Shown here: positions 1 to 64,000 of the stretch, in pieces
Position numbering within the stretch: position 1 is the stretch's first letter
Layout of the letters: each line of letters begins with the position of its first letter
Origin: a virus
Direction: 5' to 3' (one strand)
IMG/VR virus record: IMGVR_UViG_3300007177_000160
Location: 1-64,000 of that record
Length of the DNA: 64,000 nucleotides
Notes under the pieces: model-generated
Database searches by the model: none
Told to the model about the DNA's origin: nothing
The model's input: only the letters and a program-made list of their open reading frames with translations
Translations under genes and position numbers: made by a program

Positions 1-1359
1 TTGAGATTGTTTATATGGGTCAGTTCCTGCTGTGTATAGTCCATACGGAGCATCAGCAATTGGATATTCCCAAATAACTACACAACCTTCTAAGTCATCG
101 GCTGGTTTAACTGGAAAGTTCACAACAGGTTTTTTATCAGTAAACCTATGTTTAACCTTACCTTCTGTTGTGTAGTAAAGTTCTACGTTGTCGCCTTCAA
201 TATTATTATTGACTAGTTTTTGTAATTGGTCTTGAAGTAAGTCTACGGGGAAAATGTTCTGCGACATTTCCATAAAACACTCCTCGTGCGTGAGTGGGTA
301 GTACATTACTTCTTTTAGGTAGGCTTCTAAACCAGAGGCTTTTTTTACCTGCTCCCTGTTTTTAAGAATCATCTCCTTACCTTTATCTTGGTCTGATACC
401 CAAATAGTAATATGATCTAATTCTGAAGCCTCTTCTTTTCCTAAATAAAGACCTAATGGAGTAGGCTCTTTTGGAACTTTTAACGAACGTGTTCCAGGAA
501 CAAAGAGTCCGTAAGACTTACCAGTCTCATTTGTTTCTACAGAAAGAAAGTTATAAGCTTCTGGGTTATTAAAAAGTTCTTCTAAGTCCCCTGCTTTCGT
601 CATATCCCCCGACGTTCCAATTACAATAGGAGAACAACGCCAGCCATACGGTGAGTCAAAACAAGGAATGGTTGCAGCCAAGCAGTTTAGGATTCTGCCC
701 TTACCTGCCTCCTCGAGCATAAATGAAGATAAGGTAAGACCTGCCGCTGCTTCCGTGTTATTGCCTTCGTCAAAGTTTCTAACGTGTATCTTGGACCACT
801 CGTGTCTTGCGTTGGTTTTTTTGTCTTTGTAACCAAGAGTTACTTGACGCTTCCAGTCATCTTCAATACGAGGGAATCTAAAATAATCAGGGAGGTTTCT
901 TAATATCAAATCTACGGCTTGAGTAGTATTATTCAAGTCGGGTTGGTTTAGAGCTGATATCAGATTGTCTCCTCCCTGAAGTGTAACTGCCTTGTGGGCT
1001 ATATACGACGAAGTAATAATTGTTTTAGAAATCCGTCGACTTCCTACAATTACTAATCCTTTTCTGGTCTCTGGATGGTTTTCTGCACGATGGATTGCGT
1101 CGTCAATTTCTAAGTAAGTATCCCACAATTGGGGCTTTCCTAGTTTTCTAATATTTCGACTTCCTATTTTTTCGTCAATGTATAATGCGCCAAAATTCAA
1201 ATGCCAATAGATAAATGGCGAAAAATAAAATCCATTGATAGTAACTCCTTCAGTTATTTTTTTGTCCTCAGCCTCCCAAAAAGCCTGATACTCCACAGAC
1301 TCTGGATCTGGAAGTCTCTTGACATTAATCAAAAACTCTGGACTATCTGGATTGTACAT
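1..1359 (-). CDS. terL: Terminase large subunit (partial, 3' end runs off window)
   Basis: Not in the ORF track. Manual translation from ATG at 1359 is open to position 1 (MYNPDSPEFLINVKRLPD...). Walker A-like GSRRISKT, Walker B FMLEEAG, coupling motif VIGTSG and nuclease start AGTDPY. Confidence 0.9.
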   Translation of the reverse strand, partial: MYNPDSPEFLINVKRLPDPESVEYQAFWEAEDKKITEGVTINGFYFSPFIYWHLNFGALYIDEKIGSRNIRKLGKPQLWDTYLEIDDAIHRAENHPETRKGLVIVGSRRISKTIITSSYIAHKAVTLQGGDNLISALNQPDLNNTTQAVDLILRNLPDYFRFPRIEDDWKRQVTLGYKDKKTNARHEWSKIHVRNFDEGNNTEAAAGLTLSSFMLEEAGKGRILNCLAATIPCFDSPYGWRCSPIVIGTSGDMTKAGDLEELFNNPEAYNFLSVETNETGKSYGLFVPGTRSLKVPKEPTPLGLYLGKEEASELDHITIWVSDQDKGKEMILKNREQVKKASGLEAYLKEVMYYPLTHEECFMEMSQNIFPVDLLQDQLQKLVNNNIEGDNVELYYTTEGKVKHRFTDKKPVVNFPVKPADDLEGCVVIWEYPIADAPYGLYTAGTDPYKQSQ

Positions 1360-1361
1360 AC

Positions 1362-1676
1362 TTAGAATTTTTTCATTTTACCATTAATCTCCTGAGATCC
1401 TCTTGCCTCAAGTTTTGCTTCTTCTTTCTCTCTTAGTTTGTCTACAACTTCTAGTAAAGAAAGATACTCTTTCATAGTGTCTCTCAGAGATTTGATTTGG
1501 CTTTCTATAGATGCAATAACCATAGGTATGGCTCCGCCCTTAGAAGTAGGCTTCCACTCTATACGGTCCTTTAATTCCGCTATAGGATTCTTGTCTACGT
1601 AATCTCTCCACTCGGCTAATTTTGACTCAGCCCACTCAAGTTCCGCAGATACGTATGTCTGTCTTTTATTCGCCAT
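1362..1676 (-). CDS. Helical protein directly upstream of terL; possible terminase small subunit
   Basis: 104 aa, coiled-coil, adjacent to terL; function inferred from position only. Confidence 0.45.
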   Translation of the reverse strand: MANKRQTYVSAELEWAESKLAEWRDYVDKNPIAELKDRIEWKPTSKGGAIPMVIASIESQIKSLRDTMKEYLSLLEVVDKLREKEEAKLEARGSQEINGKMKKF

Positions 1677-1881
1677 ATTTTTTTAAAAATTCTTGATAGG
1701 ATAAATTCATAAAGTCTTCCAACAACGTAGAGTAAAAATCTTCGTTCTTGCCCCTCTGAGAATATTGATAGCCTGCTTTCCAAAAAACTTTTACTGTAGA
1801 AAGCAAAGCATCTTGAAAAGTCTTAGGCGACTCAATGATTTCCTTTTTATTGAAGGTTGACTTAGGTTGGTTGGTTTCCAT
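1666..1881 (-). CDS. Hypothetical protein
   Basis: 71-aa ORF tightly packed in the late operon. Confidence 0.7.
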   Translation of the reverse strand: METNQPKSTFNKKEIIESPKTFQDALLSTVKVFWKAGYQYSQRGKNEDFYSTLLEDFMNLSYQEFLKKYGE

Positions 1882-1888
1882 TGTCTAA

Positions 1889-2035
1889 TTACTTTTTAAT
1901 AGCTTTCGCTACGTTGATTTTACCATCGTGCGGCATGATGTAAAGTTCTACGCCACACTTGGTGCCTTGTTTGCCTCCACAGCCGTTAGTGATAGTAGGC
2001 TTTTGTTGTCCTTGGGTTTTGGTGTTGTTATTCAT
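1889..2035 (-). CDS. Small hypothetical protein (48 aa), not in ORF track
   Basis: MNNNTKTQGQQKPTITNGCGGKQGTKCGVELYIMPHDGKINVAKAIKK; fills the gap exactly and overlaps the stop of the upstream gene. Confidence 0.65.
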   Translation of the reverse strand: MNNNTKTQGQQKPTITNGCGGKQGTKCGVELYIMPHDGKINVAKAIKK

Positions 2036-2402
2036 ATTTAGTCCATTTAGGTTCTAGTTGTTTATCTGGATTATCTTCGTTCCAGTCTACGATACCACAA
2101 TCCGAAGAAAGGGACGAGGTTTTGATTTCGAGGATGCAGCCACAAAGCGAACAGTGTAACTCAGGTCGGGCTGTGTTGTAGTGCTTTCCTGTAAGTTCGA
2201 CATATTCCTGGGATAGTCTCGCATTTTGAGAATTGTAGGGACATCCAAGACAACGTTCCATTCGATCTGCAATGATTTCTTTCTTTTCATCACTCAATAG
2301 TCTAAAATGGTTCGCTACCTTGTTCGTCATCCCATGCAAAATCTTGTCCGCATTCTGGAACCCTTTTTTGCTCAAGTTCAGGTATTCTTTGAATAGATTC
2401 AT
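2028..2402 (-). CDS. Cys-rich, probably zinc-binding protein
   Basis: CxxCP...CxxCGC...C motifs with a C-terminal KW. Confidence 0.7.
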   Translation of the reverse strand: MNLFKEYLNLSKKGFQNADKILHGMTNKVANHFRLLSDEKKEIIADRMERCLGCPYNSQNARLSQEYVELTGKHYNTARPELHCSLCGCILEIKTSSLSSDCGIVDWNEDNPDKQLEPKWTKYE

Positions 2403-2859
2403 ATAATTCGGTTAGTTTCTTGTCTATGTGTTCTAGTCTAGCTAAACGATTTGCGTAGACGGCCTCATTAATATCTCCCTCAACTCGCATGCGTTCAATC
2501 CTTTCTTTAAAAGATTTCATTGCAGTCATTAGTTGATTACAACGATAAACTAAGTAAGCAGCAGTAGGTTTTTCAAATTTATTCTCAAGCTCATCAAAGT
2601 AGCGAGCCAAAGATTCTTCTAATCCAAAAACACATCTGCCTAAACCTTTTGTGCCTTCAGTTAAATTTATCTTAAGCATGCCGAGATTCTTAAAGAAAAC
2701 CTGAAGACTAGGTTCTTCTTCAATTTGCTGCAAACTCTTCCCAAGATACCAAGTGTATACCGCATCAACATTATTGACAGTAGTCTTTAATTCTTTGGCT
2801 ACGGAAGAATAAAAACCATATACTCTAAATTCTATTTCACTTGGAGCTGTTATTGCCAT
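2302..2859 (-). CDS. Hypothetical protein
   Basis: 185-aa ORF in the late operon. Confidence 0.7.
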   Translation of the reverse strand: MAITAPSEIEFRVYGFYSSVAKELKTTVNNVDAVYTWYLGKSLQQIEEEPSLQVFFKNLGMLKINLTEGTKGLGRCVFGLEESLARYFDELENKFEKPTAAYLVYRCNQLMTAMKSFKERIERMRVEGDINEAVYANRLARLEHIDKKLTELYESIQRIPELEQKRVPECGQDFAWDDEQGSEPF

Positions 2860-2860
2860 A

Positions 2861-3220
2861 TTATGCTGTTTGTTCGACTGGTACCTGAACTTCTGGTTTC
2901 TTTAAATCTTCGGTACTAAGAATTAAAGTTATAGTAGCTTGGTTCTTGCTTTGTAGACGAAGTTTTGGATTAATTACATTTTTCTCTAACAAACCAAGTT
3001 TCCTGAGTTTAGTGATAGCGTTAGAGATTACCTGCGTAGAAGTTTCATGCTTTGCAGCTAGTTCGTCCTTAATCTCTTTGTTGATAGTTCCATGATAAGA
3101 ACTAAAAGCCAAGATGCTGGTGTACAAATTAGATAATCTATAGCCAGCAACTCTGAGTAAAATGTCTATGTAGGACTGGTGCAGTTCCACGCCTTTGTCG
3201 TATTTTCTTGCTACTTTCAT
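2861..3220 (-). CDS. Putative HTH DNA-binding protein
   Basis: IKDELAAKHETSTQVISNAITKLRKLGLL resembles a winged HTH; has its own promoter at 3235-3266. Confidence 0.6.
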   Translation of the reverse strand: MKVARKYDKGVELHQSYIDILLRVAGYRLSNLYTSILAFSSYHGTINKEIKDELAAKHETSTQVISNAITKLRKLGLLEKNVINPKLRLQSKNQATITLILSTEDLKKPEVQVPVEQTA

Positions 3221-3234
3221 TGGTTGGTTTTAAA

Positions 3235-3266
3235 CAAAGATAATATAGTGATAAAAAAAGTCAAGT
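3235..3266 (-). promoter_or_regulatory. Bacteroidota-type promoter ACTTGA-N18-TAnnTTTG
   Basis: Plus strand reads CAAAGATA(3235)-N18-TCAAGT; same spacing at 6029, 11486 and 12541. Confidence 0.75.
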
Positions 3267-3344
3267 TAAAAGTTATAATATCCTAAGTTAATGTTTAATT
3301 ATAACATAAAATATTAATAGCAAAAAATAAAGATTAATTTATAT

Positions 3345-3614
3345 TTGTGTATGCTCAAAAGAAAACTCCCAACTAAGGACGAAGTATTTGCAGCCCTCAA
3401 AGAGGAACTAGACGAATACGGTGTAGTTATATCAGGCAATATTTCAGCATTTAAAGTTGAGCTTCATAAATCCTTTAAGAAATTTCTAGGCAAGCAGCCG
3501 TACAAAGACAAGCACCTGTACGAGTTTGTCTTTATGGCAGTAGATGACTTGCTAGAAGAAGAACTTCCCTCACAGGTTTCTGATTGTGCACCCGAAGCAC
3601 GCGCTACAAAATAA
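3345..3614 (+). CDS. Hypothetical protein (divergently transcribed)
   Basis: 89-aa ORF preceded by TATATTTG; real start probably the ATG at 3351. Confidence 0.6.
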   Translation: MCMLKRKLPTKDEVFAALKEELDEYGVVISGNISAFKVELHKSFKKFLGKQPYKDKHLYEFVFMAVDDLLEEELPSQVSDCAPEARATK

Positions 3615-3663
3615 TTGTGCAGCATCCTGTTGCACTTCTTGAATTTTCTTTCTAATATTGCAG

Positions 3664-3970
3664 TGACACCATCTTACCAGGTGATCGCCTGTGAGGGCAC
3701 GATTGTGAAGTAGCAGGCCAGAAGTCGGATAGTAGTTTGCAGGCATCGACCACATAGCAGACGAGGTTTCTCCGATAGTGTCAAAAAAGGTAGTTATTTG
3801 AAAGGTACAGTGCCATACCCTAGCACAGCTAGGCAACAGGGTGGACACAATATGGACTCATTGTCGACAGCTCTGCGTAGCTTCGACAGCGTTTGGTAAA
3901 CAAGCTGATTGGAATGTAGGATTCGCTCTCTTCCCTTCTTGTCGAGACTGCTGTACTATAAGATTGCTAT
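3664..3970 (+). ncRNA. Candidate ~300-nt structured non-coding RNA
   Basis: Upstream promoter GTTGCA-N18-TAATATTG (3629-3660), downstream terminator, higher GC than its surroundings, many nested stems, no credible ORF. Confidence 0.6.
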
Positions 3971-3980
3971 TAAATAAAAA

Positions 3981-4010
3981 TACCCTGGCAAAACTTGTTT
4001 GCCTAGGGTA
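3981..4010. terminator. Hairpin terminator between convergent units
   Basis: TACCCTGGCAAA...TTTGCCTAGGGTA flanked by an A-run. Confidence 0.7.
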
Positions 4011-4031
4011 CTTCTATATTTGGAAACTACC

Positions 4032-4397
4032 TTATTTTAAACGTTGAATTTCTGCACCAATTTGTTGAGCTGTAAATGATGCTTTCATTCCGATTCCAGC
4101 TTCCCAACGTTTTACTTCTACACCGTCTTTGAAAAAGACTACAGTGGGGAGGGTGACAATCTTATGCTTAGACTTTGCTAAGGGGTTCTTAGCTATGTCT
4201 ACTTCTTGATAAGCACACCACTTGATTGTTTCAAATCCAGTTACGTTAGGGGAACTGTGCCAACTAGCATTAAACTGTACTAACACATATTTAGATGCCG
4301 CTGGGTTAAACGGAGCAGGCTGTGCGGTTTCTGTTGTAAAGATTGCAGCTACAAAAGCTACAATGAATAAAGAAAAGATTCCTAGGATTGTTTTCAT
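4032..4397 (-). CDS. Exported thioredoxin-fold protein lacking CxxC
   Basis: Signal peptide; VLVQFNASW...VDI...IVTLPTVVFFKDG thioredoxin pattern; WHSSP in place of WCxxC. Confidence 0.75.
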   Translation of the reverse strand: MKTILGIFSLFIVAFVAAIFTTETAQPAPFNPAASKYVLVQFNASWHSSPNVTGFETIKWCAYQEVDIAKNPLAKSKHKIVTLPTVVFFKDGVEVKRWEAGIGMKASFTAQQIGAEIQRLK

Positions 4398-4399
4398 AA

Positions 4400-4705
4400 T
4401 TAAAGTTTGTCTTCAAGTCTTTTAATTCGTTGGTCGTGCTGTTCAATCATTTTACGAGCTATCTCGTCTTTCATGTTATACTCTTGTCTAGAAGGTGGCC
4501 ATGTTTCTTTTGCAGCAGGATCGGAAGGATCTACTTGGTAGAACCCTTTTCCTGGCTTCATAGCATTTACTTTCTCTTCTATACGTGCATCAATGCTTGC
4601 ATCAAAAGCATACCAAGCACCGATAAGCGTAGCAACACCTGCAACAATAGCTGCAAGTGTCTTAACGCTTATTTTGAATTTTAGATCTTCGTTTAATTCT
4701 TCCAT
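4400..4705 (-). CDS. Single-TM membrane protein (lysis region)
   Basis: N-terminal TM helix and C-terminal coiled coil. Confidence 0.6.
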   Translation of the reverse strand: MEELNEDLKFKISVKTLAAIVAGVATLIGAWYAFDASIDARIEEKVNAMKPGKGFYQVDPSDPAAKETWPPSRQEYNMKDEIARKMIEQHDQRIKRLEDKL

Positions 4706-4773
4706 TTTTATAAATGCGATTTCCTATGTAGGCTAATTGAAAATAAAAAGCAATGAAAAGTATTACGACCCCA

Positions 4774-5466
4774 TCACTTCTTTTTGGTTGAAGGTTTCTT
4801 AGCAGCCTTACGTGCTTCATCCTTCTTCTCTCCTATTGCTTTGTGCTCAGGAAAGATGTCAGATGATTCTAGCAAGGTATAAGAGAACAGGTTGCCGTGT
4901 ACTAGGCGGGCTTTTTTGATGATGTCCATAAACTGCAAGAAGTCTTTTTGACGCTTGAATACTTGACATCCCTCAGACCAGTTCTCAACAAAGGTAGAGT
5001 CTGCTCCTGCCATGTGAATGTTTACTCCACAGTTAGAACACTCGGTAATTTTGTCTTTGTCAAACTCAAGGTCTTTGTCCCCATCTCTGTATAGTTTAAG
5101 GTTTCCTACCTGACGTAAAGCCTCGTATTTGCCTTGGTGTAGTCCAATTGCGTGAGATTTGCGATACTGTCCAGGAACCAAGAAAGCAACTCCGCCTACA
5201 GCCTTGCCTTGAAGCATACCTTTTTTACCAGGTTCTGTAGTAGCTTGCCATTGATGAAATTTCCATACACCGTACTCTTTGTAAGCCAAAGTAAGGGTAT
5301 CATCGAATAAGTTGGTTACTTCGCTTCCTGGAGCCACGTTACGTACTCCGATGATATTTACATCGTAGCTTTTGTTTTCGTCGTCGTTAAACCAAGTGTA
5401 GCCCTTATCTAGGACAACTTGTTTTATTTGTTCTAAAGTGTAATTCATAATTGTAAAATTAATCAA
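4774..5466 (-). CDS. Putative endolysin, YkuD/L,D-transpeptidase-like cysteine peptidase
   Basis: GVNIH...NWSEGCQV matches the H...SxGC catalytic motif; basic C-terminal tail; lies among membrane/lysis genes. Confidence 0.65.
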   Translation of the reverse strand: MINFTIMNYTLEQIKQVVLDKGYTWFNDDENKSYDVNIIGVRNVAPGSEVTNLFDDTLTLAYKEYGVWKFHQWQATTEPGKKGMLQGKAVGGVAFLVPGQYRKSHAIGLHQGKYEALRQVGNLKLYRDGDKDLEFDKDKITECSNCGVNIHMAGADSTFVENWSEGCQVFKRQKDFLQFMDIIKKARLVHGNLFSYTLLESSDIFPEHKAIGEKKDEARKAAKKPSTKKK

Positions 5467-5698
5467 ACATAGGGTATTCTCCTGCGTAGCAGATAATATA
5501 ATGAATACCTTCTACTTGAGCGTCTTTTAAGTTAGGCAGTGCAAAGTTGTGTACTCCATCTCCTCCATACTTGGTACCAAGGATAGAAAAAAGTGCAGGG
5601 TAATCATGGATAGGCAATAAGCGACCATCACACAAGAACCAGTACATAGGTACTCTGTATCCTGCAAACAATAAGATTTGTCCAATAGTTCCTTCCAT
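5459..5698 (-). CDS. Stand-alone phage tail collar domain protein
   Basis: IGQILLFAG...WFLCDG...YPALFSILGTKYGGDG...FALPNL. Confidence 0.9.
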   Translation of the reverse strand: MEGTIGQILLFAGYRVPMYWFLCDGRLLPIHDYPALFSILGTKYGGDGVHNFALPNLKDAQVEGIHYIICYAGEYPMFD

Positions 5699-5700
5699 AA

Positions 5701-6006
5701 TTAAAGAGTTTCAGAAGTTGAAGATGAGTCGTTTTTCTTGGTTCCAAATGCTTTAATAGCACGGTCTACATTAGTAAAACCAGCCAAGAATAAAATAACC
5801 GTAACCACTGCATCAGTAAGATGCTCAGAGGGCTGTATGCTTTCGTGAGTAACAGCACTAGCCACAAAACCAAATCCAAGACAAGCAACCAGAAAGAGCA
5901 TGCTTAATCTTTTAGATGAAGCCTCCCCATCAGCATCTGCCAAGAAAGCTTTAATCCAACTAAATAACTTGGAAAATGCTTTTCCGATAGAATTTAATAA
6001 TTTCAT
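5701..6006 (-). CDS. Putative holin (2 TM)
   Basis: SSKR motif followed by two TM helices; upstream of the lysin. Confidence 0.55.
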   Translation of the reverse strand: MKLLNSIGKAFSKLFSWIKAFLADADGEASSKRLSMLFLVACLGFGFVASAVTHESIQPSEHLTDAVVTVILFLAGFTNVDRAIKAFGTKKNDSSSTSETL

Positions 6007-6028
6007 AAATGTTAACTTTGATTGTTAA

Positions 6029-6060
6029 CAAATATAAAGTTTTAAAAAAATAAGTCAAGT
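6029..6060 (-). promoter_or_regulatory. Promoter ACTTGA-N18-TATATTTG
   Basis: CAAATATA at 6029 and TCAAGT at 6055. Confidence 0.75.
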
Positions 6061-6070
6061 AAGATGCAAC

Positions 6071-7798
6071 TTACAGTAATGCAGCAAGTTGTGAACCAGT
6101 TGTTTGAGGTGTAGCTACGTTCTTTAATCGCATACCTATACTGTTCTCTACAGTAATGTTGGCTACCAGATAATCCCACACAGATGCAGCGGTAAGTACG
6201 GCTGTTCCAAAAGTATTATCTACTGCTACTCCATAGGTTACTTGGTTAGGATGAGGCATACGCAAAGTTCCTGTCAGACTTCCGTAACCGTAAGTTGTTC
6301 CAAAACGTACATTTGCAACTGCTGGTAAATCAGATCCTACTTCTGGTGAGTTTAGTCTGGTTGTAGGAGCAGCTGCTGCTGGCGGTAATGCACCATTGGT
6401 AGAGCTGTCTCTGAACTCATAGTACGAGCCAAGGGTTCGTTGATAGTGCATACGAGCTACATAAAATGGTTGGATACCATTTGCAGAAGAAATAAATGGT
6501 CCACTAAAAATATTAATTGCACTACCACTAGTGTTTTGAATTGCAGGCAGACCTGATCCACCGATAATTGATCCTATTACTTTTAAATACCAGGCAGGAT
6601 TACTTGTGCTGCCAATAGCTGCATTATTTCCTAAAGAAGTTCCTTGTGGACCCGTCACAGTACCAACAACATTAATAATATCATTAGCACTAGGAATAAA
6701 CGCAAAATCATAAACCTGATTTGTAGCAGCAGCTGTAACATTACCTGTAATATTAATAACATTACTTCCAAACGAAATAAATGTTTGCTTGGTAGATCCA
6801 CCTCCAGAGACATTTGCTTCAACATTTCCTGTAATGTTTATGGTATTTCCTGTACCTACGCCCAAAATACTTCTTGTTGTAATAGAACCACCAGTCTTTC
6901 GAACCGTACCTACAATATTTGTTGTACCACAGTTATTAGCTATATACAAAGCTCTTTCAGCATTTCCGTCAAGAATACCATTAAAGTTTAATGTACCATT
7001 ACCTGATTTAAACATGTACGCTTGTGAAGTCAAAGTGGAACCTGAGTAGATATTAGCATTAACAGTAGCTGTTCCTGTGCCGTTATATACCAAACAGTTA
7101 GTAGTACCTGCAGTATTTGCAACTAAACCTGATGAAGCATTTGTCAACGTTACTGTATAATCACCCGTAAGCACAAATCCACCGCCTGCTACTGATGCAA
7201 CTGTACTATCTACACCTTCGTAAAAACTTAAATCTCTAACACTAGTGTAAGCAGTCCCTCCATTATTTGCGGTAATGTTTAATCGATACTTTATATAAGT
7301 ATTAGGATTGACAAAACTTCTAGTGATAATACCTGCAGGACTATTTACAACAGTGTCTAAAATAATCCAGGAAGTACCATCCCAACCTTCAAATGTCCAG
7401 TTTTTAGCATTGTAGTTACTGCCATCTCCGTTTACCACGTATGCTGTTATATTTTTTAAGGATGTAAACTGGTACGCCACCCATCCAGTAATCGTACCTG
7501 GTCCAGTAAACCATGAAGTTCCAGTGTTTCTATCAAACACCTGGAATGCTCTATAACCTGAATTAAATTCCCCACTAAATGTTACTATTCCAGATGGAGT
7601 AATGTCGCCCGTCATTAACGGAACAGCACTCACAGGATTCGCAACAGTATTAGTTAACAAATCAACATCAATGTTTTGGTCTATCGTTACTGTAAATCCA
7701 TTAGAAGCAACGGTATCTCCAGGCGCAGGTAACGCACCTGCGTTCCAAGTCGATGGACTCGACCAGTTTCCATTTGCTACAGCGACTCTTAAACCCAT
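6071..7798 (-). CDS. Tail/virion protein with discoidin (F5/8 type C)-like domain, paralog 2
   Basis: AFQVFD...W...WVAYQF...KNWTFEGWDGTSW...YRLNITA; G/T/N-rich beta repeats. Confidence 0.75.
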   Translation of the reverse strand: MGLRVAVANGNWSSPSTWNAGALPAPGDTVASNGFTVTIDQNIDVDLLTNTVANPVSAVPLMTGDITPSGIVTFSGEFNSGYRAFQVFDRNTGTSWFTGPGTITGWVAYQFTSLKNITAYVVNGDGSNYNAKNWTFEGWDGTSWIILDTVVNSPAGIITRSFVNPNTYIKYRLNITANNGGTAYTSVRDLSFYEGVDSTVASVAGGGFVLTGDYTVTLTNASSGLVANTAGTTNCLVYNGTGTATVNANIYSGSTLTSQAYMFKSGNGTLNFNGILDGNAERALYIANNCGTTNIVGTVRKTGGSITTRSILGVGTGNTINITGNVEANVSGGGSTKQTFISFGSNVINITGNVTAAATNQVYDFAFIPSANDIINVVGTVTGPQGTSLGNNAAIGSTSNPAWYLKVIGSIIGGSGLPAIQNTSGSAINIFSGPFISSANGIQPFYVARMHYQRTLGSYYEFRDSSTNGALPPAAAAPTTRLNSPEVGSDLPAVANVRFGTTYGYGSLTGTLRMPHPNQVTYGVAVDNTFGTAVLTAASVWDYLVANITVENSIGMRLKNVATPQTTGSQLAALL

Positions 7799-7799
7799 A

Positions 7800-9494
7800 T
7801 TATAAACTATTTAATATACTTTCTATTTGTGCTCCAGTAGTTTCTACTGTAGCAGCGTTTTTAACTCTTCGACCTATACTGTTTAAAGTATTAATAGATG
7901 CCAAAGGAACAGACCAAATTGCATTAGGATCTAATACTGCGGTTCCTACTGTATTATCTACAGGCACATTGTTGGCTACGTTTGATGGAGAAGGTACTGC
8001 CATTGTTCCTAATAAAGTTCCAGAAGCATAACTAATTCCTGAACGAACATTTGCTGGAATTGGTGCGTCTACTGCTCCACCAGGAGAAACAAGTCGTGTA
8101 GCAGGAGCTACTGCTCCAGGAGATATAGCACCGTTAGTTGTCTCGTCTCTGAATTCAAAGTATGATGCAGCGTTGGGGATTAAGTGCATTCGAACACAAG
8201 CAATAGGCATTGTTCCGTATCTTGAACAAATAAAAGGCCCACTAAATAAATTAATCGCTGTTGCAGACGATCTAGCAACTGCAACACTTCCCTCTACTAT
8301 TGTTCCAATTACATTATCTTTACTTATCGGACCAACTATACTCAGTAAACTAGACTCACCCGAAGAAATTATAGGAGTCAGTCCCATTAAAAGACTTCCT
8401 GTTATATAAAGTCTTCCGTTTAATGTACCAAATACTGCGTAGCTATTTGCGGTAATATTAGTTACTGTGTTAATATTTCCTGTCACATAAGCAGTACTTA
8501 AAGTTCCTACTAAATTAAGAAACCTAGAACGTATTTCTGCTTGATTAAATGGAATTGTAATATTTCCTGTATAGTTTAAAGTTCCTGCTCCTGTAAGATT
8601 AAAATTAGTATAAAAATTTCTTCCATGTAAAATTAAATCTCCAACAAAATTTAAAGTTCCCGAACCAGTATGATTTACTAAGTAATATGTACTTGCCACA
8701 TAACCGAGATAAGTAGTAATAGTACCAGAAAGACTTGTACTAGTAGTTCCGTTATAAGTAAATAAAGTACTACCAGTGTTTTGTATAAAACCATCAACTG
8801 TATTTGTAGTCACCACAGATATTCCATCAGTTAAAACAAAACTGCCCCCTGCTACAGCATTTACGGCATATCCTACCTCATCAAATAATCTTAATTCACC
8901 TATTGATACCCAAGAACTTGGAGTTACTGCAGCTGTTATGAATAATCTATATCTCGAATAAGCTGTAGAATTTGCAAATGATCTTACATAAGCAGAGTTT
9001 AAACTGTTTGCAGTAATTCCAGACACGCTGTCTAAAACAACCCACGAGGTACCATCCCAAGCTTGGAACTCCCAAGCAGAGGGAATATTTGAGGACCAGT
9101 TAGAAGCTTTTATAGAGTAAGCTTTTACAAGTTGTGGCGAAACAAATTCATATTGTAACCACTGAGGAGACGCAAAAGCACCATTAGTAGTAAGCCAATA
9201 ATCACTGGCTGCTACATCTAGTCCATTAAATGCTTTCCATGCAAAATAAGGATTACCGTATTCTGAACTAGCTGAAGCAGTGCCAGAAGGTGTAGTATAG
9301 CCCGTCATTATAGGTATTAGACTGACAGCTCCTGTAGCAGCGTTGGTAATTACTCCTACATTTACATTCTGGTCTATTGTAACTGTAAAATTGTTTGATG
9401 CTACAATATCACCAGGTTGAGGTAGTGTACCTCCACTCCAAATTGCTGGGTTAGACCAGTTACCATTTGCTACTGCTACTTTTAACCCAGGCAT
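7800..9494 (-). CDS. Tail/virion protein with discoidin-like domain, paralog 1
   Basis: Same N-terminal, discoidin and C-terminal blocks as 6071-7798. Confidence 0.75.
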   Translation of the reverse strand: MPGLKVAVANGNWSNPAIWSGGTLPQPGDIVASNNFTVTIDQNVNVGVITNAATGAVSLIPIMTGYTTPSGTASASSEYGNPYFAWKAFNGLDVAASDYWLTTNGAFASPQWLQYEFVSPQLVKAYSIKASNWSSNIPSAWEFQAWDGTSWVVLDSVSGITANSLNSAYVRSFANSTAYSRYRLFITAAVTPSSWVSIGELRLFDEVGYAVNAVAGGSFVLTDGISVVTTNTVDGFIQNTGSTLFTYNGTTSTSLSGTITTYLGYVASTYYLVNHTGSGTLNFVGDLILHGRNFYTNFNLTGAGTLNYTGNITIPFNQAEIRSRFLNLVGTLSTAYVTGNINTVTNITANSYAVFGTLNGRLYITGSLLMGLTPIISSGESSLLSIVGPISKDNVIGTIVEGSVAVARSSATAINLFSGPFICSRYGTMPIACVRMHLIPNAASYFEFRDETTNGAISPGAVAPATRLVSPGGAVDAPIPANVRSGISYASGTLLGTMAVPSPSNVANNVPVDNTVGTAVLDPNAIWSVPLASINTLNSIGRRVKNAATVETTGAQIESILNSL

Positions 9495-9497
9495 AGA

Positions 9498-9794
9498 TTA
9501 TAATCCTTTATCTGTAATAAACTCTTGAAGACCAGTCATAATCTTCTCAATTGCAGAAGCAATTTCGGGATCAGTTTCAGCCTCTTTGAATACGTCAAAA
9601 TACGAAACCGCTTTTGCGTAATCAGGTAGTTGTTCTATTGCTCCTCCTACTTCTCTGTAAGGAGTCAAGCGCATAGCTACAGATGCCCCAATAATACCGC
9701 CTTCGTGTACTACAGGAGATATAGCTAAGTTAACAAGGAGAAGGGGATATTCTACTCCGTCTACAATGGTTGGTTGTGTGGATTGTATAGGCAT
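9498..9794 (-). CDS. Tail-associated hypothetical protein
   Basis: 98-aa ORF between tail genes. Confidence 0.65.
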   Translation of the reverse strand: MPIQSTQPTIVDGVEYPLLLVNLAISPVVHEGGIIGASVAMRLTPYREVGGAIEQLPDYAKAVSYFDVFKEAETDPEIASAIEKIMTGLQEFITDKGL

Positions 9795-9806
9795 AATTTT
9801 ATAATA

Positions 9807-11114
9807 TTATGAGTATGTATGTGTTAAACGACCTGTCCAGGTTACGTTATTGGCTTGGCTTATAAGCACGTTACCGTCTGCTAGGACTTGTATTCTTTTT
9901 ATTTTCCAAACAGCAGAACTCTCTGAACTAAGCTGAGGGGCTTTTCCGCAATACGAATATACACCTACGTAGTCGTGGCGTACATCCGCTGTGGTAATTT
10001 GGTTAGTCCACTTGGTTCCGTCGTAAACTAAGCTTTCTCCAGGAGCTAGTGAGGTAAGCTGAACATCAGATAAATTAGCTATCTGAGAAACTAATCCAGT
10101 AAGCAGAGATCCGTCTATTGCAGGAAGTCTACCTAAACTGTCCAACCTAACTAGTTTATTGGCTACGTTGAAAGTGTTTCCTTGTTGAGTTACGTTAGCA
10201 GAAAGACGCGCATCGTTTAGTGTCCCAGAAGTTATGTTATCTGCGTTAGTTGTATTAACGTTAGGTACGTTATCTAATCCTACTTGAGCTTTAGTAACTC
10301 CGTGAGGATTGTCTGTGCGGCTTATGTGGGTGTTTGCAGAGTTAACAAGAGTAGTATGCTGAGTTTGGAGTTTACCAAACGCAACTAAGATAGAGTCCGT
10401 TGCAGTAATCTGAACGTTTGATTGACTAGTTAAACCTGTTAAAAGAGAAGCAACTGCTCTAGCTTGTGTAAAATAAAGATTGTCACCTTCTGCTAAACTT
10501 GTAGTAGTTCGGCTTGTAAACCACTGGTTAGCTCGAGTTGTTGTAAAGTAAAGATTCGAGGTCCCCTCGTTTATATTATCTGAAGTTAAAACAACATTTC
10601 CTACGGCTCCATTAACGCTCTGCACGTTACCTACGCTACTAATTACAATTCTATTAAGGTTATCGTCGTAAACTATAGATACGTTAGATCCTGCCTGAAG
10701 TAAAGCAGCAACTCTGTCGTCTACTCTTTCATCTGAAAAATAACGATTAGTTCCTCCCTCACTTATGTCATCTGTGTTTAAACTAACGGCACCTGACTTA
10801 TTGTTTACGCTGATTACGTTTCCAGTAGAGTTAATTGTAATTTTGTTTGTGCCTAAATTATAATTAAAGGAAACATTTGTACCTGCTACTAAAGTGTTTA
10901 GAATTTCTTGAACAACTCTACCCGATGTAAAATAAAGATTGTTAGATCCTTCAGTTAGTTGGTCAGTTGTTTTTCCAGAAAAAGAAGCAGCAGTTACCTC
11001 GCTTACAGAGGCAAGACCTGTCACTCCCTGTTTAAGGATGACAATATAATCTACCGCACTAAGACTAGTTAGTATGGGTAGTTGCGAGGTTCTTTTTTCT
11101 AATACTGTTGCCAT
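9807..11114 (-). CDS. Tail fibre-like protein with internal repeats
   Basis: Repeated T.D.L.EG..NLYFT..R, V.SVN...G.V.L and NPHGVTKAQVGLDNV motifs typical of tail fibres. Confidence 0.8.
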   Translation of the reverse strand: MATVLEKRTSQLPILTSLSAVDYIVILKQGVTGLASVSEVTAASFSGKTTDQLTEGSNNLYFTSGRVVQEILNTLVAGTNVSFNYNLGTNKITINSTGNVISVNNKSGAVSLNTDDISEGGTNRYFSDERVDDRVAALLQAGSNVSIVYDDNLNRIVISSVGNVQSVNGAVGNVVLTSDNINEGTSNLYFTTTRANQWFTSRTTTSLAEGDNLYFTQARAVASLLTGLTSQSNVQITATDSILVAFGKLQTQHTTLVNSANTHISRTDNPHGVTKAQVGLDNVPNVNTTNADNITSGTLNDARLSANVTQQGNTFNVANKLVRLDSLGRLPAIDGSLLTGLVSQIANLSDVQLTSLAPGESLVYDGTKWTNQITTADVRHDYVGVYSYCGKAPQLSSESSAVWKIKRIQVLADGNVLISQANNVTWTGRLTHTYS

Positions 11115-11115
11115 C

Positions 11116-11463
11116 TTAAACGATAAGTCTTTCTCCTAATTCTGTTAGTAGATAACCAGGCTCTCCAAGGTCGTCATACAACAAGTAAGATACTGTAGAG
11201 TATTTGTCAAAGAACTTCAGGTCAAAACTAGCCAAACGCTGGTCAATCACTAAAGTGGTCTGAAACTCTCCAATAGCATCCTGTACTGTTGCAAGATTTC
11301 CGTCAATAGAAATACCCTCAATAGAACCCTGCATAAATTTTAACGCATTGTAATCTATTAAGTTTAAATAAGTAACTCTACTGCGTCCCTTAACAATGAG
11401 ATCTTTGACCTGGCCAGCGTGTCCGTTGCCCATGAACTCTGGTCTAAATCTCATATCTCTCAT
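11116..11463 (-). CDS. Hypothetical structural protein
   Basis: C-terminal YLLTELGERLIV, a common tail-associated motif; promoter at 11486-11517. Confidence 0.65.
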   Translation of the reverse strand: MRDMRFRPEFMGNGHAGQVKDLIVKGRSRVTYLNLIDYNALKFMQGSIEGISIDGNLATVQDAIGEFQTTLVIDQRLASFDLKFFDKYSTVSYLLYDDLGEPGYLLTELGERLIV

Positions 11464-11533
11464 GTAACAGAATATCGGTTGTTCACAAAAATAGTTAATT
11501 TATAAATAAAGTCAAGTAGACTCGTATACAAAC

Positions 11534-11565
11534 AAAAAAGCAGCACTAGGGGGTGCTGCCTTTTT
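11534..11565. terminator. Bidirectional intrinsic terminator
   Basis: AAAAAA-GCAGCAC-loop-GTGCTGC-CTTTTT. Confidence 0.8.
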
Positions 11566-11656
11566 GCGGTAATAAAGAACGAAAACAGAAGGTTGAATGG
11601 TGATACAAATATAATAGAATATCTGTAATCGCCAAAAACTTTTTTAAGTTTGCTTC

Positions 11657-11932
11657 TTAATTTGCTTCTAAATCTTCTCCAGAAACTACGTACTCGTAAG
11701 ATTGTGGATCTACTCCGCCTTTACCATACTTAGTTTCTAAGTCAGCAAAGTATTGATTCTGTTGAGTTACAACATCAGCCATTACTTTTTTAACTTGTTC
11801 CTTAACATTTAGTAAGTCACTAAGTTGTAATTCAATCTTACCCAAGTCAATAATAACTTGGTGTACTTTATTTTGAAAAGCTTCTAACTGTTGCTTTTCT
11901 TCTGGGGTCAAAGGTATTCTTGCTTCAGCCAT
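11657..11932 (-). CDS. Coiled-coil protein (possible tail chaperone)
   Basis: Coiled coil ending in LETKYGKGGVD. Confidence 0.65.
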   Translation of the reverse strand: MAEARIPLTPEEKQQLEAFQNKVHQVIIDLGKIELQLSDLLNVKEQVKKVMADVVTQQNQYFADLETKYGKGGVDPQSYEYVVSGEDLEAN

Positions 11933-11934
11933 AA

Positions 11935-12204
11935 TTAGAATGCACCTAATACCTGAGCTTTAGTTAAGATTGTTAATTGCTCGTGGTCCTTTACAAAATT
12001 CTTTAGGGTCTCTGCATCAGAAGGATCTAGCTCTAAGCTTTCTCCTGCATGCAATTTTAAAGCCCAAGACATGTACTTCAAAGCATCTCCTTTGTTAGAA
12101 GAAGCCAATACCTGTGCAACTAACTTACCTAAGTTAGAACCTTCAATTTCTTTGCCATCAAGATCTGTGATAGCTTTGTTTAAGTCAATTTTTTTAGTAG
12201 ACAT
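11935..12204 (-). CDS. Hypothetical protein
   Basis: 89-aa ORF downstream of the tail fibre. Confidence 0.7.
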   Translation of the reverse strand: MSTKKIDLNKAITDLDGKEIEGSNLGKLVAQVLASSNKGDALKYMSWALKLHAGESLELDPSDAETLKNFVKDHEQLTILTKAQVLGAF

Positions 12205-12236
12205 ATGGTTGGTTTAATTAAACGTGTTATTCAAAA

Positions 12237-12533
12237 TTACTCGGGAATCTCTACAAAACCAAGTTTAGCAAGAGCCCAGTCAATTACATAAGAGTCATCA
12301 GTACCCCACAAAGCATATTCTTCAGGAGTCATAGACAAGTTTCCGTCAAGGATAGTAACTCCAGGAACTACAGTTTCCACGTCAGATACTAACTGAGTAT
12401 CTTCTGTCTTTACGTGCCAGTAGAACGAGGGAGCTATCGCAGTGTTTTTAGCGATATCTATTTGCAAACATTTAATTCCAAAGTACTTACCAGTACCTCT
12501 GCTTGGAACTATTACGTCTTCTATTTTAGTCAT
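12237..12533 (-). CDS. Tail fibre-associated small protein
   Basis: GNLSMT.EEY..WG.DD.Y..DW...KLG motif; follows the fibre gene. Confidence 0.65.
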   Translation of the reverse strand: MTKIEDVIVPSRGTGKYFGIKCLQIDIAKNTAIAPSFYWHVKTEDTQLVSDVETVVPGVTILDGNLSMTPEEYALWGTDDSYVIDWALAKLGFVEIPE

Positions 12534-12571
12534 GATACTACAAATTTAATTATTTATGTTAAAAAATCAAG

Positions 12572-15500
12572 TTAAAAAACGTTAACAATGATACCATTTT
12601 GAACATCAATGTTAATCGGAGGTAAAGGAGCGGGTTGTTGGATTGTTACTGTTCCTGAGTATCCAGCCACGCTACTCAATAATCCACTTGTAGAAATTAC
12701 GGGACCGTCAGCTTCTGCATCTAGTTGGGCTAAGTAAAGATTACCTTGGGAGTTGATGTAGGCTTTCTGCGTGCCGTTCTCTTGCCACTCTTGGATAAAG
12801 TGTGCAGAGTTTCTTTGGTTAACAATAAGAGCCTTACCTCCACTTGCAGGACTAGTACGGATAATTAATCCGTGATAAGCATCCATCTGTGCTGCGCTGC
12901 CATGAGTTGTGCTTATACGGTGATTAGAATCTCCTCCGTATTGGAAGTGTAAAGTTTGACCTGCACTTAGGCCGTCAAAACCAAACACACGACCATTAGC
13001 GGAAGCCACATAACTATCTCCGTTAGACCTAAACGAACCGTTTACGTTAAGTTTGTATCCACTATCAGTAGTTGTTCCAATAAGTAAGTTCCCACCGCGC
13101 TTAAGAGTCATAAGTGTAGTACCAGCAGGATAGTCCCAAAGAAAATCTCCAACTGTTGGATGTCCTAGGAAAAACTGCATACTGGCATCAAATCCTCTGT
13201 AATACACGATACCATTAGTTCCTGCATACACACTGTTGTTACTACCGATGTCTAAACTTCCGTTCATAGTAAATGAACCCTGTGTAATCAAGTTACCTGT
13301 TACTCTAAGCCCACCGTAAATTTTGTTCTCTGCTGTTCCATTTAATCCGTAAATTTCTACGCCACCTGTTCCTCCGTTGTATAGGTTGATGTAGTTTCCG
13401 TTAATTCCGTAGATGTAGCGGTTACTTGCATCAGTCATAGACAAGTTGCCACGAATAATTGTATTACCGTTGACATCTAGTTTAAATCCTGAATCAGTTG
13501 ACGTTCCAATAGTGACGTTTCCGTTGGCTTTAATGTGCATTTTGCCATCAGTAACCCACGCGTTACTTCCATCAGCTACGTTATTAGTCGCAAAAATTAA
13601 CTCCCCACGTCCGTAGTTAGCTGTCCAGTTGTAGAAAATAGCAGTCTTACGCGCGTAACTACCCATGTAAATACCTGAAACACTTCCGCTCCCTTCTGAA
13701 CTATTTACTACAGATATTGCTCCCCCAAGCGTACCAAACTTGTCTGCTGATACGGTAAGTAGAGCATCAGGGTTGGTAGTACCAATACCTACATTCCCCC
13801 CTGGAGTAATAATCATTTTGACATCTGCAACACCTACACCTGGATTTCCTGAAGTAGCATTGTTTAAACAGAAATACAAAGCAGACCTTGACCAACTACC
13901 GACTGCTGCCGCTATAATTGCTGTTCTAGGTAAAGTAGAACTGTCGTAAGCAGTGTTAAAGAATAAACTTACGTTTTGATTTTCAGCTAAACTACTTAGA
14001 TGTACTTGTAAATTAGTTCTTCTTATATCAAAGTTATAAGCGGGACTAGCAGTGTTAATGCCTATGTTACCTGAGTTATCAATAACCATTCGGGTTTTGC
14101 TACCTGTAGTATAAAGATCAGTAGTAGCAAAGTACATCTTGGTTCCATAACTACCGTCACTTCTTACGTAAATACCTGCCTGTGCGTTATCTCCGTCCGA
14201 GTAATCACTTGCCCCAAAAGTGATAGCATTACCGAAGTTATCTGTACTTACTCCTGGATCTAGGTGTATGGTTCCAGGCGTTTGTCCTGGAGTAGTTTCA
14301 TTCCAGTTTGCTGACCCCCCAACGATGTTTAGCTTAGCTACAGCAGAGGTAGTGCCGATACCGACGCTTCCAGAAGTAGTAGCAAAGTATGCACTGTTTA
14401 CAGAACGAAGTGTGCCGTTAACATCAAACTTGTATCCATAATCTATGTTTAATCCTACTTGTACGTTTCCACCCAATAAAGAAAGCGCAGGTATGGTGTC
14501 AGAAAAAGTATTTACGTAAAAATATAAAGCTGTTCTAGATTGAATGACTAAGTTCCCAAAAGGATTTGTTCCGTAAGCTTGAACCGTAGTAATGGTGCCG
14601 TACGTCATGCTTCCATCGTCACTCTGAAAACTGATATTTGGATAAGCACCTCTTAAATTGACATAAGGGAAAGTTCCTGTAATCCGAGTACCTCCTACAA
14701 CATGTAAAGGTGTTTCAGGTGCACTGGTTCCAATACCAATGTTTCCATTGGACAACATTGTCATCACACGCGTAGAGTTCGGTAAAAAGAACCCGTCTGC
14801 CAACTTAATGTCCAGTCTTGTTCTGGAAGAAGTTCCAAAATTCTCAAATCGAGAAAGTTCAAATACTGCAGCGGCACCAAATGCCTGACCTGCGGTACCC
14901 TGACGAGCAAGAATCAGTACTTCTTGCGGATCGTTAAGGACAGAAGCCGAAGTTTGTGTTTGGTTAACAAACATCGCTGCACCCGACGTGTAGGCGTAGT
15001 TGTTATCGTCGATAACTTTTGCACCTGCTTGCAATAACACACTGGGAGATGTGGTTCCTATACCTACTCTGTTCGTTGTTGCGTTAACAAAGAAAGTATT
15101 CGTGTCTACGGTAAAGTTACTAGTTACTACTAAATTAGTAGCAACGTTTAATTGATTAGCAACATACGTGTTACTGCCGTCAAAAGAAAATACAGGGGTA
15201 CTACCAGAATAAGACTCAATTAAAAACAGCATTGCTGTCCTTGACGAAATAACCAAGTTACCCCAAGGATTTCCCGTTTTATCCTGTGTTGTATAAAGAC
15301 CACCAAAAGTTACAGCTCCGTCTTCAGACTGTAATACGAATCTAGGATATCCTCCACGAATCAACTGAGTTGGGAAAAACTGTCCAGCTGCTCCGTTTCC
15401 TTGTAGCAACAAAAGACCATCTGCTCCCTGTACGTGCAGTTTTGCAAATGCAGTAGTAACACCAATTCCTACTAACGTATTTGCATTAGTAGCTAAATAA

Positions 15501-18500
15501 CTATTACTGGTAGCTCGGAAGCTTCCGTTGACATCCAGTTTATACCCAGCGTCAACCGTCGTATTGATTAGTACATTTCCGTTACCATAAATTCTAAAGA
15601 GGTCATTATTTCCCCAATGACCCATCGTAATAAAGTTACTGTCAGATCCAGCACCTGCCCAATAGTAACCAAAGTATCCACTATTTTTTAAGCTGGGTGC
15701 TTGTCCTATGACTAAAATGTTACGCTGACCACTTGTCAGGTTAGCAGCAATGTTTTCCTGACTATGTACATAATCTCCAGAATTAGAAGAGTTAACTCTT
15801 AGTGTTGGGTTCCCTGCTGTTCCCGAAGTAGAAATAACTAACTGACCAGTCATTGTGTCCCCCGTAGTGTTTACCCAAACATCAGAAACTGAGGTTAAAT
15901 AACCTGCGGTTGCATGGTTGCCCCAAGAGTATGCAGTGTTCCAGTTAGAAATATTTGTAGTAGTAATAGCTTTTACATGGGACGGGACGGTAGGGTCAGT
16001 TTCTGTAAATGAAGTTAGGTAGCCAGCAGATGCGTGATTTCCCCAGCTAAATGCAGTATTCCAGTTTGTAGAAGTTCCACCAGTAGCGCTGATTGACCCA
16101 TTTACTTGAAGTTTGTTCGTACCGTTGTCAGTACTCGACCCAATAAGAACGTTACCTGTACTAAAGTTACCTTCAATTAATCCTGCGTTATTTCTGTTAC
16201 CTAAAATAAACCAGTTAGATTTAGTCGAGTTTAAACCTGCGTCATATCCTATAAATACGTTATCTCCTGCAGTAGAACTTCCGCCAGCACGAAAACCTAA
16301 ATAAACACTGTACCCTTGAGTTAATGTGGAAATTCCTGAGCCTCCGCCAGCAAATGCACCTACTGCTACAGTCTCTAAAACATCCATAGTTGAGCCAGCA
16401 GCATCGCCAAGAAACGTATTACTATATCCTAAATCTACCTTAGCTCCTGCATCTACGCCTACAAATACATTAGATCCTCCTACTGTAAGATTCCCTGCTG
16501 TTTTTTGTGTTTTTCTCCCTGCACCTGTACCAATAGCTATGTTACGATAAGAAAAAGCAGATTCATTTAAGGCACTATCACCTAGTGCAACAGTTTCACT
16601 TGTTGATGTAGCAACTGATAAGATATTTCTACCAAATCCAAAAGTATTAGCTGCAAGCGAAATATTATTAAAGTTATTATTTCCTACAGAATATACAGAG
16701 TCGCTATTTGCTTTTATAGTTATGTGCGTAGATACGGTTATATTAGCTGTGGTTGTATTTCCAGCTGCTGTAACCTGTGCTAGGGTAGGAATAGGCGCAC
16801 TAGTCAAATACCCCTGAGCAGTTACCCAGCTTTCTGTTGCAATATTCTGCCAGGCTGTACCATTGTATAGTAAGTTTTTGTTATTGGTTATGTCGTAGAC
16901 TTGTAAACCAGTTGCAGGAGTAGCGATAGCCACTGCCTGTGCATTAATCATGCGAGGTTGTAGAAAACCAAAAGAAGTACTTCTGATTTCAAACATAGCA
17001 GAAGCATCTGCTGTACCAAAGTTGGTATCAATCACCAAAACACCTGCACCACCCAATCTTCTAGAAATTATTCTAGACATCCTCTCAATTGCACTAGAAT
17101 AAATAGTCATACCGATTATATTAAAATCAGTCATAATTTGGATAGCACCGTCTGGTAATTCTCTAACCCCTAAAGTATAATTTCCCGCACTAGGACCTCT
17201 TAGTAATAATGAACCATTATCTCTTAGTTGCAGTATGTTCGTGTTTGTACTATCTTGAACCAAAAAAGAAGTAGTAGTTGAAGTCGTTCCTGTTCCTTTT
17301 ATGCGAGTACCTCCATTTACGTCTAATTTAAAACCAGCATCAGTGCCCTGATTTATTAATACGTTTCCTGTGTCTCCTAGAATTCTAATAGAAGTACCAT
17401 CTACACCTATTCCTAAGAATGAGGGAGTTTGGGCAATTCCTTGACTATAGGAGTGCATTATTTTAAATGTAACTCCTGGAGTATTTTGTCGAGTAAAATT
17501 AATAGATGTTGTTGCACCCCCATTAGCAAATAAGTTAATGTATGGACTTTTATCTAATCCTACGCCTCCTATTTGAACTCCAGAATAATAAGAAAATGCG
17601 CCAAATAATTCTAGTGCATTTCCTGTAGTATCTAACGTAGAGCGAATTGCTCCAGAACTTGTAATTGCACCGACACTAATACTGTTTGTAGTTGTGTTAC
17701 CTGCTGTAGTTACCTGAGCTAATGTTGGCGTAGCAGGAGTAGGTAATGCTCCATAAGTAAGTTCTCCTGTAGTTGTGTTGTAGTATACTTGGTTTGTTTG
17801 TGTTGCGTTGGTTAGTCCCTGGTGTATTACTTTACCTACTGTTGTTTCTATAGCCCTAAAATCAGCTGCAGCAGTAATAGTTGGATTTACGTACAAACCT
17901 CGACTTATTCCACTCGCACCTCCTGTTTGGTTAATAGTTTGGTTTAATGTTAAGGCATTGACTACAGCTGTCCCACTAGTAGGAGCAAAAGTATGAGTAA
18001 TACGTTGGGTATCATGGGTTCCTGATGTAAGTGTTAAAGTAGCGTTAGGTCTAACCACCAAGACCTGTGCTTTATTTGCAATGACTTCTATTGTTACGTT
18101 GGTAGAATCTGCCCAAGGTGCCGATATTGTTAGATTTTGGTTGACTCTAGCTTGTAGTCCCAGAGCCACTACAGTATTAGTTGTAAAATCACTCTGAGTA
18201 GCTGTAATTCCTCCAACATCACTTACTGTAAATAAAGAGTTGCCTAGAGAATTTAATACGGTAAAAGCATTAGTAGAACCTGTAAAACCTGATCCCCTAA
18301 CTGTCAATGAATTAGTAGCTGAACCAGTAACTGTCACGTTACCTGAGAATCTACCTGTACCATTAACGTCTAATTTAAAACCTGCGTCAGTCGTTGTACC
18401 AATTAAAACGTTTCCTGCACCATTGATTGTAAACAACCTGACAAAGTTTGCTGTGCCTGCAGTCGCTGCCGACCTATAAATAGCAAACATATCAGTATTT

Positions 18501-20968
18501 GCAGTCTCATAGTTGAGACCCATAATCCAACCAGGCTGTGTAGTATCTTGATGAACCCAGGACGATGAAATATCACGCACAATGTTTGCCATCATGCTAA
18601 TTCCTTTATATCCAGTACCAGTCTCTGGCATTATAGAAGAATTACTGTTACCTACAAATATTGCAGGATATGCAGCTGAATTGGTATGTCTAGAAGGAAG
18701 TGTTGTACCAAACAACATGTTCTTACCAGCAGATGTAGATAGATCTCCTTGAATTCTTGCAGTTCCATTTACGTCTAACTTAAAGCCAGCATCCGTAGTA
18801 GTTCCTATTAGAACGTTTCCAGAACTTGTCGCTAGTTGTACGCCAGTTGTATTAGAAAACGTTCCAGTCACAGCAACACCTGCAGTACCAACACTTAAGC
18901 GTTTTGTTCCGCCTGTACCTAATCCTACTTCATATAAACCCTGTATATAAGTTGATCCTTCAGTAGTTAATGCGCCCGTTCCGCCAACAAACTCAATGAA
19001 GTTTGATCCTCCATAACCAGAAGTATCAAATTGTCTAATACGTGTTCTACCGCCTGTTACCTGGGTGTTTAACATAGTGACAATTATACCCGCACCTCTG
19101 TTGACACTTGCACTTCCTCCTGGATTTATCACACGTAAAAGGTCCGTATCTGTTGTTGCTGTTTGAATGTCTAAATCAAATGTCGGAGCAGAAACACCAA
19201 TACCTAAACGCTTGTTTGTATTATCATAAAGTAATCCAGTACTTCCTCCAACTCGTAAACCATAATTGGTAACACCCGTAAATGCACCATTGGTAAACGT
19301 AGGATCTATATCCAAGCCTACTAATACATCATTGTTAGCAGCAGCAACTAAGGTATTGTTAAAATACACTCCTCTTGCAAGTGCTGAGGTTGCTGTAACA
19401 CTGCCTACAACACTCAAAAAAGAATTACTCCCTTTTGTTAAAGATGGTGAATTACTTATTAAAAGACCGTTTGTAGCAGCTAAATGATTGTATAACCAAC
19501 CATAAGTAACCCATCCGTAAGCAGTATTGTTGTAAATTCTGTTAGACGCATCGTAAAATACACCCGAGCTAGTACCTTGTCCTACTTGAATAGCACCCCC
19601 AGCTGTATTAATACCTGCAGGCGCAGTTATTAAACCTACACTGCGCATGGTTCCATTTACATCTAACTTGTAACCCGCGTCTGTGAAAGTACCTCCATTT
19701 TGAATTAATACATTCCCAGAACTAAATATTTTAAAATCTGGATTTCCGTCAGAAGTCCTATTATGTTGAAATGAACCATCGTTATTTAATTGTAATAAAA
19801 AATAATTAGGAGTTGCTCCTTGATGGAAGAAACCAAGATAATCTCCTGTCCTGTGATATCCTATGGTTGCTTTATTAACAGAATTTATTTGAAATCCAAA
19901 ATTAGCATTTCCAGTACCAGTATTATTTACCATAAAGGTAAAGTTGCCACTACTTGTATTAGTGACTGTTAGTATAGGAGATGTAGTAGAACTTGCACCA
20001 ACTATATTTGTAATACCGTTTACAGTCAACCCACCAACAGTAATACTATTCATAGTAGTGTTCCCAGCAGAAGTTACTTGGTCTAAAGTAGGAACAGAAG
20101 TTAAGAAGTTAGGAGTCCAGTTCTTCCAGAGACCGTCTGAGTCTCTACGAAGAAGTTGGCCTGTAGATGGAGCAGAGATAAGAACATCGTGGATTTCGTT
20201 TAACTCGAATCCGTTCTGTACTTTTACAAAAATCTCTCCGTTGTTATTGTTTACGCGAGTAACAACACCCAAAAACACCATATGGGCAGGTGCTACAGGC
20301 TTGTTTGCTAGACCATAAAGCAGGTTCCCGTTAGTGCCTAACCATACAAGGTCGCCTAACGTAGCCATTGAGGTATCTAACCCAGTTAGTAGGCCTTCTG
20401 TAATTACAAAACCTTTACCGTTAAGAGCAAGATCCTGAGCAATAAGACCCATAGTCTTACTGGAAGTCATCTCAGAAGCGTTAGAAGCCTTTGTAACAAT
20501 CATGTTTGTACCGTCCGATGACGAAACATACACAGCCTGTCCTCTCAAAAGCACCTCACCTGCTTTGACTTCGTGTTTAACAGTAGAAGTCCACTGTGCG
20601 TAGTTATCAATCCACTCTACATTATAATCAGTATTATTAATCTTTGCTAAGATTTGCCCTGTTGAACCACCTGGAGGTAGGTTTCCTCCTGCTGTAGCCA
20701 CTGATTTCCAGGTTCCGTCATCAGCCAAGTAAAGATTTCCTGTACCAATAGCTCCTGTACCCAACCTATTGGGGTCGATGATACCTGTAGAAATATAAGC
20801 TGCGTCAAATAATCGCCATCTTACAGGACCTGCCTGAGTAGCAGGAGGTACCAAAAAGTAAGCAGGCGGCATATATAACTCATTGGCACTGCCATCTCTA
20901 GGATGTAAGGGATTATATCTTGCTAAATCCTGTTGTTCTTGAGTAGTTATGGGATTGCTATAAGGCAT
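12572..20968 (-). CDS. Giant modular tail fibre (2798 aa)
   Basis: About nine GNVLIGTTTDAGFKLDVNG-type repeats, several GNVGIGTT.P...L.V repeats and three PTL.QVT.AGNTT repeats; G/T/N/S-rich. Confidence 0.9.
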   Translation of the reverse strand: MPYSNPITTQEQQDLARYNPLHPRDGSANELYMPPAYFLVPPATQAGPVRWRLFDAAYISTGIIDPNRLGTGAIGTGNLYLADDGTWKSVATAGGNLPPGGSTGQILAKINNTDYNVEWIDNYAQWTSTVKHEVKAGEVLLRGQAVYVSSSDGTNMIVTKASNASEMTSSKTMGLIAQDLALNGKGFVITEGLLTGLDTSMATLGDLVWLGTNGNLLYGLANKPVAPAHMVFLGVVTRVNNNNGEIFVKVQNGFELNEIHDVLISAPSTGQLLRRDSDGLWKNWTPNFLTSVPTLDQVTSAGNTTMNSITVGGLTVNGITNIVGASSTTSPILTVTNTSSGNFTFMVNNTGTGNANFGFQINSVNKATIGYHRTGDYLGFFHQGATPNYFLLQLNNDGSFQHNRTSDGNPDFKIFSSGNVLIQNGGTFTDAGYKLDVNGTMRSVGLITAPAGINTAGGAIQVGQGTSSGVFYDASNRIYNNTAYGWVTYGWLYNHLAATNGLLISNSPSLTKGSNSFLSVVGSVTATSALARGVYFNNTLVAAANNDVLVGLDIDPTFTNGAFTGVTNYGLRVGGSTGLLYDNTNKRLGIGVSAPTFDLDIQTATTDTDLLRVINPGGSASVNRGAGIIVTMLNTQVTGGRTRIRQFDTSGYGGSNFIEFVGGTGALTTEGSTYIQGLYEVGLGTGGTKRLSVGTAGVAVTGTFSNTTGVQLATSSGNVLIGTTTDAGFKLDVNGTARIQGDLSTSAGKNMLFGTTLPSRHTNSAAYPAIFVGNSNSSIMPETGTGYKGISMMANIVRDISSSWVHQDTTQPGWIMGLNYETANTDMFAIYRSAATAGTANFVRLFTINGAGNVLIGTTTDAGFKLDVNGTGRFSGNVTVTGSATNSLTVRGSGFTGSTNAFTVLNSLGNSLFTVSDVGGITATQSDFTTNTVVALGLQARVNQNLTISAPWADSTNVTIEVIANKAQVLVVRPNATLTLTSGTHDTQRITHTFAPTSGTAVVNALTLNQTINQTGGASGISRGLYVNPTITAAADFRAIETTVGKVIHQGLTNATQTNQVYYNTTTGELTYGALPTPATPTLAQVTTAGNTTTNSISVGAITSSGAIRSTLDTTGNALELFGAFSYYSGVQIGGVGLDKSPYINLFANGGATTSINFTRQNTPGVTFKIMHSYSQGIAQTPSFLGIGVDGTSIRILGDTGNVLINQGTDAGFKLDVNGGTRIKGTGTTSTTTSFLVQDSTNTNILQLRDNGSLLLRGPSAGNYTLGVRELPDGAIQIMTDFNIIGMTIYSSAIERMSRIISRRLGGAGVLVIDTNFGTADASAMFEIRSTSFGFLQPRMINAQAVAIATPATGLQVYDITNNKNLLYNGTAWQNIATESWVTAQGYLTSAPIPTLAQVTAAGNTTTANITVSTHITIKANSDSVYSVGNNNFNNISLAANTFGFGRNILSVATSTSETVALGDSALNESAFSYRNIAIGTGAGRKTQKTAGNLTVGGSNVFVGVDAGAKVDLGYSNTFLGDAAGSTMDVLETVAVGAFAGGGSGISTLTQGYSVYLGFRAGGSSTAGDNVFIGYDAGLNSTKSNWFILGNRNNAGLIEGNFSTGNVLIGSSTDNGTNKLQVNGSISATGGTSTNWNTAFSWGNHASAGYLTSFTETDPTVPSHVKAITTTNISNWNTAYSWGNHATAGYLTSVSDVWVNTTGDTMTGQLVISTSGTAGNPTLRVNSSNSGDYVHSQENIAANLTSGQRNILVIGQAPSLKNSGYFGYYWAGAGSDSNFITMGHWGNNDLFRIYGNGNVLINTTVDAGYKLDVNGSFRATSNSYLATNANTLVGIGVTTAFAKLHVQGADGLLLLQGNGAAGQFFPTQLIRGGYPRFVLQSEDGAVTFGGLYTTQDKTGNPWGNLVISSRTAMLFLIESYSGSTPVFSFDGSNTYVANQLNVATNLVVTSNFTVDTNTFFVNATTNRVGIGTTSPSVLLQAGAKVIDDNNYAYTSGAAMFVNQTQTSASVLNDPQEVLILARQGTAGQAFGAAAVFELSRFENFGTSSRTRLDIKLADGFFLPNSTRVMTMLSNGNIGIGTSAPETPLHVVGGTRITGTFPYVNLRGAYPNISFQSDDGSMTYGTITTVQAYGTNPFGNLVIQSRTALYFYVNTFSDTIPALSLLGGNVQVGLNIDYGYKFDVNGTLRSVNSAYFATTSGSVGIGTTSAVAKLNIVGGSANWNETTPGQTPGTIHLDPGVSTDNFGNAITFGASDYSDGDNAQAGIYVRSDGSYGTKMYFATTDLYTTGSKTRMVIDNSGNIGINTASPAYNFDIRRTNLQVHLSSLAENQNVSLFFNTAYDSSTLPRTAIIAAAVGSWSRSALYFCLNNATSGNPGVGVADVKMIITPGGNVGIGTTNPDALLTVSADKFGTLGGAISVVNSSEGSGSVSGIYMGSYARKTAIFYNWTANYGRGELIFATNNVADGSNAWVTDGKMHIKANGNVTIGTSTDSGFKLDVNGNTIIRGNLSMTDASNRYIYGINGNYINLYNGGTGGVEIYGLNGTAENKIYGGLRVTGNLITQGSFTMNGSLDIGSNNSVYAGTNGIVYYRGFDASMQFFLGHPTVGDFLWDYPAGTTLMTLKRGGNLLIGTTTDSGYKLNVNGSFRSNGDSYVASANGRVFGFDGLSAGQTLHFQYGGDSNHRISTTHGSAAQMDAYHGLIIRTSPASGGKALIVNQRNSAHFIQEWQENGTQKAYINSQGNLYLAQLDAEADGPVISTSGLLSSVAGYSGTVTIQQPAPLPPINIDVQNGIIVNVF

Positions 20969-21051
20969 AGGTATTGGAGTCGCATAAGGCGACTATACAA
21001 ATATAAGTGTTTAACGGAAAAAGTAAAGATTTAACCTTTTAAGTTAAAGGC

Positions 21052-21543
21052 TTAATCTGCTTGCCACCAAAACTTAACAGGCTTGTCGGATACTTCCCCA
21101 ACGATGCCTTCAGAGGAGGCAGAAACCAGCTTAACAACAGTCAAACTATCCTTAGTGTAGCCTCCTGTTACGAGTTCTCCTACAAGATCCCCTGCATAGT
21201 TAAAGTCTTTGGCGTAAACCAAGACAATACGAGCTACATTTTGTTTCCACATAGGCACCAAAGCAGTAAACATAGCTAGATATTTTTCTTTAATTTCTGC
21301 GAGATCTGATTCGTTTGGAATATCGATCGAAATAATGTTAGGGATAAGTTTCGGAATAAGTTTATCTGAAGCTACTAACGAGTGAGCAACCCGCATAGCC
21401 AAAGAACTAGAGTACTTAGGACCTACGCAAAAAATCGCACAGTCTTTAATAGACTCAAATTTCACCTTAGAAGAAACCTCTAAACAAACCTTCTGTATAA
21501 GAGACTCTTCTCTTTCTCTATCTAATAATAAAACATTCTCCAT
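21052..21543 (-). CDS. Hypothetical alpha/beta protein (possibly a degenerate PRTase-like fold)
   Basis: 163 aa with alternating beta/alpha pattern; fold call is weak. Confidence 0.5.
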   Translation of the reverse strand: MENVLLLDREREESLIQKVCLEVSSKVKFESIKDCAIFCVGPKYSSSLAMRVAHSLVASDKLIPKLIPNIISIDIPNESDLAEIKEKYLAMFTALVPMWKQNVARIVLVYAKDFNYAGDLVGELVTGGYTKDSLTVVKLVSASSEGIVGEVSDKPVKFWWQAD

Positions 21544-21550
21544 ATGCAGA

Positions 21551-21568
21551 CAAAGATAGTTAAATTTG
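21551..21568. promoter_or_regulatory. Back-to-back divergent TAnnTTTG promoters at the strand switch
   Basis: CAAAGATA (minus strand TATCTTTG) at 21551 and TAAATTTG (plus strand) at 21561. Confidence 0.65.
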
Positions 21569-21575
21569 AAGTAAG

Positions 21576-22274
21576 ATGATAAAGGTTATCTTTGACCATA
21601 TAGAAGGCTTTGGTAAAATCACCGAGCAAGACTTCATCTACTCAGATCCCAAAGGAATCGCTGTAGGCAAGGACTATGTTGACTATTTAGAGAGTGGATG
21701 GGTAGAGTGGGGAGTTTACTGGTACAATTTAAGATCTGTTCGACTAGATTTAAGAAAGTACGAAGCCAGCAAAACGACGCGAAAGCTAGCCAAAAACATT
21801 AAATGTAATACTCATCGGTTAACTTCGGAGATTATAGAGCAGTTAGAACCTGTTTACGCCCAGTACATAGAGAAGCATAAGTTCCAGCGAGAGATAAACC
21901 TAAAAGACTTTTTAGACACAGAGGACTTTTTTGTCCTTCTCTACTACAAAGAAGAAGAACTGATAGGCGCGTTGATTCACAAAGTGTACGAGCAAGGCGA
22001 AAAAACCGCATTTGTATCTTATCAGTTCCTATGGGACTACAAAGAACCCAAACTATCTTTAGGTAATATCTCTCAGATGTACGAATCCGAACTAGCAAAA
22101 CTAATGGACTGTGACTATCTTTACATTTTAGGAGGCTACGAAGAATCCTGCATATACAAATCCCAGTTCAGAGGATTTGAATGGTGGACAGGAAAAGAAT
22201 GGTCTACTGATATCTCACTTTATACTAAACTATGCCAAAGAGACTCGCATGCACATATACGAACCCCACAATAG
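21576..22274 (+). CDS. Aminoacyl-tRNA-protein transferase-like protein (ATE1/Bpt C-terminal GNAT family)
   Basis: SVRLDLRKY..SK..RK, Y..Y...H, WDY..PKLSLG......E..A......YLYILGGY...C.YKSQF.GFE match the ATE_C pattern. Confidence 0.75.
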   Translation: MIKVIFDHIEGFGKITEQDFIYSDPKGIAVGKDYVDYLESGWVEWGVYWYNLRSVRLDLRKYEASKTTRKLAKNIKCNTHRLTSEIIEQLEPVYAQYIEKHKFQREINLKDFLDTEDFFVLLYYKEEELIGALIHKVYEQGEKTAFVSYQFLWDYKEPKLSLGNISQMYESELAKLMDCDYLYILGGYEESCIYKSQFRGFEWWTGKEWSTDISLYTKLCQRDSHAHIRTPQ

Positions 22275-22455
22275 AATAGAAGTAAAAACCCCCAAAGGAA
22301 ACGGTATAATCTGGTTAGTCACAGACTACGGCCACGAAACCGACACAATCTATACCATAATACTAGATAACGGAGAACTATGGCAATTTACTCACAAAGA
22401 TATAAGAGTAAGAAACAACCTAACCTTTGGTAGAGTGGTCCCTCCCTCTTCTTAA
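22249..22455 (+). CDS. Small hypothetical protein
   Basis: Likely start MHIYEPH; TPKG.G..W...DYG.E...GELW pattern. Confidence 0.65.
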   Translation: MHIYEPHNRIEVKTPKGNGIIWLVTDYGHETDTIYTIILDNGELWQFTHKDIRVRNNLTFGRVVPPSS

Positions 22456-22625
22456 AATTTTTTCCTACCCCCCCCAATTTTTTTTCTAACCCCCTACCCA
22501 ATTATATCTATGGGAGCTTGGGGGCCAAAATTTTTCTACCCCTGGGACTGAATCAGATCTACGAGAGTTTGGGGGTGTCCAAATTCATCAGCCCCCTATG
22601 CCTTTGGCGGACACGGTGTCCCCCA
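22455..22625. repeat. Low-complexity repeats AAATTTTT(T)(C)CTACCCC x3 and GAG(C/T)TTGGGGG x2; candidate terminus/packaging region
   Basis: Seen at about 22455, 22476 and 22527, and at about 22514 and 22565. Confidence 0.6.
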
Positions 22626-22642
22626 CTTACATATATACAGAT

Positions 22643-23062
22643 ATGACAAAAACCACTACCAACGTTGGTGATGTTCAGGAGAATATCGACAATGCGTCCG
22701 CAGTAGACGAAACTACTACAAACTCTGTACTTGCTAACCTTGGTAACTCAAGAGACGAGAGCCGAAAGCAGGGAGAGTTGAAAACCGAATCAATCGTTAC
22801 TTGCGTTGAGGTTATACCTACCAAGGGGTCTAACGCAGGTAGGCAGATGTTTGTCATTAACGGCAAGCATTGGTCTCGTCACAAGCCTGCGGATACCGAC
22901 AATACCGTTGTGCTTGAGTTTGCGACTTGGGACGGTGGTTCGGGTTGGAACGTTATCGGTTTCAATCAGGACGCTCGTGTGATGAGTATTGACGCGAAGA
23001 TTGCCAAACTTACGGCTCACGATGCGGCTTACTCTCAAGCGATTGCTTTGTTGTTACGCTAA
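22643..23062 (+). CDS. Hypothetical protein, isolated, GC-richer codon usage
   Basis: Probable start ATG 22643 after CAGAT; followed by a strong UUCG terminator. Confidence 0.75.
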   Translation: MTKTTTNVGDVQENIDNASAVDETTTNSVLANLGNSRDESRKQGELKTESIVTCVEVIPTKGSNAGRQMFVINGKHWSRHKPADTDNTVVLEFATWDGGSGWNVIGFNQDARVMSIDAKIAKLTAHDAAYSQAIALLLR

Positions 23063-23068
23063 CCGATT

Positions 23069-23098
23069 GGGGCAGGGCTTCGGCTCTGTCCCTTTCTT
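23069..23098 (+). terminator. Intrinsic terminator
   Basis: GGGGCAGGGC-TTCG-GCTCTGTCCC-TTTCTT. Confidence 0.85.
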
Positions 23099-23185
23099 GG
23101 GTAATTGGTCTGCCTTCGGCAGTAGTTGTTGTTGAATCTCACTTCGTTCGATGCTTCGCTCTCGGTGCTGTACGCTGTGCTGTAA

Positions 23186-23213
23186 GCGGTGCGTGATACG
23201 CGGTGCGTGATAC
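23186..23213. repeat. 14-bp tandem repeat GCGGTGCGTGATAC x2 with degenerate copies upstream
   Basis: Direct observation. Confidence 0.85.
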
Positions 23214-24101
23214 GTCGTTTTCTTGGGTGTTACACTTCTCTAAAACCTGTGTAATAATCGTAGAAATTGTACTTCAGCTCCAGCTCTCGGCTAAAATCAG
23301 TGTATTTTGCAGTTTTGTTTAACTTTTTTGGTCTAACCCCCGTAAATTTGGAGACCTTTAAATTAAAAAGTTAAACAAAATGACAATTCAATGACACAAA
23401 TTGAGGTAAAAAAGGGTTAAAAAGTGGGGATTTTCCCCTCTCAGTCCTTTAATTCTTTCCTAAAAACAAGTCATTTGGTTGAGGCTTGACGTATAGAAAT
23501 AAAGAGGATTCGGTTAAAAGAGTCAGACAGATGGGCTTAACTGGGTTTATTATCGTCTCTATTGTTCTTATCTCTCCCTCTCCTTCTCTCTCTCTTTTCT
23601 CTTTCATTACCTCTTATTAAGGTAATGAACTAATCAGTGTTATGCGCGGGTTTCGGCTCCTGCTCTCTATTGATTCTTTATTAATTCTTTATTGATTCTT
23701 TAAGGTTGATAAACCTTGACATGCCTATGGGGCTACTATGTTGTTCTTCTATTAAGGGTAGAAGTATCAAGCTTAAGCGAATTTCCTTGCTTAAAGCAAT
23801 GACAAGTTAGTGCAGACTTAAAAATTAGGCAGTCTATTACATCTATTATCGTATGATGTAAAGACTTTAAAGACTGGTAACAGTTACGATACAGTATAGA
23901 GAAACCACACTATACTTTATGCCAGGTTTGTGGTGAACCTGAATTTAGAATGTTCTATACGTATTAGTATAGACTTCGGTTTAGTAGGGGGTGTGCATCA
24001 GCTCTGAAATGTTAGGCGACATTTCTGCTACTAGATTTATTTTAATTTAAAAACTAAAAAGGGATATCAGCCGTATCCCGAAGTCCTCAAATAAGCAGAT
24101 T

Positions 24102-24320
24102 ATGTTACAGACATACACAATAATTAGGAAAAACTTTGCTGTTGTTAACCACTTAGAGTATCAACAAGCAAAAGAACTTGCAGATGATGGTGACATGATC
24201 CTTACAATTAAGGATAATCATGTTTCTGCCATTAGAAATGTAACTGTCGTAGAATATCATGGTGAACCACATAAAGAGTGTGACCATATAGAAGGCGATA
24301 TTACACCTTTCTATCAGTAA
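24102..24320 (+). CDS. Hypothetical early protein
   Basis: 72 aa, followed by a hairpin. Confidence 0.65.
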   Translation: MLQTYTIIRKNFAVVNHLEYQQAKELADDGDMILTIKDNHVSAIRNVTVVEYHGEPHKECDHIEGDITPFYQ

Positions 24321-24381
24321 GATCCAACACCTAAGCAAGTGTTTAAACTGCTTTTACTTTTAAACTAAATAAAAAACAGAT

Positions 24382-24825
24382 ATGGCTACTCAAGATAACA
24401 AATTCTACTTAACTAATGTAAAGAATGTTGCCGCTACGCTCTCATCTATTCAGGCAGAATATCCTACTTTCTGTCAGTTATTAGATTTAGATGCTTTGCG
24501 TAGATTAGTTAAGGAAAAAGGCGACTTGCTTTTATTTCCTAAGAAAGATTGCTCTCATATAAATGTTTACGAACTAGCAGAACAAGGGATTATGTTTTTT
24601 CTTACACCTGGATTTACTTATGGTAGACACAGACATAGAACGCGACTTAATCACGCGTGCTGGTTTTCTAGAAAGCCAGAAATTATGTTTCTAACCGTAA
24701 GACAGGCTATGATTAAAGATCCTAAATATATGATTTGGGTGTACAAAAATCTTTCTATTAATTGGAGTCTGCACTGTATTGCAAACTTTGAATTTCTAAT
24801 TAAAAAATACAACGTAGGGGTGTAA
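24382..24825 (+). CDS. Hypothetical protein with ExoX-C/DUF3820-like motif
   Basis: FTYGRHR...TV......DPKYMIW resembles FGKYKG...DP.Y..W. Confidence 0.55.
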   Translation: MATQDNKFYLTNVKNVAATLSSIQAEYPTFCQLLDLDALRRLVKEKGDLLLFPKKDCSHINVYELAEQGIMFFLTPGFTYGRHRHRTRLNHACWFSRKPEIMFLTVRQAMIKDPKYMIWVYKNLSINWSLHCIANFEFLIKKYNVGV

Positions 24826-24864
24826 CAGCCCCTTTAAACTTAAACTAAATTAAATTATAACCTA

Positions 24865-25020
24865 ATGGATATGATAATTAGAATAACAGCACCTGATGGA
24901 TTTACAGTAGATAAATCTTGGAAAGGGAATTTCTCTAATGAACAAGAGTTATTAGAGGATTTTGTAAATAGTCATACTTTTCTAGTAGGCTATAAGTTTG
25001 AATTAATTAAGGGGGCTTAG
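24865..25020 (+). CDS. Small hypothetical protein (51 aa), not in ORF track
   Basis: MDMIIRITAPDGFTVDKSW...; A-rich leader. Confidence 0.6.
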   Translation: MDMIIRITAPDGFTVDKSWKGNFSNEQELLEDFVNSHTFLVGYKFELIKGA

Positions 25021-25029
25021 GCTCCCTTT

Positions 25030-25337
25030 TACTTTAACACACCATAACTCACGTGGATATAAAGACTTCTTAGAACCGTGTCACCTCTCAAACTCTGAGT
25101 GACTTAAAGCTGATAACAGTAAACGAGCTAAGATGTAAAACCACACTGATTAATAGTTCTCTATACCAGATAAAACCTTAAGCCAAACGTAATGGTGGGC
25201 TAGTGTATAGAATGAAAGTTAATCAGTTTCCCAAGAGTGAGCAGTTGTAATACACCATACAGGTCTAACAGTCAGAATTCATTCAAATGATATCTACTGT
25301 ATGTTCAAGGTATTACAACTGAGTGTGGAGGGGAGTA
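25030..25337 (+). ncRNA. Twister-like self-cleaving ribozyme core with a 175-nt insertion
   Basis: P1 TACTT/GAGTA, UAA, P2 CACAC/GTGTG, P4 CTCAC/GTGAG, L4 TTCCCAAGA, P5 CAGTTGTAATAC/GTATTACAACTG and GAGGG, all in twister order. Confidence 0.6.
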
Positions 25338-25370
25338 TCCATGTACAACAGGCTGGCATGGCAGCAAAAT

Positions 25371-25428
25371 AAACTACAAGGTATGGTAATCCTACTAACA
25401 CAGCTAGCGGACCTTGTAGTTTTTTTTT
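25371..25428 (+). terminator. Long-stem terminator after the ribozyme
   Basis: AAACTACAAGGT...ACCTTGTAGTTT followed by a T-run. Confidence 0.7.
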
Positions 25429-25452
25429 AATTTTAAATCAATCAACACTAAT

Positions 25453-25707
25453 ATGAGTAATCTTACTTGGACCACCAAAGACGGCACTGTTATGTATGTA
25501 GACAATATGTCTGATGAACATGTCCGCAATGCTTTTAAAATGCTTCTTAGAACTATCAATAAACTTAAAGCTGAAAAACAAAAAAGTGTACGCAAGTTTA
25601 CACTTAGTGGAGATATGGCTCAACAGTTTAATCAGACAAACTTTGAAGATGAAAATGACGAAAGATTAGATGAAGTTTGGGAAGACGTATCTTTTCTTAA
25701 TCACTAA
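25453..25707 (+). CDS. Hypothetical protein
   Basis: WTTKDG......MSDEHVRN motif common in small phage proteins. Confidence 0.75.
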   Translation: MSNLTWTTKDGTVMYVDNMSDEHVRNAFKMLLRTINKLKAEKQKSVRKFTLSGDMAQQFNQTNFEDENDERLDEVWEDVSFLNH

Positions 25708-25858
25708 ATAAACTAAATAAACTTAATCTGCAATCATTTACTCTTTTGTATTACATCCTGTTAGATTAGGATTCTTCATAAGGTAAGTACTTGATTGTAT
25801 AAGTTAAAACAATAAAAAAATTAAAACCAATTAAAACCAATTAAAACTATTTAAAATT

Positions 25859-26377
25859 ATGGAATTAACTAAAGTTAAAATCGCAAAAATGAACGATGGT
25901 TCAATCGTTAAACAGTCAGAAAACAGCCCTGAGTGGGGTTTTGTTCGTGTAGAACAAGAAAACATTTCTATCGTAAACAATTGGTTGCGTAGAAACAAGC
26001 GTTCTGCATTAATCAATGGTCTTTACAAAGATTTCTTAGCTCTTAACTTAATCGAAGGTACTACTTTTCCTGGTAAGTTAGTTGTTGACGAATCTCTTGA
26101 GCCATTTAATCCAGGCCCTTATCAAGATCGTGACATCAAGCACGCTTTTGAAGGCGGCCCTATTTGTGTATTTGAAGATATGCCGATTTATCGCAGAACT
26201 CGTCACACTTACAATATGGACGAGCAAGACACTTTAATTCCTCATACTAACGTAGAAGAGATTAAACAGGCTACTGCTAAACGTAGAGAAATGTTAGCTG
26301 GTATAAAAGAGAACGATGAAAACAGTTCTTTGGAGCCAACTACCAAGAAAGAGAAAGCATTAGAAGATGCTATTTAA
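25859..26377 (+). CDS. Hypothetical protein (crAss-like)
   Basis: 172 aa; strong A-rich leader and biased codon usage. Confidence 0.8.
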   Translation: MELTKVKIAKMNDGSIVKQSENSPEWGFVRVEQENISIVNNWLRRNKRSALINGLYKDFLALNLIEGTTFPGKLVVDESLEPFNPGPYQDRDIKHAFEGGPICVFEDMPIYRRTRHTYNMDEQDTLIPHTNVEEIKQATAKRREMLAGIKENDENSSLEPTTKKEKALEDAI

Positions 26378-26383
26378 TAACTA

Positions 26384-26590
26384 ATGCTTCAAGTATGTCC
26401 ATCTAATGTATACTTGATAGAAATTAATATTGTAATCGCTTACCTGCCTTTAGACCAGTACATTCAGTATGCGTCTAAAGGTCCAGGTGAGCGGTTCTTT
26501 ATTCGAAAAGGAAGCGCAGGAGTTAAGTCGATATCAAGTAAAAACGTAACAATCTTAGCACAAAACATATTCTATTTACTCGCAAAGTAA
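26384..26590 (+). CDS. Hypothetical protein
   Basis: 68-aa ORF. Confidence 0.5.
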   Translation: MLQVCPSNVYLIEINIVIAYLPLDQYIQYASKGPGERFFIRKGSAGVKSISSKNVTILAQNIFYLLAK

Positions 26591-26596
26591 ATATCT

Positions 26597-26671
26597 GGCG
26601 TATTCGTCTAACGGTCAGGACAATCACTTTTCGAGTGATAAATAGTAGTTCGATTCTGCTATACGCTACCA
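26597..26671 (+). tRNA. tRNA-Glu(UUC) with encoded CCA
   Basis: GGCGTAT/ATACGCT acceptor, ATCAC-TTTTCGA-GTGAT anticodon arm, AGTAG-TTCGATT-CTGCT T arm, ACCA end. Confidence 0.92.
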
Positions 26672-26785
26672 CGCTATCCAATAATAGCAGTCATATCTGT
26701 AAGCGCCATAAAGGGAAGGTATTGGACTTCCCTTTATATTTAAAACTAAACTAAATTAAACTAACACTAAACTAAATAAATCATT

Positions 26786-27241
26786 ATGAAAAACTCAAAC
26801 GTAAAAAAACTCAGAAAACGTATTCGCAGAACTGTAGATGCAACTAAAGTAACTATCGAGAAAGTAGATCTTTCTAGATTCTTTACTCCTAAAGTACCTA
26901 AGCGGTCTAAAATGGCTGCTATGACTAAGAAAGAAATTCTCTTAAGTTTTGAAGTTAGAGATATGTTCCGCAATTTGAGCGTATCTGCTATCCTTGATGA
27001 CAAAAGAGAAGCAAGTGTTATGCGTCACGAAACTTTTTCTTTAAATAAAGTAAAACTAGTTGACACCATTACTCCTGTAGAAAAGACTGTAGTAGTTCCT
27101 ACAGCCTATGACATCGTACACGATGCAGTACTTGGAACCTATCGTAAAGGTAAGAACTTCGTAAAGCACACTGTACAAACTGTTGACGTGATTCCTACGT
27201 TAGATTGGAATCATTTCTCTTTTCCTGCAATTCCTGATTAA
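26786..27241 (+). CDS. Basic hypothetical protein
   Basis: 151 aa; leader of repeated AAACT. Confidence 0.75.
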   Translation: MKNSNVKKLRKRIRRTVDATKVTIEKVDLSRFFTPKVPKRSKMAAMTKKEILLSFEVRDMFRNLSVSAILDDKREASVMRHETFSLNKVKLVDTITPVEKTVVVPTAYDIVHDAVLGTYRKGKNFVKHTVQTVDVIPTLDWNHFSFPAIPD

Positions 27242-27365
27242 TATAAAAAATTAATTAAAGTATTGTATTTTATAACTTTCTATGTTATTATTGTATTGGC
27301 ATAGTTTTGTTAGTGTGATAACTAACATAGAAAGTTATTTTTTATTAACCTAATTAAATTAAAAT

Positions 27366-27626
27366 ATGAACAACGTAAATGATTTGCCAATGATGGCAGA
27401 AGCACCAGAACCAGAAATGGAAAAAGTATCTGAGTACAGACCTTCAAACAATGAAGCTCTCCGTGAGTTTGAAATCAACATTAGATTTTTAAGCAGAGGA
27501 TGTGTTGTAAGAGTAGGATGTAAAGAAATTGCATTTGAAAATCACACTAATGCAATGGCAGCAATTAATGCTTATGTTGCTAATCCTTGGGAAGAACAAC
27601 AAAAATGGCGTAAAATTTTAAACTAA
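27366..27626 (+). CDS. Hypothetical protein
   Basis: 86 aa; GCVVRVGCK motif. Confidence 0.75.
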   Translation: MNNVNDLPMMAEAPEPEMEKVSEYRPSNNEALREFEINIRFLSRGCVVRVGCKEIAFENHTNAMAAINAYVANPWEEQQKWRKILN

Positions 27627-28024
27627 TGAATGAAACAGCAGAATTTAAGGGCACTCAAGAAGAATGGGAAGCCTTAGTAGAGAAAAACTATCTTATTGGT
27701 ATTGCAAAAGTGTGTCATCAAGCAAACAAAGCCTATTGTGAATCTCAAGGGGATTTATCACAACCTGATTGGGCAGATGCTCCTGATTGGCAAGTACAAT
27801 CAGCAATAGCAGGAGTTGTCTTTAGGCTAGGAAATCCTGATGCAGGACCAGATGCTATGCACAATAATTGGAGTGCAGACAAAATTGCTGATGGATGGGT
27901 CTACGGAGAAGTAAAGGATGTAGAGAAAAAGACTCACCCTTGCTTAGTTCCATTTGACCAATTACCTTTGTTTCAGCAAAAGAAAGACAAACTATTTAGT
28001 GCTATTGTAGATGCACTAAAGTAA
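27626..28024 (+). CDS. RyR domain-containing protein
   Basis: HNNW...K..DGWVYG..KD..KKTHPCLVPFDQLP..Q..KD. Confidence 0.9.
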   Translation: MNETAEFKGTQEEWEALVEKNYLIGIAKVCHQANKAYCESQGDLSQPDWADAPDWQVQSAIAGVVFRLGNPDAGPDAMHNNWSADKIADGWVYGEVKDVEKKTHPCLVPFDQLPLFQQKKDKLFSAIVDALK

Positions 28025-28180
28025 AGATCAACCCTGTAGGCTCAGTCCTATAGGTCATGTACCATCCAGCATCCCGTAAGAACTGCCCGATGGTCTTCGA
28101 GTTGCTAGGAAAGCCTTAGAGTATAACTAGTAACAATCCCCAGTAAGCCTGCTTGATCAACAGAAACTGCTGGGGTTTAT

Positions 28181-28255
28181 TGCGGAGAAGATGAGCTGGT
28201 GCACACCGATGTCTCATAAGCATCGACTAGGTTGGTTCGATTCCAACCTCCGCAA
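28181..28255 (+). tRNA. tRNA-Met(CAU), atypical D arm
   Basis: TGCGGAG/CTCCGCA acceptor, GATGT-CTCATAA-GCATC anticodon arm, GTTGG-TTCGATT-CCAAC T arm. Confidence 0.8.
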
Positions 28256-28328
28256 CACGCGCTGATTGGTCTCAGCAGGAGCCTCTACCCTAGGCGAAGA
28301 AGTGGATTAACCACCACAAGGGTAACAT

Positions 28329-28398
28329 AGTCAGGTGGCGTAATTGGTAACGCCTTGGTTTATTACAAGAGATACGAGTTCGAGTCTCGTCCTGGCTG
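28329..28398 (+). tRNA. tRNA-like RNA with aberrant anticodon arm (identity undetermined)
   Basis: AGTCAGG/CCTGGCT acceptor, GCGT/ACGC D stem and ACGAG-TTCGAGT-CTCGT T arm are intact; anticodon arm is CTTG-GTTTATTA-CAAG (4 bp, 8-nt loop). Confidence 0.7.
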
Positions 28399-28509
28399 CG
28401 AGAACTGCCTACACAGTTCGGGTTTTCATCATATTGATTTTTTTTTGATTAGTGAATTAAGGCCTTGTAGGGGGCCTTTTTTATTATCAGTACAATTAGT
28501 ATAATCGAT

Positions 28510-29343
28510 ATGATTAAAATTCAGAAAACTAAAACCTTACAAACAAAAGATAACGACAACAGTGCAAACTGTATTGCGCCTAATCTTATTTACGGATGCT
28601 TTGGTGGATGTGTATCGACATATTGCTATATGGCTCGCTACAACGAAACTCGAGTATTTGTAAACACTAACGTAGATGACATCTTTAACTCTGTTGTAGA
28701 ATGGGAAAAGAATTACGTCAAAGAACCTGACCAACAAGATCCCGTTTACACAATGGTAGATATCAGCTGTAATACAGACTTAGTTCTTATGCAGAAACAT
28801 CTACCTGAATCCTTACACGATTATCTTAAACGATATGATAATCATCCCAGGCTGAACTCTACGATGGCTACTAAGTATCCAAAATTATTAACCTTAGACG
28901 TTAATCATTTTAATAAAAAGCCAAGAGTTAGAGTTAGTGTTATGCCACAACCTTATGCGGATATCCTGGAACCTAAAATGCAGCCTATTTCAGAACGAAT
29001 CAAAGATATTAACAGGCTCAAAGATTTAGGTTGGGAAGTCCACATCAACTACAGTCCGCTTATATTCTATCCTAAATGGAGAGAATACTATGATTTTTTA
29101 TTTAAAGAAATCAAAGAAACAGCGGGCGAGAACAAGTGCGAAGTAATAGCTTTAACTAATCACGAAAGACAAATGGCTAAAGCATCACCTCAAGCACAAG
29201 AACTAATGAAATATAGTTGTGAAGTCAAGAACTCTTCTGGAGTAATGAGATATCCTATTCAACACAAAGGAGAAGCTCTGGAAGAATTTAAGCGGATTTA
29301 CAGCCAGTATTTCGACTTAGACACCATTAGATACATTTTTTAA
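28510..29343 (+). CDS. Spore photoproduct lyase-like radical SAM protein
   Basis: IAPN..YGC.GGC..TYCYM.R, DISCNTD, ATKY, RVRVSVMPQ...LEP.....ERI, VHINYSP. Confidence 0.85.
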   Translation: MIKIQKTKTLQTKDNDNSANCIAPNLIYGCFGGCVSTYCYMARYNETRVFVNTNVDDIFNSVVEWEKNYVKEPDQQDPVYTMVDISCNTDLVLMQKHLPESLHDYLKRYDNHPRLNSTMATKYPKLLTLDVNHFNKKPRVRVSVMPQPYADILEPKMQPISERIKDINRLKDLGWEVHINYSPLIFYPKWREYYDFLFKEIKETAGENKCEVIALTNHERQMAKASPQAQELMKYSCEVKNSSGVMRYPIQHKGEALEEFKRIYSQYFDLDTIRYIF

Positions 29344-29349
29344 TCAGAT

Positions 29350-29853
29350 ATGAACTACCAAATTACTAAAAACCTTGAACTGGTTAAAACCAGAAACTAC
29401 AAGCCTTTATTTAAAGTTGCTGTAGTTCTTAACGTATTTCTACTTGGGTACATTATCTATTTGACTAATATAGACCCAGTAGTAAAAATCGTACAAACAC
29501 TTGTTCCTTACAACTTAGCCGAAAAAGCTGACGTAGAGTTAACAGACTCAGCTTTAACCCAAGAGTTAATTAAGGAAGGCAGTGTTCTACCAAGTGTGGC
29601 TTTAGCTCAAGCTAAAATTGAGTCAGGCCATTACACCTCTAAAGTCTGCAAAGAAAACAAAAACTTATTTGGCATTAAGTATCATAAGTGTCCATTTGTA
29701 GTCGGACAGAATCTTAATCACGCAGTCTATAAGACTTACCGAGACAACATAAAGTGTTATACACATATTCAAAATCATTATCTCGGAAAGATTGACGGAC
29801 ACTATGCTGAATCTAAGACCTATGTAGAAAAAATCAAAACCTTTAAAAACTAA
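29350..29853 (+). CDS. Membrane-anchored glucosaminidase (GH73-like) domain protein
   Basis: N-terminal TM; LAQAKIESG...NLFGIK...YAE..TY. Confidence 0.8.
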   Translation: MNYQITKNLELVKTRNYKPLFKVAVVLNVFLLGYIIYLTNIDPVVKIVQTLVPYNLAEKADVELTDSALTQELIKEGSVLPSVALAQAKIESGHYTSKVCKENKNLFGIKYHKCPFVVGQNLNHAVYKTYRDNIKCYTHIQNHYLGKIDGHYAESKTYVEKIKTFKN

Positions 29854-29886
29854 ATTAAACCCAAACCAACTAATCGTAAAATCATT

Positions 29887-30774
29887 ATGGCAAACTCAAA
29901 AATCGCAAGCACAAAAAAATTAATTAAAGACATCGTAGTAGACAAAGAAACTAGTCGTAAAGAAAAAATTACTGACGTAGAAAAAGCCTACATCACCTAC
30001 CAAACAGCTATTAGCATTGATATAAACTATCCATTAAAGAACTTACAGTTTATACCAAGTTCTATTCCATTGGGTAGCTTAGATGGCTTACAGCGTCCTG
30101 TAATTACTGCACACGGTAACACTTTAGCTAAGTCTATGAAAATGATGGGCAACATTCGTCCTATCATTGTGACTAAACTAAAAGAAAAGAACGGAAAGTA
30201 TAAGTTCTATGTGTTAGACGGTCAGCACAACTATAATGCATTGCTTAGTTTAAAAGCAGAAGAAATTCCCATTGTAGAGATAAGCACAAAAAGCACAGCA
30301 AACCTGGTAGAAACTATTGCATTGCTTAACTCTTCGTCTAAGTCTTGGAGTTTAAAAGATTATGTAACTGCTTGGTCTAATATCCATTCAGACTACGGTC
30401 TGTTAAAAAGATTGTACGACAAGTATGACATCGAGTTAAGTATTGTAGCTGCTGTGTGTACAGGTGCTAACTTAGGTAGTGCTACACCTGCTACTAAACT
30501 AATTAAGTCAGGTGAGTTCCGTATTTTTAACTTATCAGAGTCTGAACAGAAACTATCAGATATTAATGAAATTTTGAACGAATTACCTCGTATGGATAGA
30601 GCAGCTAATCGTTATTTTATTTTATCTTTGATAAGCGTATTTAACGAGATTAAGTACGGAAGAAAAGAACACAACAAACTATTAGACTACGTAAAAAATA
30701 ATCGTGAGATATTAAAGTTTGCGTTAAACAACGTAAACGAGCTCAAAGAATATCTTTTACAAGCATTTAACTAA
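29887..30774 (+). CDS. ParB/Srx-like N-terminal domain protein
   Basis: RPIIV...VLDGQH..NAL...LNSSSKSWSLKDY. Confidence 0.7.
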   Translation: MANSKIASTKKLIKDIVVDKETSRKEKITDVEKAYITYQTAISIDINYPLKNLQFIPSSIPLGSLDGLQRPVITAHGNTLAKSMKMMGNIRPIIVTKLKEKNGKYKFYVLDGQHNYNALLSLKAEEIPIVEISTKSTANLVETIALLNSSSKSWSLKDYVTAWSNIHSDYGLLKRLYDKYDIELSIVAAVCTGANLGSATPATKLIKSGEFRIFNLSESEQKLSDINEILNELPRMDRAANRYFILSLISVFNEIKYGRKEHNKLLDYVKNNREILKFALNNVNELKEYLLQAFN

Positions 30775-31850
30775 TGACACGCGAAGAGATTCAACAACAA
30801 GCACTCAAGGAAATCTCTAAACATCATAGATGCGGCATAGCGGTATCCATGGGGGTCGGTAAAACTTATATCGGCCTCCAGTATATCGCTGAGCATCTTA
30901 TTAACGGAGAAGTTCTTGTAGTAGCTCCTAAACGAGATATTTTTCAGTCCTGGATAGACGATGCAGGTAAGTTTGGATTATCAGACTTACTAAAGCATAT
31001 TACATTCACGACATATATCTCATTAACTAAACATAATCCAGAAGATTACTCTATTGTAATTCTGGATGAAGCTCACACCACTAAAGGTTCTCATACAGAG
31101 TTTTTAGATCACTATAAAGGCAGGATTCTCGGTCTTACTGGTACTCCTCCTAAATGGTTACAGTCTGAGAAAGGCATAATGATGCAGCGTTTTTATCCTA
31201 TCGTTTATTCTTACAGAGTAGAACAAGCTGTCGGTCACAACATCTTAAATGATTACCGCATATTTGTACACAAAGTACAGTTAAACGAAGCCAACACTTT
31301 AGAAACTAAACAAGGTTGGAAAACCAGCGAAAGAAAAAACTATGAGTGGTTGCGCAGACAGATAGAAGACGCTCCTAACGATAAGCAAGCTTTCTTTAAA
31401 CAGATTATGTGTATCAATGCTATCAAACAGTACCAAAGCAAAGAACAATATGTAAAGAAATGCTTATCGCTTATTCCTGAAAGTGAGAAATGCTTGATTT
31501 TTGCCAATACAATTGAACAGGCAGAACGTCTATGCGAAAACTCTCACCACTCAAAGAAAAAGAACTCCGACGACTTAGATGATTTCAAAAAAGGCAATAT
31601 AACAAGATTATCTGCTGTGGAACAATTAAGTGAGGGTGTGACTATTCCTAATCTTAGGCACATTATTATTATGCATTCTTACGGTAACGAGAAAAAAGCA
31701 TCACAAAAAATAGGCCGAGCATTGCGCCTAAACCCTGAAGAAGTATCAAAAATTCACGTACTAATGTATGAGAACACCATTGATGAAAAATGGGTAAAGC
31801 GTGCTCTTGAAGAATTTAATCCTGAAAAAATCAAATACACAACTATTTAA
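30774..31850 (+). CDS. SF2 (DEAH) helicase
   Basis: MGVGKT, DEAH, GLTGT, LSEGV, QKIGRALR. Confidence 0.92.
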   Translation: MTREEIQQQALKEISKHHRCGIAVSMGVGKTYIGLQYIAEHLINGEVLVVAPKRDIFQSWIDDAGKFGLSDLLKHITFTTYISLTKHNPEDYSIVILDEAHTTKGSHTEFLDHYKGRILGLTGTPPKWLQSEKGIMMQRFYPIVYSYRVEQAVGHNILNDYRIFVHKVQLNEANTLETKQGWKTSERKNYEWLRRQIEDAPNDKQAFFKQIMCINAIKQYQSKEQYVKKCLSLIPESEKCLIFANTIEQAERLCENSHHSKKKNSDDLDDFKKGNITRLSAVEQLSEGVTIPNLRHIIIMHSYGNEKKASQKIGRALRLNPEEVSKIHVLMYENTIDEKWVKRALEEFNPEKIKYTTI

Positions 31851-31851
31851 A

Positions 31852-32157
31852 ATGGAACTAACAAGATTAACACCCGAAATGCTTCCCGAAATGGGATTCA
31901 GAAAAATAAGTTACATAGACGAAGACACCAATAAAGAAGTCTTCCATTACGAACTTCCGCTTAGTAAGACTACTTACCAAGATTTTATACTAATCTCTAA
32001 TCCCAATGACGAAGAAAATTTTCCAGTTATTCAGTTTTGTGGAGTAGACGAGTACGAAATCAAGCACGTAGAGCCCTTGGTTCTTTTAATTAATCTCTTG
32101 CAGAGTTGCTGCGTAGTAGATGAGTTTGTTATAGATAAACAATTTTCTGATGAGTAA
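31852..32157 (+). CDS. Hypothetical protein
   Basis: Probable start MELTRL. Confidence 0.7.
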   Translation: MELTRLTPEMLPEMGFRKISYIDEDTNKEVFHYELPLSKTTYQDFILISNPNDEENFPVIQFCGVDEYEIKHVEPLVLLINLLQSCCVVDEFVIDKQFSDE

Positions 32158-33694
32158 TAAACACATAAAACTATACACAGAAGAACAAATGAGACAAGCA
32201 TTCAATTGCGGTAGTTTATATTTAAGCAGGGAAGGCGATACAAATTTTCATCAGTTGATAGACAAACTAACACCCATTGAACTACCAAGTGATGAGGAGA
32301 TACGAGAAGAGAGATTGTTACAATTTCCCGATTCTGAATATGCTAACAGGGCAAACGATAGACTTGCCTTTTTATGTGGAGCAAAATTCGTAATAAACAA
32401 AATACAAGGAGGTAACAAATGAGCAACAATAAACAAAGTATGACAAATAATAAACCACACGGATTCTGTGAAACTCCAGAAGAAAAATGCACAATGAATT
32501 ATTGTGATGAAAATGGATGTGTCAACAGAAAGAGAAATCTTGTAGGAGACGGAGACCCAATTGATACGAGCAACTATAAACTAAGTAGCGTATATGCAGT
32601 AACGGGAGTAGATCACGGGTCAATAGTTACCGCAATGAATGAACAACAAGCCATTGAAATTTTTCAAAAAGTTTATAATGGTGAAGAGATTATTTGCGTT
32701 AAGGATATTTCAAATTATAATTTAGAAAACTTATGAGCAACAATAAGCAAAGTATAAAACTATATACAGAAGAACAGGTAATAAGAATTGCAAAATTATA
32801 TAGACATGAATTATATGTATTATATGCAGCAATGAAAACTGAAACCCCCATCGAACTACCGAGTGATGAGGAGATAGAGGAATATGCAGATAGTGTAATG
32901 CCTTATGCAGAAAAAATAGGGGGAGAAACATATACTGCGTATAGAGCAATTAAACTAGGCGCAAAATGGGTGTGTAAAATAATACAAGGAGGTAACAAAT
33001 GATTTGGTTACTTGGTATTGTATGCATAATTGTCCTAGTTGGAGTACTTTCTGTTGACAATAAAAAACAAAAAGACTTGTTCAGCTTTCTAGTGTCTTTG
33101 CTTATGACTTTATGTTTTTTACTTGGTGTTTTAATGGTAGACGAAGTGGGTATAAAATCAGATAAACCACTTACTCCTTCCGTTAGAATTGAGTGTAAAG
33201 ACGGTAAGTGTGATACTACCTACATTTACATAGGAGATAACAAATGAGCAACAAAAAAAGTAGCATAGAGTACTACATCGTAAACTTGATTAATATACTT
33301 GGAGATGAAATTTGCAACAAAATTACTATTGAACAAAATAATAAGATTGTAATTTTAGAAAAACAAGCCAAAGCAATGCACAAGGAGGAGAAAAAACAAG
33401 TACTCAAAGATTATTTTGCTTGGCATAAGTCAAAAGGATTTGTAAGTCATAAAAAAGAAGATATTGAAGAGTTTATTAACGAAACATTTGAAGGTAACAA
33501 TGAAGATTAATCCAATAATTGCAGCACTTTTAACAATGGTAGGGATATACCTATTGATATCATTTGCCATATGGGAACTAAATGCTAAATACTGGAAGAC
33601 AGAAGCAAGGGTAATGTATGCTTTGTTTGCTCCAATATTTGCAGCATTGATGTATTCATCAGTTAAAGTTTGCAACAATCAAAATTACAAATGA
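32150..33694 (+). repeat. Array of six small overlapping genes joined by shared junction repeats (AATACAAGGAGGTAACAAATGA / ATGAGCAACAATAA)
   Basis: ORFs 32150-32422, 32419-32736, 32733-33002, 32999-33247, 33244-33510, 33500-33694; starts MSNNKQS/MSNK, ends IQGGNK/IGDNK/EGNN; PIELPSDEEI occurs twice. Confidence 0.8.
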
Positions 33695-33780
33695 GCGGAG
33701 GAAGATTTGAGTAAACTAGATTTTGCTCAATAAAGCATATCACTTTATTATTTGCCACTAATTGATTGTTAGTGGCTTTT

Positions 33781-33816
33781 TTGAGGGTGCTTTTGAGGGA
33801 GCTCTTGAGGGTGCTA
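33781..33816. repeat. 12-bp tandem repeat TTGAGGGWGCTN x3
   Basis: Direct observation; intergenic. Confidence 0.8.
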
Positions 33817-33927
33817 TTTGTGAAAAAATCACAATAAGTTGTCATTAAAGTACCAAAATGATGGATTTATGCGTCATTAATGACCATTTATCACATTAAA
33901 GTAGGATTTATCATACATTTTAAAACT

Positions 33928-34233
33928 ATGGAAAACACTAAAAGCATTAAAAGCATTAAAAGTACTAAAAGCATTAAAGAAAAATCGTTTGAAGAAGTAC
34001 TCGCAGAATTAGATCAAATGATTGAAGCAGACATGCTTAAGTTTAAAGAAGCACTAGATAATCTTTCTCTAAGGGAGAATACTAATGCTTATTTTGAACA
34101 GGAAGAAACGTTAATAGAAGAGTTTGAAACTCCGCAAATTTTTAGTAATTTAGCGGAAAATCAAACCAACTTTATTAACAGTGACGAAGATTCAAGACTC
34201 TCTAACTATGTCCAGGATAGCATCTCTGACTAA
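33928..34233 (+). CDS. Acidic hypothetical protein
   Basis: Probable start MENTKSIKSIKSTKSIK. Confidence 0.6.
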   Translation: MENTKSIKSIKSTKSIKEKSFEEVLAELDQMIEADMLKFKEALDNLSLRENTNAYFEQEETLIEEFETPQIFSNLAENQTNFINSDEDSRLSNYVQDSISD

Positions 34234-34382
34234 TAAGATGAGTCCTCAGTTTATTGACCACTGTAACACGAATGGAATTGACTTAATTAAGTGGTACAGA
34301 TGGCAATTACATCTTATTTGGGAACAAAGAAATATTTCCCGCATACACTCAGGTTACTTTAAGAAATCAAAAAAGAAATAAA

Positions 34383-34610
34383 ATGTACAAGGTAGTATTT
34401 GAATTTAATCACGATGAAGTAGAAATCGTGCAAGTTTTAGAGAAAAGCGGTGAAGACTGGGTTTTAGTAAAAGATAAAGAATTACTGGATAGAATCGAAA
34501 GAAAGTTCTTATCTACTAAAAGCAAAAATCCTTCATCAAAAGGTTACGGTCAAGTAGTCTACACAGAAAACTTGACATACGTAACAGGAAGTTTTGAGAG
34601 TATTAAATAA
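34383..34610 (+). CDS. Hypothetical protein
   Basis: 75-aa ORF. Confidence 0.7.
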   Translation: MYKVVFEFNHDEVEIVQVLEKSGEDWVLVKDKELLDRIERKFLSTKSKNPSSKGYGQVVYTENLTYVTGSFESIK

Positions 34611-34615
34611 GAACT

Positions 34616-34858
34616 ATGGGCTACGATGAATATTTATTTAGCTGTCTTCTCAAAGAATATGATGAAGATTTTGCTAGCTTACCTTATGATGAGCAATTCG
34701 ACAATCTACCTAGACTCTATAAAGAGTTTGAAAAATCCCCTTTCAACGAAAAAGAAGAGCCACTTTATGCTTGTATTGAAAGATACCTACTAGATAAAGA
34801 GGCTAATCAAAACGATGAAATGGACCTTGATGACGATGAACTAGACTACATCATTTAA
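34616..34858 (+). CDS. Acidic hypothetical protein
   Basis: 80 aa, followed by terminator AGGCCAG...CTGGCCTTTTTT. Confidence 0.7.
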   Translation: MGYDEYLFSCLLKEYDEDFASLPYDEQFDNLPRLYKEFEKSPFNEKEEPLYACIERYLLDKEANQNDEMDLDDDELDYII

Positions 34859-35061
34859 CGATAAGGCCAGTTAGTAGCTGGCCTTTTTTATTATGCAACA
34901 GATTTACGTTCAACTACAAATTAACACCGATCCTTCTATAGATTCGCAGCTTGTTTGGGTAGTGTATAATCTAGCAAACACCATTTACAAAGTATTCCCA
35001 GAAAATCAAGAACAACAAGCTTATAACTATAAATCGGAGCAAGAAAAACAATTTAAAACCA

Positions 35062-35460
35062 ATGGATTTATTAGTAACACATCCCGTAAAGAAATCTGAC
35101 CTTGGATTTCATGGTAATCTCTTTGGGGGTCAACTCCTTAGTTGGACTGATGCAGCTCTTGCCGCCTATGCAATGGAGAAATGCCACACACAAAATATGA
35201 TTACCATATCTATCGACCAGTGCGTATTTAAAAAACCAGCTAAAGAAAAGCATTTGGTTAAGATCTACGCTGAAATGATTCGTATAGGTAACACCTCAGC
35301 TACCTTCAGAGTAGAAGCTCGAGCATATAATGTATTTAGAGAAGATGAAGTTATTCTCTTACAAACCTGTATGACTTTTGTTCGAGTAGACGAAGAAGGA
35401 GAACCCATTCCTATTTCTAAACAAGTAAAAGAAACCTTTCAATCTAAAAACCAACTTTAA
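35062..35460 (+). CDS. Acyl-CoA thioesterase (hotdog fold, YciA-like)
   Basis: DLGFHGNLFGGQLLSWTD, T.SID...FKKP, GNTS, FVRVDEEGEP.PI. Confidence 0.9.
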   Translation: MDLLVTHPVKKSDLGFHGNLFGGQLLSWTDAALAAYAMEKCHTQNMITISIDQCVFKKPAKEKHLVKIYAEMIRIGNTSATFRVEARAYNVFREDEVILLQTCMTFVRVDEEGEPIPISKQVKETFQSKNQL

Positions 35461-35463
35461 TTA

Positions 35464-36033
35464 ATGAAAAGATTATTTATTGTAGCGTTACTGGCGCTAT
35501 GCTCTGCTATTGCAGTAGGTCAAACATTCTCAGGTATTCCGTTAAGCGGAAACGTAGATGTATTCAGACAAAAACTAGCCACTAAAGGCTTTGTTTATCA
35601 AAAAACCATTGCCAGTGGTTATCTCTACACAGGTAAAATTGCGAATGAAAAAGTAGATGTATATGTAATGCACACTCGTAAGAACCGCTACGTTTATAAG
35701 GTTGTAGTGTATTTTCCAGAGAACTTTACTTTTGAGCGTTTAATTTCAAATTATGAAGAGAAAGTAGCAGTTTTAATTTCTAAATACGGAGAGCCATCTG
35801 ATTCCTTTGATTATTTTACGAGTCCTTATTTTTATGGCGACGGCTATGAGTTACAAGCAGTAAGTTCAGGAAACTATACAAAATTTTGTGTTTGGACAGA
35901 AGGAGTACATAGTGACTTTCCTAAACTTGTACAGGTTAGCCGTACAAACTGTGTTATGATTATGTACGAAAACACAGAGAACGTAGAAATCAAAAAACAA
36001 GAAGATCTCCAACAAATGCAGAACGGTCTGTAG
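35464..36033 (+). CDS. Secreted/periplasmic protein
   Basis: Sec signal peptide; F.GIPL.G....F..KL..KGF and L..KYG.P motifs as in Bacteroidota proteins. Confidence 0.75.
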   Translation: MKRLFIVALLALCSAIAVGQTFSGIPLSGNVDVFRQKLATKGFVYQKTIASGYLYTGKIANEKVDVYVMHTRKNRYVYKVVVYFPENFTFERLISNYEEKVAVLISKYGEPSDSFDYFTSPYFYGDGYELQAVSSGNYTKFCVWTEGVHSDFPKLVQVSRTNCVMIMYENTENVEIKKQEDLQQMQNGL

Positions 36034-36036
36034 GTT

Positions 36037-36255
36037 ATGAGACGGCTTAAAGAATTTGCACCAGGGGATAAGGTTTGTTATCAACCCGATCACTGGAAAG
36101 AGCAAGGAAGATTTGAAAACGGTATAGTAAAAGAATTTATTGGCGAGCACAACGAAATCAGAGTTGTGTATCACTGTGGAGGTGACTGGGATAATTACAA
36201 AAACTATACTGGTGCTCTTACTCCTGTAAAACATTTAAAACTAGGATGGAAATAA
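36037..36255 (+). CDS. Small SH3-like hypothetical protein
   Basis: GDKVCY.P...ENGIVK...VVY...L.LGW. Confidence 0.7.
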   Translation: MRRLKEFAPGDKVCYQPDHWKEQGRFENGIVKEFIGEHNEIRVVYHCGGDWDNYKNYTGALTPVKHLKLGWK

Positions 36256-36512
36256 TGACAAAAGAACTAAAAATACCAACAGCAGAAGAATTTTTAAAAC
36301 AAAGAGATTGCATTAATAGTACAGAAGATTTTTTTAATGATGTACAACCGATTGACTTAATTGAATTTGCTAAACTACACACTCAAGCAGCATTGAAAGC
36401 AGCAGCAGAAAGTGCTAAAATTATTAACAAACCTAGATTCCCAGGTGATTACAATCCTGTAGTTGATGAAGATTCAATTCTAGACGCTTATCCTTTAAAT
36501 AATGTCAAATGA
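36246..36512 (+). CDS. Hypothetical protein
   Basis: IEFAKLH..AALKAA...SILDAYPL.N.K small phage protein motif. Confidence 0.75.
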   Translation: MEIMTKELKIPTAEEFLKQRDCINSTEDFFNDVQPIDLIEFAKLHTQAALKAAAESAKIINKPRFPGDYNPVVDEDSILDAYPLNNVK

Positions 36513-36796
36513 CAAAACAAGAATTAGAGACACTGAACGGGTTGTTTAATAAAAAATCTACTCTTGAATCAAGACTCAATGAAGTTACTTTTCCTGTTGA
36601 TGCTAACTATAGAATTAAAAATGTAGAAGTTGAGGTGGAGTATTATACCAGAAACGGAGCTGTTCGACCTATTTTAAAAAAATTACCAATGACAAACCAA
36701 GAAGTCAGGCATTACTTAAATAGAGAAAGAAATAAAATAATGCTAGAACTCCTTGACATCAATCATCAAATCGATAAAGTAAAAATAACAAAATGA
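36509..36796 (+). CDS. Hypothetical protein
   Basis: 95 aa; ATGA overlaps at both ends. Confidence 0.7.
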   Translation: MTKQELETLNGLFNKKSTLESRLNEVTFPVDANYRIKNVEVEVEYYTRNGAVRPILKKLPMTNQEVRHYLNRERNKIMLELLDINHQIDKVKITK

Positions 36797-36825
36797 AAAA
36801 TACCGTTGAACTGTTAGGATATTAG
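36793..36825 (+). pseudogene. Orphaned 5' remnant of thyX (MKNTVELLGY*)
   Basis: Translationally coupled to the upstream gene by ATGA; resembles the thyX N-terminus MKVQLLSHWG; cut off by the GIY-YIG gene. Confidence 0.6.
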
Positions 36826-36862
36826 ATTTGAATTTGAGTAGAAATATCACTATATTTGTTTT

Positions 36863-37657
36863 ATGAATTCAGGAGTATACGCTATTGTATGTAGAGCCAA
36901 TAATAAATTTTATATTGGCTCTTCTGTTAATCTATCAAAACGAATAAATCAGCATAAAAAAGCACTTGAAAATAAAAGGCATAAAAATCCACATTTACAA
37001 AATGCTTATAATTTATTTGGAAAAAATGAATTTTACTATCTTATAATAGATTATTGTCTAGATACTCTTGAGAAAGAACAATATTGGATTACTTCAACTT
37101 TTTGTTATGATAGAAAAATAGGTTTTAATAACACTAAAAAAGCAAACGCTCCTTTAGGTTATAAACATACTTCCGAGTCTAGAAAAATTATGTCTGATAT
37201 TAAAAAACAACAATACAAAGAAGGAAAAATTGCTTCTAATTTTAAATTTAGAACTGTTACAAAACATTCAGAAGAAACTAAAGAAAAAATAAGACAAACA
37301 AAGTTAGGTGAAAAAAATCCTATGTATGGTAAAAAACTCTCTCAAAAAGAAAAAGAAGACAAGAGCAGAGCTATGAATTCTGTACCAAGATGGAATGCAG
37401 GAAAAACCTCAAAAGACGATCCTAGGTTGTTAAAATTAGCAACATGGAAAGGAAAATTGCCCCCTAATGCTAAAAAATGTAGACTTATTAATGAGTTAGA
37501 AAATGTAGACATTCAAGCAAATTCTTTAAAAGAGTTATCAGAAAAATCTAAAATTCCTCAAATAGCAATAAGCAGAATTTTAAAAAACAAGAGTAAAAAA
37601 TATAAAAATTATAAAATTATTTATGAAAGTACAACTTTTATCCCATTGGGGAAATGA
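36863..37657 (+). mobile_element. Free-standing GIY-YIG homing endonuclease with NUMOD3 repeats
   Basis: SGVYAI...FYIGSS.N...R...H, EQYWI, KHTSESRKIMS / KHSEETKEKIR...GEKNPMYGKK; AT-rich; own TTTG-N20-TATATTTG promoter. Confidence 0.92.
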
Positions 37658-38270
37658 TATGACTATTTGTGACGTAGCTCGTGTAAGTTACGGTAAAGAA
37701 GCAAGTAATTATACAGAAGAACAAAATGCTAAACTTCTTAAGTATTTGTGGGAACACGGACACACATCTCCATTTAGACATCCTCATTTACAGTTTAGAA
37801 TTAAGTGTCCCATCTTTGTAGAAAGGCAACTTTTTAAACATGTTGTGGGAGTAAGTGTAAACTCTATTAGTGGACGTTATGTAGACTTCAGTGATGAATA
37901 TTATAAGGTTCCTGAAGGAGAATGGCGTAAACAATCTAAAAGTAGTAAGCAAGGCAGTGATGGACTATGTGATGCTCAAAAAATTCCAGATGAAGTACAA
38001 AGAGAAGTTATTAGAACTTGTAAAAATGCTTATGCATATTTAGTAGGACTTGGTGTAAGTAAAGAACAAGCTAGATTAGTTCTTCCTTTATCTCTTATGA
38101 CTGAATTTATTTGGACTGGTAGTTTACAAGCATTTTTGCACATGTATGCTCTTAGAAGTAAACCAGATACTCAAAAAGAAACTAGAGACGTAGTTCTTGA
38201 AATGATGAGTCAATTAGAAAACATAGAAGGCAATCCGTTTGAGCATACTCTGAAAATGATTAAACCTTAA
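37623..38270 (+). CDS. thyX: Flavin-dependent thymidylate synthase
   Basis: ARVSY, HGHTSPFRH, PIFVERQLFKH, NSISGRY, EQARLVLP, LR....TQKE. Confidence 0.92.
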   Translation: MKVQLLSHWGNDMTICDVARVSYGKEASNYTEEQNAKLLKYLWEHGHTSPFRHPHLQFRIKCPIFVERQLFKHVVGVSVNSISGRYVDFSDEYYKVPEGEWRKQSKSSKQGSDGLCDAQKIPDEVQREVIRTCKNAYAYLVGLGVSKEQARLVLPLSLMTEFIWTGSLQAFLHMYALRSKPDTQKETRDVVLEMMSQLENIEGNPFEHTLKMIKP

Positions 38271-38274
38271 AAGT

Positions 38275-38556
38275 ATGAAAAAGGCTAACAAAGAACAGAA
38301 ACAAATCTCAATCCAAGTTAATGGTCCTATGTTAGAAGTCTTAGTGCATTGTACAACAGAGGCACAGACTATTAAAAAACTGAAAGAACTAAAAAACTTA
38401 ATCAATCCGCCTAGAGAGAAAGTAGTTAGCCGTGTACGGGTTAGATGGCAAGTAAAATCTCGCGTAGACTACATTGAACCTCGAGGCAAAATTCTTGGAA
38501 AACATCATTTCCAAATTATTCACAATCACCCCAACCACCCTTTAAATTTTAAATAA
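38275..38556 (+). CDS. Hypothetical protein
   Basis: 93-aa ORF. Confidence 0.65.
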   Translation: MKKANKEQKQISIQVNGPMLEVLVHCTTEAQTIKKLKELKNLINPPREKVVSRVRVRWQVKSRVDYIEPRGKILGKHHFQIIHNHPNHPLNFK

Positions 38557-38831
38557 TGACAAAATCAACCAATCCGTCTGCTTTAGAAGATGTGTACAAA
38601 ACGCTAAAATCTCTTGACTTATCCTCAGGAGAAGGATTAATTTTTCTTGGTGTAGAGCCCTCAGAAACCGAAGGAGAATCTCGCCTTATTGCTACACTGC
38701 AAGGTAATCCTGCTAGAGTAACTGAAGCAGTCTACCAAGCAATGATTGCCGATGATGATTTAGCTAATATTATTCAGGCGGCTGCTTTCAAATTTTTTAT
38801 GGACTCCCAAGAAACTACAAGTAAAAACTAA
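38556..38831 (+). CDS. Hypothetical protein
   Basis: 91-aa ORF. Confidence 0.7.
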   Translation: MTKSTNPSALEDVYKTLKSLDLSSGEGLIFLGVEPSETEGESRLIATLQGNPARVTEAVYQAMIADDDLANIIQAAAFKFFMDSQETTSKN

Positions 38832-38834
38832 ACT

Positions 38835-39548
38835 ATGACAATTCAATCATTTCGTAACGCAGAATTAGACAATGTAATCCTAGAAATAGGAGACCAAGAC
38901 GAGTGGAAGCAACTAGCCGCAGAAATGGGCTTAGAAAAACAAATGGAGTTTGTTCAGGCTGCTAAATCTCCACTTCCCTACCCTTACATGAACCAAAGTA
39001 TGCAGAATATCTTTGGTACACTTTGTTCTACTAAAATTGATTTTAAAGAATATTCCAAGACTCCTATACCATTAGAAGTTATGCGAGAGCTTGCTTTCTG
39101 TAAATCAGAAAAGTATTTCAGTGACATCAAAATCTGGTATGATGATAAAACACCAGATCCAATTGCTGTAGGAAGAACTACTAGGTACTCTGCTAGCTAT
39201 TACAAAACTCAAGAAGAAAAAGAAAAAGGTAGTTATTACAACAGATTAAGTACACCTTATGACTTTACTTCCAAAGAACAAGCAAAAGATTATGTTGAAA
39301 CTATGGGTTATGTTTATAATGACTATAACTCACAAACTAATGACTATTTAATTGCTAGATGGGCTGATGAGTTAAGACCTATGGAAGAATTAAAGAAGTT
39401 AGCTTTAGATAGACTTAAAGACAAGTACATGAGCGAATGGAACAAAGCTATTAAAGAACTTCAATCTAAAGTAAATACAGCCTCAGAGACATTAAACCTA
39501 TATCTAATGGGTGAAATCTCTGAATGGGATTTAAGAAGGAACCTCTAA
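38835..39548 (+). CDS. Hypothetical protein
   Basis: 237 aa; PIPLEV, PDPIAVG, YLIARW motifs. Confidence 0.8.
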   Translation: MTIQSFRNAELDNVILEIGDQDEWKQLAAEMGLEKQMEFVQAAKSPLPYPYMNQSMQNIFGTLCSTKIDFKEYSKTPIPLEVMRELAFCKSEKYFSDIKIWYDDKTPDPIAVGRTTRYSASYYKTQEEKEKGSYYNRLSTPYDFTSKEQAKDYVETMGYVYNDYNSQTNDYLIARWADELRPMEELKKLALDRLKDKYMSEWNKAIKELQSKVNTASETLNLYLMGEISEWDLRRNL

Positions 39549-39619
39549 GTAAATTAACCTTAATTAAAGCCTCGAGAAATCGGGGCTTTTTTGTTTAACC
39601 ATTATCGTAAAACTAAATT

Positions 39620-41401
39620 ATGTCGTTTGATCCACTAGACCCTGATTACCTTCTATCAGTAGACAAAACAGAAGAAAACTTATCTTTAATTATTAAGACT
39701 AAGCCAGAAAAAGCTAAGTCTAAAAAAGAACCTACGGTTAAGTTTCACATGTCCAAAGAGTTGAGAGAAAGACTCATCACTCTAAAAAACAGACAGCCAG
39801 AAGAAAATTTAATTACAACAATATGCGACCGCATGCTCAAATTGACGCGAGTTCCTCAAAGTTGTATTAATTATCTAGGCTTATCTAATGATGACTTTTC
39901 TAAAATTTCTTACTTAAACCCTGAACGCATTGAAAGACTAAGAGGTCAGAAATTTACAGAAAAGTACATTGTTCCTGGAACCCAAGTTATTGTTCACGAA
40001 AAACGAGAACATGAGTTAGTTCATGAAGACGGTACAAAAGAAGTTATAGAAAACAGATTTCACACAATAATTCCTTTTAGTAGAGATTTTTTCACTGAAA
40101 GAAAGGAAATTAAATTAGTTAGAAGCAAAGTATTTGATGCAGAAACTAACACCCAGCAAGTTGTTTATTCTGTTCCTTCTTCTGTGGAGACTATAAACCG
40201 TCGACACTATGGCTTTAAATTTCAGAATAAAGTACTAGTAAATGCATGGGGGCTTTCAACTATTGATAAATGGTATTTTAGACGGCTCAGAGAAGTAACT
40301 AGAGACTCTTACTGGGATTACAATTTGCGGTATCACCAAAGTATCCATAAGATTCTTACTAACTTATTCAAGGACGAATATAGCGAAAGAGACAAAAACA
40401 TTTTTGCTGAGCAGTACTTTAAGTTAGTAGTAGCTAATAACAAAAATGTACAGTTCCTAATTGGAGACGGAGATTTGTTTAGAGAAGCATATTACGAAGC
40501 TAACTACAAAAAACCTAGCAACAATGCAACTCTGTGGCAATCTTGTATGCGGTACTCTTACTGTCAAGACTATTTTGAGTTATATGAGGAACTTCCAGAA
40601 GTTAAGATAGCTGTATTGTATGAGTACAACAAAGTAGTCGCACGTTGTTTACTGTGGGAAATTGATGGAGTAAAGTACTACGATCGTATTTATTATTATA
40701 ACGATGAGTTCTTTGCTCTTATGGAAAACTACTTAGAAAATTACGGCTATAAGTTTATGAGAACTTCTCATTCTGCAGGTGTAAACAACAAGTATAACCT
40801 AAGAGTAAAATTAACTTATAGTGAGTTTCTTGATTTTGGTGCTTTTCCTTATGTAGACACCATGCGTTATTACTACCCAGATTTAGGTATTTTGACTTGT
40901 GAAGAACGAGAGTATACACCTGGCTATGAGCTTAGTGACACTTCAGGCAGCTACGAAAACAATTATGACAGAGACCCAGAATATACTTGTCCTCATTGTG
41001 ATCGCGAGGCAGATCCAGATGATGCTGTATTGATTGACAGAGGTCCAGGTAGAGGAACAGATTCATGTCCTAGTTGTGTAGAATATTCTGAAGAGTATCA
41101 AGAGTATATATTGAGTAGCGCAGCCACTTTTTGTGAGTTTAGTAATAGCTATGTTTTAGAAGAGGAAGTTGTAGAACTAGTAGACGGAGAAACCTGCTAT
41201 CAAGAGCATTTAGACTTGCGTCAATATGAGAACGACTACGGCTATTTTGTTCTTGGGGACTATGAATACGAAGAAGCTGATGGAAAGTATTACCATCCAA
41301 GTGACCCAATGGCTGCTAGTAACCTTGTAGATGCAATTGAAGAAGCTGAAGAAGCTGAAGATACTGAAGAAGTACCTAATTTGAGTCCACCATTATTGTA
41401 A
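39620..41401 (+). CDS. Large hypothetical protein (SCMR...ARCLLW...DRIY...FPYVDT; Cys-rich C-terminus)
   Basis: Motifs of a phage family usually found next to M28 peptidase/amidoligase genes. Confidence 0.7.
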   Translation: MSFDPLDPDYLLSVDKTEENLSLIIKTKPEKAKSKKEPTVKFHMSKELRERLITLKNRQPEENLITTICDRMLKLTRVPQSCINYLGLSNDDFSKISYLNPERIERLRGQKFTEKYIVPGTQVIVHEKREHELVHEDGTKEVIENRFHTIIPFSRDFFTERKEIKLVRSKVFDAETNTQQVVYSVPSSVETINRRHYGFKFQNKVLVNAWGLSTIDKWYFRRLREVTRDSYWDYNLRYHQSIHKILTNLFKDEYSERDKNIFAEQYFKLVVANNKNVQFLIGDGDLFREAYYEANYKKPSNNATLWQSCMRYSYCQDYFELYEELPEVKIAVLYEYNKVVARCLLWEIDGVKYYDRIYYYNDEFFALMENYLENYGYKFMRTSHSAGVNNKYNLRVKLTYSEFLDFGAFPYVDTMRYYYPDLGILTCEEREYTPGYELSDTSGSYENNYDRDPEYTCPHCDREADPDDAVLIDRGPGRGTDSCPSCVEYSEEYQEYILSSAATFCEFSNSYVLEEEVVELVDGETCYQEHLDLRQYENDYGYFVLGDYEYEEADGKYYHPSDPMAASNLVDAIEEAEEAEDTEEVPNLSPPLL

Positions 41402-41441
41402 TCGTAAAACGAAAAAATTAAAAAAATCAAAAATTAAAAAC

Positions 41442-42818
41442 ATGTATTCATTAAATCAATCTTATGATAAAGTTCTAGGTAGAACTGTCATCGAAGACTT
41501 TCACGTTGACTTTGCTACGCTAAACTCTATCATGTATAAACAATCCCCTACTTATAACGAAGTTCTAAATAGAGAGAAAGCACACTTTTTGACTGAGCTT
41601 ATCTTTAATCTAACAGGGGTAAAAGCTACTACAGATGCAAGAGGAAATCTTTATTTTGTTAAAGGCACTTCAGACTTGTATCCCACTATTGTAGCTCACT
41701 ATGACACTGCTCAAGAGTATCATCCAGGACTTACTATTCAAAAAGCAGGAGATTGGTTGTATGGTTTTGACATTACTACAGGTACTCAGTGTGGTATAGG
41801 TGCAGATGATTCTGTCGGTATCTATTTTGCTATTGAGATGTTGAAACGTCTTCCTGTATGTAAAGTAGCGTTATTTTATGGTGAGGAAAGAGGTTGTATC
41901 GGCTCTAGTAGTTGCGATATGACTTTCTTTAAAGACTCTCTGCTAGTAAGCCAGCTTGACAGACGCTCTTTCCAAAATGACTTTATTGTCCACACTAATG
42001 GAGTTGAAGTATTTCCAACCCATTATGTAGACGTAATTCAAACATTCTTGGATAAGTATGACTATACCCCAGCTAATGGTAGTTGTACTGACGTAGGTGC
42101 GTTACGTAGGGCTGGATTACAAGTTGCTTCTCATAACACAGCATGCGGTTATTTCAACGAACACACAGACGAGGAAGTTATTCACATCCCTTCTATGATT
42201 AATGCAATGTCTATGGTTTATGAGATTCAATCTTATTTACTCGAGAACAAACTTCAATTAGAGTTTCCTTATGTTCGGTTTGTTGAGCAGAAATCAATTT
42301 ATGCACAGCCGTGGGTTTCTGCTTTTGAAGATAGACTTGACCAGACTAGATTCAGCGATTCTTTTTATGACATAGATGAAGTAGGGACTGGAATTAGTAA
42401 AACAGCAAAACAGTACGCTGACATAAACCATGTTCTTACTGACTTTCCTAGTATAGAAGAGATAGAGTGGCAATTTGACGTAGTAGAAAAAGACCTTACT
42501 TTAGCTAAAGTTAAATCAGGTCAAACTCCTGTATCTGCTTACGTAGCTTATACTAGTATAAGTTATAACGCCAGAACTAAAGAAGAACTTTATTTAGAAG
42601 ACTACGAAATTAGAGACGCACTACTCAACGAAAAACCCCACAAAGGAATGAATGCTTGCTGTGTAAAAGATTACCTGTATAACATTCCTTTTAACCTAGT
42701 AGAGTGTCAAACTTGTGGAAGTGGTTATCATCTAGAATTTACCGCAGAAGATGTCTATACTTTACCTGACGACAGTTTTCAAACACTGGACGAGTGGGCT
42801 GAGATGTACGGCTACTAA
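41442..42818 (+). CDS. M20/M28-family zinc peptidase-like protein
   Basis: VAHYDT, GIGADD, GEERGCIGS, LDRR, GSCTDV, GYFNEHTDEE. Confidence 0.85.
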   Translation: MYSLNQSYDKVLGRTVIEDFHVDFATLNSIMYKQSPTYNEVLNREKAHFLTELIFNLTGVKATTDARGNLYFVKGTSDLYPTIVAHYDTAQEYHPGLTIQKAGDWLYGFDITTGTQCGIGADDSVGIYFAIEMLKRLPVCKVALFYGEERGCIGSSSCDMTFFKDSLLVSQLDRRSFQNDFIVHTNGVEVFPTHYVDVIQTFLDKYDYTPANGSCTDVGALRRAGLQVASHNTACGYFNEHTDEEVIHIPSMINAMSMVYEIQSYLLENKLQLEFPYVRFVEQKSIYAQPWVSAFEDRLDQTRFSDSFYDIDEVGTGISKTAKQYADINHVLTDFPSIEEIEWQFDVVEKDLTLAKVKSGQTPVSAYVAYTSISYNARTKEELYLEDYEIRDALLNEKPHKGMNACCVKDYLYNIPFNLVECQTCGSGYHLEFTAEDVYTLPDDSFQTLDEWAEMYGY

Positions 42819-42863
42819 ACTAATAGGGAGCAGCAATGCTCCCTTTCTATTAAACTTATTATT

Positions 42864-43172
42864 ATGACGGAATATGAACACTATGGCGAGTCACTTAACA
42901 CACACCCTGATTACTTTTTAATGAAGAGAGCCTATGAAGAAAAATTGTTAATTGAAGAGTTGGAAACAACAGAACATTTTGCTAAATTCGTAACCCCTGT
43001 AGCAGAAAATACCCAAAACATTACAGTGGAACAACAAGGTAAACAAGAACTTAACGAAGAAATTAATGAAAACGAAACGAACGTTTTACGATGTGCTATG
43101 GGCCCTGTGCGAGAAGGAGGGATTGATAGCAAAATGGAAAGAGATTGGACTGTTGATAGAGTCCAATTCTAA
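42864..43172 (+). CDS. Hypothetical protein
   Basis: 102 aa, overlaps the next gene. Confidence 0.55.
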   Translation: MTEYEHYGESLNTHPDYFLMKRAYEEKLLIEELETTEHFAKFVTPVAENTQNITVEQQGKQELNEEINENETNVLRCAMGPVREGGIDSKMERDWTVDRVQF

Positions 43173-43632
43173 ATTCTCTTGGCATCCTAATGCAGGTAGT
43201 TATTTAGGAGAAGAAGAAGCTCAGATTGTAGGTGCGCTTACAGTCAACGAAGACAAACAAACTAGTGTAACACTTCCCAAAACTAAAGCCCCTAAAGTAC
43301 TAGAGGATATTCCTTGGTTGGAAGAGTTTGCACAAAAGTTTAACAGACAAAACTTAGGTTTCTCTGGTAAAGTTACTGATAAGAAAACTACACTAGAGAA
43401 GATGCACAAGTTTCTTCAAACTTATGACTACACTAAAGATGAGATTTTAGCCGCAACTGATATGTACATTGATAGTCTGAAACGCTCAGGATCTATCAAG
43501 TTTATTAGAAACAGTGGTTACTTTATTTCTAAAGTAATTGACGGAGTACAACAAAGCGATTTGGCTAGCTGGTGTGAAGAGTATAGAAACACTGGCAGTA
43601 AAGGTAATTATAACTCAAGAAGTATTATCTAA
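43066..43632 (+). CDS. Replication-module hypothetical protein
   Basis: Y...EIL.AT..Y...YFISK...S.L..WCEE; coupled to the helicase gene. Confidence 0.7.
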   Translation: MKTKRTFYDVLWALCEKEGLIAKWKEIGLLIESNSKFSWHPNAGSYLGEEEAQIVGALTVNEDKQTSVTLPKTKAPKVLEDIPWLEEFAQKFNRQNLGFSGKVTDKKTTLEKMHKFLQTYDYTKDEILAATDMYIDSLKRSGSIKFIRNSGYFISKVIDGVQQSDLASWCEEYRNTGSKGNYNSRSII

Positions 43633-44738
43633 TGTTAGGCTTTAACGATGTACTTAGTCAAATTGAGCGTAACAAGTCTATCAAGGAACTTGGCGGAATT
43701 ACCTCCATATTGCCTCCTTTTGATAGATTAGGGCAAAACTACGGTGGTTTTACTCGTGGTTCTATAACAGCTATTACAGCAGGTTCAGGTGTAGGTAAGA
43801 CCAAGTTTGTAAAATACTTTACAATCTTAAATATTTTCAAAAGAACCTTTGGCACTAACATTAAACCTAAAGTATTCTATTTTGCACTAGAAGAAAGCGA
43901 AACAGATTTTTGGATGTCGTTTATCTCTATGTATCTCTATGAGAAATATAAGATAACAATCAGTGTATCTCAACTTAAATCAATCGGTAATTTTACAGTA
44001 AACGATGATTTAATGGAGAAGATACGAAATGCAGAAAAGTTTATTCGTCAGCTTCAAGACTTTGTAGAAGTTATCGACTACATCAGAAACCCCACAGGTA
44101 TCCAAAAACACGTAAGAGCATACTTCGATAACCCAGAGATAGGCACTTACGAGTACAAAGATGTAAATGGAAGACAAGTTCCAGTAGCTTATCACTATAA
44201 ATCAGATGACACTTGGGTCTTTTATATTTTAGATCACATCAGTCTATTATCAAGTGAGACAGCAGCAGATACAAAGATGCGCCTTACTCCGTATCAGACT
44301 ATTGACTATATGGTAAAAGATATTGTCTTAGATTTATTTTCAAAAAGATTTAAAATGGCGAACATCATTGTTCACCAACAAACGCCTTCTTCAGAAAGAG
44401 CACAGTACACTAACAGAGGTGCGTTGATAGAAGAAATGCTAGAACCTTCTCTGGAAGAACTGCATTTAAACAAAGGTGTACAGCAAGATTACGAGGTAGT
44501 ATTAGGCTTGTTTAATCCCTCTCGATATAACATACCAGCACACAATGGATATGATATATCTATTCTTGGACAGAAGTATCGTTCCTTAATGTTTTTAAAG
44601 GACCGACACTTTGGCTTAGAGAACTCTTGTGTAGGATTATATTTTAATGGTGCAAACGGAGAGTATTTAGAATTGCCCAGACCCGAAGAAATGAACAATC
44701 CTACAAAAGGATATTACGAGCATTATTCAAAATTATGA
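43632..44738 (+). CDS. DnaB-like SF4 replicative helicase
   Basis: AGSGVGKT, FALEES, ILDHISLL, HQQ, KDRH.G. Confidence 0.88.
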   Translation: MLGFNDVLSQIERNKSIKELGGITSILPPFDRLGQNYGGFTRGSITAITAGSGVGKTKFVKYFTILNIFKRTFGTNIKPKVFYFALEESETDFWMSFISMYLYEKYKITISVSQLKSIGNFTVNDDLMEKIRNAEKFIRQLQDFVEVIDYIRNPTGIQKHVRAYFDNPEIGTYEYKDVNGRQVPVAYHYKSDDTWVFYILDHISLLSSETAADTKMRLTPYQTIDYMVKDIVLDLFSKRFKMANIIVHQQTPSSERAQYTNRGALIEEMLEPSLEELHLNKGVQQDYEVVLGLFNPSRYNIPAHNGYDISILGQKYRSLMFLKDRHFGLENSCVGLYFNGANGEYLELPRPEEMNNPTKGYYEHYSKL

Positions 44739-45013
44739 CAGACAACTTAAAGAAAATATTTGAAGAATTGGCAAAAAGAGTCGGCTCAAGTTTAGAAGAA
44801 ATAAACTTTGACGACAAAAATTGGTTTGAGAAACATACTTGGACCGTAGAAGAAGAATTAAACTATAAGAATTGGCTTATAGAATTTATGGAAAATAATC
44901 CAGATGTAATTGAAGATTTAGTAAAGGAAGGGCTACTCCGTAGGGATATCAATAATATGGCCACAGACTTCGTAATCTTTTACGGATGGAATTACAAAAA
45001 AAATAATCAATAA
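44735..45013 (+). CDS. Hypothetical protein
   Basis: 92 aa; WF..HTWT.EEE..YK.WL...YGW. Confidence 0.7.
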   Translation: MTDNLKKIFEELAKRVGSSLEEINFDDKNWFEKHTWTVEEELNYKNWLIEFMENNPDVIEDLVKEGLLRRDINNMATDFVIFYGWNYKKNNQ

Positions 45014-45015
45014 TC

Positions 45016-45768
45016 ATGTCAAGCAAATTAATCGCAATCGTCGGCCCAAGTGGTACAGGGAAATCAACCTCCATCAAATCATTGAATCCGAAAGAGACGT
45101 TTATTATTAACGTCGCACGCAAAGAACTCCCATTCAGGGGAGCAGAGAAACTCTACAATCTAGAGTCTAAAAACTACATGGAAGTAGATGACATCGCACA
45201 AATTACAGGACTCTTAAACACTATCAGTGAAAAGGCTCCACACATCAAGAACGTAATTATGGATGATGCTATCTATTCTATGTCATTCTTAATGATGCGT
45301 AAAGCTAACGAGGTTGGCTTTGCAAAATTTACAAACCTCGCACAGCAAGTAACCAACATGCTTACTACTGCGCGTAGACTTCGTAACGACCTTAAAGTAT
45401 TTTACATTACTCACTCTGAGAACATAGAAGACGAAGGTAAAATCGTAGGCCAGAAAATTAAAACTATCGGTAAAGCATTGGACAACCAAATTGTATTGGA
45501 AGGTTTATTTACTATTGCTTTGTACACTCACATTGACGAGGACAAGAATGGTATGCCGACTTATCACTTTGTAACCAATCGTTTCCGCAACTATCCAGCG
45601 AAGAGCCCTATGGACATGTTTCCAGAGGTTCTTATTCCTAATGACCTACAATTAGTTTGTAATATGGTAGATGAATATTACAATGACGAAACCGCAACTC
45701 CTGCTCCTGTAGCAAGTATCCCAACTAAAAAAGTAAAAGAAACATTAACTCAACCCGAAACAAATTAA
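45016..45768 (+). CDS. AAA ATPase (Sak4/AAA_24-like)
   Basis: GPSGTGKSTS, IMDD, THSE, KIKTIGK, EGLFT, AKSP. Confidence 0.88.
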   Translation: MSSKLIAIVGPSGTGKSTSIKSLNPKETFIINVARKELPFRGAEKLYNLESKNYMEVDDIAQITGLLNTISEKAPHIKNVIMDDAIYSMSFLMMRKANEVGFAKFTNLAQQVTNMLTTARRLRNDLKVFYITHSENIEDEGKIVGQKIKTIGKALDNQIVLEGLFTIALYTHIDEDKNGMPTYHFVTNRFRNYPAKSPMDMFPEVLIPNDLQLVCNMVDEYYNDETATPAPVASIPTKKVKETLTQPETN

Positions 45769-45772
45769 AATT

Positions 45773-46597
45773 ATGAATTTAAACGAATTAGAAACCAGAG
45801 AACCTTCCAGTCGTAAACTTGTAACTGGATTTGCACCAATTCAAATTATCGCTGTTAACCCAGACGTTAAAAAATTACGTGAAATTTTAAACACAGAGGA
45901 TGTTAAAGAACCAAACTATGAAGCAGAGAAAGGATCTCGTTTAGATTTTTGGTTTGTTAGTCATCCTATGTCTAAGATAGAGTTTCGTGGTAAGTTTGCT
46001 ATGTGGGCATCTAACGATGTTCGCGTATCTAAAACCGATAAAAAACAATACATAGATAACTTTACCAAGACTATGTGGGCTTCTAACCTAGCTAACGCCA
46101 GTGAATTAATGGGCACTTGGGATGAATCTCGTAAACTTGATATGAAGAGTATCCGTGAAGCAAAAGAAGGCGAAGAGAACATCTATAACTTGATGAAAGC
46201 TTACGCCAACGCAAGTCCTAAAACTAAACCATTCGTACTTGATAACTGGAATGCTATTGCTCAAGGTAATGGTTCTGAATTACAAGCGTTCTTTGATCAT
46301 TTCAACAAACTTGACCAAGGTGTTAAGGTGTTGTTGGGTATTAAAGAAGGTAAGTATCAGGACGTATTTACAGGCATCTTCTTGAATGTAAACGGCAGAA
46401 TTACCGACTATGTAACTTCTCGTGTAACTGGCGAGTATGGTTACAAAGGCGACTATCAAGGTAACTTTGACCTAAAAGAATATAACATGGAGTCTGCTCC
46501 TAGCTCTAACGAAGTAGAGAGTGGAGTATCAAACATGTTTGGAGATAGTCCTGTGACTGCACAAACTGAAACCCCTAATCCATTCTTGGATTTCTAG
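45773..46597 (+). CDS. Putative single-stranded DNA-binding protein
   Basis: IIAVNP, RLDFW, acidic/aromatic C-terminus (NPFLDF); lies between the AAA ATPase and primase. Confidence 0.6.
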   Translation: MNLNELETREPSSRKLVTGFAPIQIIAVNPDVKKLREILNTEDVKEPNYEAEKGSRLDFWFVSHPMSKIEFRGKFAMWASNDVRVSKTDKKQYIDNFTKTMWASNLANASELMGTWDESRKLDMKSIREAKEGEENIYNLMKAYANASPKTKPFVLDNWNAIAQGNGSELQAFFDHFNKLDQGVKVLLGIKEGKYQDVFTGIFLNVNGRITDYVTSRVTGEYGYKGDYQGNFDLKEYNMESAPSSNEVESGVSNMFGDSPVTAQTETPNPFLDF

Positions 46598-46655
46598 TTT
46601 ATTGTTGTTGATAAGGGGGATTGTTATGCAGTCCCCCTTTTTTATTTTATAAGAA

Positions 46656-47639
46656 ATGGATTTAAATCAAATAGAAACGAGGCCCACTGTCCAGGACATC
46701 TATAAGATTATTGGACAAGAAAGGATAATGGAATATTATCTAAACGTTCCCATAGTTATGGGTAGACGCTATGTTAATCCATTGCGAGCCGATTCAAATC
46801 CTGGTTGTTTCTTTAAATGGCTTCCTTCGGGTAATCTATATTTTGTAGATTATGCAACCGAACAAGTGTATTATACCTGTATAGATGTAGCTATGTTGGT
46901 TACGGGCTATAAGTATCCAGACGTTTTATATAAAATAGAGTCAGACTTTCAGCTTACCAACTTAAATCTGTCAGACAAAGCACGCCTCAAAGCCGAAACC
47001 AAAGAGACTGTTATTCCAGAAATGATTCCTGCTACAATCAAAGTTAAGTTAACTAGATTTACAGCAGAAGATTTAGCTTACTGGAAACAGTTTGGAGTTA
47101 GTCCAAGCATCCTTAGATTCTATGACGTAAGACGTGTAGATAAAGCTTGGATTAATGACGATTTATGGTACGTCAACAACAACGACGATCCCTGTTACAG
47201 ATATAAGGAGAAAGATAAATTCAAATTATATCGTCCCTTAGTTCGTAAAAAACAATTAAAGTTTAGAACTAACTTCTTCGGAGGTATTTTGGAAGGCTAC
47301 ACACAACTTCCGCATAGAGGACAGTTACTTATTATTACCAAAGGCTTGAAAGACGTAATGACTTTACACGGCTTAGGTTATAATGCAGTAGCGGTTAGGG
47401 GTGAGACTACTCCTATTTCCGAAAATGCCTACGAATTACTTAAAAACAGGTTCGATCAATTAGTGCTATGGTTTGACCCTGACCAGGCGGGCATCACGGG
47501 TGCAAGAAAAATGAGCGAGAAATATAACATCCCATTTTTCCAGTATGACGGTGCCTATGGTAAAGACCCTAGCGACATTTACAGAGATCATGGTCCAGAA
47601 AAAGTATTAGAACTATGCAAACAATTAAAGAATTTGTGA
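46656..47639 (+). CDS. DNA primase (TOPRIM)
   Basis: NPLRADSNP, YWKQFG, LIITKGLKDVM, FDPDQAG, KDPSD. Confidence 0.9.
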   Translation: MDLNQIETRPTVQDIYKIIGQERIMEYYLNVPIVMGRRYVNPLRADSNPGCFFKWLPSGNLYFVDYATEQVYYTCIDVAMLVTGYKYPDVLYKIESDFQLTNLNLSDKARLKAETKETVIPEMIPATIKVKLTRFTAEDLAYWKQFGVSPSILRFYDVRRVDKAWINDDLWYVNNNDDPCYRYKEKDKFKLYRPLVRKKQLKFRTNFFGGILEGYTQLPHRGQLLIITKGLKDVMTLHGLGYNAVAVRGETTPISENAYELLKNRFDQLVLWFDPDQAGITGARKMSEKYNIPFFQYDGAYGKDPSDIYRDHGPEKVLELCKQLKNL

Positions 47640-48199
47640 TTAAAGCATTTTTGTTAGTAAATCCTAACTTAAAGAAAGAACCTTTAGTTATAGAAAAGAT
47701 GTACAAAAAATACATCAAAGAAAATAAACTAGAGCCGAGATCTCTAACAAGAACTTTACCTACAGGAAAATCAATTAAAGTTATAAAACCAAAACAACCA
47801 TTAATCCTACATAGTTGGTCTCCAGAAGAATTACTTATTATGAGTGTATTAGTTAGAGTACACAAAGTAGAATTAAATGATGTGTTGAGTATATCTAGAA
47901 AACGGGAGGTAGCAGATTGTAGAAAACAAGCTATGGCTTTATTTTATGTTTGCTTTGACTACTCGACTGTTCAGGTAGGAAGAATGTTTATGCGGGACCA
48001 CTCAACAGTAATTCATGCAGCAGAATCTCATATACACTTATTAGGTGTCCCTGGTAGGTATAAGAGATTATTTGAAGAAAGCATAGAAGAACTACAAAAA
48101 AGAGTACCTGAAGCATTTGTACGCACACACAAGCGGAGTACAATAGGTAGGAACACTAGATTTATTCAACTAATTAAATGGGAAGAACAACTTAGATAA
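47615..48199 (+). CDS. Protein with DnaA domain IV-like HTH
   Basis: SRKREVADCRKQAM...STVQVGRMFMRDHSTVIHA. Confidence 0.8.
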   Translation: MQTIKEFVIKAFLLVNPNLKKEPLVIEKMYKKYIKENKLEPRSLTRTLPTGKSIKVIKPKQPLILHSWSPEELLIMSVLVRVHKVELNDVLSISRKREVADCRKQAMALFYVCFDYSTVQVGRMFMRDHSTVIHAAESHIHLLGVPGRYKRLFEESIEELQKRVPEAFVRTHKRSTIGRNTRFIQLIKWEEQLR

Positions 48200-49171
48200 T
48201 GGAAAAACTATTAAACATACCAGATGATTGGTATAGTAAACTCAAGCACATCGTAGAGTCAGATTATTTCAAACAACTCTCTGCTTTTATTAAACAGAGA
48301 AGATCCGTTACTGCTGTATTTCCACACAGCAACGAAGTATTTAGAGCATTTAATGAAACTCCATTTGGGAAGATACGCTGCGTCATTATTGGTATGGATT
48401 AAAGAAATTTGCGTATAAATTAATACCTTACGCAAATAGGGTCCATGTAAAACGGGGAGAATTGCTGGAACATCCTAACAAGGACAATCAGCAGCCGAGC
48501 TTAGACAGTAATGTCTTTGAAGGTTCAACGACTAACAACCGAGTCCTACCAGATAATACTGAGGACAGTAATGTTGACACGAGCACCCTGCACTAATTTA
48601 ATTAGTGATGATATAGTCTGAACTATATAGTAATATATAGAAGTGTATGATAAAGAACTTACACGATAACACAATGCCATACCCAACCCTTTACAATGGA
48701 CAACCAGTAGCTTGTGGGCTAGCATTTGCACCTAGATACAAAGAATTTGTACCTCCGTCTCTTAGAATGATTTATAAAAACCTCAAGGACGGTTTATACA
48801 AAAACGATTTAGATTGCCCAGAAACTCTAGATTTTACTAGTTGGGCACAACAAGGTGTATTCTTACTTAATGCAGCTCTTACAGTAGAGCATACTAGAGC
48901 AGGTTCACACCTAAAACAATGGGCTCCATTTACAGAAGCAGTAATTAAAGCTATCTCAGATAATTCATCTGGAGTTATCTTTTGTTTCTGGGGTAAAGAT
49001 GCTCAACAATACAGACAATTTGTAAACCATAGTGCACATTACGTTCTACTGGCACCGCATCCTGTATCAGCTGTATACAAAGGTGGTACGTGGGACTGTC
49101 ACCACTTTGAAGAAGTCAACGAGATATTAAAAAGAAATAATGGAGAAACAATCCAATGGCTGAGTTCCTAG
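48199..49171 (+). CDS. ung: Uracil-DNA glycosylase, split: exon 1 48199-48399, exon 2 48677-49171 (231 aa spliced)
   Basis: Splicing restores VIIGMD|PYP; also GLAF, PPSLR, WAQQGVFLLN.ALTV, SH...W, FWG..A, HP.S. Confidence 0.92.
48400..48676 (+). mobile_element. Group I intron (277 nt, no ORF) in ung
   Basis: 5' exon ends in U and pairs with the IGS (ATGGAT/GTCCAT, U-G pair); P AATTGCTGGAA, Q AATCAGCAG, R TTCAACGACTAA, S GATATAGTCT; terminal omega-G at 48676. Confidence 0.93.
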
Positions 49172-49410
49172 ATAACAACGACAACATCATCAAAGAAGAA
49201 TTGATGACCTACTATCATTTCAGAGCTAACTTACTAAAGCACATCAACGATAGAATAGATGAGCTAAATCCTTCTAACGGCACTGAATATGACTACTGCA
49301 CTACACAAGGGCAGTTAAAAGAATTAAATTCCTTATTAGACTTTGTAAAGTCACAAGGTAGAAATACCGTAATCAGTAAAATCACAGAATCAACAAATAA
49401 AACCAACTAA
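49156..49410 (+). CDS. Hypothetical protein
   Basis: 84-aa ORF. Confidence 0.7.
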   Translation: MAEFLDNNDNIIKEELMTYYHFRANLLKHINDRIDELNPSNGTEYDYCTTQGQLKELNSLLDFVKSQGRNTVISKITESTNKTN

Positions 49411-49412
49411 TT

Positions 49413-50285
49413 ATGTCAGTACAACAAATTTTAACCCAAGCAAAAGCAGATTGGACAGTAACTAAACATCCTTTATTAGGTCCAGAAGGACAAATCACTC
49501 CAGGTTATGGTATCTTTAGAGACGATACCAAAGAGTGTCTAGGTGTAGTAGGTAGTAAGTATACTCCTACACAGAACTCTCACATGGCAGAAATCCTTAT
49601 GGAAGCAGCTGGACGTAACAACGTAAAGATTGAGCGTGCAGGTATGCTAGGTCATGGCCACAAAGTATATTTCCAGATTAGTCTACCCGATGTAAGAATT
49701 GGTGGCTCAGACTCTAAACGTTTCCTCACGGCTTTAAACAGCCACGATGGTAGTGCGCCTATCGGTTTTGGTGCAACTAACGTAGTAGTAGTTTGCGCTA
49801 ATACTTATTTTGCAGCAATGCGTGACATGACTAGAATTAAGCACACCGCTAACTCTAACATTCGTTTGCAAGAGATTATGCAAAAGATGAAGAGTTCTCT
49901 AGACCAAGAGGAGCGTATGATTGAGCGTATGATTGAGATGAGTAATACTACTATCTCTAAAGATGCTATCACAGACGACTTCTTGATTTCTATCATAGGT
50001 GGAGATGATGAGACTTCTCGCACAAAGAATCGCTTGGCTATGGTTAGATCAGCTTTAGTACCTGAGTTTACTAACCACGGAGAAACAGCGTATGCTATGT
50101 TTAACGCCATCACTCGCTATACTAACCACATGATTTCTTACAAAGATGTTGAAGCTAAGAGAAACGCTTTGATGAGTGGTGTAGGCTTTAGAACAAACCA
50201 GAAAGCATTTGATATTATCGAAGAGACTTTCTTGGCTCCTCCTAAGACCTACCATCTTGTAGGTGTAGAAGAGGTTAACATTTAA
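49413..50285 (+). CDS. DUF932 family protein
   Basis: DWTV, RDDT...LGVVG..Y...QN, NSHDGS, VVCANT, IKHT, NAITRY..H. Confidence 0.88.
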   Translation: MSVQQILTQAKADWTVTKHPLLGPEGQITPGYGIFRDDTKECLGVVGSKYTPTQNSHMAEILMEAAGRNNVKIERAGMLGHGHKVYFQISLPDVRIGGSDSKRFLTALNSHDGSAPIGFGATNVVVVCANTYFAAMRDMTRIKHTANSNIRLQEIMQKMKSSLDQEERMIERMIEMSNTTISKDAITDDFLISIIGGDDETSRTKNRLAMVRSALVPEFTNHGETAYAMFNAITRYTNHMISYKDVEAKRNALMSGVGFRTNQKAFDIIEETFLAPPKTYHLVGVEEVNI

Positions 50286-50353
50286 AGTTAATTTATAAAA
50301 TGTGGAAGCTCAGTTAATTCTGGGCTTTCACTTTTTAAGTTAATTATTTATAT

Positions 50354-51004
50354 TTGCTTATGTTCAAACGCAACCCCAAAAAGGTTCCTGTAAAAGGAGA
50401 GCCTGAAAAGAAAGTCATTGAAACAATCTGTAATGACTGTGGTCGGAAACGGCCATACGCAAACAAGACTAAGAAATTATGTAGTGTGTGCGTTCAGAAA
50501 CAAGCAAAAGAGAAAGCCAAACTCAAAAGAGAAGCAGTCCGTAAAAAGAAAGCAGACACTATTACACAAGCTAAGTTAGACCAAATGACTTCTTGGTTAA
50601 TCAGAGCTGCCTTTGAAGAAAAATGCCATGCATGTGGGGTTCAGATGCCTAGAAAGCAATTACAATGCTGTCACTTCGTTAGTCGCACAAAGTCAATGAC
50701 ACGATATGATTTACGCAATATGCTTCCTGGTTGTCCTACCTGCAACATGTACACTCCTCACCACGTATGGAACTTAGGTAAGTCCATCAACAAGATATGG
50801 GGTAACGACATGACTGAAACTCTTTTGGACATTTCTACTACTAGCCTTAAACTAAACAACAACGATCGTAGGCAAATCTATGATATCTTTAAGGATGCTT
50901 TGGAAAGAATCGAATCAGGCAATTATAATTTAAGTGAGAAGCAGGTAATACTAACCATCTGCTACAATGAATATTCTGTGATAGTAGATAAAATTATAAA
51001 GTAA
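50354..51004 (+). CDS. NinG/Rap-like endonuclease
   Basis: C.ACG...QCCHFVSR....RYDLRN...C..CN. Confidence 0.8.
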   Translation: MLMFKRNPKKVPVKGEPEKKVIETICNDCGRKRPYANKTKKLCSVCVQKQAKEKAKLKREAVRKKKADTITQAKLDQMTSWLIRAAFEEKCHACGVQMPRKQLQCCHFVSRTKSMTRYDLRNMLPGCPTCNMYTPHHVWNLGKSINKIWGNDMTETLLDISTTSLKLNNNDRRQIYDIFKDALERIESGNYNLSEKQVILTICYNEYSVIVDKIIK

Positions 51005-51008
51005 CAAG

Positions 51009-53009
51009 ATGATAGGATTTGTTTCAACAAGTAAAGAAAACATAGCTGCCATTCAAGGTAAGCACCCTGAGATTATCTGTTGTGGAGTTAATCACGCACT
51101 TGAATATCTGGATAAACTAGATTGGATAGGTTATGACTCCGAGACTTTGGGATTAGATCCTTATACTTCGGACATAATTACTATTCAGTTAGGCGACGCT
51201 AAACATCAATTTGTAATTGACGTTACCAGCGTAGATATCCAGTACTTTAAAGAGCTACTAGAGACCAAGCCTATTATTGGTCATAACTTGAAGTTCGACT
51301 TACGTTTCTTATACCACGAAAGAATCATACCCTCTAAAGTATACGATACGTTCTTAGCCGAGAAAACAACCCGCTTAGGTATAAACTCGCATCGTTCTAG
51401 TTTAGCAGATACCGTGTATAGACACTTAGGAGTTATCTTAGATAAGTCTGAGCGAGCAAATATCAACGGCAGGTTCACGGTTCCTTTCGTACTCTATTCT
51501 GCGCTGGATGTAGCTTACTTACATCAAATTAAAGACATTCAGCTTGGTATACTAGAGAAACAAGGATCACTAAACTCTATTGAATTAGATAACAGATTCG
51601 TAAAAGCACTTGCTTACATCGAGTACTGCGGTATTAAACTAGATGAAGGTAAGTGGCGTAGTAAGATGGCTCGAGTTAGACAAGAGCTAGAAGAAACAGA
51701 AACTGCACTAAACCAGTTTGTAATAGATAATAAAATGAGTAAGTTCATTAATTATCAGACAGACTTGTTTTCTTCCAGTTTAAAAACCACAATTAATTGG
51801 AACTCTTCAACGCAAGTAGTCCAGTTCTATAAAGCTTTAGGTGTAGATACCTCCGTAACAGAAAAGGGAGAAACTAAAGACACAATAGAAGCAGGGCACT
51901 TATCCAAATTCGTTAAGAAGTTTCCAATTATAGAAACTTATCTACGCTATAAGCAAGCACAAAAAGACTTGGGTACTTATGGCGAGAACTTTATTAAACT
52001 AATCAACCCTGTAAGCGGTAGAATTCACACTCAATACAAACAGTTAATGAACACTGGTAGGTTGTCTAGCGGAGGAAAAGATAAAGCCACAGGAACGGCT
52101 TATCCTAATCTCCAGAACATTCCTAGCGATGAAGAAACAAGAAGTTGCTTCGTAGCCGAAGAAGGTAATGTCATTATCGGGTGTGACTATTCAGGTCAGG
52201 AACAGATTGTTCTAGTAAACAAATGTCTTGATCCTAACTTACTACAGTTTTACGACCAAGGATTAGGTGACATGCACAGCTTCGTGGCCAGCAAGATGTA
52301 TCCTGAATTAGAAGGTTTAACATTAGATGAAATTAAATCTAAGCACAAGGACAAACGTCAAGCTGCAAAGTCTGCGGGTTTTGCTATTAACTACGGTGGT
52401 CAAGGTATTACCATCGCAGAAAACTTAGGTATCAGTTTAGAAGAGGGTAACAAAATTTATGAAGCTTACTTTCAGGCTTTTCCTGGACTTAAAACATATT
52501 TCGAGGAAGTCAAAAAGTTTGGTGTACAGAATGGATTTGTACTTATCTCTAAGGTAACAGGAAAGAAATCTTATGTAGATTATTACGAAGACTTCCTAGA
52601 AGCCAAGAAAGCAATTGAAACTCCAGGATTCTGGGATGACTACAAGAAACATAAAGCTCAACGCACCGTGACGTACTCGAAGATGAAAGATCAAATCTCT
52701 CGATATTACACAAAGAAAGGCGAGATTGAGCGTATGTCCCTTAACTACCCGATACAAGGCGAAAGCGCAGAGATAACCAAGTTATCCTGTGTTTATTTCT
52801 GGGAAGAGTATCTAGTACCTAATCAACTTTTATTTACAGTTAAAATTATTAATACAGTCCACGACGAGAACTTAGTGGAATGTCCAGAGTCTATCTCTGA
52901 AGAGGTAGCAAATGCACTTGAATCTGCGATGGTAAAAGCAGGTAAAGTATTTTGTAAACGGGTTCCGCTTAAAGCAGACCCCAGTATTTCTAAATATTGG
53001 AAAAAATAG
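51009..53009 (+). CDS. polA: Family A DNA polymerase with 3'-5' exonuclease
   Basis: DSETLG, GHNLKFD, YSALDV; TGRLSS, NLQNIP, DYSGQE, RQAAKSAGFAINYG, NYPIQG, VHDE. Confidence 0.95.
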   Translation: MIGFVSTSKENIAAIQGKHPEIICCGVNHALEYLDKLDWIGYDSETLGLDPYTSDIITIQLGDAKHQFVIDVTSVDIQYFKELLETKPIIGHNLKFDLRFLYHERIIPSKVYDTFLAEKTTRLGINSHRSSLADTVYRHLGVILDKSERANINGRFTVPFVLYSALDVAYLHQIKDIQLGILEKQGSLNSIELDNRFVKALAYIEYCGIKLDEGKWRSKMARVRQELEETETALNQFVIDNKMSKFINYQTDLFSSSLKTTINWNSSTQVVQFYKALGVDTSVTEKGETKDTIEAGHLSKFVKKFPIIETYLRYKQAQKDLGTYGENFIKLINPVSGRIHTQYKQLMNTGRLSSGGKDKATGTAYPNLQNIPSDEETRSCFVAEEGNVIIGCDYSGQEQIVLVNKCLDPNLLQFYDQGLGDMHSFVASKMYPELEGLTLDEIKSKHKDKRQAAKSAGFAINYGGQGITIAENLGISLEEGNKIYEAYFQAFPGLKTYFEEVKKFGVQNGFVLISKVTGKKSYVDYYEDFLEAKKAIETPGFWDDYKKHKAQRTVTYSKMKDQISRYYTKKGEIERMSLNYPIQGESAEITKLSCVYFWEEYLVPNQLLFTVKIINTVHDENLVECPESISEEVANALESAMVKAGKVFCKRVPLKADPSISKYWKK

Positions 53010-53011
53010 TT

Positions 53012-53155
53012 ATGAAAGCAGAAGAAATTGCACAATTAAAGGAACTAACTCCTGAATACTTACATGCTAGGTTAACAACACTTAATCATAAAATTCACGA
53101 ACTTAGAATGGAAGCACAACAAATTAGACTAATAATCAAAGCACTTAAAAAATAA
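53012..53155 (+). CDS. Small coiled-coil protein (47 aa), not in ORF track
   Basis: MKAEEIAQLKELTPEYLHARL...; fills the gap exactly. Confidence 0.6.
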   Translation: MKAEEIAQLKELTPEYLHARLTTLNHKIHELRMEAQQIRLIIKALKK

Positions 53156-53159
53156 AATT

Positions 53160-53711
53160 ATGGGAGCAACACAATTTATCAATAAGACAAGAGCCTACTC
53201 TATGAGAGAGGCTTACGACCAACTTGTAGAAGATGCAACTTTTGAGCACGGAAACGACAGCTACAATGGTACTATCAGTACTACTCAAGGATTTAGAGAT
53301 ATAACTTCTGAGTTCCGTAAAAGCGGATTAACTATTGACGAGTTTATTGACAAGAAAATAGAAGACGCGAGTAAATGGGGTCCTGCATTTGGCGTTTGCA
53401 TTGTAGATCCTATCCAAAACAAACTAAAAGTAAAATCTCAAGTAGAACAGGTTGTAGTTCCTGGAACTAAGAAGTGGGAACTTATGTACTTTGTTTTAGA
53501 TCCTAGAGGAAAGAAAATCGCTAGCAGTGACAACAAAACAGAAGCTGTTAAGTTGGCTCGTGCCTACACGGAAAAAACCCAAGAGAACACAACTGTTATT
53601 ATGGAGCGTGTATTGGTGTCTTGTAGTCCTGTTGTAGCAAGAATTAAATTTAAACATGATAAGAACCAAAAACCAGGTGCTTATTATTTCTTCGGTTGGG
53701 CAGCAGAATAG
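53160..53711 (+). CDS. Hypothetical protein
   Basis: MGATQF...A..E.G.D.YNGTIST...KWG...FFGWAAE phage family pattern. Confidence 0.8.
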   Translation: MGATQFINKTRAYSMREAYDQLVEDATFEHGNDSYNGTISTTQGFRDITSEFRKSGLTIDEFIDKKIEDASKWGPAFGVCIVDPIQNKLKVKSQVEQVVVPGTKKWELMYFVLDPRGKKIASSDNKTEAVKLARAYTEKTQENTTVIMERVLVSCSPVVARIKFKHDKNQKPGAYYFFGWAAE

Positions 53712-53714
53712 TTT

Positions 53715-54107
53715 GTGAGTAACAGTTCTGATTATTTTAACGGAAGTGTAACTGACAACGTAGAAAAACTATTAAGGGAAAGACCAGAAACCAGGGATGA
53801 AGACAGCAAACTAGTCGCTAATTATTATTATTACTTTCAAGCAGACCTTGTAAAGGGTAGAACTGCTGAAGAATTTTTAAAAGCACTAGGTCGAAATGAA
53901 CTGGTTTCTTCTGACCTTATTACTAGAACTCGTAGAAAGTTACAGGAACACAATCCCGACTTACGAGGTAAGGTATGGGAAGAAAGACAAGAACGGAGAG
54001 AAGCAGTTAGGCAGGAAACCAGGAACGCAGAAGAATTTAAGCGACCTAAACCTCCTAAACCTCCTAAGCCTCCACAAATTAAACCAACTAACAAAAGAAT
54101 TATTTAA
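53715..54107 (+). CDS. Hypothetical protein
   Basis: PETRDEDSKL...ITRTRRKLQE..PDLRG. Confidence 0.75.
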   Translation: MSNSSDYFNGSVTDNVEKLLRERPETRDEDSKLVANYYYYFQADLVKGRTAEEFLKALGRNELVSSDLITRTRRKLQEHNPDLRGKVWEERQERREAVRQETRNAEEFKRPKPPKPPKPPQIKPTNKRII

Positions 54108-54763
54108 TGGCAAATTATTGTTACAACTCCATCACTTTTACAGGTGACATGGAACAACTAAAAAAACTCGAAAAACGTTTACAAAAAGCCCAAGAAAATC
54201 GCCTTAAAGAAGCATACACGGACCAAGGACTTCCAATACCAACCACAGTTCCAGACGAAAATTCTCTATGGTTAAATGGTGCAAATTACCACTTTATCCT
54301 ATTTAAAAAAGCAGATAATTGGTCGGACTCTAGTGAAGATGTGTATCAGAAGTACGGAAGTAAGTGGTTTGAACCTTATTGGAGTTTTGACGAAGACACT
54401 TTACAGATGTGGGGAGACAGTGCTTGGAGCCCTATGCTGCCTTTCTTTGTAAAAATCTGTAAGTTTTATAAACTTCAAGCTTCGGGTTTTTACTCAGAGC
54501 CAGGGATGAACTTTGCAGGAGACTTTGAGATGAACGAAGCTGGAATGATGCAACACATACCCGCAACTTATAGAGCACACTTAGCAAAAAATAATCCTGA
54601 AGTTTTTTGGGAGGATATTATAGTGTGGATAAGTGACGGAGTTTATAATAGTTTAGATGCTATATTTGCTGACTTCAAGGAAGTAGATTGGGAACTAACA
54701 CCTAGTGAGATACAAACACTTGAAGAAGCATTTAAGGAGTTTAAAAACCTTCCAATTCCGTAA
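54107..54763 (+). CDS. DUF1281/Api92-like ferredoxin-fold protein
   Basis: MANYCYN, YGSKW, SAWSP, YSEPGMNFAG. Confidence 0.8.
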   Translation: MANYCYNSITFTGDMEQLKKLEKRLQKAQENRLKEAYTDQGLPIPTTVPDENSLWLNGANYHFILFKKADNWSDSSEDVYQKYGSKWFEPYWSFDEDTLQMWGDSAWSPMLPFFVKICKFYKLQASGFYSEPGMNFAGDFEMNEAGMMQHIPATYRAHLAKNNPEVFWEDIIVWISDGVYNSLDAIFADFKEVDWELTPSEIQTLEEAFKEFKNLPIP

Positions 54764-55047
54764 TGAGTTTAAGTGAAGAACAGAAATTAAAGGATATAAG
54801 AAGGGCCTATGTATTAGCACGGGCCCTTAATATCCAGTACCAGTGGATTAGAGAATTTCTTAATCCAGAACTTAAAAAGGCAGCCAATGATGCTAAGGCA
54901 GCTAACTCTTACTTTATTAAAAAGATTGACGATGCTTTTAAACGCAGATTGCGTGAAGACAAACTTATCAACGAAGAAGAAGAGTTAGCGTTTAAGCTGC
55001 TAGAAGAATTAGAAAAATTAAATACGGATAAAGATGTCAATAAATAG
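54763..55047 (+). CDS. Hypothetical protein
   Basis: 94-aa helical ORF. Confidence 0.7.
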   Translation: MSLSEEQKLKDIRRAYVLARALNIQYQWIREFLNPELKKAANDAKAANSYFIKKIDDAFKRRLREDKLINEEEELAFKLLEELEKLNTDKDVNK

Positions 55048-55504
55048 AATTTATTTGCCAGCAAAACTCAGCAAAAATATTGACGGCACTATTCATCTCA
55101 AGGTAGACAGGGAATTATTACAAGCCTACTACCTAGAGTTAATGATGGGTGATCCTGAAATTGATGTTGAGATTTGTCTAACGAGGATTGACGCAAAGAA
55201 AACTATTCCTCAGTTAGCTTATTTCTTTGGCGTAGTGCTTCCTATTATAAAAGAACAACTAGAAGAACTCGAAGGAACTACTATGACTAAAGATGATGTA
55301 ATGACTATTCTCAAAAGTCTTTTCTTGTACGAGGAGATTTTATTTGAAGGAGAGTTTAAAAAAGTACCTATGTCTTTATCTAAAGCCAAGAAGTCCGAAG
55401 TCAATAAATTTATACAAGACGTTATGGACTTTGCTAGAGATATGCTAGGAGTAGAAATACCAGAACCAACTAAAGAAATAGAATATGGAAGACAACCAAA
55501 CTAA
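55034..55504 (+). CDS. NinB-like protein
   Basis: KT..Q.AYFFGVV...LK..F...S.S.....E...FI........LG..IPEP. Confidence 0.75.
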   Translation: MSINRIYLPAKLSKNIDGTIHLKVDRELLQAYYLELMMGDPEIDVEICLTRIDAKKTIPQLAYFFGVVLPIIKEQLEELEGTTMTKDDVMTILKSLFLYEEILFEGEFKKVPMSLSKAKKSEVNKFIQDVMDFARDMLGVEIPEPTKEIEYGRQPN

Positions 55505-55949
55505 CCCACACATTGATCCAGTAGTAGACAGCTTCATGCAAGCTCTTAAACAACAAAAAGAGATGCTAGAGCACGTCGAATCTTCAAAGATTGATGCAAT
55601 CAGAGAGTCAATGAAGATTAACCAAACCGCAGAACAAGCCTTGAGATACAATCAAGGTAAACCTCAATGGTCTTTAGTAGACTTTGATTCTCTTGAAGGA
55701 CTTGTACACGTATTAGAATACGGAGCCAGAAAGTACAGTAAAGACAACTGGAAGAAAGGTATGCCTGTAACTCAAGTAAGTGAGTCTTTAATGCGTCACT
55801 TGTTTGCGTTCTTACGTGGAGACGATATAGATCCTGAGTCAGGCTGTCGTCACATCAGCCACGTTATGTGTAATGCTATGTTCCTTGAATACATTCTAAG
55901 AGATAAGCCGCACTTCGATGACAGGAAAAATAGCAATAACATTCCATAA
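55485..55949 (+). CDS. dATP/dGTP diphosphohydrolase-like (DUF5664)
   Basis: RYNQGKP.W.L......VLEYGA.KY..DNWKKG.......SLMRH......D.DPESG..H..H..CN.MFL. Confidence 0.88.
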   Translation: MEDNQTNPHIDPVVDSFMQALKQQKEMLEHVESSKIDAIRESMKINQTAEQALRYNQGKPQWSLVDFDSLEGLVHVLEYGARKYSKDNWKKGMPVTQVSESLMRHLFAFLRGDDIDPESGCRHISHVMCNAMFLEYILRDKPHFDDRKNSNNIP

Positions 55950-56095
55950 CTATTTTAGAAATAAAATAGGCCAAAGAGATACGCCCTACGTGTATTTCTA
56001 TTTTGTACCACTAGTAGCGTGGTCTAGAACAGCTAATCAATCCATCAGCTTACATATAGGATGGTTATATTTCACAATTTTAATTAGAATTAAAA

Positions 56096-57076
56096 ATGAT
56101 TACAGACGAAGAATATTTAGCAAGTAATGCTATCAGCCAAAGTAAGCTGAAGAAAATTTTGACTCACCCATCTAACTATCTAGAAGATAGTTCTGATAGT
56201 GAGTTTGACGAACCAAAAGCAAATATTATTATAGGAGATGGTGTAGATATTCTCCTAACACAGAATGAAGATGTTTTCTTTGAGCAGTTCCACATTAGTA
56301 CAGTAGAAAGACCTACAGGACAGATGGGAGACTATGTGTGGAGTTTATTTATAAACAGAAGCAATCCAGATGCAGAAGAGATTGCTTATCACGAAGCAGG
56401 ATTTAAGCGTGATACCTTTGACAAAGTAAAAGAAAGATTTAAAACTGAAGGTGCTGCGTACTTTTATGACTTACTTAACGGAGAAGACAAAACTGTAATT
56501 AGTCCACAGCAGTTTACGCAGATTCAAGTAGCTAAGGAAACTTTACTTACTCATCGATTTACTGCTAAGTATTTCCGCAATAACGAAAGATACGAGGTTA
56601 AGTATCAGGTACCAATTTATTTTAATTACGAAGGCACAGACTGTAAAGGTCTTATTGACTTAGTTATTATAGATAAAGACACAAGAACTTTGTATCCAGT
56701 AGATATTAAGACAACGGGTTACAGATTGGATTCTTGGATTGGTAATTTCTGGTCTTTGCGTTACGATATTCAAGCGGCTTTTTACAGTTATGGTTTAAAT
56801 ACTATGTTAGAAAAGTTTGGCTGCGAAAAACTAGGCAACTTCAAATTCATAGTGGTAAACCAAACCAAGCCAGAAAACCCATTAATCTTTCAGGTAAGCG
56901 ATGAAATATTAAAGTTTGGGGAAGTAGGTGGTAAAAAGATTTCAGTTGAATACGAAGGCTTTAAACAAGCAATTGCTAGAGTTAAGTGGCATACGGAAAA
57001 TGATCTTTGGGATTATCGTATGGAAGACTATTTGAATAATGGAGTTAGAACTATAAATTTGCCTACGTTAAACTAA
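56096..57076 (+). CDS. PD-(D/E)XK exonuclease (RecE/Exo VIII-like)
   Basis: ISQSKLK, KGLID, DIKTT, YDIQAAFY. Confidence 0.88.
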   Translation: MITDEEYLASNAISQSKLKKILTHPSNYLEDSSDSEFDEPKANIIIGDGVDILLTQNEDVFFEQFHISTVERPTGQMGDYVWSLFINRSNPDAEEIAYHEAGFKRDTFDKVKERFKTEGAAYFYDLLNGEDKTVISPQQFTQIQVAKETLLTHRFTAKYFRNNERYEVKYQVPIYFNYEGTDCKGLIDLVIIDKDTRTLYPVDIKTTGYRLDSWIGNFWSLRYDIQAAFYSYGLNTMLEKFGCEKLGNFKFIVVNQTKPENPLIFQVSDEILKFGEVGGKKISVEYEGFKQAIARVKWHTENDLWDYRMEDYLNNGVRTINLPTLN

Positions 57077-57510
57077 TGGGTACTAATACAGAAGTGAAGG
57101 AATTAAATCTCACAGGTAAGCTTTTATGTGGATTTGTATTTTCTAAAGACAGTTTGGGTGCGTTGATGAGTGCAGGGTTAATCAATATTTATCTTGATGA
57201 TTATGGCTACACATCTCGACACACAGATTGTATGTTCTTTTTATTTAATTCTAACAACAAGTATTACGACTCATTAGAAAAAAAGATTACCAGCTTTGTA
57301 AGCTTCCACGATTGGTATGAAGTGGGAGAAGGTAGACGTATGTTAGTGTTTAAGATAGGTGATGCTTACAAGAAAGACTTCAAAAACTTTAAACAGAATA
57401 ATTTTAAAGATTTTTCTGTAAGTGCTTTGAAGGTTTTACCAATTGTAAACTTTAATTTTGAACTAGATTATTCAAAAGAAATTTATCGATATCACTTATG
57501 TCCAAACTAA
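57076..57510 (+). CDS. Hypothetical protein
   Basis: 144-aa ORF. Confidence 0.7.
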   Translation: MGTNTEVKELNLTGKLLCGFVFSKDSLGALMSAGLINIYLDDYGYTSRHTDCMFFLFNSNNKYYDSLEKKITSFVSFHDWYEVGEGRRMLVFKIGDAYKKDFKNFKQNNFKDFSVSALKVLPIVNFNFELDYSKEIYRYHLCPN

Positions 57511-58502
57511 CACACGCTGAAAAGAAACTAAACCTATACCTAGACATAGCAGAAAGAGTCGCTCAAGAGTCTTACTGTAAGCGTTTACAAGTGGGCGCTA
57601 TCATTGTAAAAGATGGAAATATTATTTCCTTTGGATACAATGGAGCTATAGCAGGCACTGTAAACAAATGTGAAGAATGTCCTGCCGAAGAAATTTGGCA
57701 GGATACTTCATATTTAAACTATCAAGTTAGTTCTTTAGGAAAAGTCAAACGATTAGGTACTACATTAACAAAAGAGATTAAAAAAGCAAATGGAACTGTT
57801 TATATACAGAATGTTTCTTTAGAAGAAAGAGAGTTAGGAATTTCTTGTAATAAAAAGGGTTATCCTGTTGTAAAAATTAACTCTAAAAGTGTTCTAGTAC
57901 ATCAATTAGTAGCAAAGGCATTTATTAAAAACCCAGACTATAGTTATTACAATCAAATAAACCACATAGATGGAGACAAAAATAATAACAACGTAACTAA
58001 CTTAGAATGGTGTACTAATCGCTATAATTGTGAAGAGCGTAGTAAAAAAACACATGCAAATAGAGAACTTCCTTTAGGAGTCTATTTAGATAAGACTAGA
58101 CCAAATACTCCATATATAGGAAGAATTTATGCAAATAATAAAATTCAAATATGTAGATTTGCTACTATAGAAGAGGCTGAAAAATTTGTGAATTATTTTA
58201 AAAATAGTAAAGATTATAAAACTTTTCGGTACGATACTACTAACTTTAGTACGACTTTACCTAGCGTACTTCACGCAGAATCTAATGCTATAACTAAGGC
58301 TTGTAAGTCACCTATATCAACAGAAGGGGCTACAATGTACTTAACGCATTCGTGCTGCTTAGAGTGCGCCAAGTTGATTATTCAAAGTGGCATCAAAAAA
58401 GTCTACTATCTACAGGACTATAGGGATAAATCAGGGATCAATCTTTTAAAGAATTGTGACATTGATGTAGTAAGAATTAACAGAAAACCAACCAACATAT
58501 AA
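57498..58502 (+). CDS. dCMP deaminase with in-frame NUMOD4-HNH insertion
   Basis: SYC.R.QVGA, GYNG, HAESNAI, CCLECAKLI.QSGI flank YQVSSLGKVK...VHQLVA..F...INHIDGDKNNN.VTNLEWCT...N. Confidence 0.9.
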   Translation: MSKLTHAEKKLNLYLDIAERVAQESYCKRLQVGAIIVKDGNIISFGYNGAIAGTVNKCEECPAEEIWQDTSYLNYQVSSLGKVKRLGTTLTKEIKKANGTVYIQNVSLEERELGISCNKKGYPVVKINSKSVLVHQLVAKAFIKNPDYSYYNQINHIDGDKNNNNVTNLEWCTNRYNCEERSKKTHANRELPLGVYLDKTRPNTPYIGRIYANNKIQICRFATIEEAEKFVNYFKNSKDYKTFRYDTTNFSTTLPSVLHAESNAITKACKSPISTEGATMYLTHSCCLECAKLIIQSGIKKVYYLQDYRDKSGINLLKNCDIDVVRINRKPTNI

Positions 58503-58504
58503 CT

Positions 58505-58780
58505 ATGAAACTAAGAGGAACAAGAGTCTTATTAGACCAACCTAAGATTAATGACTTAGGTTTAGAATTATCTCCCGAAATTGAGAAGGAGTTAATGGCT
58601 GACGAATTAAAAAAGTACAATGCTCTTACTGTATTTGCTGTAGGAGATGAAGTATCAGATGTAAACGTAGGCGATAAAGTCTATGTAGCACCTACTACTT
58701 TAGCAATGTGCGAACTTGTAGAAGTTGATGAGGAAACAAAAATCCTTGTTAGAGCTATGGACATTTCAATTATCTGGTAA
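58505..58780 (+). CDS. GroES-like co-chaperonin
   Basis: LRGTRVLL...VFAVG.EV..V.VGDKV......DI. Confidence 0.75.
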   Translation: MKLRGTRVLLDQPKINDLGLELSPEIEKELMADELKKYNALTVFAVGDEVSDVNVGDKVYVAPTTLAMCELVEVDEETKILVRAMDISIIW

Positions 58781-58781
58781 T

Positions 58782-59096
58782 ATGGTAGCGATTTTATTAA
58801 GCATAATTGCAGGTATTTTAATTATAGTAAGTGTAGCTTTAATCAACGAGTTAAGAGCTATGAACTATAATTTGAATAGACACTGTGCTCAAAACGAGCT
58901 TCAGGTAAACCATACTAGAATGAGTTTAGATATTCTACGCAGTAACTATAACTTAAACAAAGAGGTATCTGAATTACAAAGAAGCAAAGTTATGGAAGAA
59001 CTTACTAACTTAGCTAAAGCTAATCCTGCTGCTGTGAATGACCAGATTACAGATGCTGTAACCCAAAAGCCCATTAGAAAAAAATCTACAAAATAA
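58782..59096 (+). CDS. Membrane-anchored hypothetical protein
   Basis: Probable start MVAILL; N-terminal TM. Confidence 0.65.
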   Translation: MVAILLSIIAGILIIVSVALINELRAMNYNLNRHCAQNELQVNHTRMSLDILRSNYNLNKEVSELQRSKVMEELTNLAKANPAAVNDQITDAVTQKPIRKKSTK

Positions 59097-59097
59097 T

Positions 59098-59421
59098 ATG
59101 AGACTATTTTATTACACCGAAAAACAAAAAATCGAAGACGGTGAAGAAATGGAACTAGTTACCAAGACTGGTTTTTCTTTTGATTTAGATAAGGTTGTTA
59201 TGACCTACCCTGAAGAAAAAGGACTAGCCGTTGTTTTGGCACACAATGCCGACAAAATCAATCCTGTAGAGTATGAATACAAGATTGACCCTGTAAGCAA
59301 GAAGAAAGTTCCAGTAAGAGTTAAGAAGTTTGAAATTACTTCCGAGCCTATTGTTATTTCTTTAACTAACATCGAAGAGATTAACAGATTCTTTGCAGAA
59401 ACAGGCGGACCCAAGTACTAA
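59098..59421 (+). CDS. Hypothetical protein
   Basis: 107 aa; last plus-strand gene. Confidence 0.75.
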   Translation: MRLFYYTEKQKIEDGEEMELVTKTGFSFDLDKVVMTYPEEKGLAVVLAHNADKINPVEYEYKIDPVSKKKVPVRVKKFEITSEPIVISLTNIEEINRFFAETGGPKY

Positions 59422-59440
59422 ACTCTAAACACTCTCTATA

Positions 59441-59478
59441 AAAGAAAACCCAGTCTTAATAGGCTGGGTTTCTTTTTT
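59441..59478. terminator. Bidirectional terminator at the convergence point
   Basis: AAAGAAAACCCAG...CTGGGTTTCTTTTTT. Confidence 0.85.
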
Positions 59479-59480
59479 CG

Positions 59481-59848
59481 AGGAGATAGAGGGAATTGAA
59501 CCCTCGTCCAGAGAAAGCTGCAATTTAATGCTGTTTACACGCTTAGTACTGAGCAAGCTCTGCACCGTAAGGGTTGACCGAAGTCAGATTCCACCACCTA
59601 GTTGAGTTGTCGGTAAACTAGGAAACCTAGAAGCAAGCTTCATGTGCCATTTTCTGTTCCAGGGGATGACTCCCCGTGACTTAGGCTGCCATTTGATATT
59701 CGTTCACGAACTCAACTGCATCTTCAAAAGTCATGTCAGATAATTCTACGTTGCCGTTTAATTAGTTTGATACGTGATTATAGAGAACAGTACCATCTCT
59801 CTGCGTGAGCACTAAACCCAATCAATCCTGTCGATTCCTGTTATCCCC
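59481..59848 (-). ncRNA. ssrA: tmRNA; tag (A)GNVELSDMTFEDAVEFVNEYQMAA
   Basis: 5' GGGGATA...GGAATCGAC; 3' GAC-GAGGG-TTCAATT-CCCTC-TATCTCC with G3-U70; tag ORF 59755-59681 ends AA*; promoter TAACTTTG just upstream. Confidence 0.93.
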
Positions 59849-59861
59849 AATTACTACAAAG

Positions 59862-60125
59862 TTATATTCTAATTACTCTTGGTTGATCGATTTCGTCAGA
59901 AAAAATTACTTTTAATCCACAAATAGAACTTATAAAGACTCCTTCTGGAATCTCTGCATCTTCCTCAGTGTGAAATAACTCTCGTAAAAATTCTTTGTAA
60001 TGAGCATCAGTCATCATAACAGCATTAGGGTAAACTCCCAAATGGCGAGTTCCTTTATCGTCTGTTTCTTTTTCCGAATCAAGAAAAAACTGGTTAATTT
60101 GGGATTCAAGTTCCTGAATTGTCAT
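59862..60125 (-). CDS. Hypothetical protein
   Basis: 87-aa ORF. Confidence 0.7.
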   Translation of the reverse strand: MTIQELESQINQFFLDSEKETDDKGTRHLGVYPNAVMMTDAHYKEFLRELFHTEEDAEIPEGVFISSICGLKVIFSDEIDQPRVIRI

Positions 60126-60134
60126 AGCGGTAGA

Positions 60135-61121
60135 CTAAATAATTTTGCCGTCAATAATCTTCATATTATTAACATGGAAGGAAAGATCGGAATTAACTTC
60201 CACAAAAGCAAATCCATGTGACCATTTTGTGTAAGCAAAAGGTCTATAATCAGGTGATAAAGTACAAAGACAACCCATTGACCAAACGCCAGTAGATTCT
60301 CCGTTGATGTTGTTTTCGGAGTGGTGAGATACTTGATGGTTGTGTCCAAACAAAGTAGAAGACTTAGCCTTTAAAAACATTCCTCTTGCAGGGTTAACAG
60401 GTGAGAATACACTTTCTCCCATTTCGTGTCCGTGCAATACGTTCAATTTACCTAATTTAATAATCTCCCTATTAACCAAGTTGATTTTAAACTCACTCAA
60501 TGCTAACAGGTTTTCAAACTTCAAATTGTCAACGTCGCTAAACTCTTTGGCGTTACGTAATAGGTAATTACGAACACGCTCCTCGTGGTTACCTAACTTG
60601 TAATATATAGGTATAATTGGAAATAGTTCACGCAAGTAAGAGAAAAACGCTTTAGTCATCTCGATTTCCTCACGTAACGATGGCATACCTACCTCCTTAA
60701 TAAACGAACTTACTGGATGGCAGTCCATTATATCTCCATTTAGAATGATACAATCTATGTCATTGTTTAATCCCCACTCTAAGGCCGTAGACACAGCATC
60801 CATATCGTGATAAGGTATGTGTATGTCAGATAAAACTAAATAACGTCCTTCCTTTAGGTGAACGTTAGCCATTTCTTTGTTGTGGGAGAATACTTTTAGT
60901 TTTTCTAATCCCTCTTGAATTGTAGATTTATTAGTCACAAATGATTTGTCTTTTAAAGCCTTAAAATGATAGTTCCCTTTTACTCCCCTAAAATATCTAA
61001 TCGTATCTCTTACTCTCTCAATAGATGTAAGTTGTGGGTTTTCTTCTAAGATTAGTTTAGCAAGAGTGCGGTTCGGAACGTCAGGATACTTTTCTAAGTA
61101 AGCCTTAACGATTTCTCTCAT
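60135..61121 (-). CDS. Calcineurin-like metallophosphoesterase
   Basis: SDIH, GDIMD, GNHE, HGHE, GHNH, GCLC, W.HGF. Confidence 0.9.
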   Translation of the reverse strand: MREIVKAYLEKYPDVPNRTLAKLILEENPQLTSIERVRDTIRYFRGVKGNYHFKALKDKSFVTNKSTIQEGLEKLKVFSHNKEMANVHLKEGRYLVLSDIHIPYHDMDAVSTALEWGLNNDIDCIILNGDIMDCHPVSSFIKEVGMPSLREEIEMTKAFFSYLRELFPIIPIYYKLGNHEERVRNYLLRNAKEFSDVDNLKFENLLALSEFKINLVNREIIKLGKLNVLHGHEMGESVFSPVNPARGMFLKAKSSTLFGHNHQVSHHSENNINGESTGVWSMGCLCTLSPDYRPFAYTKWSHGFAFVEVNSDLSFHVNNMKIIDGKII

Positions 61122-61131
61122 AGTAATAATA

Positions 61132-61485
61132 TTAATTAAAAATAATTAACAGAAACGAAAGCACCACTGCACCCCAAAAGCCCTTCTTGTAGAATTTTAA
61201 TTCTGATTGGCTATCGTCGTATAGTTTATAATACTTTCGTAACTCTACTCCTGTAGTGTCAATAACATGCTGCATGCTAGGGACTACAGAATCCTTGTAG
61301 TTGTGTATGATAACGCTATCTGCTTTTCTGATGCGTTGTAATGCTACTACCCTCTCTCTGGCTTGAATACCTTTGAGAAACTCTTTATTCAACTCCTTTA
61401 GCGGTAAGCTGTCTAGAGATTGAGAATAAGAGTTTTGTACCCTCAAGATCAGGCATAGTATCAATAGCAATTTGAATCGTGTCAT
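61132..61485 (-). CDS. Putative spanin-like protein
   Basis: Signal peptide, coiled coil and C-terminal TM; overlaps 61385-61717. Confidence 0.5.
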   Translation of the reverse strand: MTRFKLLLILCLILRVQNSYSQSLDSLPLKELNKEFLKGIQARERVVALQRIRKADSVIIHNYKDSVVPSMQHVIDTTGVELRKYYKLYDDSQSELKFYKKGFWGAVVLSFLLIIFN

Positions 61486-61717
61486 ATTTTAACTTTACTT
61501 TTGTGTACTCTTTGTAAAGCTGCACCTTTACCTTCTGTAAAGAATCAACCTTAGCAAATAAAAGCTCGTTCTTTTTATTAACTGAATCTAAGTACAAAAG
61601 CAAACGAGTGTCGTCTTGTTGTACAGGAGCAAACAATCTATAAGAAAGTACGAGGGCTATAATAAACAAAAGGACTACTATAAGAGTCCCTTGTGCGTTA
61701 TTTTCTTTGTTTTTCAT
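61385..61717 (-). CDS. Putative inner spanin-like protein
   Basis: N-terminal TM and coiled coil; follows the holin. Confidence 0.5.
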   Translation of the reverse strand: MKNKENNAQGTLIVVLLFIIALVLSYRLFAPVQQDDTRLLLYLDSVNKKNELLFAKVDSLQKVKVQLYKEYTKVKLKYDTIQIAIDTMPDLEGTKLLFSISRQLTAKGVE

Positions 61718-62120
61718 TTACCTTATGGGTATCTATTTTTTCCAGAATGATAGTAAGTAATTCATTCTTAATTAAACCTGCTCGTGCCGCGTTCTTTAGA
61801 GCCGAGATTAATTGAAATAAAATAAATGGAGCCACTACAGTTTCGCTCAACCAGAAAGTTCCATCAAATCCTTTTTCTATAACAAGTACCCCTGTCAATA
61901 AAAAAATCCAAACTACTAATGTTTGTAGTACTTTAATTGCTTTGTTTGTACGAAAACCTTCCATTTTAGTTCCCGCAATAACTCCAAAGAATCCATCTAT
62001 GAAGATTACGCAAACTACAGCTAAGTACTGGTCAATGTTTTCTGCACCTAGATTAAAGAAATAAGTACCTAAAAAGGCAAAGACGGTGGTAGAGAGATAT
62101 AACAACGTAGTAGTTTTCAT
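61698..62120 (-). CDS. Holin (3-4 TM)
   Basis: IDGFFGVIAG...F.T.K...Q.IS.LKN...G pattern of the phage holin 4 family. Confidence 0.75.
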   Translation of the reverse strand: MKTTTLLYLSTTVFAFLGTYFFNLGAENIDQYLAVVCVIFIDGFFGVIAGTKMEGFRTNKAIKVLQTLVVWIFLLTGVLVIEKGFDGTFWLSETVVAPFILFQLISALKNAARAGLIKNELLTIILEKIDTHKVNEKQRK

Positions 62121-62335
62121 TATGGGTAGTCAATAACTATTGGTGGGAAATCATCATCAGTTAAAGTTATAATAGGAGCGCCTTGTGGTAAAATATCTCC
62201 AAAGTCTCCTAATGAGTTAGCGTTACACACATAACGACCATCTAAAGTAACAGCATAGTTAAAAGTATCTACACCTCTGCGTAGACCTACGTTAGTTTCA
62301 GCTACTTCCTGAGATATAACAATGTATTGTGCCAT
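62120..62335 (-). CDS. Hypothetical protein
   Basis: 71-aa ORF. Confidence 0.65.
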   Translation of the reverse strand: MAQYIVISQEVAETNVGLRRGVDTFNYAVTLDGRYVCNANSLGDFGDILPQGAPIITLTDDDFPPIVIDYP

Positions 62336-63231
62336 TATTTTCCAACTGCTGTTTGAAAGTTATACAAAGCCAATCTAAACTGTAAGAATTGAGCATCGTC
62401 AATCGCAGCTTTTGACATATAAAAATACTTATACAATTTATTAGAGCGTAAGGATGGAGTATTAGCTCCTCCGACACCATCAGACGTTGCAGCTAAGAAC
62501 ATTTTATTAGTGAAAGAAGCACTTGGATTTATAGTAACAAAGTTTTGTCCTCTCATGTAGTTACTTCCTGAACCTGTGTTAAAATAAAATACCTTTGCTT
62601 CACTAGCAGATCTTCTTACAAATGCCCAGTGACCTACAGCTTGGCCATTTCCGTCTACACTATTAAAAGTAACACGTGCAGCTTGTTCATTAAAAGACCA
62701 AATATCTAGTAAGTTTGCATTATTAGAAAACCATACGGCTCTAGCACGGCTATAACCCCCTGTACCATCAACAGTTTCTGTAATGCCCATAGGAATTTCT
62801 GTTCTAGAATTAAATCCTGTAGCATCGTAACATCCAAACATAAAATCAGCTATAGAAAATCCAGGAACAGAAATAGGAGAAAAATTAGTATCTCCGTGTT
62901 GAGTAGTTCCATCAAACTGAAGTCCTTTTGCTACTAACGTAGGACTGCCTGTCCAAATAATCTGATAAGTAGCAGGATCTTTTAGGTTATAAGTTGTTTG
63001 TGATAAACTATTTCCAAGTAAAGGATAAAAAGCATACATTCTATCCCACATATTACAAGCCTTTAAAGCAATAACAAAGTTATCTACAGCGGTTCTTTCA
63101 GTAGAATCAGTAATATTAGCTGCAGTAACATAAGCTAATGCATCTAAATCATTTACAGGAGAGAGTGCTCCTCCCCCTCCTCCGCCTATGATTTTAATAG
63201 GATTACGTATGCCAAAACTTAACCCAATCAT
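62335..63231 (-). CDS. Virion/tail protein (lectin-like)
   Basis: D.DA.AY..AA.IT...E..AV..FV..LK....W..M.A.YP..G...NLK.P...FQTAVG. Confidence 0.7.
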   Translation of the reverse strand: MIGLSFGIRNPIKIIGGGGGGALSPVNDLDALAYVTAANITDSTERTAVDNFVIALKACNMWDRMYAFYPLLGNSLSQTTYNLKDPATYQIIWTGSPTLVAKGLQFDGTTQHGDTNFSPISVPGFSIADFMFGCYDATGFNSRTEIPMGITETVDGTGGYSRARAVWFSNNANLLDIWSFNEQAARVTFNSVDGNGQAVGHWAFVRRSASEAKVFYFNTGSGSNYMRGQNFVTINPSASFTNKMFLAATSDGVGGANTPSLRSNKLYKYFYMSKAAIDDAQFLQFRLALYNFQTAVGK

Positions 63232-63236
63232 GAGTC

Positions 63237-63548
63237 TTATTTATAAGCTATGATACTTCCAGAAGAAATAGCAAATCCTGTAATGTTACCTCCGCCAGGT
63301 AAGTAAGCGCCTTGTTTAAAAGTTACGCCTGACATACCGCGAAGAGTAAGTTGTTCTACTCCATTAACTTTAAATGAAGTAAACACAGTGTCTTCTTGTG
63401 GAACAACTGCCACAAAGTTTACATCGTTTACAGTACCTGTTGCGTAACGAACAAAACCACCTGCACCAGCTAATGTTCCAGTGCTTGCAGCAATCTGTCT
63501 TAATTTCTTAGAATGTTCGTCTAATTTTTGAGAAATGTCCCATGCCAT
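63237..63548 (-). CDS. Small structural protein
   Basis: C-terminal ITGFAISSGSIIAY; promoter CAAATATA at about 63596. Confidence 0.65.
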   Translation of the reverse strand: MAWDISQKLDEHSKKLRQIAASTGTLAGAGGFVRYATGTVNDVNFVAVVPQEDTVFTSFKVNGVEQLTLRGMSGVTFKQGAYLPGGGNITGFAISSGSIIAYK

Positions 63549-63634
63549 AATTGTATACGTTTAAATTAATAAACCAGTCTTTCGACTCGCTTATACAAAT
63601 ATAACTTTAAATAAAATAAATGCAAGAGACTGAT

Positions 63635-64000
63635 TTAAAACTCTTCTGTAATATCTAAGCCTTCTCTAGTTAAGAAATAAGGTCTAAATAAAGCAGGAGT
63701 ATATGTTCTATCAGTATCTTTTCTTGCGTCCATTTCTGATACAGCTTTAGCAAATCTAGTTTGTAAGTCTGTCATTTCTTCATAGATTGAAGCAGGAACC
63801 TCACGACCACTTGAAGTATAAGCTTGCATCTTCTTTTGAATTTCTTTCAATTGTTTTTTATACTGGAGTTTAAGCTGGCCGCCTATAGTACGAGTTTTCA
63901 TTGTTTCTACTCCACCATAGTTTTCTTTGTAACGTGTTCTTAAATCTCTAGTATAGGTCTTTGGCATATAAGAGTTAAATGCACGGTTTTGGTAATCCAT
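63635..64000 (-). CDS. C-terminal part of a larger protein (5' end outside window)
   Basis: Open to the window edge. Confidence 0.6.
   Translation of the reverse strand: MDYQNRAFNSYMPKTYTRDLRTRYKENYGGVETMKTRTIGGQLKLQYKKQLKEIQKKMQAYTSSGREVPASIYEEMTDLQTRFAKAVSEMDARKDTDRTYTPALFRPYFLTREGLDITEEF

Follow-up and report, generated by a model that had tools for sequence, protein, structure and literature searches.

A probable non-splicing homing endonuclease insertion nested in frame within a phage dCMP deaminase

Layout of the fusion gene

The window, the whole stretch of 64,000 nucleotides analysed here, is the first 64 kb of a 114,265-bp IMG/VR phage record that is complete and carries direct terminal repeats. 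On its plus strand lies a single ORF in which a dCMP deaminase is interrupted by a module of the homing endonuclease type. Reference is made below to empty alleles, in which the deaminase has no insert; the closest of these is carried by a contig designated L002. The features of the locus are as follows.

57498..58502, + strand: whole fusion ORF, a dCMP deaminase with a nested homing endonuclease (334 codons/aa, 38.0 kDa)
57498..57677, + strand: N-terminal deaminase half, aa 1-60, comprising helix 1, strands 1-2, the GYNG motif and Cys58-Glu59 (from Pfam, alignment and model)
57645..57677, + strand: 5′ junction patch, 13/33 nt different from the empty allele L002 (AIAGTVNKCEE versus TPSGTPNKCEE)
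57678..58250, + strand: insert, a complete I-HmuI-type HNH module of 191 codons as drawn in the first-pass annotation, with a net gain of 189 codons
57690..57878, + strand: NUMOD4, or N-terminal beta-sheet DNA-binding region, aa 65-127 (from Pfam and fold)
57954..58028, + strand: HNH_3 catalytic core, aa 153-177 (from Pfam, the family alignment and the I-HmuI alignment)
58059..58202, + strand: AP2-like domain of three strands and a helix, aa 188-235 (from the model, the fold search and sub-threshold Pfam matches in relatives)
58209..58232, + strand: conserved KDYKTFRY segment at the insert end (from conservation; putative return linker)
58251..58265, + strand: 3′ junction patch, 9/15 nt different from L002 (TTLPS versus VTYSY)
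58251..58499, + strand: C-terminal deaminase half, aa 252-334, with HAE at 58272-58280 and the C287/C290 zinc ligands at 58356-58367

The deaminase family dCMP_cyt_deam_1 (PF00383) is matched in two separated stretches of the 334-aa ORF (Pfam, E 2e-23), and the zinc motifs of the enzyme, HAE at residues 259-261 and CxxC at C287/C290, are intact in the fusion, with the insertion point about six residues before the HAE. Alignment with the empty allele L002 revealed that 622 nt of the window replace 55 nt, giving a net insert of 567 nt (189 codons), and that the position assigned to the insert by the first-pass annotation, 57678-58250, is correct to about two codons. The same annotation had described a single open frame with both deaminase halves intact and an insert richer in AT than its flanks; both descriptions hold, the former from the one 334-codon ORF with Pfam deaminase matches on either side and the latter from a GC content of 0.283 in the insert against 0.37-0.38 in the two deaminase halves (0.369 in the window). 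The insert is compositionally foreign to the halves that enclose it, and among 573-nt windows only 1.2% are as AT-rich. The fusion frame is open for 233 codons across the insert region, and the other five frames contain 13-33 stops.

Structure prediction, which had been proposed as a check on the integrity of the deaminase, gave a model of the whole fusion with pLDDT 89.3 and pTM 0.70 (AlphaFold), in which the two halves form a complete deaminase around the insert. When superposed on the dCMP deaminase of cyanophage S-TIM5 (4p9c), the halves matched over 134 of 135 residues with a Z score of 23.4, an rmsd of 1.1 Å and 42% identity; Foldseek was also used for this structure match. In the predicted arrangement, the endonuclease would sit in a surface loop that joins strand 2 to the catalytic HAE helix, with the two deaminase halves folding around it as a normal deaminase and the nuclease forming a separate lobe.

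The nuclease module and its expression

The insert had been read from its letters as NUMOD4-like, HNH and AP2-like segments, and the first two assignments are supported both by Pfam and by fold. NUMOD4 was detected at 27.3-27.9 bits (cut-off 23.4), and HNH_3 is borderline, at 24.5 bits in the whole protein and 25.5 bits in the insert alone (range 24.5-26.3; cut-off 24.8). PHROG HNH-endonuclease families cover most of the insert (E 3e-32), and the homing endonuclease I-HmuI (1u3e) is matched by the insert sequence with a phmmer E value of 5e-5. An AlphaFold model of the insert alone reached pLDDT 92.4 and pTM 0.80, and its residues 5-126 superpose on residues 1-105 of I-HmuI with Z 14.2 and an rmsd of 1.6 Å over 99 residues at 32% identity. 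Residues N155, H156, N168 and N177 (numbered in the fusion) align with D74, H75, N87 and N96 of I-HmuI, respectively; the metal ligand D74 is thus an Asn in the insert, and the same Asn is found in free-standing relatives.

The AP2-like assignment draws on fold and on sub-threshold matches in relatives. Residues 128-175 of the insert model found their best fold matches among AP2-type DNA-binding domains, over 43-47 residues, including the GCC-box domain 2gcc (Z 5.2) and WRINKLED1 (Z 4.9). The same tail is matched by T. gondii mitoribosomal chains (Z 5.2-5.9), which we take to be AP2-like proteins, and by the N-domain of Tn916 integrase (Z 3.9). The Pfam AP2 profile (PF00847) gave no match in the window protein, and sub-threshold matches occur at the homologous place in two relatives, L099 (E 0.0038) and P0014 (E 0.026); the label thus fits the fold but is not established by the sequence. 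Taken together, the I-HmuI-like and AP2-like folds account for insert residues 5-175. Beyond them, the KDYKTFRY segment is conserved at the insert ends of the family and absent from free-standing relatives, and it may act as a return linker, leading the chain into the deaminase loop again. The insert holds the only HNH_3 of the 114-kb record, in which no relative of the insert was found either, and a second, donor copy in the genome was rejected accordingly.

The features of an intein are missing from the module. The first-pass annotation had pointed to a Cys at the start of the insert, and this is correct for the window; the residue is nevertheless incidental rather than conserved, being Tyr in the 96%-identical P0001 and Leu, Pro, Glu or a gap in others. 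The insert ends in ...YDTTNFS, with no HN end. Hint and Intein_splicing profiles gave no Pfam match at E ≤ 10 in either the whole protein or the insert, and no Hint fold is present in the confident insert model (pLDDT 92.4). The absence of Hint blocks and of an HN-[C/S/T] end, claimed earlier from the letters, is thus what profiles, alignment and predicted fold all indicate, and an intein was ruled out by the variable first residue, the missing HN end and the lack of any Hint match in Pfam or in the model.

An RNA element was sought as well. Rfam detected no intron at E ≤ 10 across positions 57000-59000, where the matches obtained at that threshold are noise (17-25 bits against family cut-offs of 38-197). 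A gathering-threshold search of the whole window did find a group I intron (RF00028, 70.3 bits) at 48386-48640, which splits a uracil-DNA-glycosylase-like gene into two ORFs and serves as a positive control for the earlier observation that no group I core is visible in the insert. A group I or other catalytic RNA in the insert was rejected on the grounds that Rfam yields only sub-cut-off noise and that the frame runs uninterrupted across both junctions, as in the approximately 28 related protein clusters described below. Moreover, the whole 573 nt codes for a nuclease predicted to be well folded, and hence no room is left for an intron core.

The sequence likewise leaves no route to separate translation of the nuclease. 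There is no in-frame ATG, GTG or TTG in insert codons 1-170 and no stop before that of the deaminase itself, and 11 of 20 family inserts are devoid of any Met. An internal translation start was excluded by the lack of a start codon across these 170 codons, and a hidden out-of-frame ORF of the kind known from the ShiLan domain was excluded by the 13-33 stops in each of the other five frames. Because insert codons 1-170 offer no start, the nuclease can be made only as a fusion from the deaminase ATG. Thus the reading frame itself shows a putative nuclease of I-HmuI type that is expressed only as a fusion, presumably as one 38-kDa polypeptide produced from the transcription and translation signals of the deaminase.

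Occupied and empty alleles

The architecture is not confined to the window. A search of 5.8 billion proteins revealed 19 further clusters (at 90% identity) with the nested arrangement, showing 36-96% identity and 94-100% coverage at lengths of 304-366 aa. A profile search of 1.84 billion representatives at 50% identity returned 8-9 nested fusions, six of them new, with the frame kept in all; long multi-stretch profile matches proved to be tandem NUMOD4-HNH arrays rather than deaminase fusions and were set aside. In total, about 28 protein clusters share the deaminase-nuclease architecture, down to 36-40% identity, and the nested insertion is, as judged from these sequences, a family and not a single accident. 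As JGI, ENA, Logan and NCBI sources each yield the architecture independently, an assembly artefact was rejected. The HNH residues N155, H156, N168 and N177 are invariant across the family, and the deaminase residues H259, E261, C287 and C290 are invariant in the occupied alleles with the exception of P0246. Scans of metagenomes and IMG/VR yielded almost only empty alleles, the single occupied one being L099, a distant nested-fusion member in IMG/VR. Megablast detected no close DNA relatives in cultured phages; only short HNH-motif matches and distant insert-free deaminases turned up.

Comparison with empty alleles shows that the insert is mobile. The L002 contig is syntenic with the window and 94% identical over approximately 3 kb on each side, and it encodes a plain deaminase of 145 aa with no insert. 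Mismatches between the two are concentrated at the insert, with 13 in 33 nt on the 5′ side (mean of the other bins, 1.5) and 9 in 15 nt on the 3′ side (mean of the other bins, 0.87). The more distant empty alleles L004 and L003 share the L002-type junction, and the patch in the window is therefore regarded as the derived, imported version; on the 5′ side it is taken as a co-conversion tract or an altered target site. Two further occupied/empty pairs, P0002/L182 and P0006/L230, are independent of the window/L002 pair, and in all three the exteins are about 99-100% identical except for approximately eight residues before and four after the insert. The alignment with insert-free alleles that had been suggested as a check thus yielded three near-identical empty partners with differences essentially confined to the junctions. 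Occupied alleles also resemble one another in these patches, as ...NKCEEC... is found in both the window and P0002, whose empty partners read NKCEEN and NVCESN, respectively. One empty allele, P0122, carries a window-type 5′ patch (AIAGT) and looks like a recombinant or a product of insert loss. As far as these alignments reach, they show that the insert has been gained or lost precisely, together with short flanks.

Phylogenetic comparison leads in the same direction. On the extein tree (143 sequences), occupancy has to change state eight times, at least three of these changes being forced by well-supported branches, and the window allele falls within a clade, supported at 98%, whose other members are all empty. 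The histories of insert and extein conflict in several pairs, listed here with the identity of each part.

P0005/P0013: extein identity 47%, insert identity 78%
P0002/P0004: extein identity 67%, insert identity 88%
P0002/P0011: extein identity 87%, insert identity 60%

Such pairs show, at the resolution of pairwise identities, that the insert moves between diverged deaminase alleles. Over the family as a whole, extein and insert identities are correlated (Spearman 0.71), which indicates that vertical descent also contributes to much of the history of the insert.

Several observations point to retained deaminase function in the fusion. Extein dN/dS values between the window and empty alleles are 0.15, 0.036 and 0.044, these being pairwise estimates to which both occupied and empty branches contribute. 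In sub-clades that are occupied throughout, extein identity has fallen to about 62-76% with all catalytic residues kept. As purifying selection appears to act on the halves in insert-bearing lineages, the deaminase is probably active, and the fusion may accordingly be bifunctional, combining deaminase and nuclease, as the first-pass annotation had suggested.

Interpretation and comparison with known systems

The reading that best accommodates these data, and that we consider probable, is a non-splicing, in-frame homing element of I-HmuI type that has become a permanent domain insertion in a phage dCMP deaminase. The insert is apparently a mobile element that stays in the finished protein. The initial proposal from the letters of the window, namely a selfish element that does not splice and is tolerated in a loop, is upheld by the absence of intein and intron features, the lack of a start codon in the module, the prediction of a complete deaminase fold around it, the empty alleles, the junction patches and the tree conflict.

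Retention of the nested arrangement in relatives as low as 36-40% in identity, with their catalytic residues unchanged, the correlation between extein and insert identities and the uniform occupancy of whole sub-clades, such as P0006-P0009 and P0014/16/17/18, would also fit a domesticated domain, that is, an HNH-AP2 module captured once, now useful, inherited mainly vertically and no longer selfish. Such a domain might be used as a weapon to keep competing phages out, or might link the breakdown of DNA to dCMP deamination. This is unlikely in view of the near-identical empty alleles in three lineages, the patchy occupancy on the extein tree, the strong conflicts between insert and extein identities, the foreign composition of the insert and the junction patches that resemble co-conversion. 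Benefit to the phage and selfish spread of the insert are not mutually exclusive.

The converse fate of the host gene appears quite improbable, namely its sacrifice, with the deaminase inactivated, the ORF kept for its start codon and promoter, and the two halves decaying. In one family member, P0246, both zinc-ligand cysteines are lost and the HAE is altered but the HNH motif is kept, so preservation of the host enzyme is not universal; the nuclease lacks its own start codon, and the insertion lies only about six residues from the catalytic His, both of which agree with such a course. However, the four catalytic and zinc-binding residues named above are unchanged in all other occupied alleles despite exteins at 40-65% identity, the C-terminal half, which the nuclease does not need, is in frame and conserved in at least 27 clusters, the predicted deaminase fold is complete, and extein dN/dS is 0.04-0.15. 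There is also a very slim chance that the insert is removed cryptically, through unrecognised protein splicing or proteolysis or through an RNA element too divergent for Rfam. A true intein does occupy the same loop of another dCMP deaminase, P0062, where it runs from C to VHN/C with a LAGLIDADG domain and lies three residues before the HAE, and Thr253, directly after the insert of the window, is nearly invariant and could serve splicing as a +1 Thr. Yet empty alleles conserve this Thr just as well, the insert does not begin with a conserved nucleophile, and neither a Hint motif nor a Hint fold is found; all 573 nt encode a nuclease modelled as well folded, leaving no space for an intron core, Rfam finds the group I intron elsewhere in the same phage and nothing at the insert, and no relative departs from the frame at either junction.

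Under the favoured reading of a non-splicing homing element, spread would proceed in mixed infections. Briefly, the fusion would nick or cut the conserved loop-coding DNA just upstream of the HAE in an empty allele, and recombinational repair from the occupied allele would copy the insert along with flanks of approximately 30 nt (5′) and 15 nt (3′). The sequence changes brought in with these flanks would then protect the occupied allele, and the deaminase would keep working. The comparative signature of a homing event is seen in the alleles themselves, and the cleavage step is what we infer from it. With low confidence, a distinct splicing-independent lifestyle may further be envisaged, in which an insertion-competent nuclease domain with its own return linker (KDYKTFRY) is fit for permissive enzyme loops, and in which the oligomeric deaminase scaffold may pair two nickase domains for a double-strand break. 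If this were true, a natural protein would be a working nuclease-deaminase chimera, and a double-strand break would become possible that a monomeric I-HmuI-type nickase cannot make.

To our knowledge, homing endonuclease genes have been thought to persist only in self-splicing introns, in inteins or between genes. The fusion would represent a third route, in which a nuclease becomes a domain of a host enzyme, a few residues from the active site, and still spreads between phages. Since invasion of a coding sequence by this route needs no prior splicing, it bears on how inteins and endonucleases came to be joined. It would also illustrate the extent of insertion that a small enzyme can tolerate, and it matters for how unusually 'long' phage enzymes are annotated in metagenomes. 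For protein engineering, two parts of the fusion could be of use, namely the I-HmuI-like nuclease with its AP2-type reader and the naturally permissive site within a cytidine-deaminase fold.

Among known systems, I-HmuI, from the group I intron in the DNA polymerase gene of phage SPO1 (1u3e), is the closest solved relative of the insert. It is a site-specific nickase acting beside its insertion site and, like the insert, resides within a conserved phage gene of nucleotide metabolism or replication. It differs in being encoded in a self-splicing group I intron, with its own start and stop and a helix-turn-helix end, whereas the insert has no intron, start or stop, is fused to its host and carries an AP2-like domain and the KDYKTFRY end. 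Inteins with HNH or LAGLIDADG nucleases share with the insert an in-frame position beside the active site of a conserved enzyme, horizontal spread, patchy distribution and tree conflict, and the P0062 intein even occupies the same loop. In contrast to them, the insert has no Hint domain, no nucleophile at residue 1 and no HN end, and is expected to stay in the mature protein.

The nearest precedents are non-splicing. The ShiLan domain is an in-frame, non-splicing insert in actinophage DNA methylases, in which the HNH is read from its own GTG start in a different frame and the host frame yields a loop with little structure; its authors conclude that the insert probably stays in the protein (PMC11855218). 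The same paper, where it cites Gosselin et al. (2023, Genes 14:288), refers to a 'lone LAGLIDADG' insertion in the same methylases. Both resemble the deaminase insert in leaving the host frame open, in their homing-like distribution and in having no detectable intein or intron. Unlike the ShiLan domain, the deaminase insert has the nuclease itself as its in-frame product, with no means of starting independently; its host is a small, well-conserved enzyme entered about six residues from the catalytic His, and its family is broad and drawn from metagenomic contigs rather than cultured phages. A further case is mobE in Aeromonas phage Aeh1, where it divides nrdA into two genes, the products of which reassemble via element-derived tails (PMC3045599). 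The mobE gene likewise encodes an HNH nuclease of free-standing type and has invaded a conserved nucleotide-metabolism gene without intron or intein and with host function retained, but in the present locus the deaminase gene is not split, and the nuclease forms part of its product. Neither an in-frame HNH endonuclease inside a dCMP deaminase nor a family of such fusions was found described in full-text literature searches, and an in-frame nested nuclease without splicing has hardly been described before.

Free-standing NUMOD4-HNH endonucleases (L006-L016, P0099 and P0102-P0106; 150-200 aa) are similar in size to the insert and 33-45% identical to it over the NUMOD4-HNH part, and their own initial Met (Met-x-E-x-W) coincides with the first residues of the insert. 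They differ in having their own start and stop, in lying between genes and in ending in a helix-turn-helix-like DNA-binding part, which in the insert is replaced by the AP2-like domain. The nuclease thus belongs to the NUMOD4-HNH (I-HmuI-like) endonucleases, and its arrangement is that of neither an intein, an intron nor a free-standing gene.

Group I intron and other elements in the window

The following elements were recognized in the window by RNA-family and protein-domain matches.
48386-48640, + strand: group I intron (RF00028, 70.3 bits)
36869-37093, + strand: GIY-YIG domain (46 bits), within a 271-aa open frame
23696-23830, + strand: hatchet ribozyme (RF02678, matched over its full length at 73.1 bits)
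59478-59848, - strand: phage-encoded tmRNA (RF00023, 73.9 bits)
28329-28399, + strand: tRNA (Rfam, 45.7 bits)

The intron, which holds no ORF, served as the positive control for detecting introns in this phage. It interrupts a uracil-DNA-glycosylase-like gene, splitting it into ORFs at 48199-48402 and 48647-49171, and the insertion point lies at an apparent ...GMD/PYP... motif. The GIY-YIG open frame, carrying the only match to this domain in the phage genome, probably encodes a second homing endonuclease, this one of the free-standing type.

Situated approximately 1 kb downstream of the dCMP deaminase gene, the tmRNA coincides with a local GC peak of 0.45-0.48 and was also called by ARAGORN, with a predicted tag peptide ending in ...EYQMAA. 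For the tRNA, which is adjoined by tRNA-Met (28181) and tRNA-Glu (26597), ARAGORN gave a two-base 'ta' anticodon and assigned no amino acid.

Deaminase gene and unusual alleles

The deaminase start at 57498 is overlapped by an upstream 144-aa ORF (57076-57510), which ends 13 nt inside the gene; no obvious Shine-Dalgarno sequence was seen either at this start or at that of the next gene (58505). Among related database proteins that share the nested deaminase-nuclease architecture, P0246 (304 aa) retains the HNH motif and has lost the deaminase zinc ligands, reading HIE... at the zinc site and DEYES where CxxC is expected, which makes it a possible case of host-gene decay. Another unusual allele is P0122 (141 aa), an empty deaminase with 94-95% identity to the window exteins. 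Its 5' junction patch, the short flank in which the window's deaminase differs from other empty alleles, is the window-type AIAGT, and its 3' patch is a third version, TLLN. This database protein may be a recombinant, the product of a loss, or an allele that resists insertion.

Tandem endonucleases and elements in the deaminase loop

Aside from the nested deaminases, the database proteins P0295, P0342, P0362, P0365, P0369, and P0374 (489-755 aa) have two to four HNH_3 matches each and up to four NUMOD4 matches, with NUMOD1 also present in some. They appear to be single-frame tandem endonuclease arrays and have no relation to deaminases.

Intein or LAGLIDADG Pfam domains were found in two other dCMP deaminases from the databases, P0062 (560 aa) and P0085 (416 aa). 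The P0062 element is a canonical intein (C...VHN/C) lying three residues before HAE, in the very loop that holds the window's nuclease insert, and this loop is therefore a common target of unrelated mobile elements.

Follow-up and report, generated by a model that had tools for sequence, protein, structure and literature searches.

A one-piece tmRNA with a long, conserved tag, carried as an optional cassette by freshwater crAss-like phages

Why should a virus without a recognizable smpB gene carry a complete tmRNA gene, and why should the peptide tag specified by that gene be more than twice the usual length? Phage tmRNAs are known from the mycobacteriophage Bxz1 group and Bacillus phage G (PMC4131195), as two-piece forms from Melnitz and the pelagimyophages (PMC9004378), and from huge phages (PMC7162821); they have been counted in 402 of 18,146 phage genomes, in 133 unique forms (PMC9004378). 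Such genes appear in the lists of genome papers but have hardly ever been studied, and it is generally taken for granted that their tags act as ordinary degradation signals. The window analyzed here, the first 64 kb of a 114,265-bp IMG/VR record that has direct terminal repeats and is classed as complete, had been described in an earlier note as carrying a tmRNA with a long acidic tag and a U discriminator, for which three roles were suggested: rescue of ribosomes stalled by host defences, a changed fate of tagged proteins, or sequestration of SmpB.

The gene is a genuine one-piece tmRNA. ARAGORN makes a single tmRNA call in the window, 59480-59848 on the minus strand, and gives it a 24-codon tag, and the full RF00023 model of Rfam (model positions 1-374) matches 59478-59848(-) at 73.9 bits with an E-value of 7.9e-27, against a gathering score of 47, which places the match far beyond chance; the RNA is not permuted and has no riboswitch. 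The two programs, both suggested beforehand as checks, agree with each other and confirm the elements of the early observation, all of which are present in the sequence (Table 1). The tag called by ARAGORN is exactly the one that had been quoted, its frame opens on the Gly resume codon GGC and ends in Ala-Ala, the acceptor stem pairs at 7/7 positions including G3.U70, and CCA is not encoded, the bases after the discriminator being CGA; a gene need not encode its CCA to count as a tmRNA. The reported lack of smpB extends beyond the window, as there is no PF01668 match in the entire record. Only the strand of the gene had been left unstated. The interpretation placed upon these elements is partly supported, as set out below, and the gene represents a new family of an already known type of phage tmRNA.

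Table 1. Positions of the tmRNA gene, its parts and its flanking features in the window.
Feature	Position	Strand	Remarks
tmRNA (ssrA) gene	59481..59848	-	G1 to discriminator, 368 nt; ARAGORN and Rfam RF00023
Acceptor stem, 5' strand GGGGAUA, with G3 of G3.U70	59842..59848	-	7/7 paired
Acceptor stem, 3' strand UAUCUCC, with U70	59482..59488	-	pairs with GGGGAUA
Discriminator	59481..59481	-	U in the window record, A in every relative read
T arm GAGGG UUCAAUU CCCUC	59489..59505	-	5-bp stem, 7-nt UUCNANN loop
Pseudoknot 1 region, upstream of tag	59769..59802	-	stem AGAGA/UCUCU predicted (RNAalifold)
Tag frame, 24 codons	59684..59755	-	resume codon GGC at 59753-59755, UAAAC before it
Tag stop UAA	59681..59683	-	inside the long hairpin made by the tag region
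Hairpin GGGGA...UCCCC just past the stop, helix 5 position	59662..59675	-	RNAalifold, alignment
Variable pseudoknot 2-4 region	59520..59660	-	about 21 nt more than most relatives (alignments)
3' trailer CGA	59478..59480	-	CAA in most relatives, CCA in L097, CCG in L093
Hairpin with U/T runs on both sides, putative intrinsic terminator shared by the tmRNA and convergent plus-strand genes	59446..59471	.	found on the plus strand
Promoter-like box TAnnTTTG, TAACTTTG	59857..59864	-	9-16 nt upstream of the mature 5' end
87-aa ORF, upstream flank of insertion site	59862..60125	-	without family match
107-aa ORF, other flank of insertion site	59098..59421	+	without family match

Relatives of the gene were sought by exact-word and degenerate-codon scans of IMG/VR and of JGI metagenomes, and among polymerase relatives of the phage. 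These yielded the same type of tmRNA on about 14 further contigs from phages or metagenomes, with RF00023 scores of 84-101.5 bits and eight tag variants of 24-25 residues. In ten aligned genes the acceptor is 7/7 paired in 10/10, with G1-C72, G2-C71 and G3.U70 present and G3.U70 invariant; it occurs in three versions, and pairs 6 and 7 covary, both sides differing between clades. The T stem is 5/5 paired in all members despite five different stem sequences, pointing to compensatory changes, and RNAalifold finds 19 pairs in which both sides have changed, mostly in the long helix 2. Because the acceptor and T stems have stayed paired while their sequences changed on both sides, the RNA appears to have been kept functional.

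The remaining RNA parts are more variable in form. Both stems of pseudoknot 1 can be formed, its loop GGUAC being able to pair with a downstream GUAUC; the region is nearly invariant and so offers no covariation, and the GAUAC of L097 is a one-sided change that keeps the pairing. A plain hairpin takes the place of this pseudoknot in the L094/L098 subclade. The tmRNAs of L094, L098 and L099, in which a short hairpin with a GGAA loop replaces pseudoknot 1 (alignment columns 55-80) and part of the pseudoknot 2-4 region is lost, are 334-340 nt long and constitute a natural minimized form. The window-type version of the pseudoknot 2-4 region is shared with a contig of metagenome X1. At the 3' end, L097 is the single aligned relative that encodes CCA; beyond it, the position of the terminator hairpin after the gene is conserved, with a different sequence in L085 and L086. 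Upstream, a TAnnTTTG motif lies 16-22 nt before the gene in the five closest members, and the corresponding TAACTTTG box probably acts as the tmRNA promoter. The motif is not enriched in the whole window (87 matches against 82 expected) and on its own therefore cannot name a Bacteroidota host.

The most distinctive part of the RNA is its tag. All members resume at GGC after UAAAC, read 24-25 codons, end in M/V-A-A and stop at UAA; in the window gene, ARAGORN places the coding part at gene positions 94-168, corresponding to window positions 59755-59681 with the stop included. The other tags are identical to that of the window at 18-21 of 24 residues and share with it a family signature of a G-N-V-E start, an M-x-F-E core, F-V, and an E-Y-x-M/V-A-A end. 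The tags carry a net charge of -3 to -6; three Glu residues never vary, nor do most hydrophobic positions, and within the approximately 17 residues that precede Y-x-M/V-A-A the residues G, N, V, E, S, M, F, E, A, F, and V are invariant. Conservation of the tag at least equals that of the carriers' DNA polymerases, which are 72-79% identical. Among the 23 columns that vary across the eight tag variants, 7, 3, and 13 fall at codon positions 1, 2, and 3, respectively, a modest bias (chi-square, p ~0.04); seven codons vary synonymously only, the sole length change is one whole codon, in frame, and the replacements are conservative (V/I/L/M, D/E, M/V, and T/A). Such a pattern suggests, within the limits of a modest bias, that the tag evolves as coding sequence and is kept as a peptide. 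The tag region also folds as a long hairpin (alignment columns 118-177) in which RNAalifold finds pairs changed on both sides, so the third-position changes are partly compensatory for the hairpin, and the signals of coding and of RNA structure overlap to some extent. A helical hydrophobic moment of 0.26-0.32 was calculated for the tag and is not significant, since 8-11% of shuffles reach it, and comparison of the tag with PDB sequences gave no match.

The setting of the gene suggests that it is optional to the phages that carry it. It fills the convergent gap between the two flanking ORFs of Table 1, and this pair of genes also brackets it in L101, L109, L110, L112, and L124. The same flanking genes are separated by an empty gap of 46-86 nt in L107, L111, and L127. 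Carriers and empty-site phages are about equally close to the window by their polymerases: identity to the window is 72-79% in carriers L109, L110, L112, and L124, 96% in L101, and 74-76% in the empty-site phages. RF00023 has no match in five related records, two of which are 93-94% complete. The more distant members, L093-L099, have other neighbors, with tRNA genes directly downstream in two cases, and no small neighboring gene co-occurs strictly with the tmRNA in the loci compared. From these genome comparisons, the tmRNA is an accessory cassette that appears to have been gained or lost repeatedly, and yet is conserved where present. The best overall explanation, in which we have good confidence, is that the putative promoter, the gene, and the terminator together form a cassette in a freshwater crAss-like phage lineage.

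Directly beside the tmRNA block, at 60135-61121 (-), lies a gene for a calcineurin-like phosphoesterase with 72-95% protein identity to genes in many unrelated phages of 30-70 kb; it is missing at this site in most tmRNA-bearing relatives and looks like a freely exchanged accessory gene. When it was used as bait for relatives, 79 of 81 loci, and five such records, lacked the tmRNA, making it a poor marker of kinship.

A gene that close relatives can do without could be a passenger, a piece of host ssrA acquired through integration at the host tmRNA gene and of no use to the phage, and integration at ssrA is indeed common among phages, as is the carriage of ssrA fragments (PMC9004378). This origin is extremely improbable here, as the gene is full length with its own expression signals, and it has been kept at one site in phages with polymerases of only 72-79% identity, its stems changing in a compensatory way and its tag staying conserved. 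Compensatory evolution at a fixed phage site in a genome with no integrase family match is not explained by a host-derived passenger. A conserved 23-nt word of the family and the 27-nt 3' end of a variant from an RNA library are each without an exact match in 185,579 species genomes of bacteria and archaea. The long-tag family thus appears, provisionally, to be restricted to phage contigs, the scan of bacterial genomes having comprised these two exact patterns.

Several lines of evidence bear on the phage and its host. The DNA polymerase is closest to that of Leptolyngbya phage Lbo-JY46 (49%) and then to those of many crAss-like phages (38-41%), and the major capsid protein has weak matches to Lbo-JY46 and to a crAss-type gut phage. 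Lbo-JY46, the nearest cultured relative, has no tmRNA, and a literature search on this phage returned nothing. The stretch is present wholly or partly in 20 public runs of 15 studies, labelled as freshwater, aquatic, or estuary metagenomes; the four of these runs that were aligned to the window are all labelled freshwater or aquatic. Bacteroidota are the usual host phylum of crAss-like phages and are the likely host phylum in this case. The TAnnTTTG box upstream of the gene fits Bacteroidota; the sole relative in culture comes, according to its record, from a cyanobacterium. Across the entire 114,265-bp record there is no domain match to ClpP, Lon, or tyrosine integrase, just as there is none to SmpB.

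Taken together, these features probably describe a working tmRNA cassette that relies on trans-translation run by the host and whose tag appears to bear a second recognition element. The RNA would be transcribed in the infected cell, trimmed, and given its CCA by host enzymes, after which host AlaRS would charge it with alanine through G1-C72, G2-C71, and G3.U70. Host SmpB and EF-Tu would bring the charged tmRNA to ribosomes stalled on broken mRNAs, where translation would resume at GGC, adding Ala and 24 further residues and releasing the ribosome. The Y-x-M/V-A-A end of the tag resembles an ordinary C-terminal degron, and the conserved front of about 17 residues would serve as the second recognition element, so that tagged proteins would be recognized by a different adaptor, protease, or other factor. 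Four steps in this scheme, namely the charging, the use of host SmpB, the promoter, and the role of the tag extension, are ones that we infer. Most likely, judging from the pattern of conservation, the insert that separates the first two residues from the last seven carries this second signal, for which the SspB-binding part of the E. coli tag offers a precedent. A more specific version, put forward tentatively, is that the tag front is a phage-specified signal that would re-label rescued nascent chains, directing them to a different host protease or adaptor or to a phage factor, or protecting them from ClpXP. Among the three roles suggested at the outset, a changed fate of tagged proteins accordingly fits the conserved extension best, though what the extension does is again something that we infer.

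Sequestration of SmpB, another of these roles, fares less well. As a decoy, the tmRNA would bind host SmpB (perhaps also AlaRS or EF-Tu) without tagging anything and so block trans-translation in the host, which would suit a phage that has no smpB and, in the window record, a discriminator that could lower charging; the RNA of mycobacteriophage DS6A, which consists of the tRNA-like domain only, has been proposed to titrate SmpB (PMC4131195). A decoy could dispense with both the tag frame and the pseudoknots, whereas here the peptide specified by the frame is conserved and the one indel stays in frame, and the family keeps A73 and every other alanine determinant of the tRNA-like domain. Sequestration is therefore disfavored for the family as a whole and, as an account of this gene, very unlikely. 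The window gene resembles the DS6A relic (PMC4131195) in being phage-borne, in lacking smpB, and possibly in being poorly charged if its U73 is real; it differs in being full length, with a conserved tag frame and pseudoknots, and since the frame is conserved, a pure decoy for SmpB, as envisaged for DS6A, does not explain it.

The U discriminator had been regarded as a meaningful trait of this RNA, and this part of the early reading does not hold. A73 is found in all 12 distinct relatives whose 3' end was read, and contigs of two independent lake metagenomes read A at 59481 (19.1/19.1 in X1 and 91.1/91.1 in X3), both of them also without one base at 59479. The X1 contig, the nearest environmental strain, differs from the window at 22 of 1,541 positions (~98.5% identical) and carries A73. 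An exact search of IMG/VR for the U73 form returned nothing, and the window end is in fact a compound private change, AC to UCG, made up of A to U plus an extra G. By these comparisons, U73 appears to be private to one record, as a recent mutation or an assembly error, and not a feature of the family. None of the listed runs is the source sample, the best share of words being 0.77. In either case U73 is no evidence for a new design and is to be dropped as a feature, which removes a false lead: nothing should be built upon the U discriminator.

If UCG is an assembly or sequencing artefact, the real phage would have A73 and an ordinary acceptor end. In keeping with this, U73 occurs in no other contig or run, the X1 strain has A73 while sharing the window-type pseudoknot region and nearly all of 1.5 kb of sequence, and the site adjoins a homopolymer A/T run; a compound change of this kind is, however, atypical for a consensus error in a short-read assembly, and an artefact is possible but doubtful. 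Should U73 instead be real, its expected effect would be on charging. The tRNA-Ala of Prokarya, of Archaea, and of the eukaryal cytoplasm keeps A73, and minihelices in which this base is mutated are severely affected in their recognition by AlaRS; G3.U70 is the main AlaRS determinant and alone supports substantial charging in model systems (PMC9976931). As A73 is an AlaRS determinant, U73 is expected to weaken charging, and the window allele would then probably be a poorer AlaRS substrate. Such an allele might be a recent step in the decay of a dispensable gene on its way to the loss seen in sister phages. The cassette is absent from many close relatives, no family member scores lower with Rfam than the window copy (73.9 bits against 84-101.5), and a determinant of AlaRS is the base affected (PMC9976931). 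Against decay, there is no damage to the tag frame, to G3.U70, to any stem, to the promoter-like box, or to the terminator, and G3.U70 alone would still give substantial charging, to judge from the model systems (PMC9976931); the altered pseudoknot 2-4 region, being found in a strain with A73 too, is not part of any decay. A real, decaying allele is on the whole rather unlikely. As a side possibility, U73 alleles might be real and serve to tune charging or to switch it off.

Compared with known systems, the RNA combines a standard body with an unusual tag. It shares with standard bacterial tmRNA the full-length RF00023 match, G3.U70, the T arm, a predicted pseudoknot before the tag, and the Gly resume codon. 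It is unlike that RNA in being encoded on a virus without smpB, in the U73 of the window record, in its unencoded CCA, in a tag of 24-25 residues in which about 15 conserved residues are added between the first two positions and the final seven, and in a tag region that folds as a long hairpin. The Bacteroides tag, GETNYALAA, has the same type of end, N/E-Y-x-hydrophobic-A-A (bioRxiv 10.1101/2025.03.18.644028). Like known phage tmRNAs, which usually occur without smpB and are patchy within a phage group, it is a complete gene in a lytic-type genome; unlike them, it belongs to a freshwater crAss-like lineage and has no sequence match among 50,697 phage records, neither by blastn of the gene nor by tblastn of the tag. 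The two-piece Melnitz and pelagimyophage forms differ from the one-piece, unpermuted window tmRNA. Tags that are both long and acidic are also found in the Bxz1 group, so this theme is not unique to the present family. A literature search for a link of tmRNA to crAss-like phages found none beyond annotation mentions. In Mycoplasma, too, ssrA tags are extended to more than twice the usual length, and Lon takes the place of ClpXP in reading them (Gur and Sauer, 2008; Ge and Karzai, 2009, as cited in PMC11986505); the extra residues of these tags carry recognition information and provide a model for how the extension here might work. There is no sequence similarity between the two, the Ala-Ala end is kept here, and this phage encodes neither Lon nor ClpP.

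As for expression, metatranscriptomes offer a hint only. Run X15 contains a 335-nt contig that covers 59506-59841, almost exactly the tmRNA gene, and a second contig over the 107-aa ORF, with none over 59898-60600, and pieces of the gene are present in X16. The contigs of these RNA runs leave the 3' 25 nt uncovered, the discriminator included; transcript ends, strand, and level cannot be read from contigs, and DNA may be present in RNA libraries. One of the X16 pieces, on window positions 59505-59597, combines an L083-type body with a different T arm (from 59505) and an encoded ACCA 3' end, and so represents another variant of the family; a word from this variant has no exact match in the genome or metagenome contig collections.

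The wider interest of the family lies in a tag that has remained constant as a peptide while core proteins drifted to about 75% identity, encoded by an optional gene whose sister phages have clean empty sites. Conservation of the tag within an optional cassette argues that the extra residues are read by something, and carriers and empty-site sister phages provide natural plus/minus comparators. Identifying what reads the tag would reveal how a virus benefits when it rewrites the quality-control label of the cell, and could also supply new orthogonal degradation tags for hosts of the Bacteroidota type. If re-labelling were true, the recurring long acidic tags in unrelated families of phage tmRNAs would point to a general viral strategy.

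Other features of this genome merit brief mention. Two giant ORFs are present on the minus strand, one of 2,798 aa at 12572-20968, without a PHROG match, and one of 4,798 aa at positions 69804-84200 of the genome. A tRNA-like gene at 28329-28399 (+), which scores 45.7 bits with the Rfam tRNA model and to which ARAGORN assigns no anticodon (a two-letter 'ta' loop call), adjoins tRNA-Met and lies near tRNA-Glu; a similarly odd tRNA, with a four-letter anticodon call, is found 5 nt after the tmRNA of L096. The window also contains a full-length match to the Hatchet self-cleaving ribozyme at 23696-23830 (+) (RF02678, 73.1 bits against 51) and a group I intron match at 48386-48640 (+) (RF00028, 70.3 bits against 50). 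Finally, an HNH/NUMOD4 endonuclease module at 57644-58265 lies in frame inside a dCMP deaminase (ORF 57498-58502); this stretch is cleanly absent from L002, and the deaminase is present as two adjacent pieces without the module in L101, L107, L109, and others, so that the module is a mobile insertion.
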